A stretch of DNA of 64,000 bases. It comes from Curvularia clavata (Eukaryota). Position 1 is the first letter of the stretch, and the number at the start of each line of letters is the position of its first letter. The translations under genes and the position numbers were made by a program. Below the pieces are notes generated by a model that was not told the origin of the DNA, made no database searches, and was given only the letters and a program-made list of their open reading frames with translations. This document shows positions 1-64,000 of this stretch, in pieces. The stretch lies in the NCBI GenBank assembly GCA_023920165.1, contig CP089275.1:5146001-5210000 (forward strand), given 5' to 3'.

Positions 1-2468
1 TGAAGGCCCGCGTTCGGAGCTGGGGCGGTTCTGATTGGTTGGTTGGCGGGGGGCAGCACCTTTCACCTGCTTTCAAGGGCGTCACACGTGTGAGGTTGAA
101 CCATGATTGCTCTCTGGTTGCGGCTGCGGGTTAGCGGTTAGTTGCAGCAGCAGCACGACTGTCCAGTAGTCTGCGCGACAGACTCGGATTGCAGTCGCTA
201 GACACCAGGGCCTGGTATGTCACTACGTAGTTTTGAGAAGATTACTAGCACAAGATTACTCGGCCGCGGTGGGCGTTTCCGAAGCCACCAAACCATGCTT
301 TTTCAATGACAACATGGACTTGTCGTAGTCTGCTCACTCGGCGCTGCATGGGAGCAGAATACACTGGGTTTTCAATAGCGCTGCAGTAGACGGCGTGCAA
401 GATGCGATGCTGTTCGCTAGTTGCGACGCCCCAAGTGTTTGAGGTTTCGATGACTTGCAAATCCCCACCAGTTCCTATGGAAACTCGGGCCAAGTCGAAC
501 ATGCACGCGCAAGAGGACGCGCAAGTGTGCAGCGCGTTTGCATCTCAAACACTCGAGCACTTGGGCATAATGTCCAAGCAACGGGGATGGACACGGTGGT
601 GGTGGGCGAGTTGTCACGTTGGGGCATGCTTGGCCTTGTTTGCTAGTCTTGCGACTTCTGCCATGGCGCCACAAAAGCTGGGTGGAGCTATGTGTACATA
701 CATACTATGTAGGTGTTGACGGGCTGTGCGGCTGAAATCAAAACAGCAGGATGACAATCTATTGGCACCAGGGTAGGATCAAGGCAGGTGGTGAAGACGA
801 CGGCGCCGGCGGTTTGCAGCACGCCATAGGGCCGGGCGATAAAGGCTTGCAGGATTCATGCAGTAGTTGTATACTGTACTGGGAAGGGCAAACAAGGCTG
901 GGACCTGCTCTTGGAAACGGGCGCCAGCGCCTTGCTGGGAGAGCCGTGGCCCACCCTGGTCCAACGTCATGTCACAGAGTCTTGTAATGGTACATTCTGG
1001 TACCATGTGCACGCCCATGCAGCAGCAAAGTATTGGAATTGCGGGGCCTGTCGGAAGGGGCCGACCTGGGTCAGCAGAGGTGGTGGTGGGCAGAGAGGTG
1101 GACAGCTGTCATCCAGAGCATGACAGATGCGAAATTTTTTTTATAGGGGAGGCGATGCAGTTCATGCGAAAAGGGCGAGATTCCATTGCTGGCTTGGCCC
1201 GGGTGGGAATCAGCGAGCAGTGCCTCGAGGGATTATTTTTAGGCGGGCTGGGCGGAGCGCTTGAACGGCGCGGCGGTGCGGGAGGTTCAGTGTGGTGGCG
1301 GCAGCGCTGGGAGTGAGAAGAAGAGGCCGCGCAAGCTGGCCCGGAGCGGCCTAGCCCATTTGGGGCGGGCCAATGGGAGGGCGGTGCCACGGTGCAGCGG
1401 CCAGGGGAGCAGCCAAGGACAAAATTGAAGCCAGGGGGCGACGCTTGTCATGTTGCAGTCTGACGGGTGGTCTTTGGCCATGAAAGATGCCCGAGGCCCT
1501 CGTCAGCCGGATCCGTAGGACGCGTAGCAGGCTGGCAATGGGGACGCAGCGATGAAACGCCGATGGCGCGACGCCAGCACAACGACGTCACTGGCAGGCC
1601 AAAAAAAATAGTAGTATGTCGTCGTGATGCCGTGAGTGCATGGGCTGGCTCGGAGCGACGTTGTTGAGGCGGGAGAGGGCACTGGCGGTTGCGCAACAAG
1701 GTGAGCCATGCCGCATCGAGTTTATGCAGAGCAACACTTGATAGCTGCGCGCGGCGTGATTTGGTGGCGGCCTGGCTCGTCTGTCCTGGCCGTCGTGGCA
1801 TCCATCCAAGCCAGCCAGCTTACAAGCAACGCCTGCCCCAACGTCCGCAACGGCCATCGACAATCGATACGTACTGTGTAGTCGAGTAAGGTAGCAGCCG
1901 TGTAGAATGCACCTCAGCAGCAGCACCCAAGCGCAGCGCACTCCATCCCCACGGCGCACGAGGCTAGCCGATCCTTTCGCCGCTGCAGAATCCGATGCTT
2001 GCCCCTTGTAAGCTAGAGTCGGTTAGGGCCACCGCGCCAAGCCTCGCCGGCAGCAGGAGCGACCCAGGCTAGCCTCTGTCTGGGGGCGAGCAACGAGGGA
2101 AAAAGGGTCGGCCGTCGCTCTCCTTCCCAGCCCACCCTCTCTCCTCCAACGCCCCAGAGCGCACGCAGCAACTCGTCCGGTCTCTGCTCCCCCATCGCCA
2201 GCCAGGACAGTCACTCGTTTCTCTCTGCTGCCCTCTTCAGCCAACTCCATCGACCCATTCACTTTGGTTGCTGCTCGCCCGGCCGAGCTACACGTTGTTA
2301 GTTGCTATCAGGAGCCATAGTACTACTTGCAGTACCACTACCACTACCATAAAACCACCCGCCATCCCTCCCGCACCCACACAACTCCCCTCGCCCTGCA
2401 TCGCCTCGCCTCAGATGCGATAGGCAGCCCCAGCCCTACACAGCACGTCCACGCATCCATCCCTCACA

Positions 2469-4668
2469 ATGGCGCCGCGATTCAACCCAGGAAAGCTGTT
2501 CATCCGAACGCGCTTCAACTACGAAAAGGTCCCCGGCCAGGAGAGCCAGGGTTCTTCCCCCCTACCGCTCTTCAACACAAAATCATGGGGCAAGAAGTAT
2601 GGCCAGCCCGCCTGGGCCAGCCGCATCCAGCGCCCTCGCCTCTCCTTTGCGCGCCTCATCACCCTTGCCGTGACGATAATACTCGTCTTCTCCATGATCG
2701 GCACCGGCGTCTACAGGAGGCATAGGTGGCACGCCCAGCCTCACAAGGGCGACGAGCGCAAGCAGTACCACTGGGAACACTACCCTCGGTAAGAGCTCCC
2801 TTCTTTCTGCTATATTTTCCTGTCACACATACTGACCCTTTCCCAGCCTCAACGGCTTCTTCAATGGAGTTCGCACTCTCGTGCCCTACGGCGACTGGGT
2901 ATCCGAGCAAGACTATGTCAAGTACTCGCAGAGCCCTAACCCTGAAGACAATGTCAAGCCCAAATGGCCGCACATGTCCAAGGAGAACAAGGAGCCTCCA
3001 ATGGATCCCGTTCCCTTCGATCCCTACAAGTTCGACTCCCCCCAGTACCTCAAGGACCACGACGAGGTCAAGACGTGCTATCTCGACGAGGAGGAGAAGA
3101 TCGACCTGCCTGACATCTACGCTTACCCCGGTATCCCCCAGAACATGACTGCTCCTTTCTTCGGCTCATACGAGGAGCTCGGTTTCGACGACAAGAAGTG
3201 CTTTGACCGCTTCGGTCGCTTCGGACCGTACGGCTACTCGTACTCTCGCGACGAGGGCGGTCTTGAGATGGACGGCAAGTCTGAGAAGGCCGGCGCCGAC
3301 AAGATCTGGAGCTGGGAAAAGAAGGTCGACTACCGCAAGGTCAACTGGGCCTCTGCCATGAAGCGATGCCGCGAAAAGAACGCCCACCGCTTCAAGACTA
3401 ACAAGACCGATGATTCGGCTCCCGCAAAGAAGAAGGTGCCTCGCCACGCCTACGTTCTCCGCACCTGGACCGGCTACAAGTACAGCGACTACCAGATTCT
3501 TACTCTCCGCGCTATGATCAACGAGCTTTCCCTCAAGTCCGGAGGCGAGTACGACGTTCACTTCCTGCTACACGTCAAGGACGACAGCCTCCCAATCTGG
3601 TCGTCAGAGGAGATCTACCAAAAGGTCATCGAAGACAACCTGCCCAAGGAGTTCTGGGGTATGGCTACGCTCTGGTCGGAGCAGCAAATGCGCATGTACT
3701 ACCCCGAGCCATTCCCCAACAATGTCTACAACCACGCCAAAGCCCCGGTCCACTCCGTCTACCGCAGCGCTCACTTTGCCATGCAGTGGTTCGCCCAAGC
3801 CCGCCCAGAGTACGACTTTTACTGGAACTGGGAAATGGATCTCCGTCTCAGCGGCCACTACTACGAGTTCCACAACAAGATTGGCGAGTGGGCCAAGAAG
3901 CAGCCTCGCAAGGGCTTGTGGGAGCGCTCGTCGCGATACTACATTCCCGAGCTCCACGGATCATGGAAGAACTTCACCGAAATGGTTGAGGAGGAGCTCT
4001 ACAACAGCGACGAGAAGCCAGTCTGGGGCCCTCCCAAGTTCCCCAACACCGGCATGCTTCCTAGCCCTCCTGAGGTCGAGCCACCCCACTCTTATCTCCA
4101 AGACAACTACGAATGGGGTGTAGGCGAGGAAGCCGACATCATCACCTTCAACCCCATCTTCGACCCGGCAAAGACCAACTGGGTCTTCCGTGACGATGTG
4201 ACCGGTTACGACCTCGAGCTTCCGGAACCCCCGCGCCGCTGTGCCATCATCACCGTTTCGCGTCTTTCAAAGCGCCTCTTGGATCTCATGCACCGCGAAA
4301 CCTACCTGATGAAGCACCACATGTTCCCCGAAATGTGGCCGCCGACCGTTGCCTTCCACCACGGACTTAAGGCCGTCTATGCTGCACACCCCGTCTACTT
4401 TGATCACAACTGGCCGCTCGAGATTCTCGAGGGAACTTTCAACCGTCCCCCGAAACCCACCGACAGCGTCTTTGGCTGGGGCGAACACAACCAGCTCGGC
4501 AACAGCTTCTACTACAACGCCGCCTTCTCGTCAGAGTGGTGGCGAAGGTGGCTCGGCTCTCGCGAAAACGACAAGGGCGGCGCCGCAGAGGAAGAAGCTG
4601 GCAGTGGCCGACTGTGCATGCGCAACACGCTCTTCCACCCCGTCAAGTACGAGAGGGGGTCTGAGTGA
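2469..4668 (+). CDS. DUF3405-family type II membrane protein (possible glycosyltransferase-like); 2 exons, intron 2789-2846
   Basis: ORF 2469 carries one TM helix (LITLAVTIILVFSMIG). It splices via GTAAGA..CTGAC..CAG into the 595-aa ORF with CFDRFGRFGPYG, LRAMINELSLKSGGEY, WNWEMDLR and W..GEEAD motifs typical of fungal DUF3405. Confidence 0.85.
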
Positions 4669-6202
4669 CTTCGCTTGCTTCGCAAATATACCCCTTTAAT
4701 CGCTGGCTTGTGCGGATTGCTTCTTTGTCGGCTCATTCTTCGCCTCCGCAAATTCGTCTGTTTATAGATTATCTTTTGCGTTACTTTGGGTCCTGCATCT
4801 GCAACGTTCACTTTCGTGGCGTTTTCACCATCGGGCGGCGTAAAACGGCGTTTTTCCTTTTGTTCTTTTCTTTTCTCTCCCTCTTTCTCCAGGAACATTC
4901 GGTTGCGAGCGTATTTCCTTGGTCTCTCCGGTATCGCACACTCGAGTTCCGGATTATCTTACCTTCTCAGCGTATACCTCTTGCTTGACACCAAAAAGTC
5001 GCAGGAAGAGTAATCAGCCGACAATCCCGGCGTCCCCTCCTTTTGGCCAGCGTCTTGGGTGTTGGACTGAAAAAAAGAAGCCTTGTTTGGATTGTGGATG
5101 GGGAAGTGCGGAGGATTAATAGGAGAGCCGATTTGCTCCCTTCCCGATGTATTGCTTTGGGAGTTTTTTTCTTTGTCCGACGTTCGGTATGTTGATATGT
5201 GTAGATGATGGGATACCTGTACCCGGGCTCTTTTATTCCTACGGCGAAACCCACCCAAGACTGGTCTCTGAACTGTGGTTGTACATTTATGAAAATGCAA
5301 TACAATAATCACATAATGTCCAAAACGACTTGTGTTCTGGTTCCTTGTGCACGGTGATGTGGTGATTGTTATTCACCTAGTGTCAGACAGCGGTCAATTG
5401 GTCAAACGCAGTATCACCACTATGGAGCGGCTCAAACGGCGAAGAAGATTGCAGTTTGCCGAACGATGAAGCTCGGGATCAGATTGCGTACATCATTATG
5501 CGTTCCAAAGCGGGAGTGGTCGGCATGCCGTGGTGTAGCTACACACATCACCACATACTGTTAGACGTCACTTTTCCGTAGCCCCTGCCCCCTGATGCAT
5601 ATGGTAAACATCAAGCACATTCCTCGGCTCGCCAGCCACTTGGGTGTCTGCGCGGTGTCTGGCTCTTGTCAGGGGCTGGGGCACTGTGTGGCGTGGCTAG
5701 ACAGATGGTGATGTCAAAGCGGCTTCCCCAACACTTGACACCCCGGCGGTAGGACCACGTTATCGCCCCCCTTGATAACTCCCAATCTCTCAATTGACAC
5801 GCGGCTGTCCCCACACGTTGTCGCTAACCTTAGCCTCTGTTACCCAGAACAAGCATCGGCACATCCCCTGGCAGCAGCACTATCGCAGGCTTAATCGCCG
5901 CTTGACTGTGAAGAGTTAAAGGTGGGGCGGGAATAATGGCAGGCGACGAAGCCTAGGCGCATCCTCGATCTGCGCGCAACGTACATGAGCGAACATGCAC
6001 GCCCGCCATGTGAGCACGCGATAAACTGTCCTTGACCTCCTTTTGCCCTTGCTTCTTTTTTCCAAACAGAATCCTTGCCATACGCCACAGACTTGTCGGT
6101 CTACGGCGTGTTCTAGTCTTTTGAAGGCACTATAGCCATCTCCCTTTCCAACGATCGGGGCTATTGGACCATGTGCCTCATATACACCAATCCGCAGTCA
6201 CG

Positions 6203-7423
6203 ATGAGGCTCCCGGTCGAGACTCTCTTCCTCCTTGCGCATATCATATACTTTACCATTGCCACACCTGTACCCGTCGCCCGTCGCAGTACACCTTTCCG
6301 TGCCCTCCGCGGCCTATCGCCGTTAGTTAACTCTTTTTCCAACGGCCATACCTACCGACATGCGCCCACGAAGTACTTTTACGAATCGACGTTCAATTCA
6401 CACTACGATGGCCGGTTTGCTTCATCTGAGCTTCCCTTTGCGGAACGAGTATGGAACCTACGGCTGATGCTAAAAGCCTACACCGAGACCATGGATCAGA
6501 TAGGGATCCAGACATGGATCATGCATGGGTGTCTGCTAGGATGGTGGTGGAACGAAGGCCTAATGCCCTGGGACAAGGACCTCGATTTCCTCGTCGAAGA
6601 AGAAGGGATCCATGAACTCGGTGAATGGTGGAACATGACGATCCACCACTTCGAAGCCAAGCGGCTGGGTCTCGAAGACGAACACTCTCTCGAAAGCGAC
6701 CATTGGGCCAGCGAACGCCGCAGCGAGCAAGAAGAAGCCGAAGACGACGAAGCGCGCACAAAGCGCCTAGGCTGGGAGAAAGAGGTCCGGGAAAAAGGGA
6801 AAAAGTACCTCATGGAGGTCAATCCAAACTACACCAACAAATCCACAACAGACAAGTACAACCTCATTGACGCGCGGTGGATCGACACCTCCAACGGCCT
6901 CTACATCGACATCACCACCCTGCACGTTGCACCCGTCAAACAATCCGACGAAGACGACACCTTCTCCCTCACCCCCTCCTTCACTACCTACCCCTCGGCT
7001 CACGAACCGGACCCAGACGACCCCTCCGACGACATCCAACTCTACGTCAAAGATACACACGCCTACCTCTCGTCTCAAATCTACCCTCTCCGCACCTCGT
7101 CCCTCGAGGGTGTCCCCGTAAAAATCCCCTACGCCTACGAAGAACTGCTCCTCGAGGAATACGGCCCAGATGCTCTCACCGAATCCTGGTATAATGGCTA
7201 TGCATTTGATAAAGAGAGGGCGCAGTGGGAGATGAAGGATCCGACAGAGGAGCAGAGAAGGTATTTTAGAGACAAGTTGGGCAGGGAGAAGGGCAGGGCG
7301 AGTGGCACGGGGAGGATTACACATGTTTGGACTGGAGGGGAGGAGACTGCCGGGACTGGAGAGAGTAGTTTTGCAAAGGATGTTAGGGGGTTGAATGGGG
7401 AGAAAGTTGCTGCGTGGAATTGA
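6203..7423 (+). CDS. LicD-family phosphotransferase (MNN4-like mannosylphosphorylation protein)
   Basis: N-terminal hydrophobic signal, then HYDGRF, TWIMHGCLLGWWWN..MPWDKDLD, IDARWIDT.NGLYIDIT and IYPLR motifs. First ATG at 6203. Confidence 0.85.
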   Translation: MRLPVETLFLLAHIIYFTIATPVPVARRSTPFRALRGLSPLVNSFSNGHTYRHAPTKYFYESTFNSHYDGRFASSELPFAERVWNLRLMLKAYTETMDQIGIQTWIMHGCLLGWWWNEGLMPWDKDLDFLVEEEGIHELGEWWNMTIHHFEAKRLGLEDEHSLESDHWASERRSEQEEAEDDEARTKRLGWEKEVREKGKKYLMEVNPNYTNKSTTDKYNLIDARWIDTSNGLYIDITTLHVAPVKQSDEDDTFSLTPSFTTYPSAHEPDPDDPSDDIQLYVKDTHAYLSSQIYPLRTSSLEGVPVKIPYAYEELLLEEYGPDALTESWYNGYAFDKERAQWEMKDPTEEQRRYFRDKLGREKGRASGTGRITHVWTGGEETAGTGESSFAKDVRGLNGEKVAAWN

Positions 7424-7948
7424 GCGGGTGCCCTTGCATGCGTTGTAATGTTTTGGTAATGTTGTTGTTGTTGTTGGATATGAGTGCGAAGGAAAAGATT
7501 GGGGAACCCAGGATATTTTTTCGGTTTGGGCGTTCGGGGAAAAAGTATGGGTTGGGGCTGGTGTTAAAGGACCTGTTGTGTATATGCCATGAATAGATCT
7601 AACATGGGGCGTGTATATACGAGATATGTTGTATAAACATGCTTTTACTCTTCCAAATCCAAGGATGTAATTCAGACGAGATGCTTTATCTTTTCGCAAT
7701 CAAGTTGGAATAGTTTGTTTGGTGCAAAAAAGATAAATTAAATTATTGGACAATTTCATCATTCATATTGCAGACTTTATCGCTCTAATAGTCAGCCTGT
7801 ATCATTTAGCAAGAAAATGCACATGATCAATCCAAACCCGCAAAAAGATCATGTAGGAATGCAAAAAAGAAAAGAAAACGCCCGCCATGCATTGCCAAAA
7901 GACAGCCATGCCAATAACGCAAAAAAAGCACTTTTCATCTTATCCCTT

Positions 7949-9778
7949 TTACATCCTCCTTCCCCTCTCCTCCTCCATATCCACCGCCCCATATCCCTCT
8001 CCGACTCCGGGCATAAGCACCTCCCTCGCACCCTGAGCCTCCTCTTCTATATTCTCCCTATGAATCCTATTACTCTTCCTCCAGACAAACCCAACCAGCG
8101 ATGCGCCAACCAGCAGTGCCAGACTAAGCAAGATGACGTTTACAGGCACAGGGTCGTTGTGGAATACCTTGTGTGTTGCAGCGTCGAGGGCGGACTGCGA
8201 GAAGTTGAGGAGGCCTGCGAGACAGATGATGAGGCCGTAGACTTTGCCGAAAGTGGCGAAGCCAAAGACTTTGGCGGAGTAGTCGCTGTTTCGTGTGTTA
8301 GTAACTTGACTCTGTGATGAAGAGGAACGAGGGTTTGCAGCGACTTACGAAACAGCAGTGTAGTACAGGGGGCGGTAGAGCACGAAAAGAACAATGTTGG
8401 CGTATGCAGCCCATGTCTCAGGGATAACGCCTAGCACGCCGATGGTGGTGGCGATGGTGACCAGGAGGGAGAGGGTGAATGTTGTGCTGGTGTTGTCCAG
8501 GAGGAGACCAATAAAGGGAACGGACAAAACGCCGCCGACGGGCAGGGCCACGTCGAAGAAGTTGTTGATTTCGACGGCTTTTTCGTAGTTGTGGAAGAGG
8601 TAGGTGTATTGGGTTCGGATAGTGGCGACGAAGTAGTTGATACGCGTCATTTGGAGGACAGTGAAGAGCGTGATGAGGATAAACCATGGCGTGCGGATCT
8701 GCTGGCTGGCGGTGCGGCCGTGAAGTGCTCCCCACACACCAGAGATGTTCTTCTTCTTCTCTTCGGCCTTGGCTTGGTCTAGACCGTCTTTTGTACCAAG
8801 CAGCGAGGTGATCTCGCTGACGATGCTATCGCGGTGTGCACGCCGAGCATCTTGGATGCTTTGGACCGTTGCTGCATCTTCAATCTCGTCATCTGAATCG
8901 TGGATGACGCGTTCTTCGTCTGCAGTGGTGACGAGCTCTCCCACGGTCTTGTAAGAGACAGATGGCATGAATAGGACCTGAACAACCAGAATAAAGGCTG
9001 GAACGACAAGGTAAATGAGGAAGAACTTTTTGACAGAAAAGTCGCCATCGGTTCCCTGATAGATCAACCGGTAGATCAAGAAGATGGCACTTGAAGTGTC
9101 GAATGCGCCAGTAAGCAGCGCCAGAATAAGTCCAGAGTACTGCGGAAACGTATTGCTCAACTGGAAAGACGAGATGAAAGTAAAGGGTCCGCCCAATGCC
9201 AAGAATAGGTATCCAGGAATGTATGCGTCAAAGGGAAGCTCTGCGGCAAAGGCAAAAAGCAATGCGCCAACTGCAATGGATACCGCACCAGTTATGCCGC
9301 ATACTCGTGGGCCATAGCGATCGAGGATTGTACCGACAGGCAGAGCGACGACATTGGTTGACACGGCCGCGATGGTGAACATGAGATTGAGCCTAAGCTC
9401 CTGCTCATAGCACACGCGAACATCGTTATCCAGCTCGTCCTTGCTACAATAATCTCTGTAGACCCCTTCTTCCAGTAGTACGGGTTTGATAGCGGCATAA
9501 CCAAAGACGACGCCTGCAGCGAACAGGCAGTATATGACGGCGAAGAAGACCTGGACTGCGCAACGTTAGCATTCTGCCACCAGCATAGCGTGAACCAACG
9601 TACGCAGTCTTTTCCACCGGGGCACCTCGAACGCGCCTATCGTTGGCTCTTCTCCCGTCGGCTCTGTCCATGTTCCCACGGGATTGAAGGACATTTTGCG
9701 ATGGCGCGAGTCTGGGCTTGCCTCTCTGCTCCATGGCTCATGTTCCTCTATCGACGTCACGCGTTGCGAGAGCGACAT
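7949..9778 (-). CDS. FMP42: FMP42/SLC43-like MFS transporter, multi-exon
   Basis: Spliced ORFs 9566-9778, ~9415-9552, 8345-9415, ~8140-8286 and 7949-8149. Multiple TM helices with ALPVGTILDRYGPR, ALGGPF and RPLYYTAVS. Confidence 0.85.
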
Positions 9779-11017
9779 GCTGGCGACTGCTTCTTGCTAC
9801 CAGTAGAATTGTACTTGCTCTTCTTTTTTTTTCTGCTCCAGCTACGCGTTCCAGCTCGCAGGTTTTCAGAGCTGTGTCCCGGTAGATTGGGATTCCAAGA
9901 ATGCGGGCTGGATATGACGTCGTGTCAGGGATGTTGTTCGAGGCTTCCGCGGACCAACCAGATGAAACCTTGATGTTTTTCGCTCCCGGGACCCTCGACC
10001 AAGAGTCTTATCGCACAGGCTCAGGGACAAAAAAAGGGAGATCAGGGTTCGAGGTATACTATATATGCAAGGAAAAGCATCGAATTGAAGAAGAAAGCGG
10101 GGACGCGGAATGCATGCATCCGGCAAATGGGCGCGCGTTGTACTATGAACCGCTGTCATGGGTGTGTGCTGGGCGCGTGATCACATTCCTCGATGATGTC
10201 GGGCCTACCATTACACAGAGAAGCACGCACTAGCTGAATCCTTTACAAATGATGTGCTCATCATGTTTTTGCCGTCATTGTTCCTTATCGAGCTCCGACT
10301 TCACCAGAGTAGCAAGCGGATAGCTACCAATTGAGGTGCCCACTCTCTCGTCGGGGAGCTCCATCTGCGAGCCTGGGCGGGAACTGCGCACAGCCAATCG
10401 CAGCTCGACTCTGCCGCGGATAACAAACGCTTTGGTAACCTTGCAGATGCAATGGCGTCAAATTTTCCTTTTCACCAACCCCGTACCTGATCGCTCAGCG
10501 CCGATGAGCGATGGCTACCTGCAGCGGAAGCCTCCTGGGGCAAGGGAGGTCGTGCTTTTTTGCAAGCGCGAGTATCTGTCTTTGCAGAGATTTTCGTAGG
10601 CTGTGAAAGTCTGGACCCTTCAGGGTTGAGTGTAGCCCTGCAGCCGAGCCGTCGATAGCTGGGGTTCTCTTCCGATACCGCCCAAGATGAGAATGCTTGG
10701 ATAATATTCCATGCATAAATTTGCGGGGTGGAATACATTGCCCTGTTGAGCTGATGAGGTGAAGCAGGGACCATGGTAAAAGCTGGAAAACGTGCATGTG
10801 TCATTTGTCAACACTTTTCTTTTAAGCCGCGTGTCTTTGACCCGTTGCTTACTTTTTGGCGGTCTCCTTTTTGGTATTCCAGCGTTGTTTATAGTTTGAT
10901 CCAGATTGGTCGTGCCATAGTTGCCACCGTCTGAGCAAACTACAGCAGCAGTTATTAATCCTAAATATCAGAGTATTCTGGCTACTCATACTGCGGCAAG
11001 CTCACCACCCTGCCACA

Positions 11018-14000
11018 TCAAACATCCTTCTGGCGTCCTGGAAGAACCCAAAAAGAGGCTACAATACCCAAAAATACCATCATCGGAACAGATGCATTTT
11101 GTAGGTCACTTGGATGAAGTTTCAACCACCAAACCCAGAAACCAAACCATGCCAGAATTGATGCTGTGTGATAGATGAAAACCATTGGAAAAGACAGCAC
11201 GTAAACAGCTTCGAGCCCATAAGCAACATTCTCAGGTAGTGCCACTTTGGTATCAAATAGAGATAGTTTTCTTGGGATTCTTTGCCACTTGTGAGAGGCT
11301 TCGTAGGGACGACAACATCGGTGTCTGAAAAAGGGAAGACGAGACCAAAGGCAATACCTGCTGCATGTACGGAGGTATCTCATAAATTCGTGCTTGCCAA
11401 TTGGTGGCCTCTCGGCAATTCGGGGTCGAGGGTGGTACTGAGCCTCGCGGTGATGGTCCTCAGGAAGGTGTTCTCCGCAACAATACACTCGGTCAATGTT
11501 CATCGTGTCAAACTATGTGGATTAGTGTTGTCTTGGGGAGAAGAGGGGAAAGGGATAAGAAGCACCACACATACCTGTACAAATCTACAGTAACAGAATA
11601 TATAGGGAGACAACCTTCTCAATAGAGACCATCGATACTTGGATTCTAATCGTCTTAGCTCAGTGAAGAATGTGGCATCGTTCATAAGAGGGCATGATGT
11701 GTCAATGTTCTCTATGTCATTGAAGCCAGATCCGTCTTCGATCCCAAAAACAACCCATGCTGAAACTTGAGAGGGATTTGTAGGTAAACCATTCGTGCTA
11801 TTGCTTTGTACTTGCGCGAAGTTGCTAGTGACATTGCTTGATTGAGAGGATGTTGCGCCTACCGCGTTGTTTGCGCTGGCTGATGATGTTCCTGCCGCTG
11901 GTGTATTCGATGGGGTATAACGCAGCCGAGCCGCGGATGCGGACGAAGACATAGGCCAGTAATTTTGAATTTTCTCGATTAGGCATGTCGAGACGTCCTT
12001 TAGAAACTCTAATGTATTCTGTTGGTTCACTTTCGCTCTGCAGCAATAGCATTTGGGTGGATGGCTGTCAATTTGATCCAGGACGCTCTGTACTTCAGCG
12101 GCTTCTGTGGACGATACAGCCCGGTAAAAGAAGTAACCTGAGATCTATACCAGGGTTTAGCCTACAACAGTTTACCGCACTTTGAGTGAGCCTACCTGCC
12201 ATTCAAGGCGTTGCCGGTCTGGCGGCAGATCAGGCACTCGGGATTTCAGAGGCCACCAGTCCCATTCGATGGCTGTGTTGTCTTCAACAAGCGCCTTGAT
12301 TCTATTGATAATGGTAACATCGTTTGTGTGTGATATGTGGATATCCTCTCTGGGAACAGTCTTTACCACTTCTCTTAGCGATGCAGGAAGGAGTAGCAAT
12401 CTTAACTCCAGGCTGAAAATATCCATGTGGCGGCGCAAAAACTCTTTAGCGCCGTCTATAACGGAAAAGAAGCTGATGTCGAAGTCGTCTTGGGGATCAA
12501 CTAGTCTTTTAGTCTTTCCACTGTCGTCACAGTCCTCGTCGCTATCCTCTTCACTTTCAAAAATTCCATCTGTATGAATTTGATCCACTGCAAGGTCATG
12601 CGTATAAGAAGCTAGCTCTTCTATACGGCTAGACTGTTCTTTCTTCGTTATGAGCCGACCATCTATTAGATCGAGCGGTACTCGCGGATATTGGTTGCGT
12701 AAATCAAAAAGTTCGATGAGTCTCCGCGCGATATCATTTCGGTTTCGTTGAGATTTCAATACACGAATAGTAACCTCTTCAGCATAGGTCCGTGCTTCTG
12801 ATCGTCCTTCCAATTTGAGTGCGTAAAATTTGAGAATTCGACAGTAGTAGTTTACAAAGCGCTTGTATCCAAGTCGCTTAGACAAGTTGTCGTGTAGTGG
12901 TCGCAGTTCTTTCAATCTCCAGAAGAAAGTCCCCAAGACGTTGATAGCGCGTAGCCTTGCACGCGTCCTTACTTCAATGCCAATTTGTGAACTAGTTTTT
13001 CTGTTGTAGGACAATACAGAGTTCTGGTCTTCGTCCCTCTCGTTCGATTCGGAAATCTTGAGACTAGGCACTCTTGATGTCGTCGCCATGAACACTGACT
13101 GTCTGTTTAGTTTGTACGCAAGTGCAAGCGCACGCTGTGATGCCAGTCGGTGTGGGTGATGTTCTGTCAACACCCTCTCTTGCACTCCTACTACATGTTC
13201 TAGCAGTGCTACTGCTTCCTTAAACCGCCCGCTGTCTCGGTATGCAATCGCCAGCATATATTCTTTCAGCAGTCGGTTCGCATCCGTCTCTTCGCATGCA
13301 CCCTGCCTCCATCGAAAGCTCACTTCTAGCCAATATACCGCCTCCGTAAATTTTTCATCCAACAAGAGACACTGTCCTGTTAATAAGCTCAGCTCAGCAT
13401 TCACCCCGTCGGTAAAGCTCTGGAAGTTCCTCAATAAGCAAAGCGCGTGCGGCCGATATGCCTTCCATGCTACCTCGTTCGCATGATAACTCGATGCAAT
13501 GACGTTCGTGGCATGCTTCAATGCTCGTTGTAGTGTGTCTGCTACGCTCTCAAACTTGCTCGTCCAGATACGGGCAGCTGAGTGCACAACTGGATGCATG
13601 TCATACCATTCTTCATTAGATATTTCTGCTTGCACCTCACCTCCACACTTAGAAAGGAGTGCGTAGCTGCACAAAATGTTGATCGCTTCTTTTGCCCGCT
13701 CTTCAGACTGCGTCATGATAAGCAGCGAACGGGGGATTGCCCTCCACCCGATGCATGATATGAATGCCAGAAGATCCGCCTCCACCAAGCTGCGCTCGCG
13801 GAGCTGAGAAAAGGAAACCATTAATGTCGTTACAATTGCTCTAGTTGAGTTTTCGTTATGTGTAGAGTCGAGAAACTGCTCAACACCAATCTCCATCAGA
13901 TCCTGTTCGGTACGGTTTAGCAACTGCATATACTTCGCTACAGATATATTATTCATGTTTAGATAGGCAGCTGTCTGTGCGATGGCCAAAGGCCAACACG

Positions 14001-14703
14001 CCAGCTTGCGTAGGAGCTGTCTTATCGTTTTATTTTGTTGAGCCAGCTCCTTCCTGATCAGAGACTTCTGGAGGAACTCCACAGACTCCTTGAGACTCAT
14101 TGACCCCAGGGGTAGGATGTCTTGCTTCGGAAATGTTTTTGTTGCAATCCTTCCTTCGATTGACGGGTGGAAGGTAATCAATGTCATGCCCTTCTTACTC
14201 TGAGGTATGTAGCCGAGAAGCTCGCCCTGGTACACGTCCGCATGGTCAAGCACTACTAGCCATTGACCTGCTTCATCAGAGCTGAGATATTCCCTCACGA
14301 CGGCCTTGGCGTCATTTCCACTTATGTCTGCCTGGTTTGTTTGCAGCTCTGCTAAAACATCTTTACAGGCCCGTCCGAAACTGTCCCTGCTCCATGCAGG
14401 TATCCAAAAGATTGAGACAGCGGGCATGGTGTCTTTCACTACGTGTGCAAACTGCAAGGCAATCTGTGTCTTGCCCGTTCCACTCGGCCCAACGATAGCT
14501 GTTCTGCTTTCATGGTTCGTGAGCAGCCTTTGGCTAAGTATCTCGAGCTCGTTTTTTCTGCCGACAAAATTAGGATTCTTGGCGAACGGTAAGACGTAGC
14601 GTGCTTTGTGGGCAGTGGTGTGAGTTTGGGCGTTGAACATGCCAGGCGACCGAGAAAGCGAGTTTGGCGAATTGTAGTATTTCGAGACTGGTGACATCGA
14701 CAT
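11018..14703 (-). CDS. NB-ARC + short TPR protein fused to an uncharacterised C-terminal domain with terminal TM helices (~1190 aa; introns 12145-12195 and 11513-11574)
   Basis: LPFAKNPNFVGR, Walker A GPSGTGKT, Walker B WLVVLDHAD, PLAIAQTAAY, DMHPVVH and kinesin-light-chain-type TPRs (EHHPHRLASQRALA). Both introns have GT..CTAA..AG and join the three ORFs in frame. Confidence 0.75.
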
Positions 14704-15103
14704 GTGAAGAGCGATTGCTGTCAATACCGACAGTCAAACTTGTAATCAAGAATAGATAGATTAAGTGACCAGGCTGAAATATATGCAGATATTTATCTAT
14801 GATGAGCGCGAGGCTGCTGACCAGCCTGGTCAATGTCTTGCAGTGGGGAACGTGGCGGAGCATCGATAGGTACTGGGGAGAACAGGAAGTAAGCTGAGAG
14901 GTTGCAGCGTTGGGTAGGCTGCAGCTCTCTTTACCCATTCAGCTCGCCTTCCCCGCTCGAGCACATCCTCACCAACAGACATGCACAATGCACATCAAGA
15001 GGATATTGCTTACATGTGGTCAGGTCGTGCCGGCAGCATATACATAACACCTTTAGGTCTAATGCCAGACGACTTCTGGAAAATTGACATGGTAGGATTA
15101 ATA

Positions 15104-16454
15104 CAGTACTAACGCATAAGTTTCGCGACACGGGCCGAATTCCGCCCCACACCAAATCTTACCCACCATGATTTCACCACTAAAATTACCACCAAAACAG
15201 CATATTTTTGAAGTCTGACAAATACATTTTGTTCCTAAATACTAGTATTTAGTTTGCCAGCCTTTTGCAGCTCGACAAGCTGCTAGACGGCGCGGCATAG
15301 AGCCAATTAGAGCCTCAATATACCTGCGTGGTATACGCCGCCAGCAGTCTTTTAGAGCCTTACAAAAACCATTCCACTCTTCCTCTGCTACGCTATAATT
15401 GTTATATTGTGGGTAGAATATATGCATGCGTTTTTTGAGAAGCCACCAAAGATGCTCAATAGGATTGAGATCTGGTGAGAAGGCTGGCCAGTCGAGTGTT
15501 GTAATCTGGTGCTCGGTAAGAAATATTTGGACGACTTGAGACGTGTGTATACGCGCGTTGTCTTGCATGAAGAGCTGATTCGGACGGTAGTGAGGGAGTA
15601 GACCTTGACGAAGGACTTTGATGTAGCTTTGGCTGGAGTAGCCACCGCGGGCGGCATTGGGATCCCTTTCCATAATGATGAGACGACTCCGGCGACCGCG
15701 CCCACGTTCATCCAGCCATATAGCTCCCCACACCATCTGTTGTGCTATTTTGCCAGCGGGTATTTCTGTTATCATTCGTCTCTTCCATTTCTCTTCTGAA
15801 TAGCGAAAACACCACTCAGTTGTGGCGCCAGAGCCCTTCTGAATGGAGCACTCGTCTGAGAACTTAATTATGTGACGACGCCAAGAAAAGCTGCGGTACT
15901 TGCGAGCGAATAGCAGACGCTTGTAGGCATGAGATGGAGTAATTTTTGGACGTTTTTTGCAGCGGTGATTGCGTATATTTTGACTTTTAAGCACTCGGTA
16001 TAATGTATCGTGGCTAGGAGGCTTCGAAAGAGTGCCATCAGGCTGCACTACAACTGCTACTTGGGCAAGCTGTTTGTATAGAATTTTTGGTGTTGCGCGT
16101 ATAGCCCGATATATAATCTTTTTCTGACGAGTCGAAAGTATATGTGGACGCTCGGATCGAGGCCTGTCACGCGTAGTGGCAGTAGTGGAGAACTTTTCTT
16201 GTAGTCGGTAGATAGTAGAGCGCGCGCGTCCAAACTTGGCTGCGACTTCTGACACTGGTACGCCCCCCTGTAACATGCCGATTGCAATATTTCGCTCGTC
16301 TACTGTCATATTTAGACCGCGCACCATCGTTTTCTGCACTCAGCGCTCGAATTAGTGCAGTGGTGGGGTGGTGGTGGGCATTCAAAGTGGTGGTGGAGGT
16401 GGTGGTTGGTGGGGTGGTTGGCGCTAGTGTCGCGAAACTTTAGCGGAGGCACTG
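15104..16454 (-). mobile_element. Tc1/impala-like DNA transposon, 1351 bp, 28-bp imperfect TIRs, TA target duplication
   Basis: Left TIR CAGTACTAACGCATAAGTTTCGCGACAC (15104-15131) versus reverse complement of the right TIR CAGTGCCTCCGCTAAAGTTTCGCGACAC (16427-16454), 22/28 identical. TA at 15102-15103 and 16455-16456. Confidence 0.92.
15242..16324 (-). CDS. Tc1-family DD34E transposase, uninterrupted ORF
   Basis: N-terminal HTH; FSDEC, FMQDNARIH and WPAFSPDLNPIE, with 34 residues between the second D and E; C-terminal GWQTKY. Confidence 0.93.
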   Translation of the reverse strand: MRGLNMTVDERNIAIGMLQGGVPVSEVAAKFGRARSTIYRLQEKFSTTATTRDRPRSERPHILSTRQKKIIYRAIRATPKILYKQLAQVAVVVQPDGTLSKPPSHDTLYRVLKSQNIRNHRCKKRPKITPSHAYKRLLFARKYRSFSWRRHIIKFSDECSIQKGSGATTEWCFRYSEEKWKRRMITEIPAGKIAQQMVWGAIWLDERGRGRRSRLIIMERDPNAARGGYSSQSYIKVLRQGLLPHYRPNQLFMQDNARIHTSQVVQIFLTEHQITTLDWPAFSPDLNPIEHLWWLLKKRMHIFYPQYNNYSVAEEEWNGFCKALKDCWRRIPRRYIEALIGSMPRRLAACRAAKGWQTKY

Positions 16455-16456
16455 TA

Positions 16457-16767
16457 TGTAAGGCTAGGGTGATCCAAACCTAAGCAAAACGTATCCAAAC
16501 AGGAGTAGTACGAGACTTATTAGGCGAAGCACGTAGCCGGCAAGCTTAGCTAAAGACAAAAGCCCAGTCATAGAGCTATACTCAGTTGGGCAAGACCTAG
16601 CAGTACCATAATACACTAAAGGACAAGGAGGGCAAGGTAAGAACATATAACTTGATTTTGAACGAGACGAGTTAATAGAGAACAATTTAATCACGTCTTA
16701 GTTTATGTCATATCACCTAAGGAAGTAGATGGAGAAAGCCAACCAGTACTGGGCGCCGGTCCTGACA
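16457..16767. mobile_element. Probable solo LTR (311 bp)
   Basis: Starts TGTAAGG and ends CCTGACA (TG..CA, 6/7 inverted termini). TpA-rich and non-coding. No target-site duplication recognised. Confidence 0.5.
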
Positions 16768-16944
16768 TATCTATCATTTCCATTCGTAAGCAAATCAGAC
16801 GCATGTTTCATTAGTATCTTTTCCGCCATCAGAGTCAGAGAAAATCACCCGTAAGCGTACTCTTTAGTCTATTATCGTTAAATCGTTTCGTTATTTGAAG
16901 CCTTCTCATAGCACCTCTAGAAAACAAAACTGGGAACAACGGCC

Positions 16945-18071
16945 TTACAACTTTCCTTTATCCTCGCCAATCTTGAACACATACTTCACCGCGCTCGCCT
17001 TGCCCTCCTTCAAATTTCTCAACCCCGTCTCTACCCCCTCCAGTCCCCCCGGCACAACCTCATACGGATGCGGCTTGAACCACCCTTCCGCTAGCGCCCT
17101 CGAAAAATACCTAAACATAATGTGCGCATAGTCCTTATCATCTGCATGCGATGCTCCCACATTCGTCATCGTCTGGTGCACAGTCTCGGGGATACCGCTG
17201 TATTCCTTTCCGGGAAGTACGAGCGTGAGGTGGCCGTCTGGCTCGAGGACTTTCACAATGTTATTGTAGGAGCCGTTCTCAGATACCGCATCGTAGGCGT
17301 AATTTAACTTTTCGCCTTTCAGTGCGTCCTTGATGCCTTGGACGACGGCGGAGTCGCCCTGGCGGTAGTCGACGATGGTGTCGCCTTTGGAGCGGTCGAT
17401 GAGGCTCTCTACAAAGGAGGTGCCGCGGCCGGCGACGGCAATGATGGGGTGGATGTTGGCCCTTTGAGCAAGCTTGATCACGAATCCGCCGACAGCTGAA
17501 GCGCCACCGTATACAACCAGTGGTACCTTTTTGCCCTCTGGGACGGGCGTCCAGGGGTCAGGCAACCCGAGACGCAGGTGCAGCCCAATTGCGGAGGTCA
17601 TGGCGGCAAGAGGGATCGTAGCTGCTTCCTCAAAGGAGATGGAGTCCGGAAGATGGAAGGTTGTGTGTTGCCAGCCAATAGCGTACTCTGCGAAACTGCC
17701 AGCAGGCGACATCATCTCGTGGAACGAAGCGACTCGGTCACCAGGCTTGAATTCGTATACTTCTGGGCCGACACTGTGGACGTAGCCGGCTATGTCGTCA
17801 CCCGTGTTGTAATTCTCTTTGTTGAGCCATTCTGGGATTTTCCTGTTTCGTGGGGTATTAGTAATTTGCAAAATGTAAAGTTGTGTAGATATATCAGATG
17901 TTTGATATTCGGTGCTTGTTGAGCATAGATGAAAAAATCATCAACATACCAGTCTTTGGGGTTGCTACCGCTGACCACGACCTTGATGAGAACTTGCTTC
18001 GGGCCAGGCTTTGGAATCTCAACATCCTTGATCGTGACCACTGGGCCTTTTGAAACCTGTGCTTCCTTCAT
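16945..18071 (-). CDS. MDR-family enoyl reductase / quinone oxidoreductase-like protein (ToxD-like); intron 17843-17949
   Basis: VLIKVVVSGSNPKDW, GDDIAG.V..VG, FEEAATIPLAAMT, VYGGASAVG NAD(P)H-binding motif, GKASAVKYV. Confidence 0.9.
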
Positions 18072-19104
18072 ATTTGTGTATTTGCGTGACTATGTGTCTG
18101 TTCTCTCTTCTTATGCAGTGAAGGCCTTTTACTGAAAAATCAAAAGGCGTCAAGAGTTATATAAAGACAGAAGAGTAGGACGAAACGTGCTTACAAATAG
18201 GTAAACACAAGCATGAGATCACTATCAACTCCCAGACAGGAGGGGCACGCTACTCCACTATCCTACAGGAAATCATCTTATTAGGTGCATATTCCCGGCC
18301 AATAGTTGTTCCAGGAGAATACGACCGACATGAGTACTAGACAATAGCACTCTATAAGCATGTTGTCTTTCGCCCATCTTCCGTCCGGTTCTAGTCCGAA
18401 GAGGGGCATGGATTCTATCCATCGATCAGGACAGTAACGCCAGATGGCGTGCGTTTAGGGTAAGAATCAACAATGGCGAATGTGGGGTCAAAGTTGCGCT
18501 AGAATGTCCTGAGGTGAAAGGCCGAGTCGATGATGTAGTTGCGTGTCGGGAGACTACTGCCGAACAGCCGAGATTGACCGACAAGGAGATATTGCCGAGT
18601 TCGACTTGAACATTACACGACCATTCGTAGTCAGGCGTGGTATGATGTGTAAACATGGCCAGTACATTAGCCGTACAGTCCTTACTCCATTACAGAGACA
18701 CAGAGAGCTGATGATTGCAAAAATTGTGAGGAAGAAAAATGCCATTAACAGACTGACATGAGAACAGTTTACGTTACACCCATGCATGACATCCACACCG
18801 AAGAACAAGAACTGAAGTCATCCCAATGCATCGCAGTGCAATTGCCAAAATAATAGAAAGCAAACCCACATCACTGCCATAGGCAGAAGGGTAGTATCCA
18901 AACGCCGACCCAACCAACCAGTTCGTTGGTGCTCCTAGATATGGGTTTTCCATGCTTAAGACCTGAGTTTGAGGAGAGAAAAGGTACTAAGACACCAGTA
19001 AGAAGCGAATAGAGAAAGGTGATAAGAGAAGGCGGCAGATGAAGCACCAAAACCAAACGGCGCCTCATCCGATTTCCAAGTTGTCTTGGTCAGTAGGAAA
19101 TAAA

Positions 19105-22100
19105 TCAACGCCAGACGCCCTTAGAGTTCGGCACTAGACTACCTCTAGCAGCAGAACCACTAGGAATGCGGACAGGTGCTCGTGAGCTCATGCTTACCGG
19201 TGCCTCACGGGGTCGGTCATCCGTATTGGCCACTGTCGTACGTCTTGCGGCGCCCTTCATAATCGGTGTGACCCGTGGACTAAGGACGCTGTGTTTCCAG
19301 TCACCGTCATGGTTGGACTTGACCATGCGACGTGCTGCGCTCACAGAGAGAAGTGAGTTCTCGTTGGGTGGGCTACCAATGGTTGCTGCTGTTGGGCTGC
19401 GGCGCCGGTGAGCACGACTGATGGGTACAGAGCCTGCGTTGGTAGACGAACGGCGCCTGATTGCATGGCTAATCTTGCGCGCATCCGATGCAGTCCACTT
19501 CTCTCCTTCAGAGCTGGAGTTGCCTCCATCAGCCTCAGCCGCAGCATCAGAAGATGCGCTCTGAACGTAGCTTAGCCCAGAACTACGGGAGTTACTGCCA
19601 ATCTCGCGCAGAGGAGATGCGCCGTCTGAGTCAGAGGCGTATGGACTGGGAATGCGCGAGTTAGGCGATCCTTCTGACCGTTTCGAAAGTGCACCAACCG
19701 CGAATCGCGATGAGCCTTTGAGGTCCACAGAAACCTTTGGTGGAGTAGGGATGGGTGAAGAGCCGCTTCCGTCTGGTCTTGGTGCGGGTGCTGTGAAGTT
19801 TGGTTGCGGCAAGTCAATCGGAGCGGTTGTTGGGATACCTTGAATGGGCTCGGGAGTCTTTTGGAATTCAGCAAGGGTGCCATTCTCAGTGTCGTCCCTC
19901 CAGCGTACTCCCCGCTTGACCTTCGTTGGCAACTTCTTCTTCATTGGAGAGAACTGGATCCCCTTCACTCCACCCATCAGCTTCTTTCGGCGTGGTGATG
20001 CTTTTGCGGGAGATGCGGTGAGATGAGACGCATCCGCCAGTGACGGTACGGCTAACGATGGCAAGGCAATTGGACGCATTGGAGAGGGCTCCATGATGTT
20101 AATCGGCTTCTTCCGCTTTGGCGTTCCTCTATGGCTTGATTCGGCAAATGCGGTGACCGGTAAACCACCATCTGGACGGATAGCTTGCGAAGTCGCATTT
20201 GTGCACGAGTTCATGATCTTGGTTAGCAGTTTGCGTGCGGCCGCAACTGCGTCAGCTTCATCCATCTGAGTGATTTGGCTCAAGATCGTAACGGTCTCAA
20301 TGTGCGCTTGGATAAGTACTTGGACAAGGGCAGCGTCGCCGCCTCGCTCTTGGTCGAGCAGGGTGTGGAAGAGTTCGCGGTCGGCATTCGACTTGAGCAG
20401 CTCGTATTCTCTTGTCAGATTAGCGGCATCACGGCCATCAGCATTGCCATCCACCTCTGCCAAACCCCTCAACCCTACTTGAAGCGCAGTGTCCATTTTA
20501 CTTGTCCAATTGGTACGCTCCAAACGTCGGTGGCAATGCTGTCTTGTCTGCTCGAGCTCCGCTGAAATTCCAACTGCAGTATCCCTCATGGCTGCGACTT
20601 GAGAGGGCATCTCCTCGTTCTCCCGGACATCCTTAATATTGTCGAACGCCGCGATCCACGAAGATATGAGCGAGATGCGCTTCTCAGCCTGCTTCAGTGT
20701 TTTGGACATGTTCAACCGCTCCCGACGCTCAGGCTCCGAATCTGCAAAGGCCTGGCGCAGGCGCACGATAGCATCTCGCAGGATTCCGTCCTTCTTCTCG
20801 CTTTGCTTCTGGTACTTAATGAACGCGCTGCCCTCAAAGTCTTTTTGCTTCTTCATCAACTCCTCAATTAGGTGTCTTTGTTCGTCGATCTTGACTAGGT
20901 AGTCTTTGACATGGCGGTTAACGTTGTAGACATTCTTGGTGACCTTCGTTTGGATGTTCTTTGCGCGGTTGGCATAACGCAATGTGTTTTGTGTCTCATC
21001 ATAATGGGCGCTTGAGGGACTGACACACACGATCATGACGGTCCGGCAATTACCTCCGAGGGAGAATTTGAGCAACCGGGTGAGCTTCGAGTTGCGGTAT
21101 GGAATGTGGTTGCGCTTCCGTGGATCACACAAGGCGTTGATACAGCTTCCTAGTGCGAGGAGAGACTTGTTGATGTTGGCACCTTCCGTTAGACGCTCTC
21201 CACGGTTCTTTGTAGCGCTCGCTCGTTCACTACCTGCCAAGTCGATGATACTGAGTGTGGCCATGGTGTGGGGCTCGTTGACAGAGGCATTGCGGTCTTT
21301 CGACGACACGTTGATTTGAAGAACGGCATGGGATCGAGACGACGTTGCGTTGGCTTCGGTAGGAGACATGGTTCGATATTCGTTGCCGCGCACAATCATA
21401 TCCATGACTTCTTGGACCTGCATATTGTTAGCAACTAAGGCAGCTTGATGTCAGTGCAACTTGACAAACATTTTGTGGCCTATGGCTCGACAAGCCCGCT
21501 ACAGAGACTGCCTGGTTCGCATCTTCTCGTAGCATCAAGGGCTGTTTACTGCCGCCCTCCACCAAAAGGTCGCGAATTGTCTCGTTGTAAATCTCCAGGT
21601 ATGAGAGTGTGATCTCGGTAACCTTCTCATCTTGTATCTCCTGGATCTTCTCGAAAAGCTCTTGCATTGTCAGGAAGATTATACCGGGCTGTTGTGATGT
21701 TCCACTGTTCGCAGGTCAGTTCCGCTCTCCCATGTCTAAACAGCGGTCTGCATTAACATACGTGATGGTATGTGTCTTTCCACAGCCTGTAGCACCATAT
21801 GCAAAGACGGTCGCATTGTACCCCTCCAGCACACTGTCTAACAAAGGCTTGGTCGTGGCCTCGTATACATCGCTCTGGGAGGTAGTGTCGTCGAAGACAC
21901 GGTCGAATGCAAACGTCTGGTCCTTTGCTCGCTTGCCCTGAGGCCCGGTTGTTGATCGTCCGAATCTGTGTATGGCGCTGTCTTCTGGGGGGTCGAATAT
22001 CCTGCAACCTTGTCAACCCAGCACATGTGTCGTATCAATGAGCTTCCGTACAAGCACTTCTCGTCCATGACTTTGATCACAGGCCGGATGCCCTTGTGAA

Positions 22101-22245
22101 TCTTGGGTGCCGGCACTCCAGCTAGCGAGCCATCGCCAAGGAAGAGAGTTTGGTCGTCATTCCTCGTCACCTGGGCCGCCTCTCGAATTGTGAAAGGGCG
22201 GACTCGTACGGTGACGGAGATGGAAGACGCGCCCGCGGCGGCCAT
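19105..22245 (-). CDS. kipB: Kinesin-8 motor (Kip3/KipB-like), multi-exon
   Basis: [22 protein letters not shown]-loop (21753-21830), [40 protein letters not shown]; long Ser/Pro-rich tail. Confidence 0.9.
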
Positions 22246-22931
22246 GATTGCGCCCTGGAGATGTGATGCTGTGGGTTAGTTGCACTGTACAGCTGTCGGG
22301 TAGCGAACAGAGAGCTGCAAGTGAAGGGGTGTGGTGTGGCTGGCCAGTGGGTTCAATGACGGTGTTCTGCTCCCCAACTTCTGTTGTCCGACGCACGGCC
22401 ACAGTAAACAGACAGGGATCTTGGAAAGGGCAACCACGACCCTGAATGCCAAGACCACCCAGCGATCTCCGCTCTCCGACGTGGCATCCACGGTCCTCTC
22501 TGCCCTGCCAACGGCCGGTCAAGACTCCACCGCATACCAAAGGCCAATTTCCTCGCCCTACACTGGTACGCTTTCATCACCATATGCTCCGTGTCCTGGA
22601 ATCACGTGTTGTTGGCCTCGTTCCCCTGAGCCATCTACATAGCAACCGGCCATACTTAAGACCAAAAGCGTAGTCGACTCGTATTACACGCGATGCACTG
22701 CAAAATCCATCAAAACACTAGACATCACTGCATAGAAAACAGGAAATAGGAGATGCGCATCTCATTCAAGCAACTACAACCATCAACATAGAAACAAACA
22801 AGCTATCAAATCATTGAATCATCGCTCTCACACCTCCTCCAACGGAGCCTGTCAGTCCTCAGCCTCCACGGCCCCCTTACACTGATCCAGCTAGTTCCGT
22901 TCTTCGGTCTGCATCAATAGCCATCAGCCAT

Positions 22932-23665
22932 CTATGCAGTGCACTTCTGCCACTGCACGTACACAACTTGAGTGAACTTGAGATCGGTAGAGTCGGTGGT
23001 GAGGAGACCAGTGGCGCTGTTGTTGGAGGTCTGCAGGCGGACCTGCGAGTTGATGTTGAGCATGCCGGTGGTGCCGCAAGGCGACCAGACAACCGACGTG
23101 CTGTCGGCAGTGTCGTGCTTGAGGTAGTCGCCGTTGACGGGACCCTCAAACTTGTACTCCGTGCTGGTCTAGAGCGAGGTTAGAGTAGTCTTACGGCACG
23201 TCAAGCTCCATGATAGACTTACCTGAGCAGTCTGACCAGAGAAGTAGTAGGTTGACTTGAGTGTGCCAGTGACACCCTTCTGGATGGCAGCGTAACCACG
23301 GTAATCGGCAGACAGGATTGAGTACTGGAAGCCTCCGGGGTACTTGATGTCGACGTTCAGCTGGCAGTTCTTGCGCTGCTCCGTAACGGCGATACCAGGG
23401 CCAATAGAAGCAATGTAAGAGTCGAAGATGAGCGTGACGACAGTCCTGTCAGCGCTGATCTGGGAGCTCATGGTTCCCTGCGGGCAGCCAGTTCCTCCAT
23501 AGCTCACCCCTCGGATAGTGACCTGTATCCTGTTAACTCCACATCCTCCGGTTTCAGTTGTATATCGAAACTTACCGAACCTGCTGGTGGGGCATCACCA
23601 GTCTCGACAGTAGGAAGAGCTGGGGCCGCGGCCACAAAGGGAATGAGAGCCAAGAACCACTTCAT
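22932..23665 (-). CDS. Secreted DUF4360-family protein, 3 exons
   Basis: Signal peptide MKWFLALIPFVAAAPA, YGGTGCPQG, TLIFDSY.A..GPG, RKNCQLN, ADYRGYA, VWSPCG, C-terminal QWQKCTA*. Confidence 0.85.
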
Positions 23666-25953
23666 GATGCCGGTTTAAATGGTAATCCTCGGAGGTTACA
23701 GAAAGTGGAGAAAGTGATATGGAAGAAGCTGCTGAGAGTGGCAGTTGAGTGACGATCTTATGGGCATATGGACCAGGTTATATACCTCTCTGCCGGCGTC
23801 TTCTCATTTCCACAAGGACGGCAGTCAGGACCGTGGCAACAGTCTTGTGGAGGATACCGATTACACACTGAGCATGATAACCGCCGCCAAGTGCCGGTTG
23901 CAATATCGAAAACGGCTGAACCGGACGCCCACCTGCTCCCATAGGACAAGGACTACTCACGCTGCTCAGCTGAGGCATTGTTTCCATTGCCAAGCTGTAG
24001 GTTGATCCTGTTATTGTGCCCATATCTCCTCTCAATGGCTGAGACTAATATCTGGGGCAGGCGATAGCGTCCTTTCACAGTGCACAAGGCTTCGAAACAC
24101 CGTGCTTGTCTGGATCAAGATGGCGTACCAGGCCTCAGACTATGCGGGCGTCAGTGGACCTGAATCTTACTCCGAGAGAGTTCTGCAGTACTCTGCTCTA
24201 CAGAATCTGATCGCCGGCAGTGCGGGACTCCGTACGTGCCCAAATCTATCGTATGGACAGATAAGGTCTTTAGATGATGGATACGAAGCAAAGGGCTTGT
24301 AACTGGCCTGGAATCCATAACTCTCCCGGGTCAGGTGATAGCTAGTGTACCAAACTTTCACCTCGCATGCTCGCTTCCGCCCCGCATTCAAATTTTCGCG
24401 GCCAGTGCAGTGGACATAGATTGGACAACGTTGAAATGAGTAAATTCTTCTGGGGTATGGGGCCGAGAATAGCAACACGGGCCTTGACGCTGGGTACCAT
24501 CATTGGGGACACTGCAGGTGGATATGCACATGGGTGACGACCTTCATCAATCGATCCCGCTGGCAATACGCCCACGGTAAAATGTACGGAATTGCGGATC
24601 CAGATTCTATGTTTGGTGGAGCCGTTCCGTGTGGGTAATGTATGGAGTATGCCAGCATGTCCATGTCAAGAAAGTGATGATAGGATTTGGATTCTTGGCA
24701 GCTAGATTAACGTTAGATTAAAGCTTGTCGCTCCGCTGCTGCTCGAGACCCTGCCTTTAATCAATACAAGCGAACACGATGTTCTGCAGGGGCACATTTG
24801 GGAGTCTGGAAACAGGTCCAAAAATAATTGCGGAAAAGCTAGTCACGATGCATGCATGCAGCATGCTGCTGCTGGATGCATGTGGCAACTGGGAAGCATG
24901 CCACAGACACCGATGTATCGTACGAGCTGAAGAACGACTACTGCCGGTTCAAGAGGAGCATATGCAGCCAGCGAGAAGGTTCTCGCCGAATAGATTGAGC
25001 GTTGATTACACAAAGTCTATCCCGACGTCGTGACCAGGGTAACAGGTCAAGCTGAATTTAGAAGGTAAAACATTTGAATCCGTCAGCCTCGAGAGGGGTG
25101 CATGTCGGTGGTTCGGTCTGATTTGGTCGCGACGAGGAGGGATGGGTTTCCCAGTATACATATAATCATGAGTAACAGAAAGCGTTGAAGAGACAGTATG
25201 TCGGAGAGAACTGATACATGTGTAGCGTCTTTCATCTACAAATCGTTCTCATTGGTTCCCCCGAGATGACCGTAAACCAGCAAGGGTGCTGTGGCTTGAA
25301 GGATGAGCGGCCAGATCCTCCCTCAAGCCGAGGCACTTCCCAACAGCAACAAGTAGTGCTAGGTAACGTTGAAGCGTAGCTTTACTCTTTGATGGTAGAT
25401 CCTGCAGGAACCCGATACCAGCTCAGAGATACGCGATAAGTGTCCTAGGAGAACTGGAGTCGAGGCTACAAGAAGGCATCTTGGGCCTTACGAGTCGGCT
25501 TGAGACGGATACCGGGTAAAAGTACCTGACAGAGCGGAGCACTGTGCGCAATTGTGCTGGGACTAGGGTTTACAACAACAGAAAGGCGACGTGTCCAGAG
25601 AGGCAGGGAGAAGGCGATGGAAAAGTTGAAGACGTGATGCTCGAAGCAAAGCTCACAGAGCAGATGTGACAGAGGTGGTGGCAGTGGCAGCTCCGATCAT
25701 CGACCCCGCCACGCACCGCCACATGTGTGGCTGAAACCGCCCCTCGATTTGTCAGTCTCAATCATGGCATCATCGCCGCGGGTGCTCGCCCGTTTTCTAA
25801 GCGGCGAACATCCCGACCCGAATGACACTCTACTTATTTCTCTCCTAATTTCCGTTTGCCTAAACAATATTCCCCACACAAAGAGCTTCGCGAATTCTGA
25901 AGTCTCTCCCACGCTCAACCTCGTAATCCTCCTCTTTCCACCCTATCTTTTCC

Positions 25954-26679
25954 ATGTCATTTCTGACTAAACTCCTGCGCCCTTTCAGCACAATGTCCAA
26001 CGCGCCCGCACAACCCATGACAGTGCCTGCGGGCGCGCACACAGCTACAGTCGCCGCAGGCTGCTTCTGGGGCGTCGAGCACATGTATCGTAAAGAGTAC
26101 AAGGACAAGGGTTTGTACGATGCGCGCGTTGGTTATATCGGCGGCGATACAGAGAACCCTGGGTACCGGGCTGTGTGCAGTGGACGAACAGGCCGTATGT
26201 ATATATTTTCGTTCACTAAGAGCAGTGTCGTTGCGTTGTCGTGGCTGCGGCTGCGACTCCGACTGCGACTGCGACCAGAATCTATATTCCGAGGAACCAG
26301 TCATACTAACGAGCACGCCATCGCAGATGCCGAAGCACTACAAGTCGTATATGATCCGAACAAGGTCACCTACCGTTCTCTCCTAGAATTCTTCTACAGA
26401 ATGCACGATCCAACAACGGCCAACCGTCAAGGACCAGATGTTGGTACCCAATACCGCTCAGCTATTTTCTACCACGACGCCGAACAAGAGAAGGTTGCGC
26501 GCGATGTCACAGACAAGGTGAACAAGCAATGGTGGAAGGGTGCCGTCAAGACAGAGATTCTGCCCGCTGGCAAGTGGTGGGATGCTGAGGAGTACCATCA
26601 ATTGTACCTGGACCACAACCCAGGCGGTTACGAGTGCCCAAGCCACTTTCTGAGAACCTTTCCGCCGCTCGAGGATTAG
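25954..26679 (+). CDS. msrA: Peptide methionine sulfoxide reductase A; intron 26195-26326
   Basis: AAGCFWGVE catalytic motif, GHAE restored by splicing, HDPTT.NRQGPDVGTQYRSAIF, AEEYHQLYL. Confidence 0.95.
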   Translation: MSFLTKLLRPFSTMSNAPAQPMTVPAGAHTATVAAGCFWGVEHMYRKEYKDKGLYDARVGYIGGDTENPGYRAVCSGRTGRMYIFSFTKSSVVALSWLRLRLRLRLRPESIFRGTSHTNEHAIADAEALQVVYDPNKVTYRSLLEFFYRMHDPTTANRQGPDVGTQYRSAIFYHDAEQEKVARDVTDKVNKQWWKGAVKTEILPAGKWWDAEEYHQLYLDHNPGGYECPSHFLRTFPPLED

Positions 26680-26895
26680 AGAAGTGGGTCCAGATGGGAG
26701 ACTGAAGCTCTAAAGGGCAGGCAGGGTGGAAGGGAAAACTGCAGAATCATGATACCTCTCGCAATACACATCGCAATTTCCATTTTTGACATGATTTTCT
26801 CTTTCACATGCGTTGATTTATTTGCATTTTTTGCTGTCGTTAAAAGCCATTATACATATGGTTCTTTCATCATATAAACAGTTCCCAACCCTCAT

Positions 26896-27470
26896 CTACT
26901 GAGGTGGCAGAGCCTCAAAAGTGGTCGCAACCTCCTTCTCCCATGGCAGACGGTCCTTGCCGTAAATCTCGGCACCAGGCTTGAAGTTCTTGACTCCCTC
27001 CTCGAGCAGTCCGGTCCTCAAGACAATGTTGTCTGGGCCCAATGCCTCTTGCTCGTGGTAGACGTGTGTGGTGCAGTTCTTGCAGTAGTACTAATTCCAG
27101 GAGAGAATGTCAGCATATCTCCATGTCCATTTGGCCAACGCAAATGCGTTTGAGAGAAGAAGGGGAGAATAATAACGTACGCAGTGGACGCTCTTGCCAG
27201 AGTCACCCTTGTATGTGTACTTGCCCAGGTCATCACCGCCCTTTGTGAACTTGAGCGCCTTGGTGGGGATAATTTGGTTGAGCGTGTAGGTGGAACCAGA
27301 GAGGTCCTTGCAGGTGTTGCAATGGCTATCCCAAAATATTAGTCTTTGCAACTCCTCCCTGATAAATAGCAGCTAAAAGCTCACCAGAGAATGTGTGCCT
27401 GCTGGTCCTGCTGCAGAGTCGCCGTCCACTCCGTCTGCTTGCAATGGCACGCTCCCTTGAAGTCCGTCAT
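26896..27470 (-). CDS. GFA/Mss4-like (CENP-V/GFA) zinc-binding protein, 3 exons
   Basis: MTDFKGACHC..CHCNTCK..SG..GDSGKSVHCYYCKNCTTHVYH..EIYGKDRLPW after removing two GT-AG introns. Confidence 0.85.
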
Positions 27471-27689
27471 GATTTCCGATTGGTTCTTGAAAAAGGTTCG
27501 AAGTGATAAAGTTATGTAGAATGGACAACAAGGTCCTCTTCGGAACGGAAGATTAAATACCTTTATATAGTTGTGCTGCGCGCCCAGTAGCTCCCACCCT
27601 GTCCTCCATTCTTGTCCAACTACAACCTCGAATCGCAAAACGCTACCCTACGCCATTTCCCCTCCCATCCCTCTCCTGCCTACATGCAG

Positions 27690-28630
27690 TAAGCCCAACA
27701 ATTCGCCTCCCGGTGATTGCCCCTCCACACCTCATGTTGCATGTCGGAGCAGCGTATCAGCAGCGCTGGGACAACATGGGGGGTGGAACCGGACCCTAGG
27801 GTATTTGTCAAGTTGCATATCCCGCATCCACCTAGAGATTGCAGACTACGCCTGTTACAATGGCCCACCGTGGTCGTTGCTCTAGATGCTGTCGATATGA
27901 GCGACCGCGGATCCAATCGTAACACGACATGTTTTTTCCGCGCTATCCTTATTCTTTGGACCCGCCACCCATTGCTGATCTCTCTCCATATCTCTCCATT
28001 GAGGTACCTAGGACGAGCTAGGCTGCGCGGTCTAGCTTGCTCAGCTTACTCGTCGCATTGAATGCGAAGCTGAGTGAGGAATCAAGTATGGATATGCTTG
28101 CTCCAACGAGAGCCAACAGACGCGTCAATTTCCGAGACAAGTAGTCGTTCGAGACTCTCGATTGCAGGTAGCTGAGGAGGGGTAGCCTAGGAGCTCCTTG
28201 TGTTGCCTTCAGGGACACGAAGGCGCGCATCTAGTGACGAAAGCGGGGCCGCGAGGAAGCGGGAATACGCGGGCGCGCGGAGCGTATTGCGGATCCGGCG
28301 CCTTTGTCAGGCGGGATGTAGCGGGTCAAAGAGTCGGGTTCGGTACTTTTGTACGCCAAAGACGAGGCCGGTTATTCCAAATCATACGCACAGGGCGCAC
28401 GTGTATGCGGTTGGAATGTGCGTCGTGCTACGCATGGCTGGCGGTGGGTGATGAGGGCGGTATGCTAGTGGCGTGAGGCAGATACAGCTAGACCAGAGTT
28501 TTGTGGAGCTAAAGGCGTGGACTAGAGAAGAGTTTGGAATACATATCGGGCTGGGAGATGCAATAGTTGGCGGTCAGTCTTGACTCGAAGAAAGGTAACG
28601 GGCGAGTTGGGGCAGCTAAATGCCGAGCGG
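27690..28630 (+). ncRNA. Candidate large structured non-coding RNA, family unassigned; ends approximate
   Basis: At least 8 local hairpins plus nested long-range helices, many with G-U pairs on the + strand. No credible ORF (see findings). Confidence 0.45.
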
Positions 28631-28859
28631 TTCCTCTCCGCCTTATTATACCTCTCTTGTTTGAATACTAATCATGTCGCTCGTTTCTGACAAATGGGAA
28701 CCCTTACATCCACTGCAGGCATTCTTTCTAAGCAATTGATACCTTCTTCAATCAAATAGTCTTTGAAAAGTAGAATATTCTCTTTTACCCATACTTTTGC
28801 AAGTTAATACATAGTTGAATACAGGTGTATATCTTTTTTATTCTCAGGAACCCGTCTTT

Positions 28860-30678
28860 TTAGTCCACCTCCAGCAGCTCATATCGTCCACCGTGCTTAT
28901 CCAGCGCGTCCTCCACTCTCTCCATGATTGCAAGCACCTTCTCTTCTTCCAGTCTTCGCCCGATAACCTGTACAGCCACAGGAAGACCAGCCATCTTTTC
29001 AGCATCGTAGTGCTTGTACGCGCCTTGTGCGACGCCGTTCAGCTTCTTCAGCTGAAAGTCTGAGGGAAGGGCATCCTCCTTGGCATCTACGTGGGTTACC
29101 GGGAGTACTCCCGCAGAGTAGTCAAGCTTCGCAGCGGTCAGCATGAAACAGAGATATTGAGGTGATACAACTTACCAGATTGAACAGAAAGGTGTACCCG
29201 CAGCTGCTGACTGCATCGTGCATGCCGCCATGAGGTACAGCAGGCGTTGCGTTGGGTGGGGCGAGCATGACATCCATCTTCGCCTCCTCAGACCACCACT
29301 TGTAGAAGTTTGCCTTGTAGTATTCGCGCCTGGCAATCAGCTGCCAGTACTCATGTGCAGACTTTGGGTGCCAGTCTCGCAGCAGACCGGCCCAGATCGA
29401 ATCTCCCTTAATGTACTTGACATATAGGTAGTGGATATACTTGATAAAGCGAGGCAGATGCATGTACTTGACCATCTGTGCTGCGCCAAGATCATTCCAC
29501 TCCCCAGTTCGGAAATGACCTAAGAAGGTCGCGCCACCGTCGCTCAGGAGTAATTGAGATGCGACCTGCAAAGCCTCGTATGGTGATGGCGGTTCAACAT
29601 CAAACACTTCGTGGCCTTCAGCAACAAGCGCTTTTACTGTTTGGTCCAGAGCACGCGCACATGCTGGTGAAGGATCTACAACGTGGTCTGTCCGCATCAC
29701 ACCGATTCGAAGCTTCTTCTTTTCTCTGTACTCGGTCTCTACATCCTCCCTCCATGCTAGTGGGTGGACCGTGTAGTCGTATTGCCAAGGCTTCATCTGG
29801 ATAAAGCTACGCGTGAAATACGTCAAGTCATTCAGCGTCCTTGCCATAGGACTGGCAACGCTTGGAATACCGTCCTGGCCAGCCATGCTAGTGTTTAAGC
29901 CTACTTTTGGCCAGCGCCCAGTGGAACAGCGTATTGAGTAGCAGCCAGAGAAGTGAGCAGGGACACGAACGGAGCCAGCAACATCAGTTCCGATACCGAT
30001 GCGGCTACCACCAAAAGCCAAAAGCGCCGATTCGCCACCAGTTGAGCCGCCCGGTGAGTACTTGTCATTGTGGGGGTTCTTGCACTGTCCCCAGACGTCG
30101 TTGGTAGATTCAAACGAGAGAAGCGTAGTGGGTATGTTAGTCTTGACAAACGGTACAGCACCGGCATCTTTTAATATTTTGATTGTGACTCCGTCTTCAG
30201 ACTGTGGCTTGCCGACATTGGTTGAGTGAGCAACTGAGGTGTCGAAACCCTTTACGTTGACTGTATCCTTTACGGAAACAGGGATACCAGCAAGCGGACC
30301 CTTGAGGTTGACCTCATTTTTGGCCCATTCCTCTGCTTCTGGGAACAGTACCTCAGTCACGCAGTTAATCTTTTCTTGCGCCTTGACAGTAACCTTGGCG
30401 TATGCTCGCAGGATGTCAATGGGGTTGGTAATTTGCTTGTGTACATCTTGGACCAGTTCTTGAATGGGCTTGCCAAGAATGGTACGATCCTGAGCAGATA
30501 GAGGGGAGAGATATGGTGCAGGGAGTGAAGCAAGCTTGGAAGCGCGTTCCGACTGCTTGCGTTTGCTGATGAAGCTTAGCTGGCGATATCCTTCAACACT
30601 GTGTGGGGTAGCTCTACATATGGAGCTTGGATCAACTCACCAGTCGGCCTTATGTTGCCAGTACGTCGAAAGACCCAT
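28860..30678 (-). CDS. Amidase signature family enzyme (acetamidase/FAAH-like), 3 exons
   Basis: GPLAGIPVSVKD, SPGGSTGGE, GIGTDVAGSVRVPAHFSG, GLPVAVQVIGRRLEEE; short first exon MGLSTYWQHKAD. Confidence 0.9.
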
Positions 30679-31962
30679 CTTGATGATTGTCACACAGCGT
30701 AGAAGTGTATGCAGAATGCGGCTGATGGCGAGCTTTTAAAGCCCTTGGAATTACCTTATCGGCTGTAAAGTCACGGGAAGCCGCTGATATGCGACTATCT
30801 AAGAGTGTGGTCGCGTGGACTTGCCCTTTCAAGCTGACCCGAGGTGGAAAGCGGGGGGCTGACTATCGTAAGGCGCGCGCCCTTGTCATACACGTAAACA
30901 CCAGCACTTGTACCATACTGTTCGACGATAGACTTATATACGGCCTTGACGTTCCGCGGATGTCCCAAGGCTCCCTTCATGGAAATCGTCAGGACCTCTG
31001 GAGCCTAGTACCATGTCTGACTCACAGCGGCGCATTCTATGAAGGGAATAGACATGGTACATCACTATGCAACAACGCCTCATTTTTCATGTCAACATGA
31101 AGGCTGCCTAGATCTCTGTATCCGCTGTCGATGGACCAATACGCGTGCGAGTGTACAAGCGCGGAGCCTCGCATTGACGTGGTAAGTTCCGATGGCGTCT
31201 TGTCGACACAAGTGTTCCTTGGACAACGCCTTCACCAAGGCTGGGAACAGGTCCTTTCAAACATCGTTTCAACCTTCGAAGCCTCTGATTGAGCCTCAAC
31301 ACTTTCGAGCATAGCTCCCGCGCGCGAGGTTGGGCGGGAGGTTCATGTGGGACCGCGGAAGCACAGCGACAGCCGCAACGACGCGTCTCGTCCAACCGAT
31401 CCAAACATCAAACCACAGCTCCACTTCCCTCAGGTACCGCTCTACATCTTGAAGCCTGTGTGGGTTCCCCCAGAATTGGCGTGTCGATTTGTTATGCTGT
31501 AGCCGCCGGGATGCATCAGTGCGCAGCTCGGACATTTTTTGGAGCATCGCACTTCTCGCTTCTCATTGGCCCGCCCAGCGACTACTCAAGATACCATGAA
31601 ACTATGGCGGTCCAGACGTCCGATGAGCAAGAATAGCTACAGCTTCAGCTATTCCGTTTTCAATGACTTGTTGAGGTAGCAAGCAACGTCTAGATATATA
31701 ATATGTGCTGGACAACAGCATCAGGACAGTCATCAAACACACAAGCCAACTCATCACAGCTCACTTCCTTTTCCTCTTTTTTCCTCTATTTCCTTATTTC
31801 CTATCTGGGTCTCATTCTTCTCTCGATTTCCTATCACAACACACTCTCTTCTGCTGTGCAGATCGCTATCGTTTCTTTGCTGCAAGAAATCACCTCGTTC
31901 GTCCACTCCGACATCCAACCCTCAGCAACACTCTTCGAAGTCCATTTCTCCAATCAGCCAAA

Positions 31963-32651
31963 ATGCCTATCCCAACCTACAACGCTAAGCCTCTGAGCAT
32001 GATGCTCCTTGGTGCTCGTGTCCTCCAGGCTATCTCCATGATCCTCGTCATCGGCATTTCCTCCAACTTTGTCCAGATGATTGTCACGACTGGTGTGGAG
32101 CCGCCCAAGGAGTTTGTTGGTACTCTCAGTGTGGTATGTGTCAACGAATAACATTCTCAGTAGCCTGCTAACTTATCCAGGCCTGCATTGCGACCCTTTA
32201 CATTATGGTCAGTGTTGGCTATTACTGGTCGGAAGCCAACCTTGGCCTTCTCGTCATGGCTGGTGTCGACTCCCTCCTCCTCATCGCCTTCATTGTATGC
32301 GCAGTCACCCTCGGAAAGCCCATGTCTTTCCTCAACTGCTATGTCATTGGAAAGACTCCCGCCGAGCTCGACGCAATGTATGCCAGCGCCTTCGTCACTG
32401 CGACCGTAGAGAACCTCAACAAGTCGGTCTCCAGCTTGGGTCACTGGGCCGGCGTCACTCGCAGCAACTGCTTCCAGGCCAAGACCGTCTGGGGTATGAC
32501 CATCGCCCTCTGGTAAGTTTGTCGTTTCCGTCATCCCTAGGCATTACTAACTCTCCTTAGCATTCTTTTCACCGTCTCATGCGCTCTTCTGCCTACTCTC
32601 TGGTACAAGAATAACATGAAGAAGCCCGCAAAGACCGTCGAGGAGGCCTAA
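31963..32651 (+). CDS. Four-TM MARVEL-like membrane protein, 3 exons
   Basis: ARVLQAISMILVIGI, three further hydrophobic helices, a Cys pair (LNC..SNCFQAK..WG), GT-AG introns at ~32134-32180 and ~32513-32560. Confidence 0.7.
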
Positions 32652-33613
32652 TGCGACAATGTTTAATGTCGATATGTTGAGGCAATGCAACGAAACAGCA
32701 AAACAAACAGCCCGCCACAAGCGATACCTGCCAGTCTCCTACCCTCACCCATTTTCCTATCTGTCAAAACCATAAAAATAGTATGCATCGCGATGGAGTT
32801 TGGAGTTGTCTTTTGATTTTCGTCTTCTTCTCTGCGTGGACATTGAATGTCCCTAATCCCTAATGAATATTTTTGGGCCTAGTCGCTCATATATAAAATC
32901 AAATACATGAAGTCTATGTTTGACATTGTGCTTAATGATCGGGTGCTTGCGATATTCTCCTGTTTCTCTCCTCTCTACTATCCAAACTCTCCCACCATTG
33001 GTGAAACCGGAAAATGGCAACGTACAGACCCACCACCTACAAACTAGCTGTAGTCGTCACTGTTACTTGTTACTTACTATGTTCTAGTACCCAGAACTCT
33101 AGTCTTTGTAGTTGTCAAATTCACTCTCCACTGTATTTAAAACGTGGGTGAGCTTGTTTTAATTCCCTAATTCTACTGGTTGTGGGGGTGTCCTGAATAT
33201 TTAAAGCATGCTTGGCTCTTGTATTTTGCTCACTCTAATCCTTGACAACCACTTCACGTCTTCTCAAGGATCACAGGCTGTGTAACAATACACTGCATAA
33301 AATTTGAAGGAGACCAATAGGCTGCAGACATGAAACCAGGCGTGATGTTCCATTCACCGCTGTATCAATCTCGTGACAATTACATGGTAACTTCACCGAC
33401 ACGTCCAACGCAGCTCTGCGATCAAGCCGCACTGTTGAATACAATGCCAGAGCCACATTCATCCTTCACACCATACCCAATTCCTCTACCACATAAAACC
33501 TACCAGGAACAGCACAGTCCTACTCCTATCCATCAGGTACAATCCACTCCACCTATACCAAAAGATCTTACACCCCTAAACACACCACTAACAAACAGCA
33601 TCCACAAAACCCA

Positions 33614-33931
33614 ATGTGCAAACTCTACCCACTGCAGTGTGCCAAACCCGGTTGCACAAATACAGTGCCCCCGCACTATGTCTGGGGCGAGAGCTGCTAC
33701 CAGTCGTTTGGGCCCAACCAGTCCATCAACGATGGCGTACGCAGGCACTATGTGCCGGGGACTAAGCCCTCAGGCTGGTGTGGCCAGACGCGCATAATGC
33801 CTCCGTATAAGCACAAGACTATGTTGTGCGAGGCTCATCTTCAGGAGAAGAAGAAGAGGGAAGAGGAAGAGCGAAAGAAGGAGAGAGAGAGGGAGGGACT
33901 GCCGAGGGGGATGGGGCATCTGATTGATTAG
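33614..33931 (+). CDS. Small Cys-containing orphan protein with a charged C-terminal tail
   Basis: ATG in AAAACCCAATG context after a C/A-rich leader; MC..C..C..C..C..C pattern, E/K/R-rich end, followed by a GT-rich 3' region. Confidence 0.45.
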   Translation: MCKLYPLQCAKPGCTNTVPPHYVWGESCYQSFGPNQSINDGVRRHYVPGTKPSGWCGQTRIMPPYKHKTMLCEAHLQEKKKREEEERKKEREREGLPRGMGHLID

Positions 33932-34489
33932 GAGACTTATTAAGTAGTTGATTTCGTTCGTGCATGTATTAGTTGATATAGTTAGGGAGGGTGTGAGGCG
34001 AGGAGGGAAGAACTTGTGTTCTCTTTTTCTTTGTTTTTTTAAGCCTCATGACAAGATTTATGTTAAGATTACAAGAGTGAAAATAAGGACGAAAAATTGT
34101 GTTGGTAAGATATCTCCGTAGACAGAGATGCTGGTCATGTCTGGAATAAACTGGTGCGTGTTTGTGCTCTGGGGAGGTGGGTGGTGAGCATGTCGATTCT
34201 GTGGATGGCGTCTAGGAGAGGGAGGCATGGTCGTGTCAAATAACTTTCTCGTAACCAACGCACTATCGCATTAACATATCCTATCTAAAGAACATATGAA
34301 AAAGAGGGGGTATCCAAGCCAACGCGATCCGCCTGTACTAGGTCATCTGACCCTGAAGTTCCGTTGACAAAAGTCACTATATATACACAACCCGAGAAGA
34401 CCCAGCCCGCTGATTTCCCAAAACACTTTCGGTCGTCGTAACAAAGGAATATATACACACATATATGAGGGAGTAGATGCAAAGGACAC

Positions 34490-35980
34490 CTATGAGTGAT
34501 GTCCTCGCCCAGCACTCTCGATATGCGGACTCGACCAATCGATGCGCGGCTCGTTAAAGGGCGTAATATCCTTGTTGCCGTCACCATTACTCGACCGTCC
34601 ACTTCCATTACCATGCTGAAATCCCGCAGGCGGGGATTCGCTGACGCTAACCTTCACATCCATACTCTTCATGATGCCAGGGCCTCTGTGTTCATCGTCG
34701 CTGTCCAGAATCGCGCGATCGCTCTCGTCATCGAGGACGCTTTCGCCAGGTATACGCGAATGGTAAGCTTTGCTGCCCTGGAAGTTGTTCATGTGGATAC
34801 TGTTTCCGACTGTGCCGGCGCCACCGACAGTGGAGCGGCCGTATCCGTAGTGTGGTGTTTTGCCGGATCCGGTCCAGGTCGAGGGCAGTATCTTCGAGAA
34901 GAAGTTGTCGAAGGCTTTGCGCAGTGGGGGCAGTGAGGCGATGAGGATGCCGAGAGAGAGTTCGGAACTCGACCAGATGGTTAGGTTCACGCCGTCCCAT
35001 GTGGGGTCTTTGGTTGTTGTCAGGGTCTTCAGCTCGATGGTTTTGAAAATGGAGCAGATTGTCGCACTGGGGAAGATTAGTCTTCGATTCTCGATAGGTA
35101 GTGGGGTTAGGGGATCCTGGCTTACGGGATACTGAGAAGAAAGACGATACGGATGCCCCATTGCGTCTTCCGAGATAGTTGAACGCGCGATAGATAGATC
35201 AGTGGAGCGGCCATGTATACGAGGTCAGTTATGATGTTGCTAATTCCTGCATGGTGTTAGAGATCGAGCTAACTGTGGCAACTATCGCTTCGCAAAACTC
35301 ACCCTGAGCGTAACTTTGGGGCAAGGTTCCTTTAGCCCAGCAGTGGAACTCCCCTTGGTATCCGAAATTCCAGTTCTTCTCCAACGGTACACACCCGAAT
35401 AGTGTCAGGACTGGGGCCAAAAAATTCAAGGCCGTGACCATGAGAATAGATAGCCAGACGATGGCTAGGTAGACTTTGGAGAAGTTCAGGGCGAGCAGCC
35501 ATGCGCAGATAGACCACTTCAGGAAGGCGACGGCGATGATATCTAAGGGCAGGTCGTAAGCATTTGACCTGTAAACAGTTGACAATGCGAACTTACTGAT
35601 GATTTGAGTAATCCATAGGTAATAGCTGTACTTAAGGATATTTGGAAAGACCGTAGGATCCATGATATGACGCCCAAGACCATGATCTACCACGACCTGG
35701 TTCATTGCGGTTGCTGCAATGCTGAGAAGCTGCGATGATTCATGTTAGCATGGCGTATCGCCTTAGGCTTGAGTGTAAGACTGAACCAAGTGAGACTTAC
35801 AGCAGAAGTGATCAGCAGGTAATCACTGAGCATGAACCTGCGTGCTTGTATGATACCGTACACAACTCTCCATACTACAAAAATTGTGCTGATAATCAAC
35901 AAGATCCACACTGGAACAAGGACAAGAAGGCGCCGGTCGGGCCACTCTTGCTCCGCACCCGGTGGTGCATCTTGGGCCAT
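34490..35980 (-). CDS. PTH11-like (fungal rhodopsin-domain) integral membrane protein without a CFEM domain, multi-exon
   Basis: SDYLL, HGLGRH, FLKWSI, FGCVPLEKNW..C, W..SELSLGILIASLPPLR; Ser/Gly-rich cytosolic tail. Confidence 0.85.
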
Positions 35981-38171
35981 GCTAGACTGAGGCTTGATCT
36001 TGCAGATGGGCAAAAGTCACAAAAGAAAAGAAAACACACATCCAGGGTTTGGGGTATGTGTAGGGGTTTTGTCCCGTGCAGATTTGGGCAGCAGGAATTT
36101 AGTATTCTGATCCACGCTGTGTGAAGCGCCAGTCAAACCGCACGGTTACAGAACAGAGACAGGGCCAGATCTATCATAGAAGGCCCGTCCATTCGAACCC
36201 GGTTCTCGAAACGTACCAGCTCGGTCTTGGATACGCATCCTCCTACGAAAGCTGATGGGGTGACCGGATCGTAGTCTACGCATGAGCATAGGCCCGCTCC
36301 CTGCAGGTCGGTCCAATTGGAACCGTTGCCAGGGGATTCCAGTTCGCCAATTTCAGGAGGCACATACCAACCAGGTCATACCATGCGAACGAATGAGACG
36401 CATGTCAGTGAACGAGAAGCATTGCTACGGAGAGAAACGGCATATGCCACAAACGTGGTCCTTGTTGATGCATACCATATTCCAAGCGCAACAATGGTGG
36501 AACGCTGTTTACCAGGCGATCGACACGGGCACGAGCAGAAAATCTTGCACGATCCCAAGGTTTGCGATACGAATACTATGTCCGTACCCGGATGAGATGG
36601 ATGAGTGGCTTGGAGATAGATGAAGGCGGGAGAGCCACCTGGGGCTAAGTCCGTTAGTGATGTTAGTGTCCGCTAGTGCATCCTTCATCCAACCGAGACC
36701 TCCGAGCGCTGCCCTCGTATTTTGATCGCATTGTAACCTCTGATAAGTTCATACGCCCGCCCTACCATTACTTTTTTCTTCCTTGTCGATCGCCAAACGA
36801 TCTTCTATCGATTTCATATTTTGTAGTTCAATGATAGAATGCTGAAGAGAGGCCACTCAGTCGTCTTCTTGGCGTGGGCTATCAGTGACCCTGTAGGTCC
36901 GAAGCTAACGAGACCTAAAACCCCCATTGCTACTACTAGACACGGCACGGCACGGGAAAAATCACCTGAGGGGCCCATGTCCGGCATGCGCCGTCATTGG
37001 TGATTGCCACTATATCTGCTATGCCGATTCTATACCGATTTCGTCCTTCAATCTCAAGAAAAAGGGCCGTGGCCATGCTTACCATTGCCATGGTGTACAT
37101 GCTCCTCTCTGTACCAGTTGTCCATGCCTACAGTTCATCGACGTGCACATTGCGTCACCTGTAGTTACATACTCGGGAACCCAGGGGGCCGACACTCTGG
37201 AACGTGGGTCACTGTTGATCTCATCTCCGCAAGCTCGGACGACCAACCAAAATCCAGGCACTTGTCATCCAACACCAGCACGGCTCTTCTAATGTTGCCG
37301 AGCGGCGTGGCTACACTGCACGAGTGGGGGTACCGCAACCAAGGGTTTTCAGGGACTAGAGCTGATATGCTGTCTGTTGTTACATTGTACTACGGTAAAA
37401 ATCTCCGACGCAGTCGTGTGGCTTATTACTATGTGGACATATGTGAAGTAGTAGGCATGCCCCTGCCTCTAAGCGGCTCTTCGAACGCCCCTACTGTGAT
37501 GGCAGGCGTCTCACACATGTGATTCAATCAAAATCCCATGTTTTGATCAAAACCGAAAAGCCCCATTCCTTCGATCCGTCTAGAAGCGAGGGCGTGGCGC
37601 TCCAGTTAGCGTCGAAACGACCATGACACGCGGGCTCGGCTTCAGTACCAACCACGCCCCGTCTGCCGAAGAAAACCTCCATTTAGGGCCACCTGGCGCA
37701 GTAACATCAGCCCATTGGTACTGTTCCTTCGTGGAAAAATCTCTTGTTGCTCGGTCTTACGGACCGTCCCCCACCCGTCCCTGAAGCCAGCGAAACGTTG
37801 AGTGGGGCATCGAATGGTCTTATTACGCTCGATGCCGGGGGTGTATTGACTCGTTCGCTTCCAAGTTCAGGCATTTTCGATTTTCTAGATTGAACCGGTA
37901 TATCGGGTTTTAGCATTGCCACACCCAATGCATACAGACAATTTCCCGAGCGCAACCATTGCGGATTTGTGGATCATTGGAATCGGAATGATAACGCCGC
38001 AGGAACCATTTTCCACGTGGCGAGCATCCTTCTCGACCAATACGACGAACGTTCACGCAAGATAACATGGTCGTATAAAGCATACATTGGCTGCTCCCTT
38101 GAACAGTTCTACCGCAGGCCGAACGCCAACTTACTTTCGTTAATCAGTTAATCTATTCCTTTCGCGTCAAG

Positions 38172-40123
38172 ATGCCTGCATTCTCTCGCTTAGCTGTAGC
38201 TGTTCAGCTCGTCACTCTTTTTCTGTCGCCTGCTCTTGGTGCCGCCACCAACAAGCCTTACGACTATGTCATCGTTGGTGGAGGTGTCACTGGCTTGATT
38301 GTAGCCAACCGTATCTCTGAAGATAAGAGCAGTATGTGTTTGACAAGAAAGCAGTAAACCAAAAAAAACTAACCCCTGAAAACAGAGACCGTTCTCGTAG
38401 TGGAGGCTGGAGACAATGTGGATCGGGACAGCACCAAGATCCCGCTGAAGGCCAATGACCTTTCTTCGGCGAACGGACTGATCTGGGAGAATATCAACTC
38501 TATGCCTGAGCCTGGTCTTGGCAATAGCTCCTACGCTGTCATCGTAGCAAAGGTGCTGGGGGGTGGCTCCGTGAGTAAGTTGAAATTCCTTAGGTTCCAC
38601 CGCATGTTACTGATACAATTGTTCAAGTAAATGGAATGGTGTATGATCGCGGTAGCGCGGCTGATTATGATGCGTGGGAGGCTCTTGGTAACAATGGTTG
38701 GGGTTGGTCAGGCATGCGGAAATATTTCGTCAAGGGCACCAAGTTCCAACCACCTTCACCCGACGTGACTAAGGACTTCAACATCACTTGGGATCCCTCG
38801 GCATACGGCGATGGACCGTTGACAGTGAGCATAACAAGCACCCAGTATGAAGACATCAAATCCTACTGGGCTGCGTGGCGCGCAACCGGCGTGTACGTGC
38901 CCCAGGATGGCAATGCAGGCGAAGCTTATGGTCCCTCTTGGTACGCCAACACGATGGACGCAACTACGGGACGTCGTGCTCATGCTCGTTATGCATACTA
39001 CGACCCCATCCAGTCGCGCCCTAACTTGCACATCCTCACCGGCGCCACTGCCAACAAGATCCTCTTCGATGACGACAGGAAGAAGCCCATGGCCAAGGGC
39101 ATTGAGGTAACTGACAAGACAGGCAAGACTGTCAACTTCTACGCCAAGAAGGAGGTTGTACTTGCTGCCGGTGCCATCCAGACGCCCAAGCTGCTCCAGC
39201 TTAGTGGTGTTGGTCCCAAGGCGGTCTTGGAAGCCGCTGGCATCAAAACCAGGGTTGAGCTCGATGCTGTCGGCTCTAACTTCCAGGATCATCCGTATGC
39301 CACGGTTGTGTTCAACACTACTTCAAACTTCTTCCCCAACCTTAACTCAGTAAACACGAACGTCACTTTCAACGCTTCAGCTTGGAAGGAATACGAAGAG
39401 CACAAGACTGGACCCTACACATACGCTCGCGGTAACGCGCTCGCCTTCATCTCCCTGCCGGACATGACCAACAACAGCCAGGCGATCATTTCTATGCTGA
39501 ACAGCCAGACTGCTACCGATTACCTTCCCAGCATCTACAAGAAGAACAGCAGGCTCGCTCAGGGATTCGCTAAGCAACGCAAGGTCATTGCCGACATCTT
39601 CGGACGCAAAGACGCTGCTGTTGCTGAGTTCCCTGTCCCTGCCGAAGGCAGCTACGGTCTGGTCGGTGTCGAGAAGCCCCTCTCGCGTGGTACCGTCAAC
39701 ATCGACCCCAAGAACCCTAATGGACCTCCTCAGGTCGTCTACAACGCCTTTGTCAACCCAATTGACCGTCTCGTCATGTCTATTGGCCTGCGCTTCTTCC
39801 GTACCGTGTGGGCACGCCCCGAACTCGCTAGCCACAAGATTTCCGAGATGGTTCCTGGTGCTCAGTACACCTCGGACAAGGATATCTATGACGCCCTTCT
39901 CAAGCAGTCTATGCTGTCACCTACTCTTGCTCACCCTTCGGGCTCTTGCCCTATGATGGCCGAGAAGGATGGTGGCTGTGTCAACGATAAGCTGATGGTG
40001 TACGGAACCCAGCACCTGTCTGTTGTCGATGCTTCTATTATTCCTATCATTCCCTCTTGCCATCTCCAAGCTACCATGTATGGCATTGGCGAGAAGGCTG
40101 CTGATATTATCAAGTCTAGGTAG
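38172..40123 (+). CDS. Secreted GMC oxidoreductase (AA3-type), 3 exons
   Basis: Signal peptide, YDYVIVGGGVTG FAD motif, KVLGGGS..NGMVYDRG, EVVLAAGAIQTPKLLQLSGVG, HPSGSC, VVDASIIP..H. Confidence 0.92.
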
Positions 40124-40909
40124 AGCAACAAAGATGGATTGAAGTAAAACATTCACTGTATATAGTTTATTATAATGCCAAACGTTCACAGTAATTGAGA
40201 TGATTGCTGTTGCTGAAGACTTGCTTTTTATACTTTGGGGCAGACCAATTGGCCTTTGAAAAGAATCTTTGATGTTTAACACTTGATTGCCCTAATTCAG
40301 GATTTAGTCCTATCATGTCTAGCAAGGTGATATTACAATAATACTTCTGAAGAGGTTCTAAACATATAGTAGACTAAGACGGAATCGCGAGGTTAGTGAG
40401 ATGTCACTTGACTAATCGTATTACCTGGGCTCCTCTACTCCTAGTAAAATCAAAATTTAAAATTCGAAGCGATCCTAGGTACTATGTGCAAATGCAAGCC
40501 ACTGGCACAGACACAGTATACAATAGTGGCAATTAAAGCTACTTTTAGAAGTGGTGGTTCTGCTAGAATGCCATTTTCCAGTCTCATCAGTTATGAGAGA
40601 ACTGGTGGTCAAAATAAGCTCACAGGCCCGGCAAATACATTATGCTCGGTACATGTTCCGGTTCGGCGTCGAGGCAGTGACATATCTGACTATAACCCAT
40701 GTAGACCAGAGTTTCGGTCGGGAGGTTGCTGCGAGACATCAAACTTTATCCAGGGTGGTTGCCAGGCACACCCACGTCAATAGTCAGACGTGGGGTCCAC
40801 CTAGCGGCGCCCCTCCATGTTGCGTCATTACCAAAAGTTCACCTTGTCCCGCAGCGACGCGCCAGATCACGACGTCCTGCGCACCCACATCGTCCCTCGC
40901 TACGACACC

Positions 40910-42145
40910 ATGAAGCTGCTCAAGAGCCAGATCGAGCAAAAGACGGGCGCGGGGTTTGCGACCCTGCTGCCGGAGGAGCCGGAGGACATGTGGCACGCCT
41001 TCAACCTGATCCAAGAGAACGACCAAGTCCGCGCAAAAGCAGTGCGCCGTGTAACCAAGACATCCGACGCCGGCTCTACCTCATCGCAGCGAATCGCCCT
41101 TGATCTTACCATCACCGTTACGTCGACCGACTTTGATATCGGCTCCGAGCAGCTGCATGTATCCGGCCGGGTCGCAAAAGAAAACGAGCACGTCAAGCTG
41201 GGCCAGCACCACACCTTAGACCTAGAACTGAACCGAAAATTCACATTGGAAAAATCCGATGGCTGGGACAGTGTTGCCCTCGAACAACTCAAAGAAGCGT
41301 GTGATGCCTCGAAACGCGCAGAGTTATGGGCGGTAGTCCTCGGCGAAGGCACCGCCAACATCTGCATGATCACCGAGCACCAAACCATCCTGCGTCAAAA
41401 GGTCGAAGTCCCCGTCCCCAGAAAACGGCGCGGCGGCGTCGACGGCCACACAAAAGGCATGGAGCGTTTCTTCTCCACCACCCTCTCCACTCTCCTACGC
41501 CAGATCGACCTCCCCAGCACATCCTCGACAGCTCAACAACAAGGCAAAACCCTCCCCTTACTCCTTGCGAGCCCCGGCTTCATCGCCACCGCCTTCCTCC
41601 AATACATCAAAGACGAAGCCATCCGCACGACCAACAAACCGCTCATGGCTCTCATCCCCTCCATCATAATCGCCCATTCCTCCTCCGCACACGTCCACTC
41701 CCTAAACGAAGTCCTCTCCTCCCCCGCCATAACCGCAAAACTCTCCGACACAAAATTTGCCCGCGAAACCGCCCTCATGGATAAATTTAACACACTCATG
41801 CGCCAGGACGACGGTCGCGCATGGTATGGGCCCCGCGAGGTGGAGCGCGCAGTCGCGAAGGGTGCTGTGGGGAGAGGTGGTGGAGTGCTGTTAATCAACA
41901 ATGTGCTTTTCCGAGCACAGAATGTTAAGGAACGAAGACGATGGGTTAAGCTAGTTGATCAGGTGAGGGATGTTGAAGGTGGAGAGGTTAGAGTGTTGAG
42001 TTCGTTGCATGAGAGTGGGAAGAGACTTGAGGGACTAGGCAATGTTGCGGCGATATTGACGTATCCGCTGGAGGATCTGGACGAGGAGGGGGAGGAAGGT
42101 GATGAGGTGGGTGGTGGGGAGGAGGAAGGCGAGATGGTGATTTAG
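40910..42145 (+). CDS. dom34: Dom34/Pelota ribosome rescue factor
   Basis: MKLL..LLPEEPEDMWHAFNLI, LGQHHTLDLELNR, LLASPGF, AWYGPREV, SSLHESGKRL..L..IAAILTYP-like C terminus. Confidence 0.95.
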   Translation: MKLLKSQIEQKTGAGFATLLPEEPEDMWHAFNLIQENDQVRAKAVRRVTKTSDAGSTSSQRIALDLTITVTSTDFDIGSEQLHVSGRVAKENEHVKLGQHHTLDLELNRKFTLEKSDGWDSVALEQLKEACDASKRAELWAVVLGEGTANICMITEHQTILRQKVEVPVPRKRRGGVDGHTKGMERFFSTTLSTLLRQIDLPSTSSTAQQQGKTLPLLLASPGFIATAFLQYIKDEAIRTTNKPLMALIPSIIIAHSSSAHVHSLNEVLSSPAITAKLSDTKFARETALMDKFNTLMRQDDGRAWYGPREVERAVAKGAVGRGGGVLLINNVLFRAQNVKERRRWVKLVDQVRDVEGGEVRVLSSLHESGKRLEGLGNVAAILTYPLEDLDEEGEEGDEVGGGEEEGEMVI

Positions 42146-42828
42146 GTTATGTTGTTGTATGCTGGGAAAAGATGAGGTGGAGAGTGGAAATATACCCCTT
42201 CTATTGCTATATAGATTTGCTTGGATACAGAAAATATTCTTAAAATACTTATCTCTAGGATGCATATATGCGGACTGGGGCAAATCTACTTGTCACGCAC
42301 ATTCGATATCATGATTCAAAGACTGTTGTTCATTCATTCATCTCAATCTATACAGCCGTGAAACCAAAACTTCCAAAACACCCCCGCCGAAGCGAAAACA
42401 GTACAAGAAAAAACCAAAGGGACTCTACTAAGCCCCTCCGATCGAAATAGTTAAAAAAAAAGGTATACGGGATATCTCTAAAGTTCGCCTTTGCCATCTC
42501 GCCACCAGCACTCCTTCCTCCTCTTCCTCTACCACCCCCCGCCCCTACCTCCTCTGCCACCTTCTTCCATCGAGCCAAAATAAAGTGAATAGAATGAAAA
42601 AAAAACACCAGGTCATGTGCACTTCATACGTTTCCATCCCAAGCCGCAACCGTCCATCCATGCCAATCCCTACCGACAACTTCCCATAAGAACAACAGGC
42701 AGAGAAAGAAAAAACGCCTACAGAAAACCCCCAAAAAAGAAGACGCTTGCGTACACATCAAAGACATACATAATTACCCACGCACCCCACCCGTGCTTTT
42801 CCCCTTGCTTGTTCTTCCCCTCTCATAC

Positions 42829-45800
42829 TTACTCATCACGATAAAACTTCTTAAAAATCAAATGCAAGAAGAGATTAACGTTGACGCGCGCGACGCCCTC
42901 GCCCTTTCCTCCATCGCCAAACAAATTCATAAACTGATGGTTATCAAACTGCGCCTGGAGCAATCCATCCAGCGGTACCTCTGCAAACGCACCAGGAATC
43001 ATCATCGAGCCCTGGGACCCCTGGATCTCAAAGATACCAGTCTGGTTACTTGAGATGGTGATGTCGAGACGGTCCCACTGGCGCTCATGGTAGCCTGACC
43101 ATGAGATGAGGATACCCTTTTCAGCAAGGTTGCGGGCGGAATATTTGAAGGAGCCGAAGCGGTATTCGCGGCCGCTGTTCTTGAGTTCACGCTGGTGGTT
43201 GTATTGGCGGGTAAAGGGGAGGAGGAATTTCTTTTTGCCCTTTTTGGATTGCAGAGTGATCATGGCTTGCTCGATATAATCGTTGTAGGACTTTAGTTGG
43301 GATTCGAGGAAGTGTGCTTTCTCGTCGAGCGCGGCGAGAGTGGTGCGTACGCCTTCGAGTTCCTTGGCGCGCTGGATGCGGCGGCGGTGCTTGGTGCGGA
43401 TGTCGACTGCGATCGCGTTGAGAAGATCCTGGTAGTTGTTGGTGTGCGTGATGCGGCCGGCGCGTTGAAGTTGGACCATGTTCTCCAGGCAATATTGTTT
43501 CAGGGTAGTGTAGTCGAGATCTAATACAGAGTTCGCGCTCATGTCTGTTGTATAAGTCGAGGCAGCCGAGGAGCGCACCACGTTGTTCTGCCTTCGGGAG
43601 CGGTCTTTGCGCTGGGCGATAATCTCTTCGCTAACAAGAGCGTCCCAGCGGTCCTCATCCTCGCGTGTGACAGGCTTACACATAATCTCTGTGAGGTTGG
43701 CGCCAGTCTGGACACGGATGATGTAGAGCACATAGCGCTTCGTTTCCATGAAGAGAGATTTGATGGGGGCATCAGGATCTATATGGATTAGCAAGCATCT
43801 TCATGTGAGTTTGGGTTTCTTACCTTCTTGTTCATGGTACTTGGGGTTAAGTGTGAGAGTAATTTCACTGGAGCTGACATGCAGCAACTCATTCTCGTTG
43901 TTCTTGGCACTGCCCAGTTCCCGGATAACCTCGCGAAGTGGGTCGTCTTGGGAAGGGCAGAGACTGGGAAGGTCGTCAATTACAAGATTGTGAATGGCGA
44001 ATACATCAGCGAGCTTAATGTAGAGCGTTGGCTTTGTCCTTGCGAACAGGTCATTGAACTCGTCAATCTCAAACTGGGCTTCGGCGGGGCGGACATTGAT
44101 CATGTTCGACCAGATGTCCTGCAGGCGATCAATGGCTTCTGTGATGTAGCTGTTGAGCGGTTGGAGATAAAGGTCGTCACCACCAAACAACTTGCCGACT
44201 GCAATCTGGCCGAGCACCTTAGCAACAGCACCAAGGTTGCGGTTCATCAGAGGCGACAAGCCACGGTCAACGACACCCCAGTGTTGAGGCTGCAACAAAG
44301 CAGGCTGGATGTACCCTTTCCATACCCAGTGGCCGGTGATCTGAAGAAGCTGCTCCTGTGGTTCGTAAGGGAATTTGAGACGAAGCTCCTCAAACATCTG
44401 CTGTGCAATGTAGCGGACACCGTACGGCATTCGGTGGAGGACCTCTTCAAACATGGAGAAGTATTGGTCAGCGACATCTCGGAGATCTTGCAGGTTGTGA
44501 ATGAAGGTTCCACGGGTCTCGGGGTCCTTCAACGCGACATCTCGCGAGACGTTGGGATCACGATGGCTTCGCTGACCGGTCCGAAGCTCTTCGTTGTTGA
44601 TTGCTGACCGGTAGATCTGCATTGGGTCGCTCTCCAGGTCCAGGTGCTCGTTCTCGATGATGTTCTCACGAATTACGGTGCCCAGAACATCTTTCAGGAA
44701 CTTGCGGTCTCGTGGCGAGCGAACATAGCTGGCAAAGAGCTTCATCCAGAAGAAGTTGCCGCGAAGGTAGTCGTGCAACGATGCACAGTTCTCAATCTCC
44801 TCTTTCAGTGATCGTGTCATAAGCTTCAGCAGCCAGTATTCTTCCCTACGCTTCTGGGCTAGTCCAAAGAGGCTCATGGTAAGCTGCTCGATGCGCTTGG
44901 TATCGCTCTCGGCAAGGTTCTGCTCGCGAAGGCGCCTGAAGAGCCTGGCCATATATTGGGGCTGGGTCTGCAGGATGAAGAAAAGCTCCTGGTACTGCTC
45001 CAGTTTTCGGCGCGAGTTCTTGTTGAGGGCCTTGAGATCGAAGGGGTCCTTGGAGGAGATGTCTCTGCTGCTGAGAAGAGTTCCAACATTGCCTCCGTAG
45101 TGCTTTTGATGCTTGACAACTTCGTCCAGGGTGATCTTGTTCTTCACAAGCAGAGCAATCTTAATGTCGAGTTGATCGACGTACTGCTCGGCAAGTTCGT
45201 TTTGTCGGACATGCTGGACAACAGTCTTTCGTAGACGCTCGAATTCTGGCATATTGTTAGTCCTTTGTCATTGGAACAGACGCACAATGTCTTACCAATC
45301 TCTTCGTCGAAATCAATGTCATTGTCGTTAAGGAGGTGCACAAAGTTCTTGACAGTGGATACTGGAGGGTTGGTTCCGCTTGTCAAGCTCTTGTAGGCCT
45401 CACCCTGCTGACGACCGCGAATGAAGCTTTGAACTTTGATGACCTTTTCCATGTTCTCCTTGTAGAACTGCTGCTTCTCTGCAAACTTCCGCCGGATCAA
45501 CAGACCGCGAGCCATGGTCTGCAGATCGATGATAGCTTCTTCGTGCTCTTCGACTTGGCCAAGCTGTAGCCCGATTTGCATGCGCTGGAGCATACCACGT
45601 GCGACTGCCTGGAGGTCAACAATCTCAGGCTCTTGAGCATTGAGCTCGCAGAGTGTGTCGTATGTTCGCTGGCGTTGCATGAAGCCGCGGCACGCGGATT
45701 GCAGGTCGAGAATGGCGGGTTCTTGTGCCTGAAGCTCTCCAAGATCAGAATAATGCTTATGTCGCGTAATGAAACCACGAATGTGCGACTGGAAAGACAA

Positions 45801-48137
45801 GACATTGCTTTCTTGGTCCTGCAGTTGTGCAAGAATATCGGCAATCTCAGAGCGCATCTTTCCTGCGCGCGCCATGGATTGCAAATCTGTGATTTTCGGC
45901 TCTTCTTCTCGGAGAGCTTCCTGGATTTGCTTTACATTGCCTCTCACAACATTGGCGCGAACGCGAGACTGAAGACCAGACCACTCGACTTTGGTGCTTA
46001 CCAGGTTCTCTTGTACTGCCGCGTTTTTGCTCCTAGCGAGGAGACCACGCATAGCAGACTGTAAGAGGGTGATGGTAGATTCTTGTTGGCGAAGACCCTC
46101 TTGATCGGTGCGCATTGACTGACGGACAAGCATGGCTCGCGCAAAGGCTTGGAGTTGGGCGACTTGAGGCTCGTTCTGTTGCAAGTCGGACCACTGCTGG
46201 TCTACTCTTGCTCGGACAAGGGCGCCTCGAATCATAGCCTGCACATCAACGACGCATGGCTCGGTGTCACGAGTTTGTTCGTATCGATCAGCAACACGCA
46301 TTCGCTCCAAGGCTCCGCGTATCGCCGCTTGGAATTGGCGAATGCCATGCTCGTGGCGCTGGATTTTCGACTTTGTGTACTGAACTTGGGCCCTGGCCTT
46401 GCGTCCACGGAACAGGTTCTGTATCTTGAGCACTTGGGGTGCCACATCGTGCCAGTATTGCTCCTGGCCTTGCAATCTTGACCGAACGAGGAAACCTCTG
46501 GCGGCACTCTGCAAAGTCATAGCGAATCGGCGCATGTCCAGTCGGTAAGTGGCAATTTGACGGGCCCAGTCCGCTCGAACGCGGGCCTGGAGATCGACGA
46601 TAAGATGCTCCTGGTCCCAGAGCTCTTGCATCATCATGCCAAGGCGTATTCGAACGAGAGCACCCCGTATCTGCGCTTGCAGGTCCAAGATGATATCCTC
46701 GTTCTCGCCCAGCTCACGATCAATGCGGTCTTCTTCCGACTCGACTGGTTCCGGCTCTGGCTCGACCTGGAAGTTTGCTTGCATGCCTGAGAAGTTGGGC
46801 ATACTAACACCAGACTTGTCTAGGCCCTTTTGTGTCGCTTCGAGTTCGTGATCCTCGAACTGAAGTTTTCCAACCAGGTTGCCAATGCGGAAATCGACGA
46901 TGCCCTTGCGGAACAATAGCCAGGAGAGGGCATGGATACAGTAGATGACCTTGGGAATGTTCTTCTTTTCGTAAAGATCGACCAGTTCGAAGCGAAACAG
47001 ATCCGGGAGTTCAATCTCGGACAAGAACTTGAAGAAGTGAGCGTAGTTGTTAGAGTGTCGGTATTGTAGCTTGGGATCCCGGAAGATGCGCAGTGGCTGT
47101 CCCTTGATGGTCTGAACAATTTCCGCCAGCGTAACACCATCTCGAAGCGCCTCCTCGAGCTCTACCACCGGAGGCAGGTCAGTCTCTATAATGTCCTCCA
47201 TCCATTCTTTGGCTTCTCCTATATGACAAAGATATTCGTAGGCTTGTAAGAACTGACGCTGCTGATCCATCCAGTTTCGGTTCGACCAAGTCGATGCCGA
47301 CTTTTGTCGTGCCGAGTCTGTCCGCTGTAGCCTTCTCCGGCCATTGAGACCTACTACCTGCTGCTCGGGAGATTTGATGGCGAAGTCCTCTTCCGTGCTG
47401 GTCTCTGCAAACTTGGACAGGGTACGCAAATGGCCCGTTGACGACTTTTGGAAGCTCTTAAGTTCTGGTCGCTCGAGGTGGATTGACAGCGGTCGGGAGG
47501 AATGGTCGCGAGTGGGTGCGCGTACCGAGTCGTTTCGCGATATGGCGAGAGAAAGTGGGCGCGGCCTGCCTGTTGGAGAGACGGAGCCATCGTATGGAGC
47601 GTAGATGTTCTCGACACTGTTGGAGCGCATATGGCTGTTGCTTCGGGTCGGGCTGGCTGTGGCAGGTCGCAGAAGCTTTTCCGGAGACGGCGGATTCGAG
47701 TACGTTGGCGCTCGCAGAATCTTTTCGGGCGATGATGGATTGGAAGGCGTCGAGGGTCGCAGCGGCTTCTCGGGTGACGGAGGGTTCGAAAAGGTTGCTT
47801 GTCGTGTCAACTTCTCCGGAGAAGGCGGGTTTGCGGGAGCTTGCTGGAGGGGACGCAATGCCTTGCGCATACTCGAGTAGGTATCGGCGGGCTCTGCTTG
47901 TGAGGATCCAAAGTAGTCATCTGTCCGGCGGTTCAAGAGACCAGCGGCCTCGCTCATGCCGCGGCGGTGGCCCAAGGACGAGTATCCGGCCGAGGCATTG
48001 CTGGACTGTGTACTTGAACGGCTTGGTTGATCTGAGCGGCCCGACGAGGCAGTCGAGGCAGTCGAGGTCTGGCGGAGCGGAGAAGGGGCAGCCGACGAGT
48101 GGCCCAGTCGTGTCCGAGGGGTTGTGAGGTAACTCAT
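42829..48137 (-). CDS. IQG1: IQGAP (CH domain, IQ repeats, RasGAP-related domain, RasGAP_C), 3 exons
   Basis: LQAYEYLCHIGEAKEW CH domain, many LQA..RG.L.R IQ motifs, LDIKIALLVKNKI, C-terminal NVNLFLHLIFKKFY. Confidence 0.93.
47656..47835 (-). repeat. Four ~45-bp coding repeats (NPPSPEK) in the IQGAP N terminus
   Basis: ANPPSPEK, SNPPSPEK, SNPSSPEK, SNPPSPEK at a 15-aa period. Confidence 0.85.
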
Positions 48138-49065
48138 GGTGGGAATGGTTGTGTGTGTTGGTCAAGAGGCCGTCATGGAGGCCCGCGGTGATTAGAAGAT
48201 ATTTGTGTGGTTGCGGCTGCCGAGCAAAGGAAAAGCGCGCACCAAACCAGACGAGATGTCTACAGCCCTGCGACCAGGCGCGCAACTCGAGTCTGCACGG
48301 GCAAAGAAGATAGAAAAGAGCGGGCAATGGGGTATAGCAGGATGGAGGAGCACGGCGTAGCGACTGGAAATGGACATGTGGTTGAGTCCAAGCTTTCGGG
48401 CCCATGTTTACTCGGGCGGCGAGGGCTGCCCGCGAGGGTTGTCGAGCCAACGGCCGCGACGAGAACAACACAGCGCCTCGACCCGCGCGCGCAATGATAT
48501 CCACCATCCGTCACGTCGTCGTCGATCAGGGAAGACTGTGTTAGCGCTCGCCTTCACCGGGACTGCCCTGACGGCCGCCATGGTCGTTTCTGCACCGTGT
48601 GCAGCTCAAAGCAAGCAGAGGGCAGCGACACCGCCACTTGGACCAACCACCGTCGCCTTTGCACGGAGACGCAGTGCGCCCCAGCGCGTCTCTAGCGTGC
48701 ACCCACACAGGTCGAAATAAATTCGTCTCGACTGCGCACTCTCTCGACCAATTCATCTCATCATCTTTAGTCGTCTTGTTGTCGCCCACCGTCATACACG
48801 CCTACAATGGCCATGGCCGGCGACGCGTCTCGCACCAACGCGCTAAAAGGCGGGGTCACCTGAACCGCTCTCGGCCTTGGCATTCGCGCCCACTGAAATT
48901 CTTTCCCCGCCGTCATTCTCTGACAACTTTTTTTTCTCTTGGGAAAGCCCGCCTCTTTCCCCGGCCAGTGTCTTTGCTCAAGATTCACGGTCTGCTTTCC
49001 TTCACTTGATACCCCTCGAGCCCTTGTCTGTTCCTCGACAAGCTCTTTTCTTTTTTTAAAAAGTC

Positions 49066-50988
49066 ATGCCCATTGCAAACGGCGACGCCATGACCAACAC
49101 CACAGTCGACGCCCTGGACTACACCAAGGCCCTTGAGATTCTCAAGAACGAGTACGCCGAGCGCGATGGCATCGACGTCAAGACGCTCATCGACTCCAAG
49201 AAGAACGGTGGTCTGACGTACAATGACTTCCTCATGCTCCCCGGATACATTGGTGCGTTTGCCTCGCAATTTTGCAATTCCCACCTTACGAAATCCCTTT
49301 CGTGCCACCTGGGTTGCGCCATTGTCTGTTCTGCAGTATCCTGACTGAGCCCATAGGCTTCCCTGCCTCCGAGGTGGCCCTTGATACGCCAATCACCAAG
49401 CGCATCTCCCTGAAGACGCCCTTTGTCTCCTCTCCCATGGACACGGTCACTGAGCACAACATGGCCATCCACATTGCCCTCCTCGGAGGTCTTGGTGTCA
49501 TCCACCACAACTGCTCTCAGGATGACCAAGCCGAGATGGTGCGCAAGGTCAAGCGCTTCGAGAACGGCTTCATTCTCGACCCCGTCGTCATCTCGCCCAC
49601 AACCACCGTTGGTCAGGCAAAGGCTCTCAAGGAGAAGTGGGGTTTCGGTGGCTTCCCCGTCACTGGTAAGTGATGCGCAGTTTTCCTATCCCTTGTTCGC
49701 ACTGTGATGATTACCTTTTCAATTTTTAACTTTCGTTCATCCGCAACGATTCCGTCGTGCTGTGGAGAAAATGTATCTGAAATGCTTCTTACTTGCTACA
49801 CTCTTGCCAATGTACTTCAAGGCGCATTCGCTAACAGTGGCTACAGAGAACGGCACTCTGCGCTCCAAGCTCGTTGGTATCATCACTCCCCGCGACATTC
49901 AGTTCCACGACAAGCTCGATGACCCCGTCACCGCGGTCATGTCGACCGACCTCGTAACCGCCCGTCACGGCGTCGAGCTCAAGGAGGCCAACGACATCCT
50001 TAACAAGTCCAAGAAGGGCAAGCTCCCCATTGTCGATGAGAACTTCAACCTCATTGCTCTGCTGTCGCGCTCCGACTTGATGAAGAACCTCAACTTCCCA
50101 CTTGCCTCCAAGCTCCCACACTCCAAGCAGCTCATCGCTGCCGCTGCCATTGGTACCCGCCCAGAGGACAAGATCCGCCTGCAGAAGCTTGTGGATGCTG
50201 GTCTTGACATTGTCATCCTCGACAGCAGCCAGGGCAACAGCATGTACCAGATCGAAATGATCAAGTACATCAAGGAGAAGTACCCTCAGCTCGACGTCAT
50301 TGGCGGAAACGTCGTCACCCGCGAGCAGGCCGCTGCCCTCATCGCCGCCGGTGCTGACGGTCTGCGAATTGGTATGGGCAGTGGAAGTGCCTGCATCACC
50401 CAGGAAGTCATGGCTGTCGGCCGCCCACAGGCCACTTCCGTCTACAACGTCACCTCGTTTGCCCGACGATTCGGCGTGCCCTGCATTGCCGATGGTGGTA
50501 TCCAGAACGTTGGACACATTGTCAAGGGTCTGGCCATGGGTGCCTCAACTGTCATGATGGGTGGTCTTCTCGCCGGTACCACCGAGTCTCCCGGAGAGTA
50601 CTTTGTCAGCCGTGACGGTCAGCTCGTCAAGGCCTACCGTGGTATGGGCAGTATCGCTGCCATGGAGGACAAGAAGGCCGGAGGCGGCGCTGCCGACTCC
50701 AAGGCCAGCAATGCCGGTACCGCCCGCTACTTCTCCGAGGGTGACCGTGTCTTGGTTGCCCAGGGTGTGTCTGGATCCGTCCAGGACCGTGGTTCTATTA
50801 CCAAGTTTGTTCCTTACCTCATGGCTGGTGTCCAGCACTCGCTGCAGGACATCGGTGTCAAGAGCCTTGCTGCGCTCCAAGAGGGTGTCAACAATGGAAC
50901 GGTTAGGTTCGAGTTGCGCACTGCTAGCGCACAAGCTGAGGGCAATGTCCACGGACTGCACAGCTTTGACAAGAAGCTCTACTCTTAG
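49066..50988 (+). CDS. imdA: Inosine-5'-monophosphate dehydrogenase; introns 49253-49356 and 49666-49846
   Basis: [21 protein letters not shown] domains, [12 protein letters not shown] catalytic Cys loop, YRGMGS, VAQGVSG. Confidence 0.97.
49700..49785 (+). ncRNA. snR54: Intronic box C/D snoRNA, snR54-like (18S rRNA 2'-O-methylation guide)
   Basis: Box C GTGATGA 49704-49710, guide TAACTTTCGTTC 49727-49738 complementary to 18S GAACGAAAGUUA, box D CTGA 49777-49780, all inside IMPDH intron 2. Confidence 0.85.
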
Positions 50989-51345
50989 ACGAGATGGATG
51001 AACAAAAGTGATTCAATGCATTGGAAGGGCGTTAGTGGATGACTGCTTGGCTATGGAATTCCCTCTTTATTAGACACGCGACATACGAAGATGACTGATG
51101 TTATTTTTATTGGAGCAATGGATAGGTGCAAACCAATGATACCACAAACTCTGTTTGATTTTACCACGAGAATACATGTCTTTTGCTAGTTGAGGGTGAT
51201 GCTGCCAGAAATTTCCCCGCCGTCTTGACTCGGGTACCCCATTCCATTACGCTAGTCATGTACCTCGGCATGTCTTCATCCTTCCCCAACTACACACCGC
51301 ATATGACGCGCCAGCCCTGGTAGTCGCGCCTTCTCGAGACTAGAT

Positions 51346-52742
51346 ATGCTGAAGACACATCCAAGTCTCCTCAGAGATAGAGCTCCATTCCCGTTGTTGC
51401 GTCTTTGGCGTCGGGCAAGCACAGCTAAGCGATCATTCTCATCCCTTGTTCTTCAACATCGAGTACGGCCACTTGTCTCGGCAGCAATTCCACCATTTCA
51501 GCATCAATTGTTTGAGAGGCTCCAGAGACACAGCATGTCTACATCGGCAGACTCCCAGGCGTCCAAAAGGTCGCCCAATGCGCCTGTTGTTCCCCGACCT
51601 AGTGCGAGGTATGCCGTAATCCAAGTCATTGCGGCGACTCCATCACATGACCCAAACTAAACACGTCCAGCGTACTCCTGATATCTCCAACGAACCAAAT
51701 TTTGCTTCTTCATCGTGTCTCCAAAGCTTCTACCTTTGCTTCTGCCCATGTTTTCCCTGGTGGCGCAGTCTCAAAGACTCACGATGGTGAGATGCCTGGC
51801 CCAGACCATCCGGATAGACACCGAGACGGACCTGCCTACCGCATGGCAGCCGTTCGAGAGACTTTTGAAGAATGTGGTATTCTACTTGCAAAGAACAAGA
51901 AGACCGGAAAACTCTTCACTGAGATCAGTGACGAAGAAAGAGAGCAAGGAAGAAGAGATGTTCACAGCGGGAAGATCAAATTTGGCGACTTATTGGAGAA
52001 ATGGGGCGCCGTTCCCGACACTCAATCGCTCATTCCATTCACACGCTGGGTAACTCCCGCAAAGACACCCGCAACCCTTCCCAAACGCTTCACGACCCAA
52101 ATGTACATATACTTTCTCCCTCTTGGCTCCGTCTCTCCCACCAAGCACGCCGCTCCAAAGGGCACACCACCCTCCTCCGGCCTCGCAGAAGAAGACGAAA
52201 TCATCATCCCAAAGCCTACGCACGACGGCGGGATTGAACACACTGCTGCCCGCTTCCTCCCTCCTAACAAATGGATCGATCTCGCGCGTCAAAACAGAAT
52301 CATCTTATTTCCACCCCAGTTCTTCCTCACACTCCTCCTCTCCCCCTATCTCTCCGCCACCGTAACCTCACCTTCTTCACCCACCCCTTCCTCTGCCGAA
52401 CTCCAAGCCGAGCGTGACAGGCTCCTAGATTTTCTACACAAGCCGCGCGTCTACAACGGGCAGCCTGAAGTCCCCTTCACCGAAGCCTGCATCTCGCCCA
52501 TGACACTGGGCAAAGGTGAGTATGGTGAGAGCAAGCAGGATGGCATTGGAGGTGTGGATAAGAGCACCGCGGTGCTGGTGTTGGATCGACCGGGAAAGGA
52601 AGTTGAAGAGCAGGGGCAGGGGAGGATGGGGATTAGGGAGTGGGTTATCACTGCGAAGTTTAAGAAGGAGGGGCCGAGGGATGTGGATGTTAGAAGGAGG
52701 GAGGAGGTGCTGGGGGATGGTGGGGTGAGGGGGAAGTTGTAA
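51346..52742 (+). CDS. Nudix hydrolase, NUDT19-like (acyl-CoA diphosphatase type); intron 51609-51670; alternative start at 51535
   Basis: PRPSASVLL, HVFPGG, AAVRETFEECGILL Nudix box, RWVTP..KRFTTQMY, LFPPQF. Confidence 0.88.
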
Positions 52743-53525
52743 GGGTAGATGGTAAGCATGACAGGGACTTTTTCCTTTTGTAAAGTCATCCAAGATGTTT
52801 GACAAGGTTTACCCACGTGTATGGAAAATCAACAATGACGAGGTTACGAAAATAGGAACATGAGCTTGAACAATCTAATGTCCATCCCTGCGTGCCGAGA
52901 CACCCTGCGTAGCGAGACGCTACAGTTTCTATGCTACACAATAAGACCTTCTATAGACTATTAGAAGACATATTCTTAAAATGAAAACTTCTTATCTTAA
53001 AGTCTCGTATAATCTAAAAATCTATAAAAAATCTGCTATAATTACTGTATAATATAACAGCTTATAGTAGTAGCCATACTATCCCCTACCTTTAATCTGC
53101 TACTAGTGCCTTAGAAGTCGTCCTATCCTATAGAAAATCCTGCAGCCTATATTATAATATTTAGCTATTTGATCTTAAGATTTACGCATAATTTCAAGAC
53201 TTTAGCAAGTTTTTAAGGTAATTTTGATCATATGTGCCAGAAATCGCAGACGGGGACAACCTTAGCATCTAGCTTAAAGCAGCTTAGTCGTAATCTATAA
53301 AGTCTAGATGCACTTATACAAGTCATATATAGCTGGCCTGGCCAAGACATAACTCAATAAGCCCGATAACCCAAGGCGGTCTGCTTATCTACAGTGCCGT
53401 ATAGTTGTGACCGCTATTATATAGATATTACATTTTTCTCTAATACATATAATTTGTATTACTGAATAACTGTGTACTCTTTATTTTGTAGATAAAACTA
53501 GGTGACAGTGCAGTGCTGACGTGTC

Positions 53526-56267
53526 TTACTTTGCCCGCCACTTATTTAGTGATGCAAATGACCATTTGGTGTAAAAATGACTTGCGCCAAGGACTGTGTG
53601 GCAGAGCTGCCAGCATGTCTCTAGCAAAGAGAGAGCCTCCTCGTCTCGTCCTTGAATCTTGAGAGTAAAGGCGAGATTGTTCATGCTGGTCAGCGTAGAG
53701 GGATGCTCCTCGCCAAGCACCCTCTTTCTCGTCTCTATCACTTGCACCTCTAGCTCTTCAGCCTCCTTCCACCGCCCTTGCTTCCTATACGTCGACGCTA
53801 GATTCGCTATACTAGTCAGCGTAGAGGGATGCTCCTCGCCAAGCACCCTTAAGCTCATCTCTGTCACTTGCACCTCTAGCTCTTCAGCCTCCTTCCACCG
53901 CCCTTGCTTCCTATACGTCGACGCTAGATTCGCTATACTAGTCAGCGTGTTAGGATGCTCCTCGCCAAGCACCCTTAAGCTCATCTCTGTCACTTGCACC
54001 AACAACTCTTCAGCCTCTTTCCACCGCCCTTGCTTCCACTACGTCGACGCTAGGTTCGCTATACTAGTCAGCGTGTTAGGATGCTTCTCGCCAAGTACCC
54101 TTAAGCTTATCTCCATTACTTGCACCTCTAGCTCTTCAGCCTCCTTCCACCGCCCTTGCTTCTCGTACGTTGACGCCAGGTTCGCCATACTAATCAGCGT
54201 AGAGAGATGCTCCTTACCAAGCACCCTCTTTCTCGTCTCCATCGCTTGCACAAACAGCTCTTCTGCTTCATTATACCGTCCATCACTATACATAGTCATT
54301 GCATATTTCCATGTTAGCATAGACCTTCCGTCACTATCTACTTCAGGAGATCTGTACGATAGAGCGTACTTAGTATGCGGGAGCAATCGTCTCCACTTGC
54401 TCCTATTTTGATGGTTATGGTCTGGGAATACTCGAAGCAGCTGAGTAAAAGCATGCTGGGTCTGTTGGCTCATCCGATCTTGCTGCTGAAGCCACTCCCG
54501 TATTCCATAATGAACTAGTCGGTGCACGTCCAATGCAGAATCTTCAGGCCGCCTGGTAACGAGCGCGTACCTGCTCAGAACCTGTACTGCTTGTTCTCGC
54601 TCTGAGTGACTATTTGCATCGAATAGATCGAGAGGAATGTCCTTGTAGGCCATGCAAGCAGTAAGTAGCAGAAAGTCTGCTGCAAGCGCATGCATACGGC
54701 GGATCTCATCGAGAGAGATGAATAGCGTGGCAGCTACAGGACTCTTTGCGCTCCACCCCTGTTGTCTGTCCCCTACTTTTCTACTGCCTTGCTTGACGTC
54801 GTGCTCGTTACGCGTGTTTAATTGTGATCGGTAACCTTGAAGCGTTGTCGCTGTAGCATTAATGTATGCTGTTGCTTGCACAATCGCCAGCGGGAGACGT
54901 GAAAGCTCTTCTAGCAAAAGATACGCCTCCTGCTGCTCGCTTGAAGATACTGGCGTGTTCAAATAGTTCTCTAACATTATTCTGGCAGCATCTGGTGTCA
55001 GCTCGTGTAATTCTATGAGCGTGTTAAACGCTACTTGCTTAGCTAGACTGCTATTAGTTGTTGTAAACACGGCGGAGCATCGTTTTGACTGAGGTAGGTA
55101 CGTAGTCAAGTCTGCTCCCCGTACTGCCGATAGCCCGCTAGATCCTAGACTGATGTCTTCTGTGTTGTCTAAAATCAGCAAGCAGTGCGCTTCGCTCTCT
55201 TGTTCGAGACGAAGTTTAACGAGCTGCTTAGTGTCTGTCTTCTCATCGTCCCAGCCCGGAATGTCGAGCCTCTGCGCAATGCTAGTGTACGATTGATCAA
55301 AACTGTCTTTGTTGCTCGCATCCACCCAGAATACGGAGCAAGACTTGTTTTTCCATCTCGTTCTATACGCAAGCTCGAGCGCTAGCTGTGACTTGCCTGT
55401 TCCGCCAGGCCCTACTATCGCTAACATTGTAGTGGTGTGCTTATCGGCAAACAGCTTTGCCTCTAGCGTAGCAATTTGAGACTCGCGTCCTACAAATTGG
55501 TCGTTGCGGGAAAACGGAATGATAGAAGGTATGCTATCGGCCATCTCTACTTCCATCTGGAGTCGTCTCCGCGCTCTGTCCTTCCCTTCACTATAGTTGG
55601 CCTGCATGGTCACATTGACGAGTCCAAGAAGGCAGTATACGATGTCTTCCTCCTCAGTAGTCTTGCGATTATCCGCCCAGTGCATTCGCTCGTGTCGGGT
55701 AAATTGGTCTAAGGGAAGATTGCGTAATGCTGCGAGCGGAATGCGAGTAACTTCATGCACGACTTGCTCTAGATCAGATTTGTCGCCTAGTCGGTGCTCT
55801 TCGTAGCTGAAAAACTCCACTGATGCTGGCGCAATCAGCTCTTGGAGCGTCCAGCCCCGAGTGAACCATTCGCTTGCCCGGAAGGATGCTTCCCAGTCGC
55901 TACGTTTTGGTGTGTCCGTCGCAGCAAGGACCGAGACATCCGACAGGAACACGTAGCATTTCGTCGCGTTACTGTACCAGCGAAACATGGAGTTGATTGC
56001 TCTCGAGCGCTCACGACTGTTCCATCGGTCAATACAGCACGTATCAATCCAGAAGTACTGGAGCTGGTCCTGGGCGGCCTGTTTGGCACAAAACAAAAGC
56101 TTGTGATAGCCATCCTTCTTCTCTTTGTATTCTCCGCTCGCTATGTCTTCAAACAGAATTTCTGACTTCTGCCATCGGTGCGAAAGGATAGCGTATGGTG
56201 GGACAGGCTTCCCGTGGAAGTCTGTTAAGATAAGTCGGTTCAAATGATCAAAGTGGAGGAGTCGCAT
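53526..56267 (-). pseudogene. HET-NB-ARC-TPR fungal NLR with an in-frame TAG in the TPR array (truncated allele or pseudogene)
   Basis: HET motifs PPYAILSHRW, YFWIDTCCID, AINSMFRWY, WFTRGWTLQELIAP; Walker A GPGGTGKS, LLILDN, DVHRLVH; 42-aa TPRs. The stop at 54039-54041 is followed by the same frame continuing to 53526. Confidence 0.88.
53660..54290 (-). repeat. Five ~126-bp high-identity TPR repeats
   Basis: QGRWKEAEELEVQV.E...RVLGEEHP.TLTS.ANLAST units, near-identical at DNA level. Confidence 0.92.
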
Positions 56268-57289
56268 GGCTGCAGTACGAAAAATACAATCAAGATAGTG
56301 AGGAGCTGATGATGCTGGCAGCAGACTGCAAAGGCAGGCTGTTGAAGCACGAAGCATTGAGGCGCTGGCCTGGCTCAGCCCCAGAACCCCGCCTTCCGGT
56401 GAGGCGAGAAGTACACAGCCTGCTCGCACTGCCGTCTCTATTGCACTGAGAGAAGGAGTAGGTCATTTCAGTGGCTTCTGTCCAGTCTGCTCAGCCAGGA
56501 TGCGCTGCTAGGGTTCTTCTCACTTCAAGCGATGATGCTGGTTGACTGAGTTATGTCCCTCTCAGCGAGTTCACGTTAGCCCCAGTCGTGTTGCGAGGCA
56601 CAGATGGATCAAGCACGTGATGTTTTGACTCGTGCACAGATGGCTAGTGTCAGCAGCAATACATTACAGCTAAGCTACTTTCAGGCTAAGGCTCTGTGCT
56701 GTCCTTACTATGCATTCTAGCTGGCGGAGTTTGAATGAGCATAGAAGCATGCCAACACTTTAGATAGGCACAGGATTCTCAGAATAAGTTAGACATAACA
56801 TTTTTAGTATACTACCGGAATGATAGCAGAGTGCACAAGCTTTTGGCGCACTTACGGGTAGTGGAAGGCAAGCGATTGTGTGGCTCTTTTAGTAAGTTGT
56901 TGTATTACACGATAATCACAGCAGATTTTTCGCAGATTTTCAGGTTGCACGAGACTTTAAAATAGGGATTTTTTATTCTAAGAACATATCTTCCTACAGT
57001 TTACAGAAGGTTTTGTTGTGCAGAGTAGAAGCTGTAGCGTCTCGCTACGCAGGGTGTCTCGCCACACAGGGAGGGACCTTTGGCATTCGAAGTTTTCGTG
57101 AACAACACAATTCATAATTAAACTAGATAATCATTGCATCGTGCATCTACATCATCTCGTCGTGAGCATCATGTGTAAAAATCCGCGTGGGCGTCGTATC
57201 TGTAGAAACTGAGAAGAAATAAAAAATCTATCCAAGAATCGGCCGTGAAAGTCGTCCATTCATCATCATCATCATCTTCGTCATCATGA

Positions 57290-59529
57290 TCATGATCTCT
57301 GAATCTCCACAATCGTGTCCCCACTCTTCGACTCCGGCTTCACCTTCTCCACCTCTTCATACGCCTTCTCATCCGCCAGCGTGCCCATGCGCATAAGCCC
57401 ACTCTCTCTGCCTTCGCCCATCCTCTGCACCATACGCTGAATATTCGGATGGCTCGGCTGGGGTCTTTGACTCAATCGCCTCGCCGGGATATGGTGACTC
57501 CTTCCGAGTCTTGCACGCATCGCTTCTTCGGTAGTCAAGGAGCGATGGACAGGGGTACGCGGCGGCACGTTTTCATCGTCTGGTAGCTTTTTCTTCTTGT
57601 CCTTTTTAGGGTGGATGAAGCGCCAGAGTTCCTTGGTCTTTTGCGCCCAGATGCTGTAGCCGTATTTTGTAGAGAGGAAGCCGATGATGCTGAAGAAGGG
57701 GATGCAGATGGCGGCTAGCACGATGCCGAAGTTGACGAAGTTGGCGCGGTCGGGCATGTTGGTCATGCCGAAGATGGAGGTGACGAAGGTGAGGGGCTGG
57801 TTGGGTGGGCGGGTTAGTGGGCTCGTCTCTAACTGTGTTTGCAGAGTGGTGTGAACTTACCATGAAGAAAAGGTTGACAATGGTGAGCACCTTGATGTTG
57901 TAGCCTTGGTGTACAGTAACATCTGCTAATTCAACAGACTTTCGTGATTCCTGAATGCTAGTGCCTGAGAAGAGCTGTTCCTGCAGCGTTTCAATCTCGT
58001 GTCGCCTTTCGTTGTTTTCGGCAATGATTGTTCGGAGCTCTTTCATCTCGCGCTCAAACTGCAGCCTTAGTAAACGTAGCCGCCGTTTCCAGTGCTCATT
58101 TCGTGGCGACTCTTCGAACAACGGCCACAGCATCTTGTTCGTGCCTTCCCAGATGTCCTCGGTGAAGGTATCTTCAAAAGCGTCGATCATGGATTTGATG
58201 CTGTTGTTGACATTGCCCAGCGTCTGATGGGCGTAAAAGTAACGGCGCGTCCAGGTAAAATCCTTGTCTTCAAAAAGACGATTTCGCCGCAGGTCCTCAT
58301 CGAACAGAAAGCCCAATGGCGGAGTAACAAGTTCGGTAATGCGCTTGTAGATCTCATCATATCTCTTTCGTGCGTCCCGGTATTCTGTCAGTAGGGCATG
58401 CAAAAATGCCTCGGCGCCGTTGAGGAATTTGTGTCCAGTTTCAAAGGTATAAGGTGTTCCATGGGCTTTAGGTAGATTGGGTTAGCGTTCTGGTCTTCAT
58501 GTTGGGTGTAGGCTGGCGGGGATAAATACCAGGCTGTGATTTCCAATCGGGAAAGCATTCGAGTTGCAGAACCTGCCATGGGCTCCATACATCCGAGACA
58601 TGCCCAAACCGGGTTTTGGCGCGTCTGCCCCGGTTGCGGATGCGGCGGGGGTTCTCATCGTGGAATACTAGTGCAACGATGGCGCTACATCGGGCCAAGG
58701 GGATGTGGTGCTCACCATCAGCAGCACCACTTACACTGTCGGCGCGCTGCCAATGAGCCGGTCTGCAATCTTCCCCGATTATTGTGTAGTACTCGAAGTT
58801 GAAATAAAAAGAGCTCTGATGCTTGGGATCTTCGTCAAAGGCCCGGAACATGTGCGCTGAAGAGGCCTCTGTCTCAACAAGTCTTTGAAAGAGTTCATCC
58901 ATGTCAAAGGCTTTGTGCAGAGTCAGATGCAGGGCACCAAATAAGATCGGAGAAGGTTCACGCGCAATAGTGATGCGTCCGACTACGACTTCGTCCTCAT
59001 GCTTGGCAACCTCTTTCAGTGATTCCCAGATTTGAGTTGCATTGGACATGTCGTTGTCAGGACTGGCGACTTCAACCAACTGGGGTAGTCCATTACGGCC
59101 CACGTTGTAGACCTGGAAATGTGAGTAATGGCTGCGATCTTCTGCTGGGCTGGAATCCTGGTGAAACAGATGGGGTTGTTTTGCAAGCTTGACGGGATCA
59201 GCGAGAACAGGTGCCAAGATCTCTCTGCCGTGCACGTTCCAGGAGTGATTTCTGAGATGTTCGCGAAGGTGTTCATGGTCGAAAGAGTGAGTCGGAAGTT
59301 CATCCTGAACAAAGAAATCATCCTCGTCGTCGTCGCTGTCATCTGAAAGTGTTGAGGTGTCAGCAAAGACAGTGTCGCCACCGAGTCGCGTGGAGGAACG
59401 TCGAAGGCGTGAAGCATCAGATGGCTTGAAAGTATCATTGGTTACCGATAGGCTGTTCAGTAGTGCGTCGTGAGAGCGCTGGAGCGTCTCGAGCTGCTGT
59501 TTCAGCTCCTCAAGTTCTGTGTTCGCCAT
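57290..59529 (-). CDS. CorA-like (Mg2+ transporter-like) membrane protein, 3 exons
   Basis: Long soluble N terminus, coiled coil, then NIKVLTIVNLFFM|PLTFVTSIFGMTNMP and a second TM helix; splice sites restore the frame. Confidence 0.75.
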
Positions 59530-60504
59530 ATGTTTGTCCTGTCGCTAAGTGAAGAGGCATCGAAGATGCAGTTGGCAGAGATCGCGTTTGTCAAGCTTCC
59601 AGCTTATGTTGCCCAGAATTGTTGATTCCTTTCTTGGCCCCCACCCGCCTTGCAGATGGCCCAGCCTTCCACCAAGCGGTCGAAGACTCCGTCCAATGCC
59701 CATCGAAGCTAGTGTGGAGCAGACGCAGGAGCCGCACTCAGGAGAGGGGCTCTTGTCATAGAGCATGTGTCGAATTGTGATGATGTGCAAGTTAAATGCC
59801 CATGATGTGGCTCACCGCCCTTTTCCGGCTTGCCAAGCCTCTCGACAATCCGGTGCAGGCCCGATGCAGAGGCATAAAGCGCGAGGGTTCGACCAACTTG
59901 CCCGACAACTGTGCGCTGTATGCAAAGTGAAGTGGCTGGTGACCGCCTCTTCCACGGAGAGTAGGTGGCGAAGGATGCGCCAAGAATCCCGTGGATGCGT
60001 GCTGAGCTTCCCGCCCAGGCGTACCAAACTCATCGCCGCTTGCAAATATATAGTAGATGACATGTGTCGATAATGCCCACACCCACTGGAACACTAAAGC
60101 AAAATATCTCTCCTACCACTAGTAAAACTGCAAAATCAAAACGAGCCACCTACGCTGCCAACACAATAGAAGACACTGCGACAACTACCGCTATTTTTGA
60201 AAGTAGAGATAGAAGTGCTAAGAACACAGTGAACAATAAATATCCGTGACAACTACAGCTACTTTTAAAAGCGGCAGGTTTTTATAGGTTGCCATTTTCC
60301 AGTTCCGTCAGACACGGGAGAGAATGTATACGTAGGGAAAGATGGGTACGAGGACCGATATACCGGAGACCTTGGTGTCCGCTCATTGGTGCTCGCTTAT
60401 CTCAGTCCCCGTTTTTCGGAGTAAAGACGCCATTCACCTAATATGTGTCATCACTTTCTTTACACTCGCCAACAGCTATACTCAACAGGTATTGAGAGGC
60501 CAGC

Positions 60505-62490
60505 ATGTCCTCCATCAATGCTTACTACTGGCTGTTTCTGCCGATAGTGTTGGCCGCCCTCATTTATCAGTTTGGACCACAAGCTTTCGTGAGACAACAG
60601 TATTGCTACAAGTCTGTCAGAACACTATCTCCCGAACTACCCGACGTTCATTGTTTTACTGTCCATGATGGTAAATTCTCAAGCGTGTACTCCGGCGATG
60701 CTGCCTCCGAAAAGACAAAAGAAGCTCGCACAGGTTATGTAAGTTCTCTCCATAAGCTATCACGTTGGCTAGATCCATTCTGGTCTTTCGTGTTAATCAA
60801 CTACAAGGTTTATCCGGGCTTTTGGGATGGACACGGGCATCTGATGCAATTTGGAGAGTCTCTAGACTCTGTGAGCTTATTTGGTGCGAGCTCAATGGCT
60901 GAGGTTCATCAAAAACTACTCGAATACAAGACGAAACGTTCCGAAAAAGGCACGGCCGATGAGTGGCTTAGAGGCGTGGGCTGGGATCAAGCACATTTCG
61001 GGCGCTGGCCGACCTCTGTAAGTGTCTCAAGAATACAGTAGTGAGGCAACTACAAGTGTTCAAGATTTCTGCTATTACTTCTGGCAGCTACTACTGGAGT
61101 TGGCTACAAGTTCCTTGTTAAGTGGCAGAGTCATCATTGAAGTCTGTACGTATACAAATGGTCTGCTAATACCCACTACAGTCAGATCTGGAGATATCAC
61201 AAATGTTCCAAGATCTCTATGTAATGTTGGATCGAGTAGATGTTCACTGCATCTGGGTATCCGACAAGGTACTTGATCTTCTCCCATCACCACTGCCAGA
61301 TGTGCCTGGAGGTGAGATACCCGCCAAGGGCGTGTTCTGCGACAACGCCATGGACATTGTTCTTGAACACTATCCGAAGCCCGGAAAGGAGCGAAAGACC
61401 AAGTTCATCAAAGCTGCAATGGCCGAGTTGAACCGGCATGGCATCGTGGGAATGCATGATGCCGGAGTTGTTCCCGAAGACCTCAAGCTGTATCAAGAAC
61501 TTGCAAACGACGGAGACTGGACGGTTAGGGTCAATGCCATGATTGAATGCCCTGTGAGGAATACAGTTTGCTGGGACGCAGCGGAGAGATTCAGTATGCC
61601 AAATGGCAAGCTTCAGGTAAAGAGCGTCAAGCTTTTCGCAGGTACGTTTACCATTACCCCCGATATGAGAAACATGCTCATGTGACAAAGACGGAGCATT
61701 AGGAAGCTGGGGAAGCGCAATGATCGAGCCTTATAGCGACAAACCCACATCTTCAGGCTCACTTCTTGTGAATGCAACAACGCTGTCACAAGTCACTTAT
61801 GCATGGTTGAGCAACATGTACCAAGTCAACATCCACGCGATCGGTGATCTTGCTAATCGACTGGCAATTGATGCACTTGAAATGGCCTTGGAAATATGGT
61901 GCCTTGGCGCTGGCCCTCACGAATGCCAGGTGCATCGTCGAGTAAGAATCGAGCATGCCCAAATCATCCATCCGGATGATCAGCTCAGAATGAAACAGCT
62001 GGGGATAATTCCGTCAATACAGCCTACCCACGCTACATCAGATATGGGCTATGCAGAGAGCAGACTCGGGCTGCAACGGACAAAAGACGAAGCGTATCGC
62101 ATGCGTTCACTTTTACCGCTTCGTCTGGTCTTGGGAAGCGATTTTCCAGTCGAGCCCCCAAGCATACTCGAGGGTATATACGCAGCCATGACGCGACGTA
62201 GCCCACGAACAGGTCTGGACCAAAACGGTGGTAAAGATGGCTGGTATCCTGAAGAGACTTTGAGCTTTGACCAAGCTTTGGAGGGCTTTACTTTAAACCC
62301 TGCATACGCTGCATTTCTTGAAAAGGAAGCTGGTAAAATAGAGGTGGGAATGTTTGCGGACTGGGTTGTTTTCGATGAAGAGTTGGAGACTATGGACGTT
62401 GAGGCACTACGTAAAGCGACAGTAAGAGAAACGTGGGTTGCTGGCAAACGGGTTTATCAAAGGCCTGAAGGCGGAGATATTGCTCGATAG
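60505..62490 (+). CDS. Amidohydrolase-3 (YtcJ-like) metallo-hydrolase with an N-terminal membrane anchor, 4 exons
   Basis: PGFWDGHGH, RVDVHCIW, VKLFADGALGSWG, IHAIGDLAN, RIEHAQ, SIQPTHATSD, LGSDFPVE. Confidence 0.9.
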
Positions 62491-63000
62491 AGTCTCCTTG
62501 AGTATCACGCCTGGAATGGCGTCCTTAAGCCGCATGAATTCATCACGTTCTTTGGCGGTTCTGGCAGCTTTGCTGAAGCCATTCGATTCAAAATGTCTTA
62601 GACTCATATTAGAAGCATCAAAAGATTCTTCGTTTGCTTCCTTATCAGGCTTCGAGTCACACAGTCCTTGCGTTTGTCACAGTGCACAAAACCCTTGCAT
62701 ATCTCTCGCATTGAGCATAGGTCCCGCGCCGTTTGCTGCCTTTTCCTAGTGCAGTCTAAACATCCATTACGGTGCTTATAGCCAACCAGGTACTGCGTAA
62801 TACTCCTCCACCATCCACACCTACAACCTGTGCCTCACGCGGAGAAGACTCCAACTTGTCATCGTCCACACGCCACAATCCCCCGTACGGGTGCCTGATC
62901 TTCGATAGTAGGACATAATGTCTTCAGTAAGTGACGTATTCGTAGTCTCATTATTAACCCGGCACAAAATATTAACAAACGATACTACTAGACACTAGAC

Positions 63001-64000
63001 ATGGCGATCACCAAACAAACTTCAAACACGGACCTACCTGAGGCAACTACCCTTGCCGAGGCTCTAGAAGTGATGTCTTTGACGACGCCGAGTACTCGTT
63101 CATCCGCGCACCAGCTCTTCTCTGAAATCAGAGATATCTACACAACGCTAACTGAGCTATCGTCACTGGCTCCATCAGAAACAGTCAACACCCTTTTGAC
63201 GCGCCTTGTCAACCTGTGTGTGGCTCCTTATAGCACCGAGTTCACGACTTACTTCTTCAAGATCCAGGGTGCGGAAGAGCTGTGCGAGAGGCTACGCTCG
63301 ATATGCTCGACAGCTGAGAGTGAACTGGAAAAGTACTATGTGGAACAAATGTTGGGTAAGTAAACTTCTCCCTTCCCTCTGATTTTCTACCGTTTGCCTC
63401 TTGGTCCCGACAAACAGGGAAGCCGATAATAGAGCAGCACATTAACTTTGACCCAGAAAACCTTAGAGAAAACCCTTCTTCCCGCGGTTTTCTCGAGATT
63501 TACCCTTACTTGGAGAACTACTGGTACCAAACCCAGCTAGAAGCTTCCATCATGAAGCCCTTTTGTGTGAGCTTTCCACCCCTTTCCATAGCCTTCATTG
63601 GCTCGGGCCCTTTACCCCTGACATCTCTCTTCTTCACGCACCACTTCCCCGACGTCAAAATCTACAACATCGACGGCGACGGCGACGCCATCGACCTCAG
63701 CGCCGATCTTTGCCGTCGAATGGACATGAGAGATCGCATGGTCTTTGTCCAAGAGGATGCGAACAACCCATCCACCGGAGCTGATTGGATGAAATCCGAG
63801 ATCGTCTTCTTAGCCGCATTGGTTGGAACCGATACGAAGTCTAAACTGGACATTCTCCGCAACTTGGCGCCGAAGCTGCGGCCAGGATGTCTGATTATTG
63901 CCAGGAGTGCTCGAGGCATGAGGAATGTGCTGTATCCGGTAAGTTGTGCGCTGTTTTTCAGATCTGCAGATGCGAGAGACAAGTTGATGCTGGAGTACTT
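63001..64000 (+). CDS. Nicotianamine synthase-like protein (runs off the window end); intron 63356-63456, second intron from 63939
   Basis: LAPSETVNTLLTRLV.LC, AESELE, YPYLENY, AFIGSGPLPLTS, VFLAALVG..K, RSARGMRNVLYP. Confidence 0.85.

Follow-up and report, generated by a model that had tools for sequence, protein, structure and literature searches.

A putative non-autonomous, TA-duplicating DNA transposon with an NLR gene as its sole content in Curvularia clavata

A segment of 4202 nt in the DNA of Curvularia clavata, located at positions 52878–57079 of the stretch of 64,000 nucleotides that was analysed (the window), is bounded by long terminal inverted repeats (TIRs) and contains a single gene, which codes for an NLR with HET, NB-ARC and TPR domains. 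The segment is probably one non-autonomous TIR DNA transposon carrying the NLR gene. Both ends would have arrived as one element, moved by a DDE enzyme of the Tc1/mariner or pogo type, with the NLR as captured cargo. The transposase was most likely supplied in trans and would have bound the two tandem 16-nt repeats of the tip. With one complete transcription unit as its interior, the element would have inserted into the 3'–3' spacer separating a NUDIX gene from the gene beside it, prior to the divergence of the sampled relatives. Decay would have followed, namely by RIP-like C-to-T and G-to-A changes, mostly of the left end, by a loss of 4 nt including the right-hand TA, and by a nonsense codon in the TPR array.

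Fungal NLR repertoires show a very fast turnover, and to our knowledge it is not known how these genes move. For Podospora, NLRs with highly similar repeats were reported in 2026 to be more often TE-associated and occasionally translocated; the vehicle named in the relevant sections of that work is the giant Starship (PMC13449251). In the present case, a 4.2-kb TIR element contains an NLR as its only gene; the element belongs to a definable family with a searchable tip motif, so that NLR movement can be studied concretely, by searching fungal genomes for tip pairs that face inward and for the cargo of such pairs. Should the link to NLRs be recurrent, immune receptors of eukaryotes would have a new way of spreading; otherwise, this would be one more instance of a fungal DNA transposon capturing a gene, an event described for Pleosporales since 2013 (PMC3538342, in its account of the element concerned). 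Together with two NLR-bearing relatives, the window element hints at how receptors may move around fungal genomes.

Inverted repeat and limits of the element

A repeat search of the window yielded two arms, 52877–53092 and 56865–57080, of 216 nt each, which are gap-free, 78% complementary and separated by a spacer of 3772 nt. Their alignment contained 168 matches and 48 mismatches, 37 of the latter being transitions, which bears out the gap-free inverted repeat of about 217 bp with some 50 mostly C/T and G/A mismatches described in the initial annotation. When positions 52000–58000 were compared by BLAST with the 64-kb window, the arm pair was obtained with E = 1e-45 and no additional copy was found. 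A 29-mer common to both tips occurred exactly twice in the window and not once in 100 shuffles. While the repeat pair is thus real, the outer limits of 52880 and 57077 originally assigned to it had to be shifted, as comparison with the family gave 52878–57079. The clear part of the left TIR is at 52878–53092 (forward strand, GC 0.35; recovered by repeat search, match count and self-BLAST) and that of the right TIR at 56865–57079 (reverse strand; repeat search and match count).

The divergence of the arms is unevenly distributed, with 3 differences in the first 49 nt versus 45 (27%) in the other 167 aligned positions; the low value near the tips would fit a constraint on putative binding sites. 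This region contains two tandem 16-nt subrepeats, CCCTGCGTRSCGAGAC, at 52886–52918 (forward strand) of the left tip and at 57039–57071 (reverse strand) of the right tip, which are likely transposase-binding sites.

Diverged homology of the window ends, both to each other and to the family, reaches about 420–445 nt inward, as found by transition-tolerant alignment and by MAFFT with loci L010, L023, L024 and L005. The left end module extends over 52878–53297 (forward strand) and ends, about 400 nt inside the tip, in the motif CTAGCTTAAAGCAGCTTAG; the right one extends over 56634–57079 (reverse strand) and has this motif at 56670–56690, so that it is common to both ends at about the same distance inside the tips. 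Positions 56635–56756 match positions 323–441 of L010 (BLASTN, 74% over 127 nt, E about 1e-12), and both ends could be aligned well past 216 nt with L010, L020, L023, L024, L027 and L005. Probably about 420–445 nt of each end were homologous at first, of which 216 nt are still clear. A second tip at the inner edge is absent from both arms; thus, neither arm is a complete small element. The whole, at 4202 nt, gene-bearing and with one tip per arm, is also different from a MITE, a kind of element which is non-coding, has both tips and is smaller than about 800 bp.

The NLR gene, its neighbours and signs of decay

The NLR is encoded on the reverse strand at 53526–56267, with an ATG at 56267. Pfam domains were found in the order HET (residues 45–130; 2.1e-10), NB-ARC (residues 282–507; 4.8e-11) and TPR_10/TPR_12 (TPR_10 with 1.5e-20 and 2e-50), each of which exceeded the curated cut-off. 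All three domain types proposed initially were therefore recovered, and the gene has the build of fungal NLRs, i.e., an N-terminal effector domain, a NOD and C-terminal repeats. Homologues numbered 7866 and had, among the matches listed, mostly the same three domain types. Residues 1–632 are identical to the protein P0006, which is named "kinesin light chain 3 [Curvularia clavata]". Inside the element, the ORFs of at least 80 aa are the NLR frame and ORFs overlapping that frame, and nothing else, so that the element is without a transposase, in agreement with the earlier view of an interval occupied by a HET-NLR alone.

The gene had also been considered complete, and here the result was different: an in-frame TAG at 54041–54039 (reverse strand), where sister repeats have a Y codon, interrupts the TPR array after 742 aa, and the ORF is therefore not intact in this genome. 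Behind the TAG, 171 more in-frame codons of TPR repeats follow; reading through would give 913 aa. The array of TPR_10 repeats is located at 53634–54281 (reverse strand), with repeats of 126 nt (42 aa) each that are 74–86% alike. The letters of the TAG are the same in contig 5 of sequencing run X1, which may be the source of the window (53953–54084, 0 differences, depth 91). The gene model of P0006 removes a 60-nt GT..AG piece; this splice is predicted, and no RNA contig among those listed covers it. Run X22 is taken as an RNA run on account of a loose end with poly(A) plus adapter and of skipped 64-nt pieces; one of its contigs covers the NLR at 54206–56390. The depth of X22 was zero in the bins at 56520–57121 and almost zero at 52908–53509.

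The left neighbour of the element is a NUDIX-domain gene at 51651–52742 (forward strand), with its 3' end toward the element, as had been noted before. The right neighbour (57290–59544, reverse strand) had been called CorA-like, a designation which could not be retained, as none of its three ORFs gave a Pfam match. Two pieces of 64 nt each in this gene, 57797–57860 and 58466–58529, are skipped in contig 12 of X22 and are intron-like.

The interval that separates the left TIR from the 3' end of the NLR gene (53093–53525) is AT-rich and RIP-like (GC 0.36, TpA/ApT 1.28), and the bin 53001–53500 is the sole 500-nt bin of the window with a GC content below 0.35 and a raised TpA/ApT ratio. For the left arm this ratio was 1.39 versus 0.74 in the whole window, and the RIP substrate index, (CpA+TpG)/(ApC+GpT), was 0.70 versus 1.23. 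Transitions with A/T in the left arm and G/C in the right numbered 26, those of the opposite direction 11. CpA/TpG is the typical context of RIP; 15 of the 26 were in this context, whereas 8 of the 11 changes of the right arm were in ApG/CpT and not in CpA/TpG contexts. From this composition the left end may have been mutated by RIP.

The tip family and the insertion site

A degenerate pattern of the double 16-nt tip repeat, CCCTGYGTNNCGAGACNCCCTGYGTNNCGAGAC, was used for scanning metagenome contigs and gave 27 loci, which correspond to 21 distinct insertion sites, outside flanks being common only within three groups of the same site. An exact 23-mer of the tip had no match in the metagenome contigs; the degenerate pattern had none in a prokaryote genome collection and none in viral contigs, these two serving as specificity controls only. 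The double repeat was present at all 27 loci by construction of the scan. The tip form TA|A(C/G/T)GT(C/G)C, as in the window, occurred at 24 of the 27, with differing forms at L005/L026 and L006; L006 has three tandem 16-nt repeats instead of two. Matches of the arms to these loci by BLASTN comprised just 42–102 nt, at the tips. The arms are tips of a widespread family of TIR transposons.

Eight complete members with inward-facing tip pairs were present, i.e., six MITEs of 246–247 bp, the truncated L003 and the 3817-bp element L019. In seven of the eight, TA is found on both sides, and the flanks past the TA are unrelated. Since TA is duplicated, the family would be Tc1/mariner-like, the superfamily being assigned solely from the target site duplication, and not of the Pack-MULE type suggested initially, for which 9–11 bp would be duplicated. 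Element L019 has long inverted end regions (233–592 versus 3381–3765; 72%) around a unique core, and is of the same build as the window element; its core ORF (352 aa) matched no Pfam family and had no Atlas match, and may not be a gene. Loci L020 and L027 have tips with 142 of 145 positions identical (98%) and unrelated outside flanks (2727 and 1025 nt), a case of recent transposition inside the window's own subfamily. A transposase with these tips was found neither in the window nor among the 21 sites; at L019/L015 a DDE_1 fragment lies about 600 nt outside the element. An intact-looking Tc1 element of the window at 15101–16457, with DDE_3, was considered as the autonomous partner and rejected, as its 31-nt TIRs start with TACAGT and have nothing in common with the tips.

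At the left edge of the element the window reads ...aatcTA|ATGTCCAT, with the TA at 52876–52877. The place of the missing right TA, 57080–57081, has the letters tt, and the two flanks in the window, GAACAATCT and TGGCATTCG, are not alike. Run X5, from a relative diverged by 1–5%, has TACA inserted behind 57079, giving ...GGGACCT|TA|CATTGG (depth 118.8 of 118.8 in one contig; its left TA was not read letter by letter). At this place the window has a 4-nt deletion which took the right-hand TA, and the earlier statement that no clean target site duplication is visible no longer applies, with TA at the left of the element in the window and at its right in X5. Junctions at the same site are bridged by contigs 23 and 26 of X5 and by contig 14 of X4, so that both relatives with bridging contigs contain the element at the same site. 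Among the joints listed for the sequencing runs compared with the window, beyond which 66 more lie, none spans the element and no empty site was seen; insertion as a single unit is therefore presumed.

At a likeness of 80% or more, neither arm was matched by a further contig of the source run X1, and the depth of the bins was that of the single spanning contig. Therefore, the "family" is one element only in the source genome, where diverged copies may be hidden by the contigs and filters of this run; the X4 contigs represent several levels of divergence, and their depths are uninformative on copy number. Considering the same site in two diverged relatives, the missing second copy at 80% or more, the RIP-like left end and the in-frame TAG, the window copy is old, and the initial notion of a mobile copy finds no support as far as recent movement is concerned. 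One low-depth contig of X22 agrees with the window to the right of about 52875, the matching part being preceded by at least 255 unlike letters; the 30 letters printed for this edge are absent from the window and show, by eye, partial likeness to the reverse complement of its left flank. This contig could be a second tip copy elsewhere in that organism or an assembly chimera, and was not counted as evidence.

Alternative explanations and known systems

Two independent insertions of family members in opposite orientation, each truncated, could flank a resident NLR, the cassette then being a coincidence. The family is indeed dispersed (21 sites) and includes small MITEs near genes, for example L004, in which a 246-bp MITE and a HET-domain gene are about 530 nt apart; TA flanks would agree with any insertion and do not distinguish one from two, and the runs compared contained no empty site. 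However, arms with an outer tip only would mean that both insertions had lost their inner half. In addition, the two tips, separated by 4.2 kb, are both correctly oriented toward the outside; there is no other copy in 64 kb, and at a likeness of at least 80% the source run had no further contig for the arms. Over the length of the arms, none of the 27 loci resembles an arm as closely as the arms resemble each other (78%), and L019 shows that elements with long TIRs and a unique core exist in this family. Two insertions thus appear unlikely. A local inverted duplication of intergenic DNA without any transposon, blurred by later mutation, would agree with the presence of only two copies in the window and of no other source-run contig on the arms; it is contradicted by the same tip, with TA flanks and complete small members, at 21 unrelated metagenome sites, and is hardly credible. 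The two repeats are best taken as the ends of one non-autonomous transposon with a single NLR gene and its flanks in the interior; from the original proposal, the Pack-MULE type and an intact gene had to be dropped.

Other members of the subfamily of the window element bear on the question of cargo. Just inside the tip, L005 has a NACHT-ankyrin gene and L024 the PigL_N/SesA N-terminus of NACHT-WD40 receptors. Together with the HET-NB-ARC-TPR gene of the window, three NLR architectures are thus found beside tips of one subfamily, and these could be explained equally by repeated capture or by repeated targeting, i.e., the end modules would target NLR genes or be recruited by them, or the NLR would have entered a foldback element of about 0.9 kb formed by two 430-nt arms, and would not be travelling cargo. 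For L005 and L024 the second end was not seen; positions 1–1441 of L005 contain no tip-like 16-mer with up to 3 mismatches, and the end module of L005 has no inverted counterpart there. On the other hand, each of the three NLR-type genes is located inward of its tip, at 648–1057 nt and with no second tip between, and no NOD-type domain was present in any outside flank scanned (all ORFs of at least 110 aa from non-duplicate loci). Both targeting and entry into a foldback element are considered improbable. The idea that one kind of NLR element has L024 and L005 as its two ends was discarded, since by tblastn the L024 ORF matched no locus but its own. Recurrent NLR cargo, with n=3, is suggestive only, and the mechanism proposed at the outset for the patchy distribution of fungal NLRs continues to be an inference from three cases. 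It is conceivable, albeit somewhat doubtful, that a long-TIR, TA-duplicating subfamily of Pleosporales is a dedicated NLR vehicle, with end modules of about 430–580 nt enclosing one complete NLR transcription unit per element and with architectures that differ between members (HET-NB-ARC-TPR, NACHT-ankyrin, PigL_N-NACHT-WD40); part of NLR translocation, patchiness and possibly horizontal spread would then be due to small elements and not to giant Starships only.

Pack-MULEs and plant Pack-type elements are non-autonomous and have captured host sequence between long TIRs; MULEs make target duplications of 9–11 bp, and Pack-MULEs contain mostly gene fragments. The window element is similar in being non-autonomous, with long TIRs around apparently captured host-type sequence, and is different in the TA duplication of its family and in a cargo of one entire transcription unit. 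Tc1 elements of the IR/DR type (Sleeping Beauty, Tc3, Minos) duplicate TA and have inverted repeats of about 200–250 bp, with short direct repeats as transposase-binding sites at the outer and inner ends of each. The present family likewise duplicates TA, and the inverted repeats of the window are of similar length and contain short direct repeats; unlike in IR/DR elements, the direct repeats are in tandem at the tip, two in number (three in L006), and no transposase is known. In the literature, except for subscription journals and Repbase-type libraries, neither a small TIR element with NLR cargo nor a printed match to the tip motifs was found.

A close precedent within Pleosporales is a transduplicating Tc1/Mariner element of Pyrenophora tritici-repentis, which is 3.4 kb long and transcribed, and in which an ORF of host type is "sequestered between the TIRs" (Manning et al. 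2013, PMC3538342). According to the sections on this family, it has 46 copies and has kept the transposase region ("both coding regions"), and the cargo ORF contains an Osmo-CC domain; Table S12 of the same paper, on Pfam domains in repeats, has no NACHT, NB-ARC or HET. The two elements have in common a few-kb Tc1/Mariner-class DNA transposon with a host-type gene between TIRs; in contrast, that of the window is single-copy, without transposase and with a whole NLR, and the tips are not comparable, none being printed in those sections. In the sister genus, Tc1-Mariner elements of Cochliobolus heterostrophus likewise have a TA duplication, and seven MITEs are attributed to Tc1-Mariner; unlike here, the TIRs measure 27–70 bp and no cargo genes are described in the relevant part of that report, and family identity is not comparable, as it prints no sequences there (Santana et al. 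2014, PMC4112212).

Starships, giant elements that comprise dozens of genes, carry NLR cargo (Gluck-Thaler et al. 2022, PMC9156397; PMC13449251) and are moved by a DUF3435 tyrosine recombinase (PMC9594970), as stated in the portions of these papers that treat their content and mobility. Starships measure tens of kb or more and have the DUF3435 gene, or captain, at one end. No DUF3435 was detected in the 27 window ORFs of at least 170 aa that were scanned (27 of 41, the rest overlapping longer ORFs or having been scanned separately). The window element is like Starships as a fungal element with an NLR as cargo, and is unlike them in its size of 4.2 kb, its TIRs and its TA flanks.

The inverted repeat and its tip family

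By repeat search the arms were located at 52877–53092 and 56865–57080; they comprise 216 nt without gaps and are 78% complementary, and by our own count 168 positions match and 48 do not, with 37 transitions among the mismatches. The inverted repeat of about 217 bp proposed in the initial annotation was thus confirmed. In a sensitive self-BLAST of the 64-kb window the pair of arms obtained an E value of 1e-45, and no further copy of an arm was found there; a 29-mer common to both arms occurred twice in the window, versus not at all in 100 shuffles. Between the arms there is a single long frame on the minus strand, in which HET, NB-ARC and TPR_10/TPR_12 domains were identified, each over the Pfam cut-offs. 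All remaining ORFs of at least 80 aa in the interval overlap this frame, in agreement with the initial description of an interval holding the NLR alone. To the left of the element lies a NUDIX gene, as described; the designation "CorA-like" for the right neighbour received no support from Pfam.

The extreme tips differ at 3 of 49 nt, versus a divergence of 27% over the rest of the arms, a pattern which would fit past constraint on binding sites. In each tip a 16-nt repeat, CCCTGCGTRSCGAGAC, occurs twice in tandem. An exact 23-mer of the tip had no match in metagenome contigs, and a degenerate pattern for the double repeat yielded 27 metagenome loci; the same pattern was found neither in the prokaryote genome collection nor in viral contigs. 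Genes in the flanks of the loci (SUR7, 2EXR, HET, protein kinases) mark these contigs as fungal. At the tip, 24 of the 27 loci read, exactly as the window does, TA followed by A(C/G/T)GT(C/G)C and then the repeats, the leaders of loci L005/L026 and L006 being shorter or different. Locus L006 contains at 6001–6050, in AT-rich DNA (GC 0.35), three tandem tip repeats instead of two, without the usual TAACGTCC leader.

Outside flanks were shared only between contigs of the same site, in three groups, so that 21 distinct sites remained. Complete members were six MITEs of 246–247 bp, one truncated copy and one 3817-bp element in locus L019. TA was present on both sides in seven of these eight members, and the sequence beyond TA was unrelated; therefore, the target duplication of the family is TA. 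Duplication of TA is a hallmark of Tc1/mariner (including pogo) elements, in contrast to the 9–11 bp duplicated by MULEs. The likeness to Pack-MULEs which had been suggested for the window element was accordingly abandoned, and the target duplication, for which no clean candidate had been seen, could be assigned from the family.

Limits of the window element and its subfamily

With the family tip as a guide the element extends from 52878 to 57079, preceded by TA at 52876–52877. At the right edge the window reads tt; sequencing run X5, from an organism (D) diverged by 1–5% from the window, has TACA inserted after 57079 (...GGGACCT-TA-CATTGG), so that 4 nt, the right TA among them, have been lost from the window.

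The element belongs to a subfamily with loci L010, L020, L023, L024, L027 and L005/L026. Both of its ends align to subfamily loci well past 216 nt (for example, 56635–56756 to L010 positions 323–441 with 74% identity, E about 1e-12), and a motif CT(T)AGC(T/C)T(A/G)AAAG(C/T)AGCTTAG occurs in both ends about 400 nt from the tip. Homology between loci ends at 411 nt (L010 versus L024) or 580 nt (L023 versus L024) and the interiors differ beyond; thus, the family consists of conserved end modules of about 0.4–0.6 kb and variable cores. The element in L019 is likewise built of a unique core between inverted end regions, each several hundred nt long. The tips of L020 and L027 are identical at 142 of 145 positions in unrelated flanks, and therefore members of the subfamily have moved recently somewhere. 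An interpretation of the window arms as two complete small elements was ruled out, since the inner edges of both arms are without a tip.

Run X5 lacks 36 nt at 56598–56633 (in its contig 26, 56597 is followed directly by 56634), and this gap adjoins the inward boundary which homology to L010 sets for the right end module. Only one part of the window, running from the left arm up to the 3' end of the NLR gene, looks clearly RIP-like, with a GC content of 0.33–0.36 and a TpA/ApT ratio of 1.3–1.4, versus 0.74 for the window; 15 of 26 transitions in the left arm are in CpA/TpG context.

State of the gene and history of this copy

Contigs of X5 span both junctions (contig 23, 52547–53718; contig 26, 54222–56597 and 56634–59500), and a contig from run X4 of another relative spans the left one (52145–925); therefore, the insertion is older than the divergence of these organisms. 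In run X1, which is source-like, the depth in the bins covering the two arms is that of a single spanning contig. No second copy at a likeness of at least 80% was found in X1 contigs, where assembly and filtering can conceal copies; two additional short contigs, both with an end at 56681, may point to relatives of the inner motif which are more diverged. Among the joints listed for the runs none crossed the element as an empty site would. One low-depth contig of run X22 fits the window only from the boundary of TA and tip (about 52875) rightwards, with other sequence before it; it may be a second tip copy elsewhere in that organism, or a chimera.

An in-frame TAG interrupts the NLR frame at 54041–54039, after 742 residues, and beyond it there are 171 more in-frame codons of TPR repeats which look intact. 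Residues 1–632 are identical to protein P0006 (source name "kinesin light chain 3 [Curvularia clavata]"), whose gene model excises a 60-nt GT..AG piece containing the TAG (54039–54098, minus strand) and also an 87-nt piece. The change from TA(C/T) to TAG also makes the AG which closes the 60-nt in-frame piece; the piece begins with GT and contains CTGAC. Splicing might therefore bypass the mutation, with the loss of half a TPR repeat. The gene is transcribed in X22, which we take as RNA because poly(A) with adapter forms one loose end and because the neighbour gene is covered with two 64-nt pieces skipped; its contig (54206–56390, with one gap) retains the 87-nt piece. The next best named relatives have 66–72% identity (Lojkania, Patellaria; Bipolaris zeicola, 69%), in a family with thousands of members in Pleosporales. 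Of the initial proposal of a transposon mobilising a complete NLR gene, one element with the NLR inside is retained as the probable reading; the present copy is old and has been damaged.

NLR genes near further family tips and a possible mechanism

Every ORF of at least 110 aa of the non-duplicate loci was scanned with Pfam, leaving out the same-site duplicates L013, L016, L022 and most of L018. NOD- or NLR-type domains were confined to two loci, both of the subfamily which includes the window element, and there they lie interior to the tip. In L005 (metagenome contig Ga0247733_1000019) a frame of 1181 codons with NPHP3_N/NACHT and 14 ankyrin stretches, 70–74% identical to NACHT-ankyrin proteins of Pleosporales, has its 3' end 1057 nt from the tip. 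In L024 an ORF with PigL_N (4e-11) and SesA begins about 980 nt from the tip and reads inward; it is 89–90% identical to the N-termini of NACHT-WD40 "HET-E-1"-like proteins of Pyrenophora, Bipolaris and Alternaria. Neither locus has a further tip between the known one and the gene, and the available DNA stops short of the far ends. No NLR-type domain was detected in outside flanks by the same scan, the nearest cases being a gene with HET alone, about 530 nt away from the MITE of L004, and, close to L019, a DDE_1 fragment. In L004 this 246-bp MITE (5993–6238) is situated upstream of the HET gene, which has 692 codons (3392–5467, minus strand).

For nine distinct elements at least 900 nt of interior sequence was available (the window, L019, L005, L006, L024, L002, L017, L010 and L021), and an NLR-type gene is the first interior gene in three of them; within the window's subfamily the proportion is three of four, L010 having none in 1099 nt. 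Since NLRs make up about 1% of genes, this is unlikely to be chance, albeit with small numbers. Recurrent insertion beside NLR genes, rather than their capture, would give the same picture of tips associated with NLRs.

The reading which we favour, and consider probable, is carriage of the gene by the element. A non-autonomous, TA-duplicating TIR element would carry a complete HET-NB-ARC-TPR gene between end modules of about 430 nt; a transposase supplied in trans would bind the 16-nt tip repeats and move it; insertion would have occurred at a TA within the 343-nt spacer that separates the 3' end of the NUDIX gene from the 3' end of the adjoining gene, to be followed by fixation and decay. Capture of genes by DNA transposons of Pleosporales has been described for hAT elements and a Tc1/Mariner element in Pyrenophora tritici-repentis (PMC3538342); the Pfam-domain table for repeats in that report is without a NOD or HET domain. 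NLR cargo has been described for Starships (PMC13449251). In the literature consulted neither a small TIR element with NLR cargo nor a printed match to the tip was found. The tip motif offers a direct way to test how NLRs move in fungi.

The N-terminal domain of the L024 gene is 75–90% identical to at least 12 separate 90%-identity clusters of P. tritici-repentis, and also to proteins of Bipolaris, Alternaria and Ophiobolus (matches P0122–P0151). Conservation across genera and copy number are thus unusually high for an NLR N-terminus, and would fit spread by a mobile element.

The window contains another transposon, an intact-looking Tc1-type element at 15101–16457, with one ORF of 365 codons (HTH_Tnp_Tc3_2 and DDE_3) that is free of internal stops. 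Its 31-nt TIRs, which start with TACAGT and are 81% complementary, bear no relation to the tips of the NLR element. A second NLR-like gene (12172–14733, minus strand; NB-ARC and TPR_10/TPR_12, 853-codon frame), around which no inverted repeat was found, is situated about 370 nt from the Tc1-type element, and thus within the same 64 kb another NLR adjoins a TA-type transposon.
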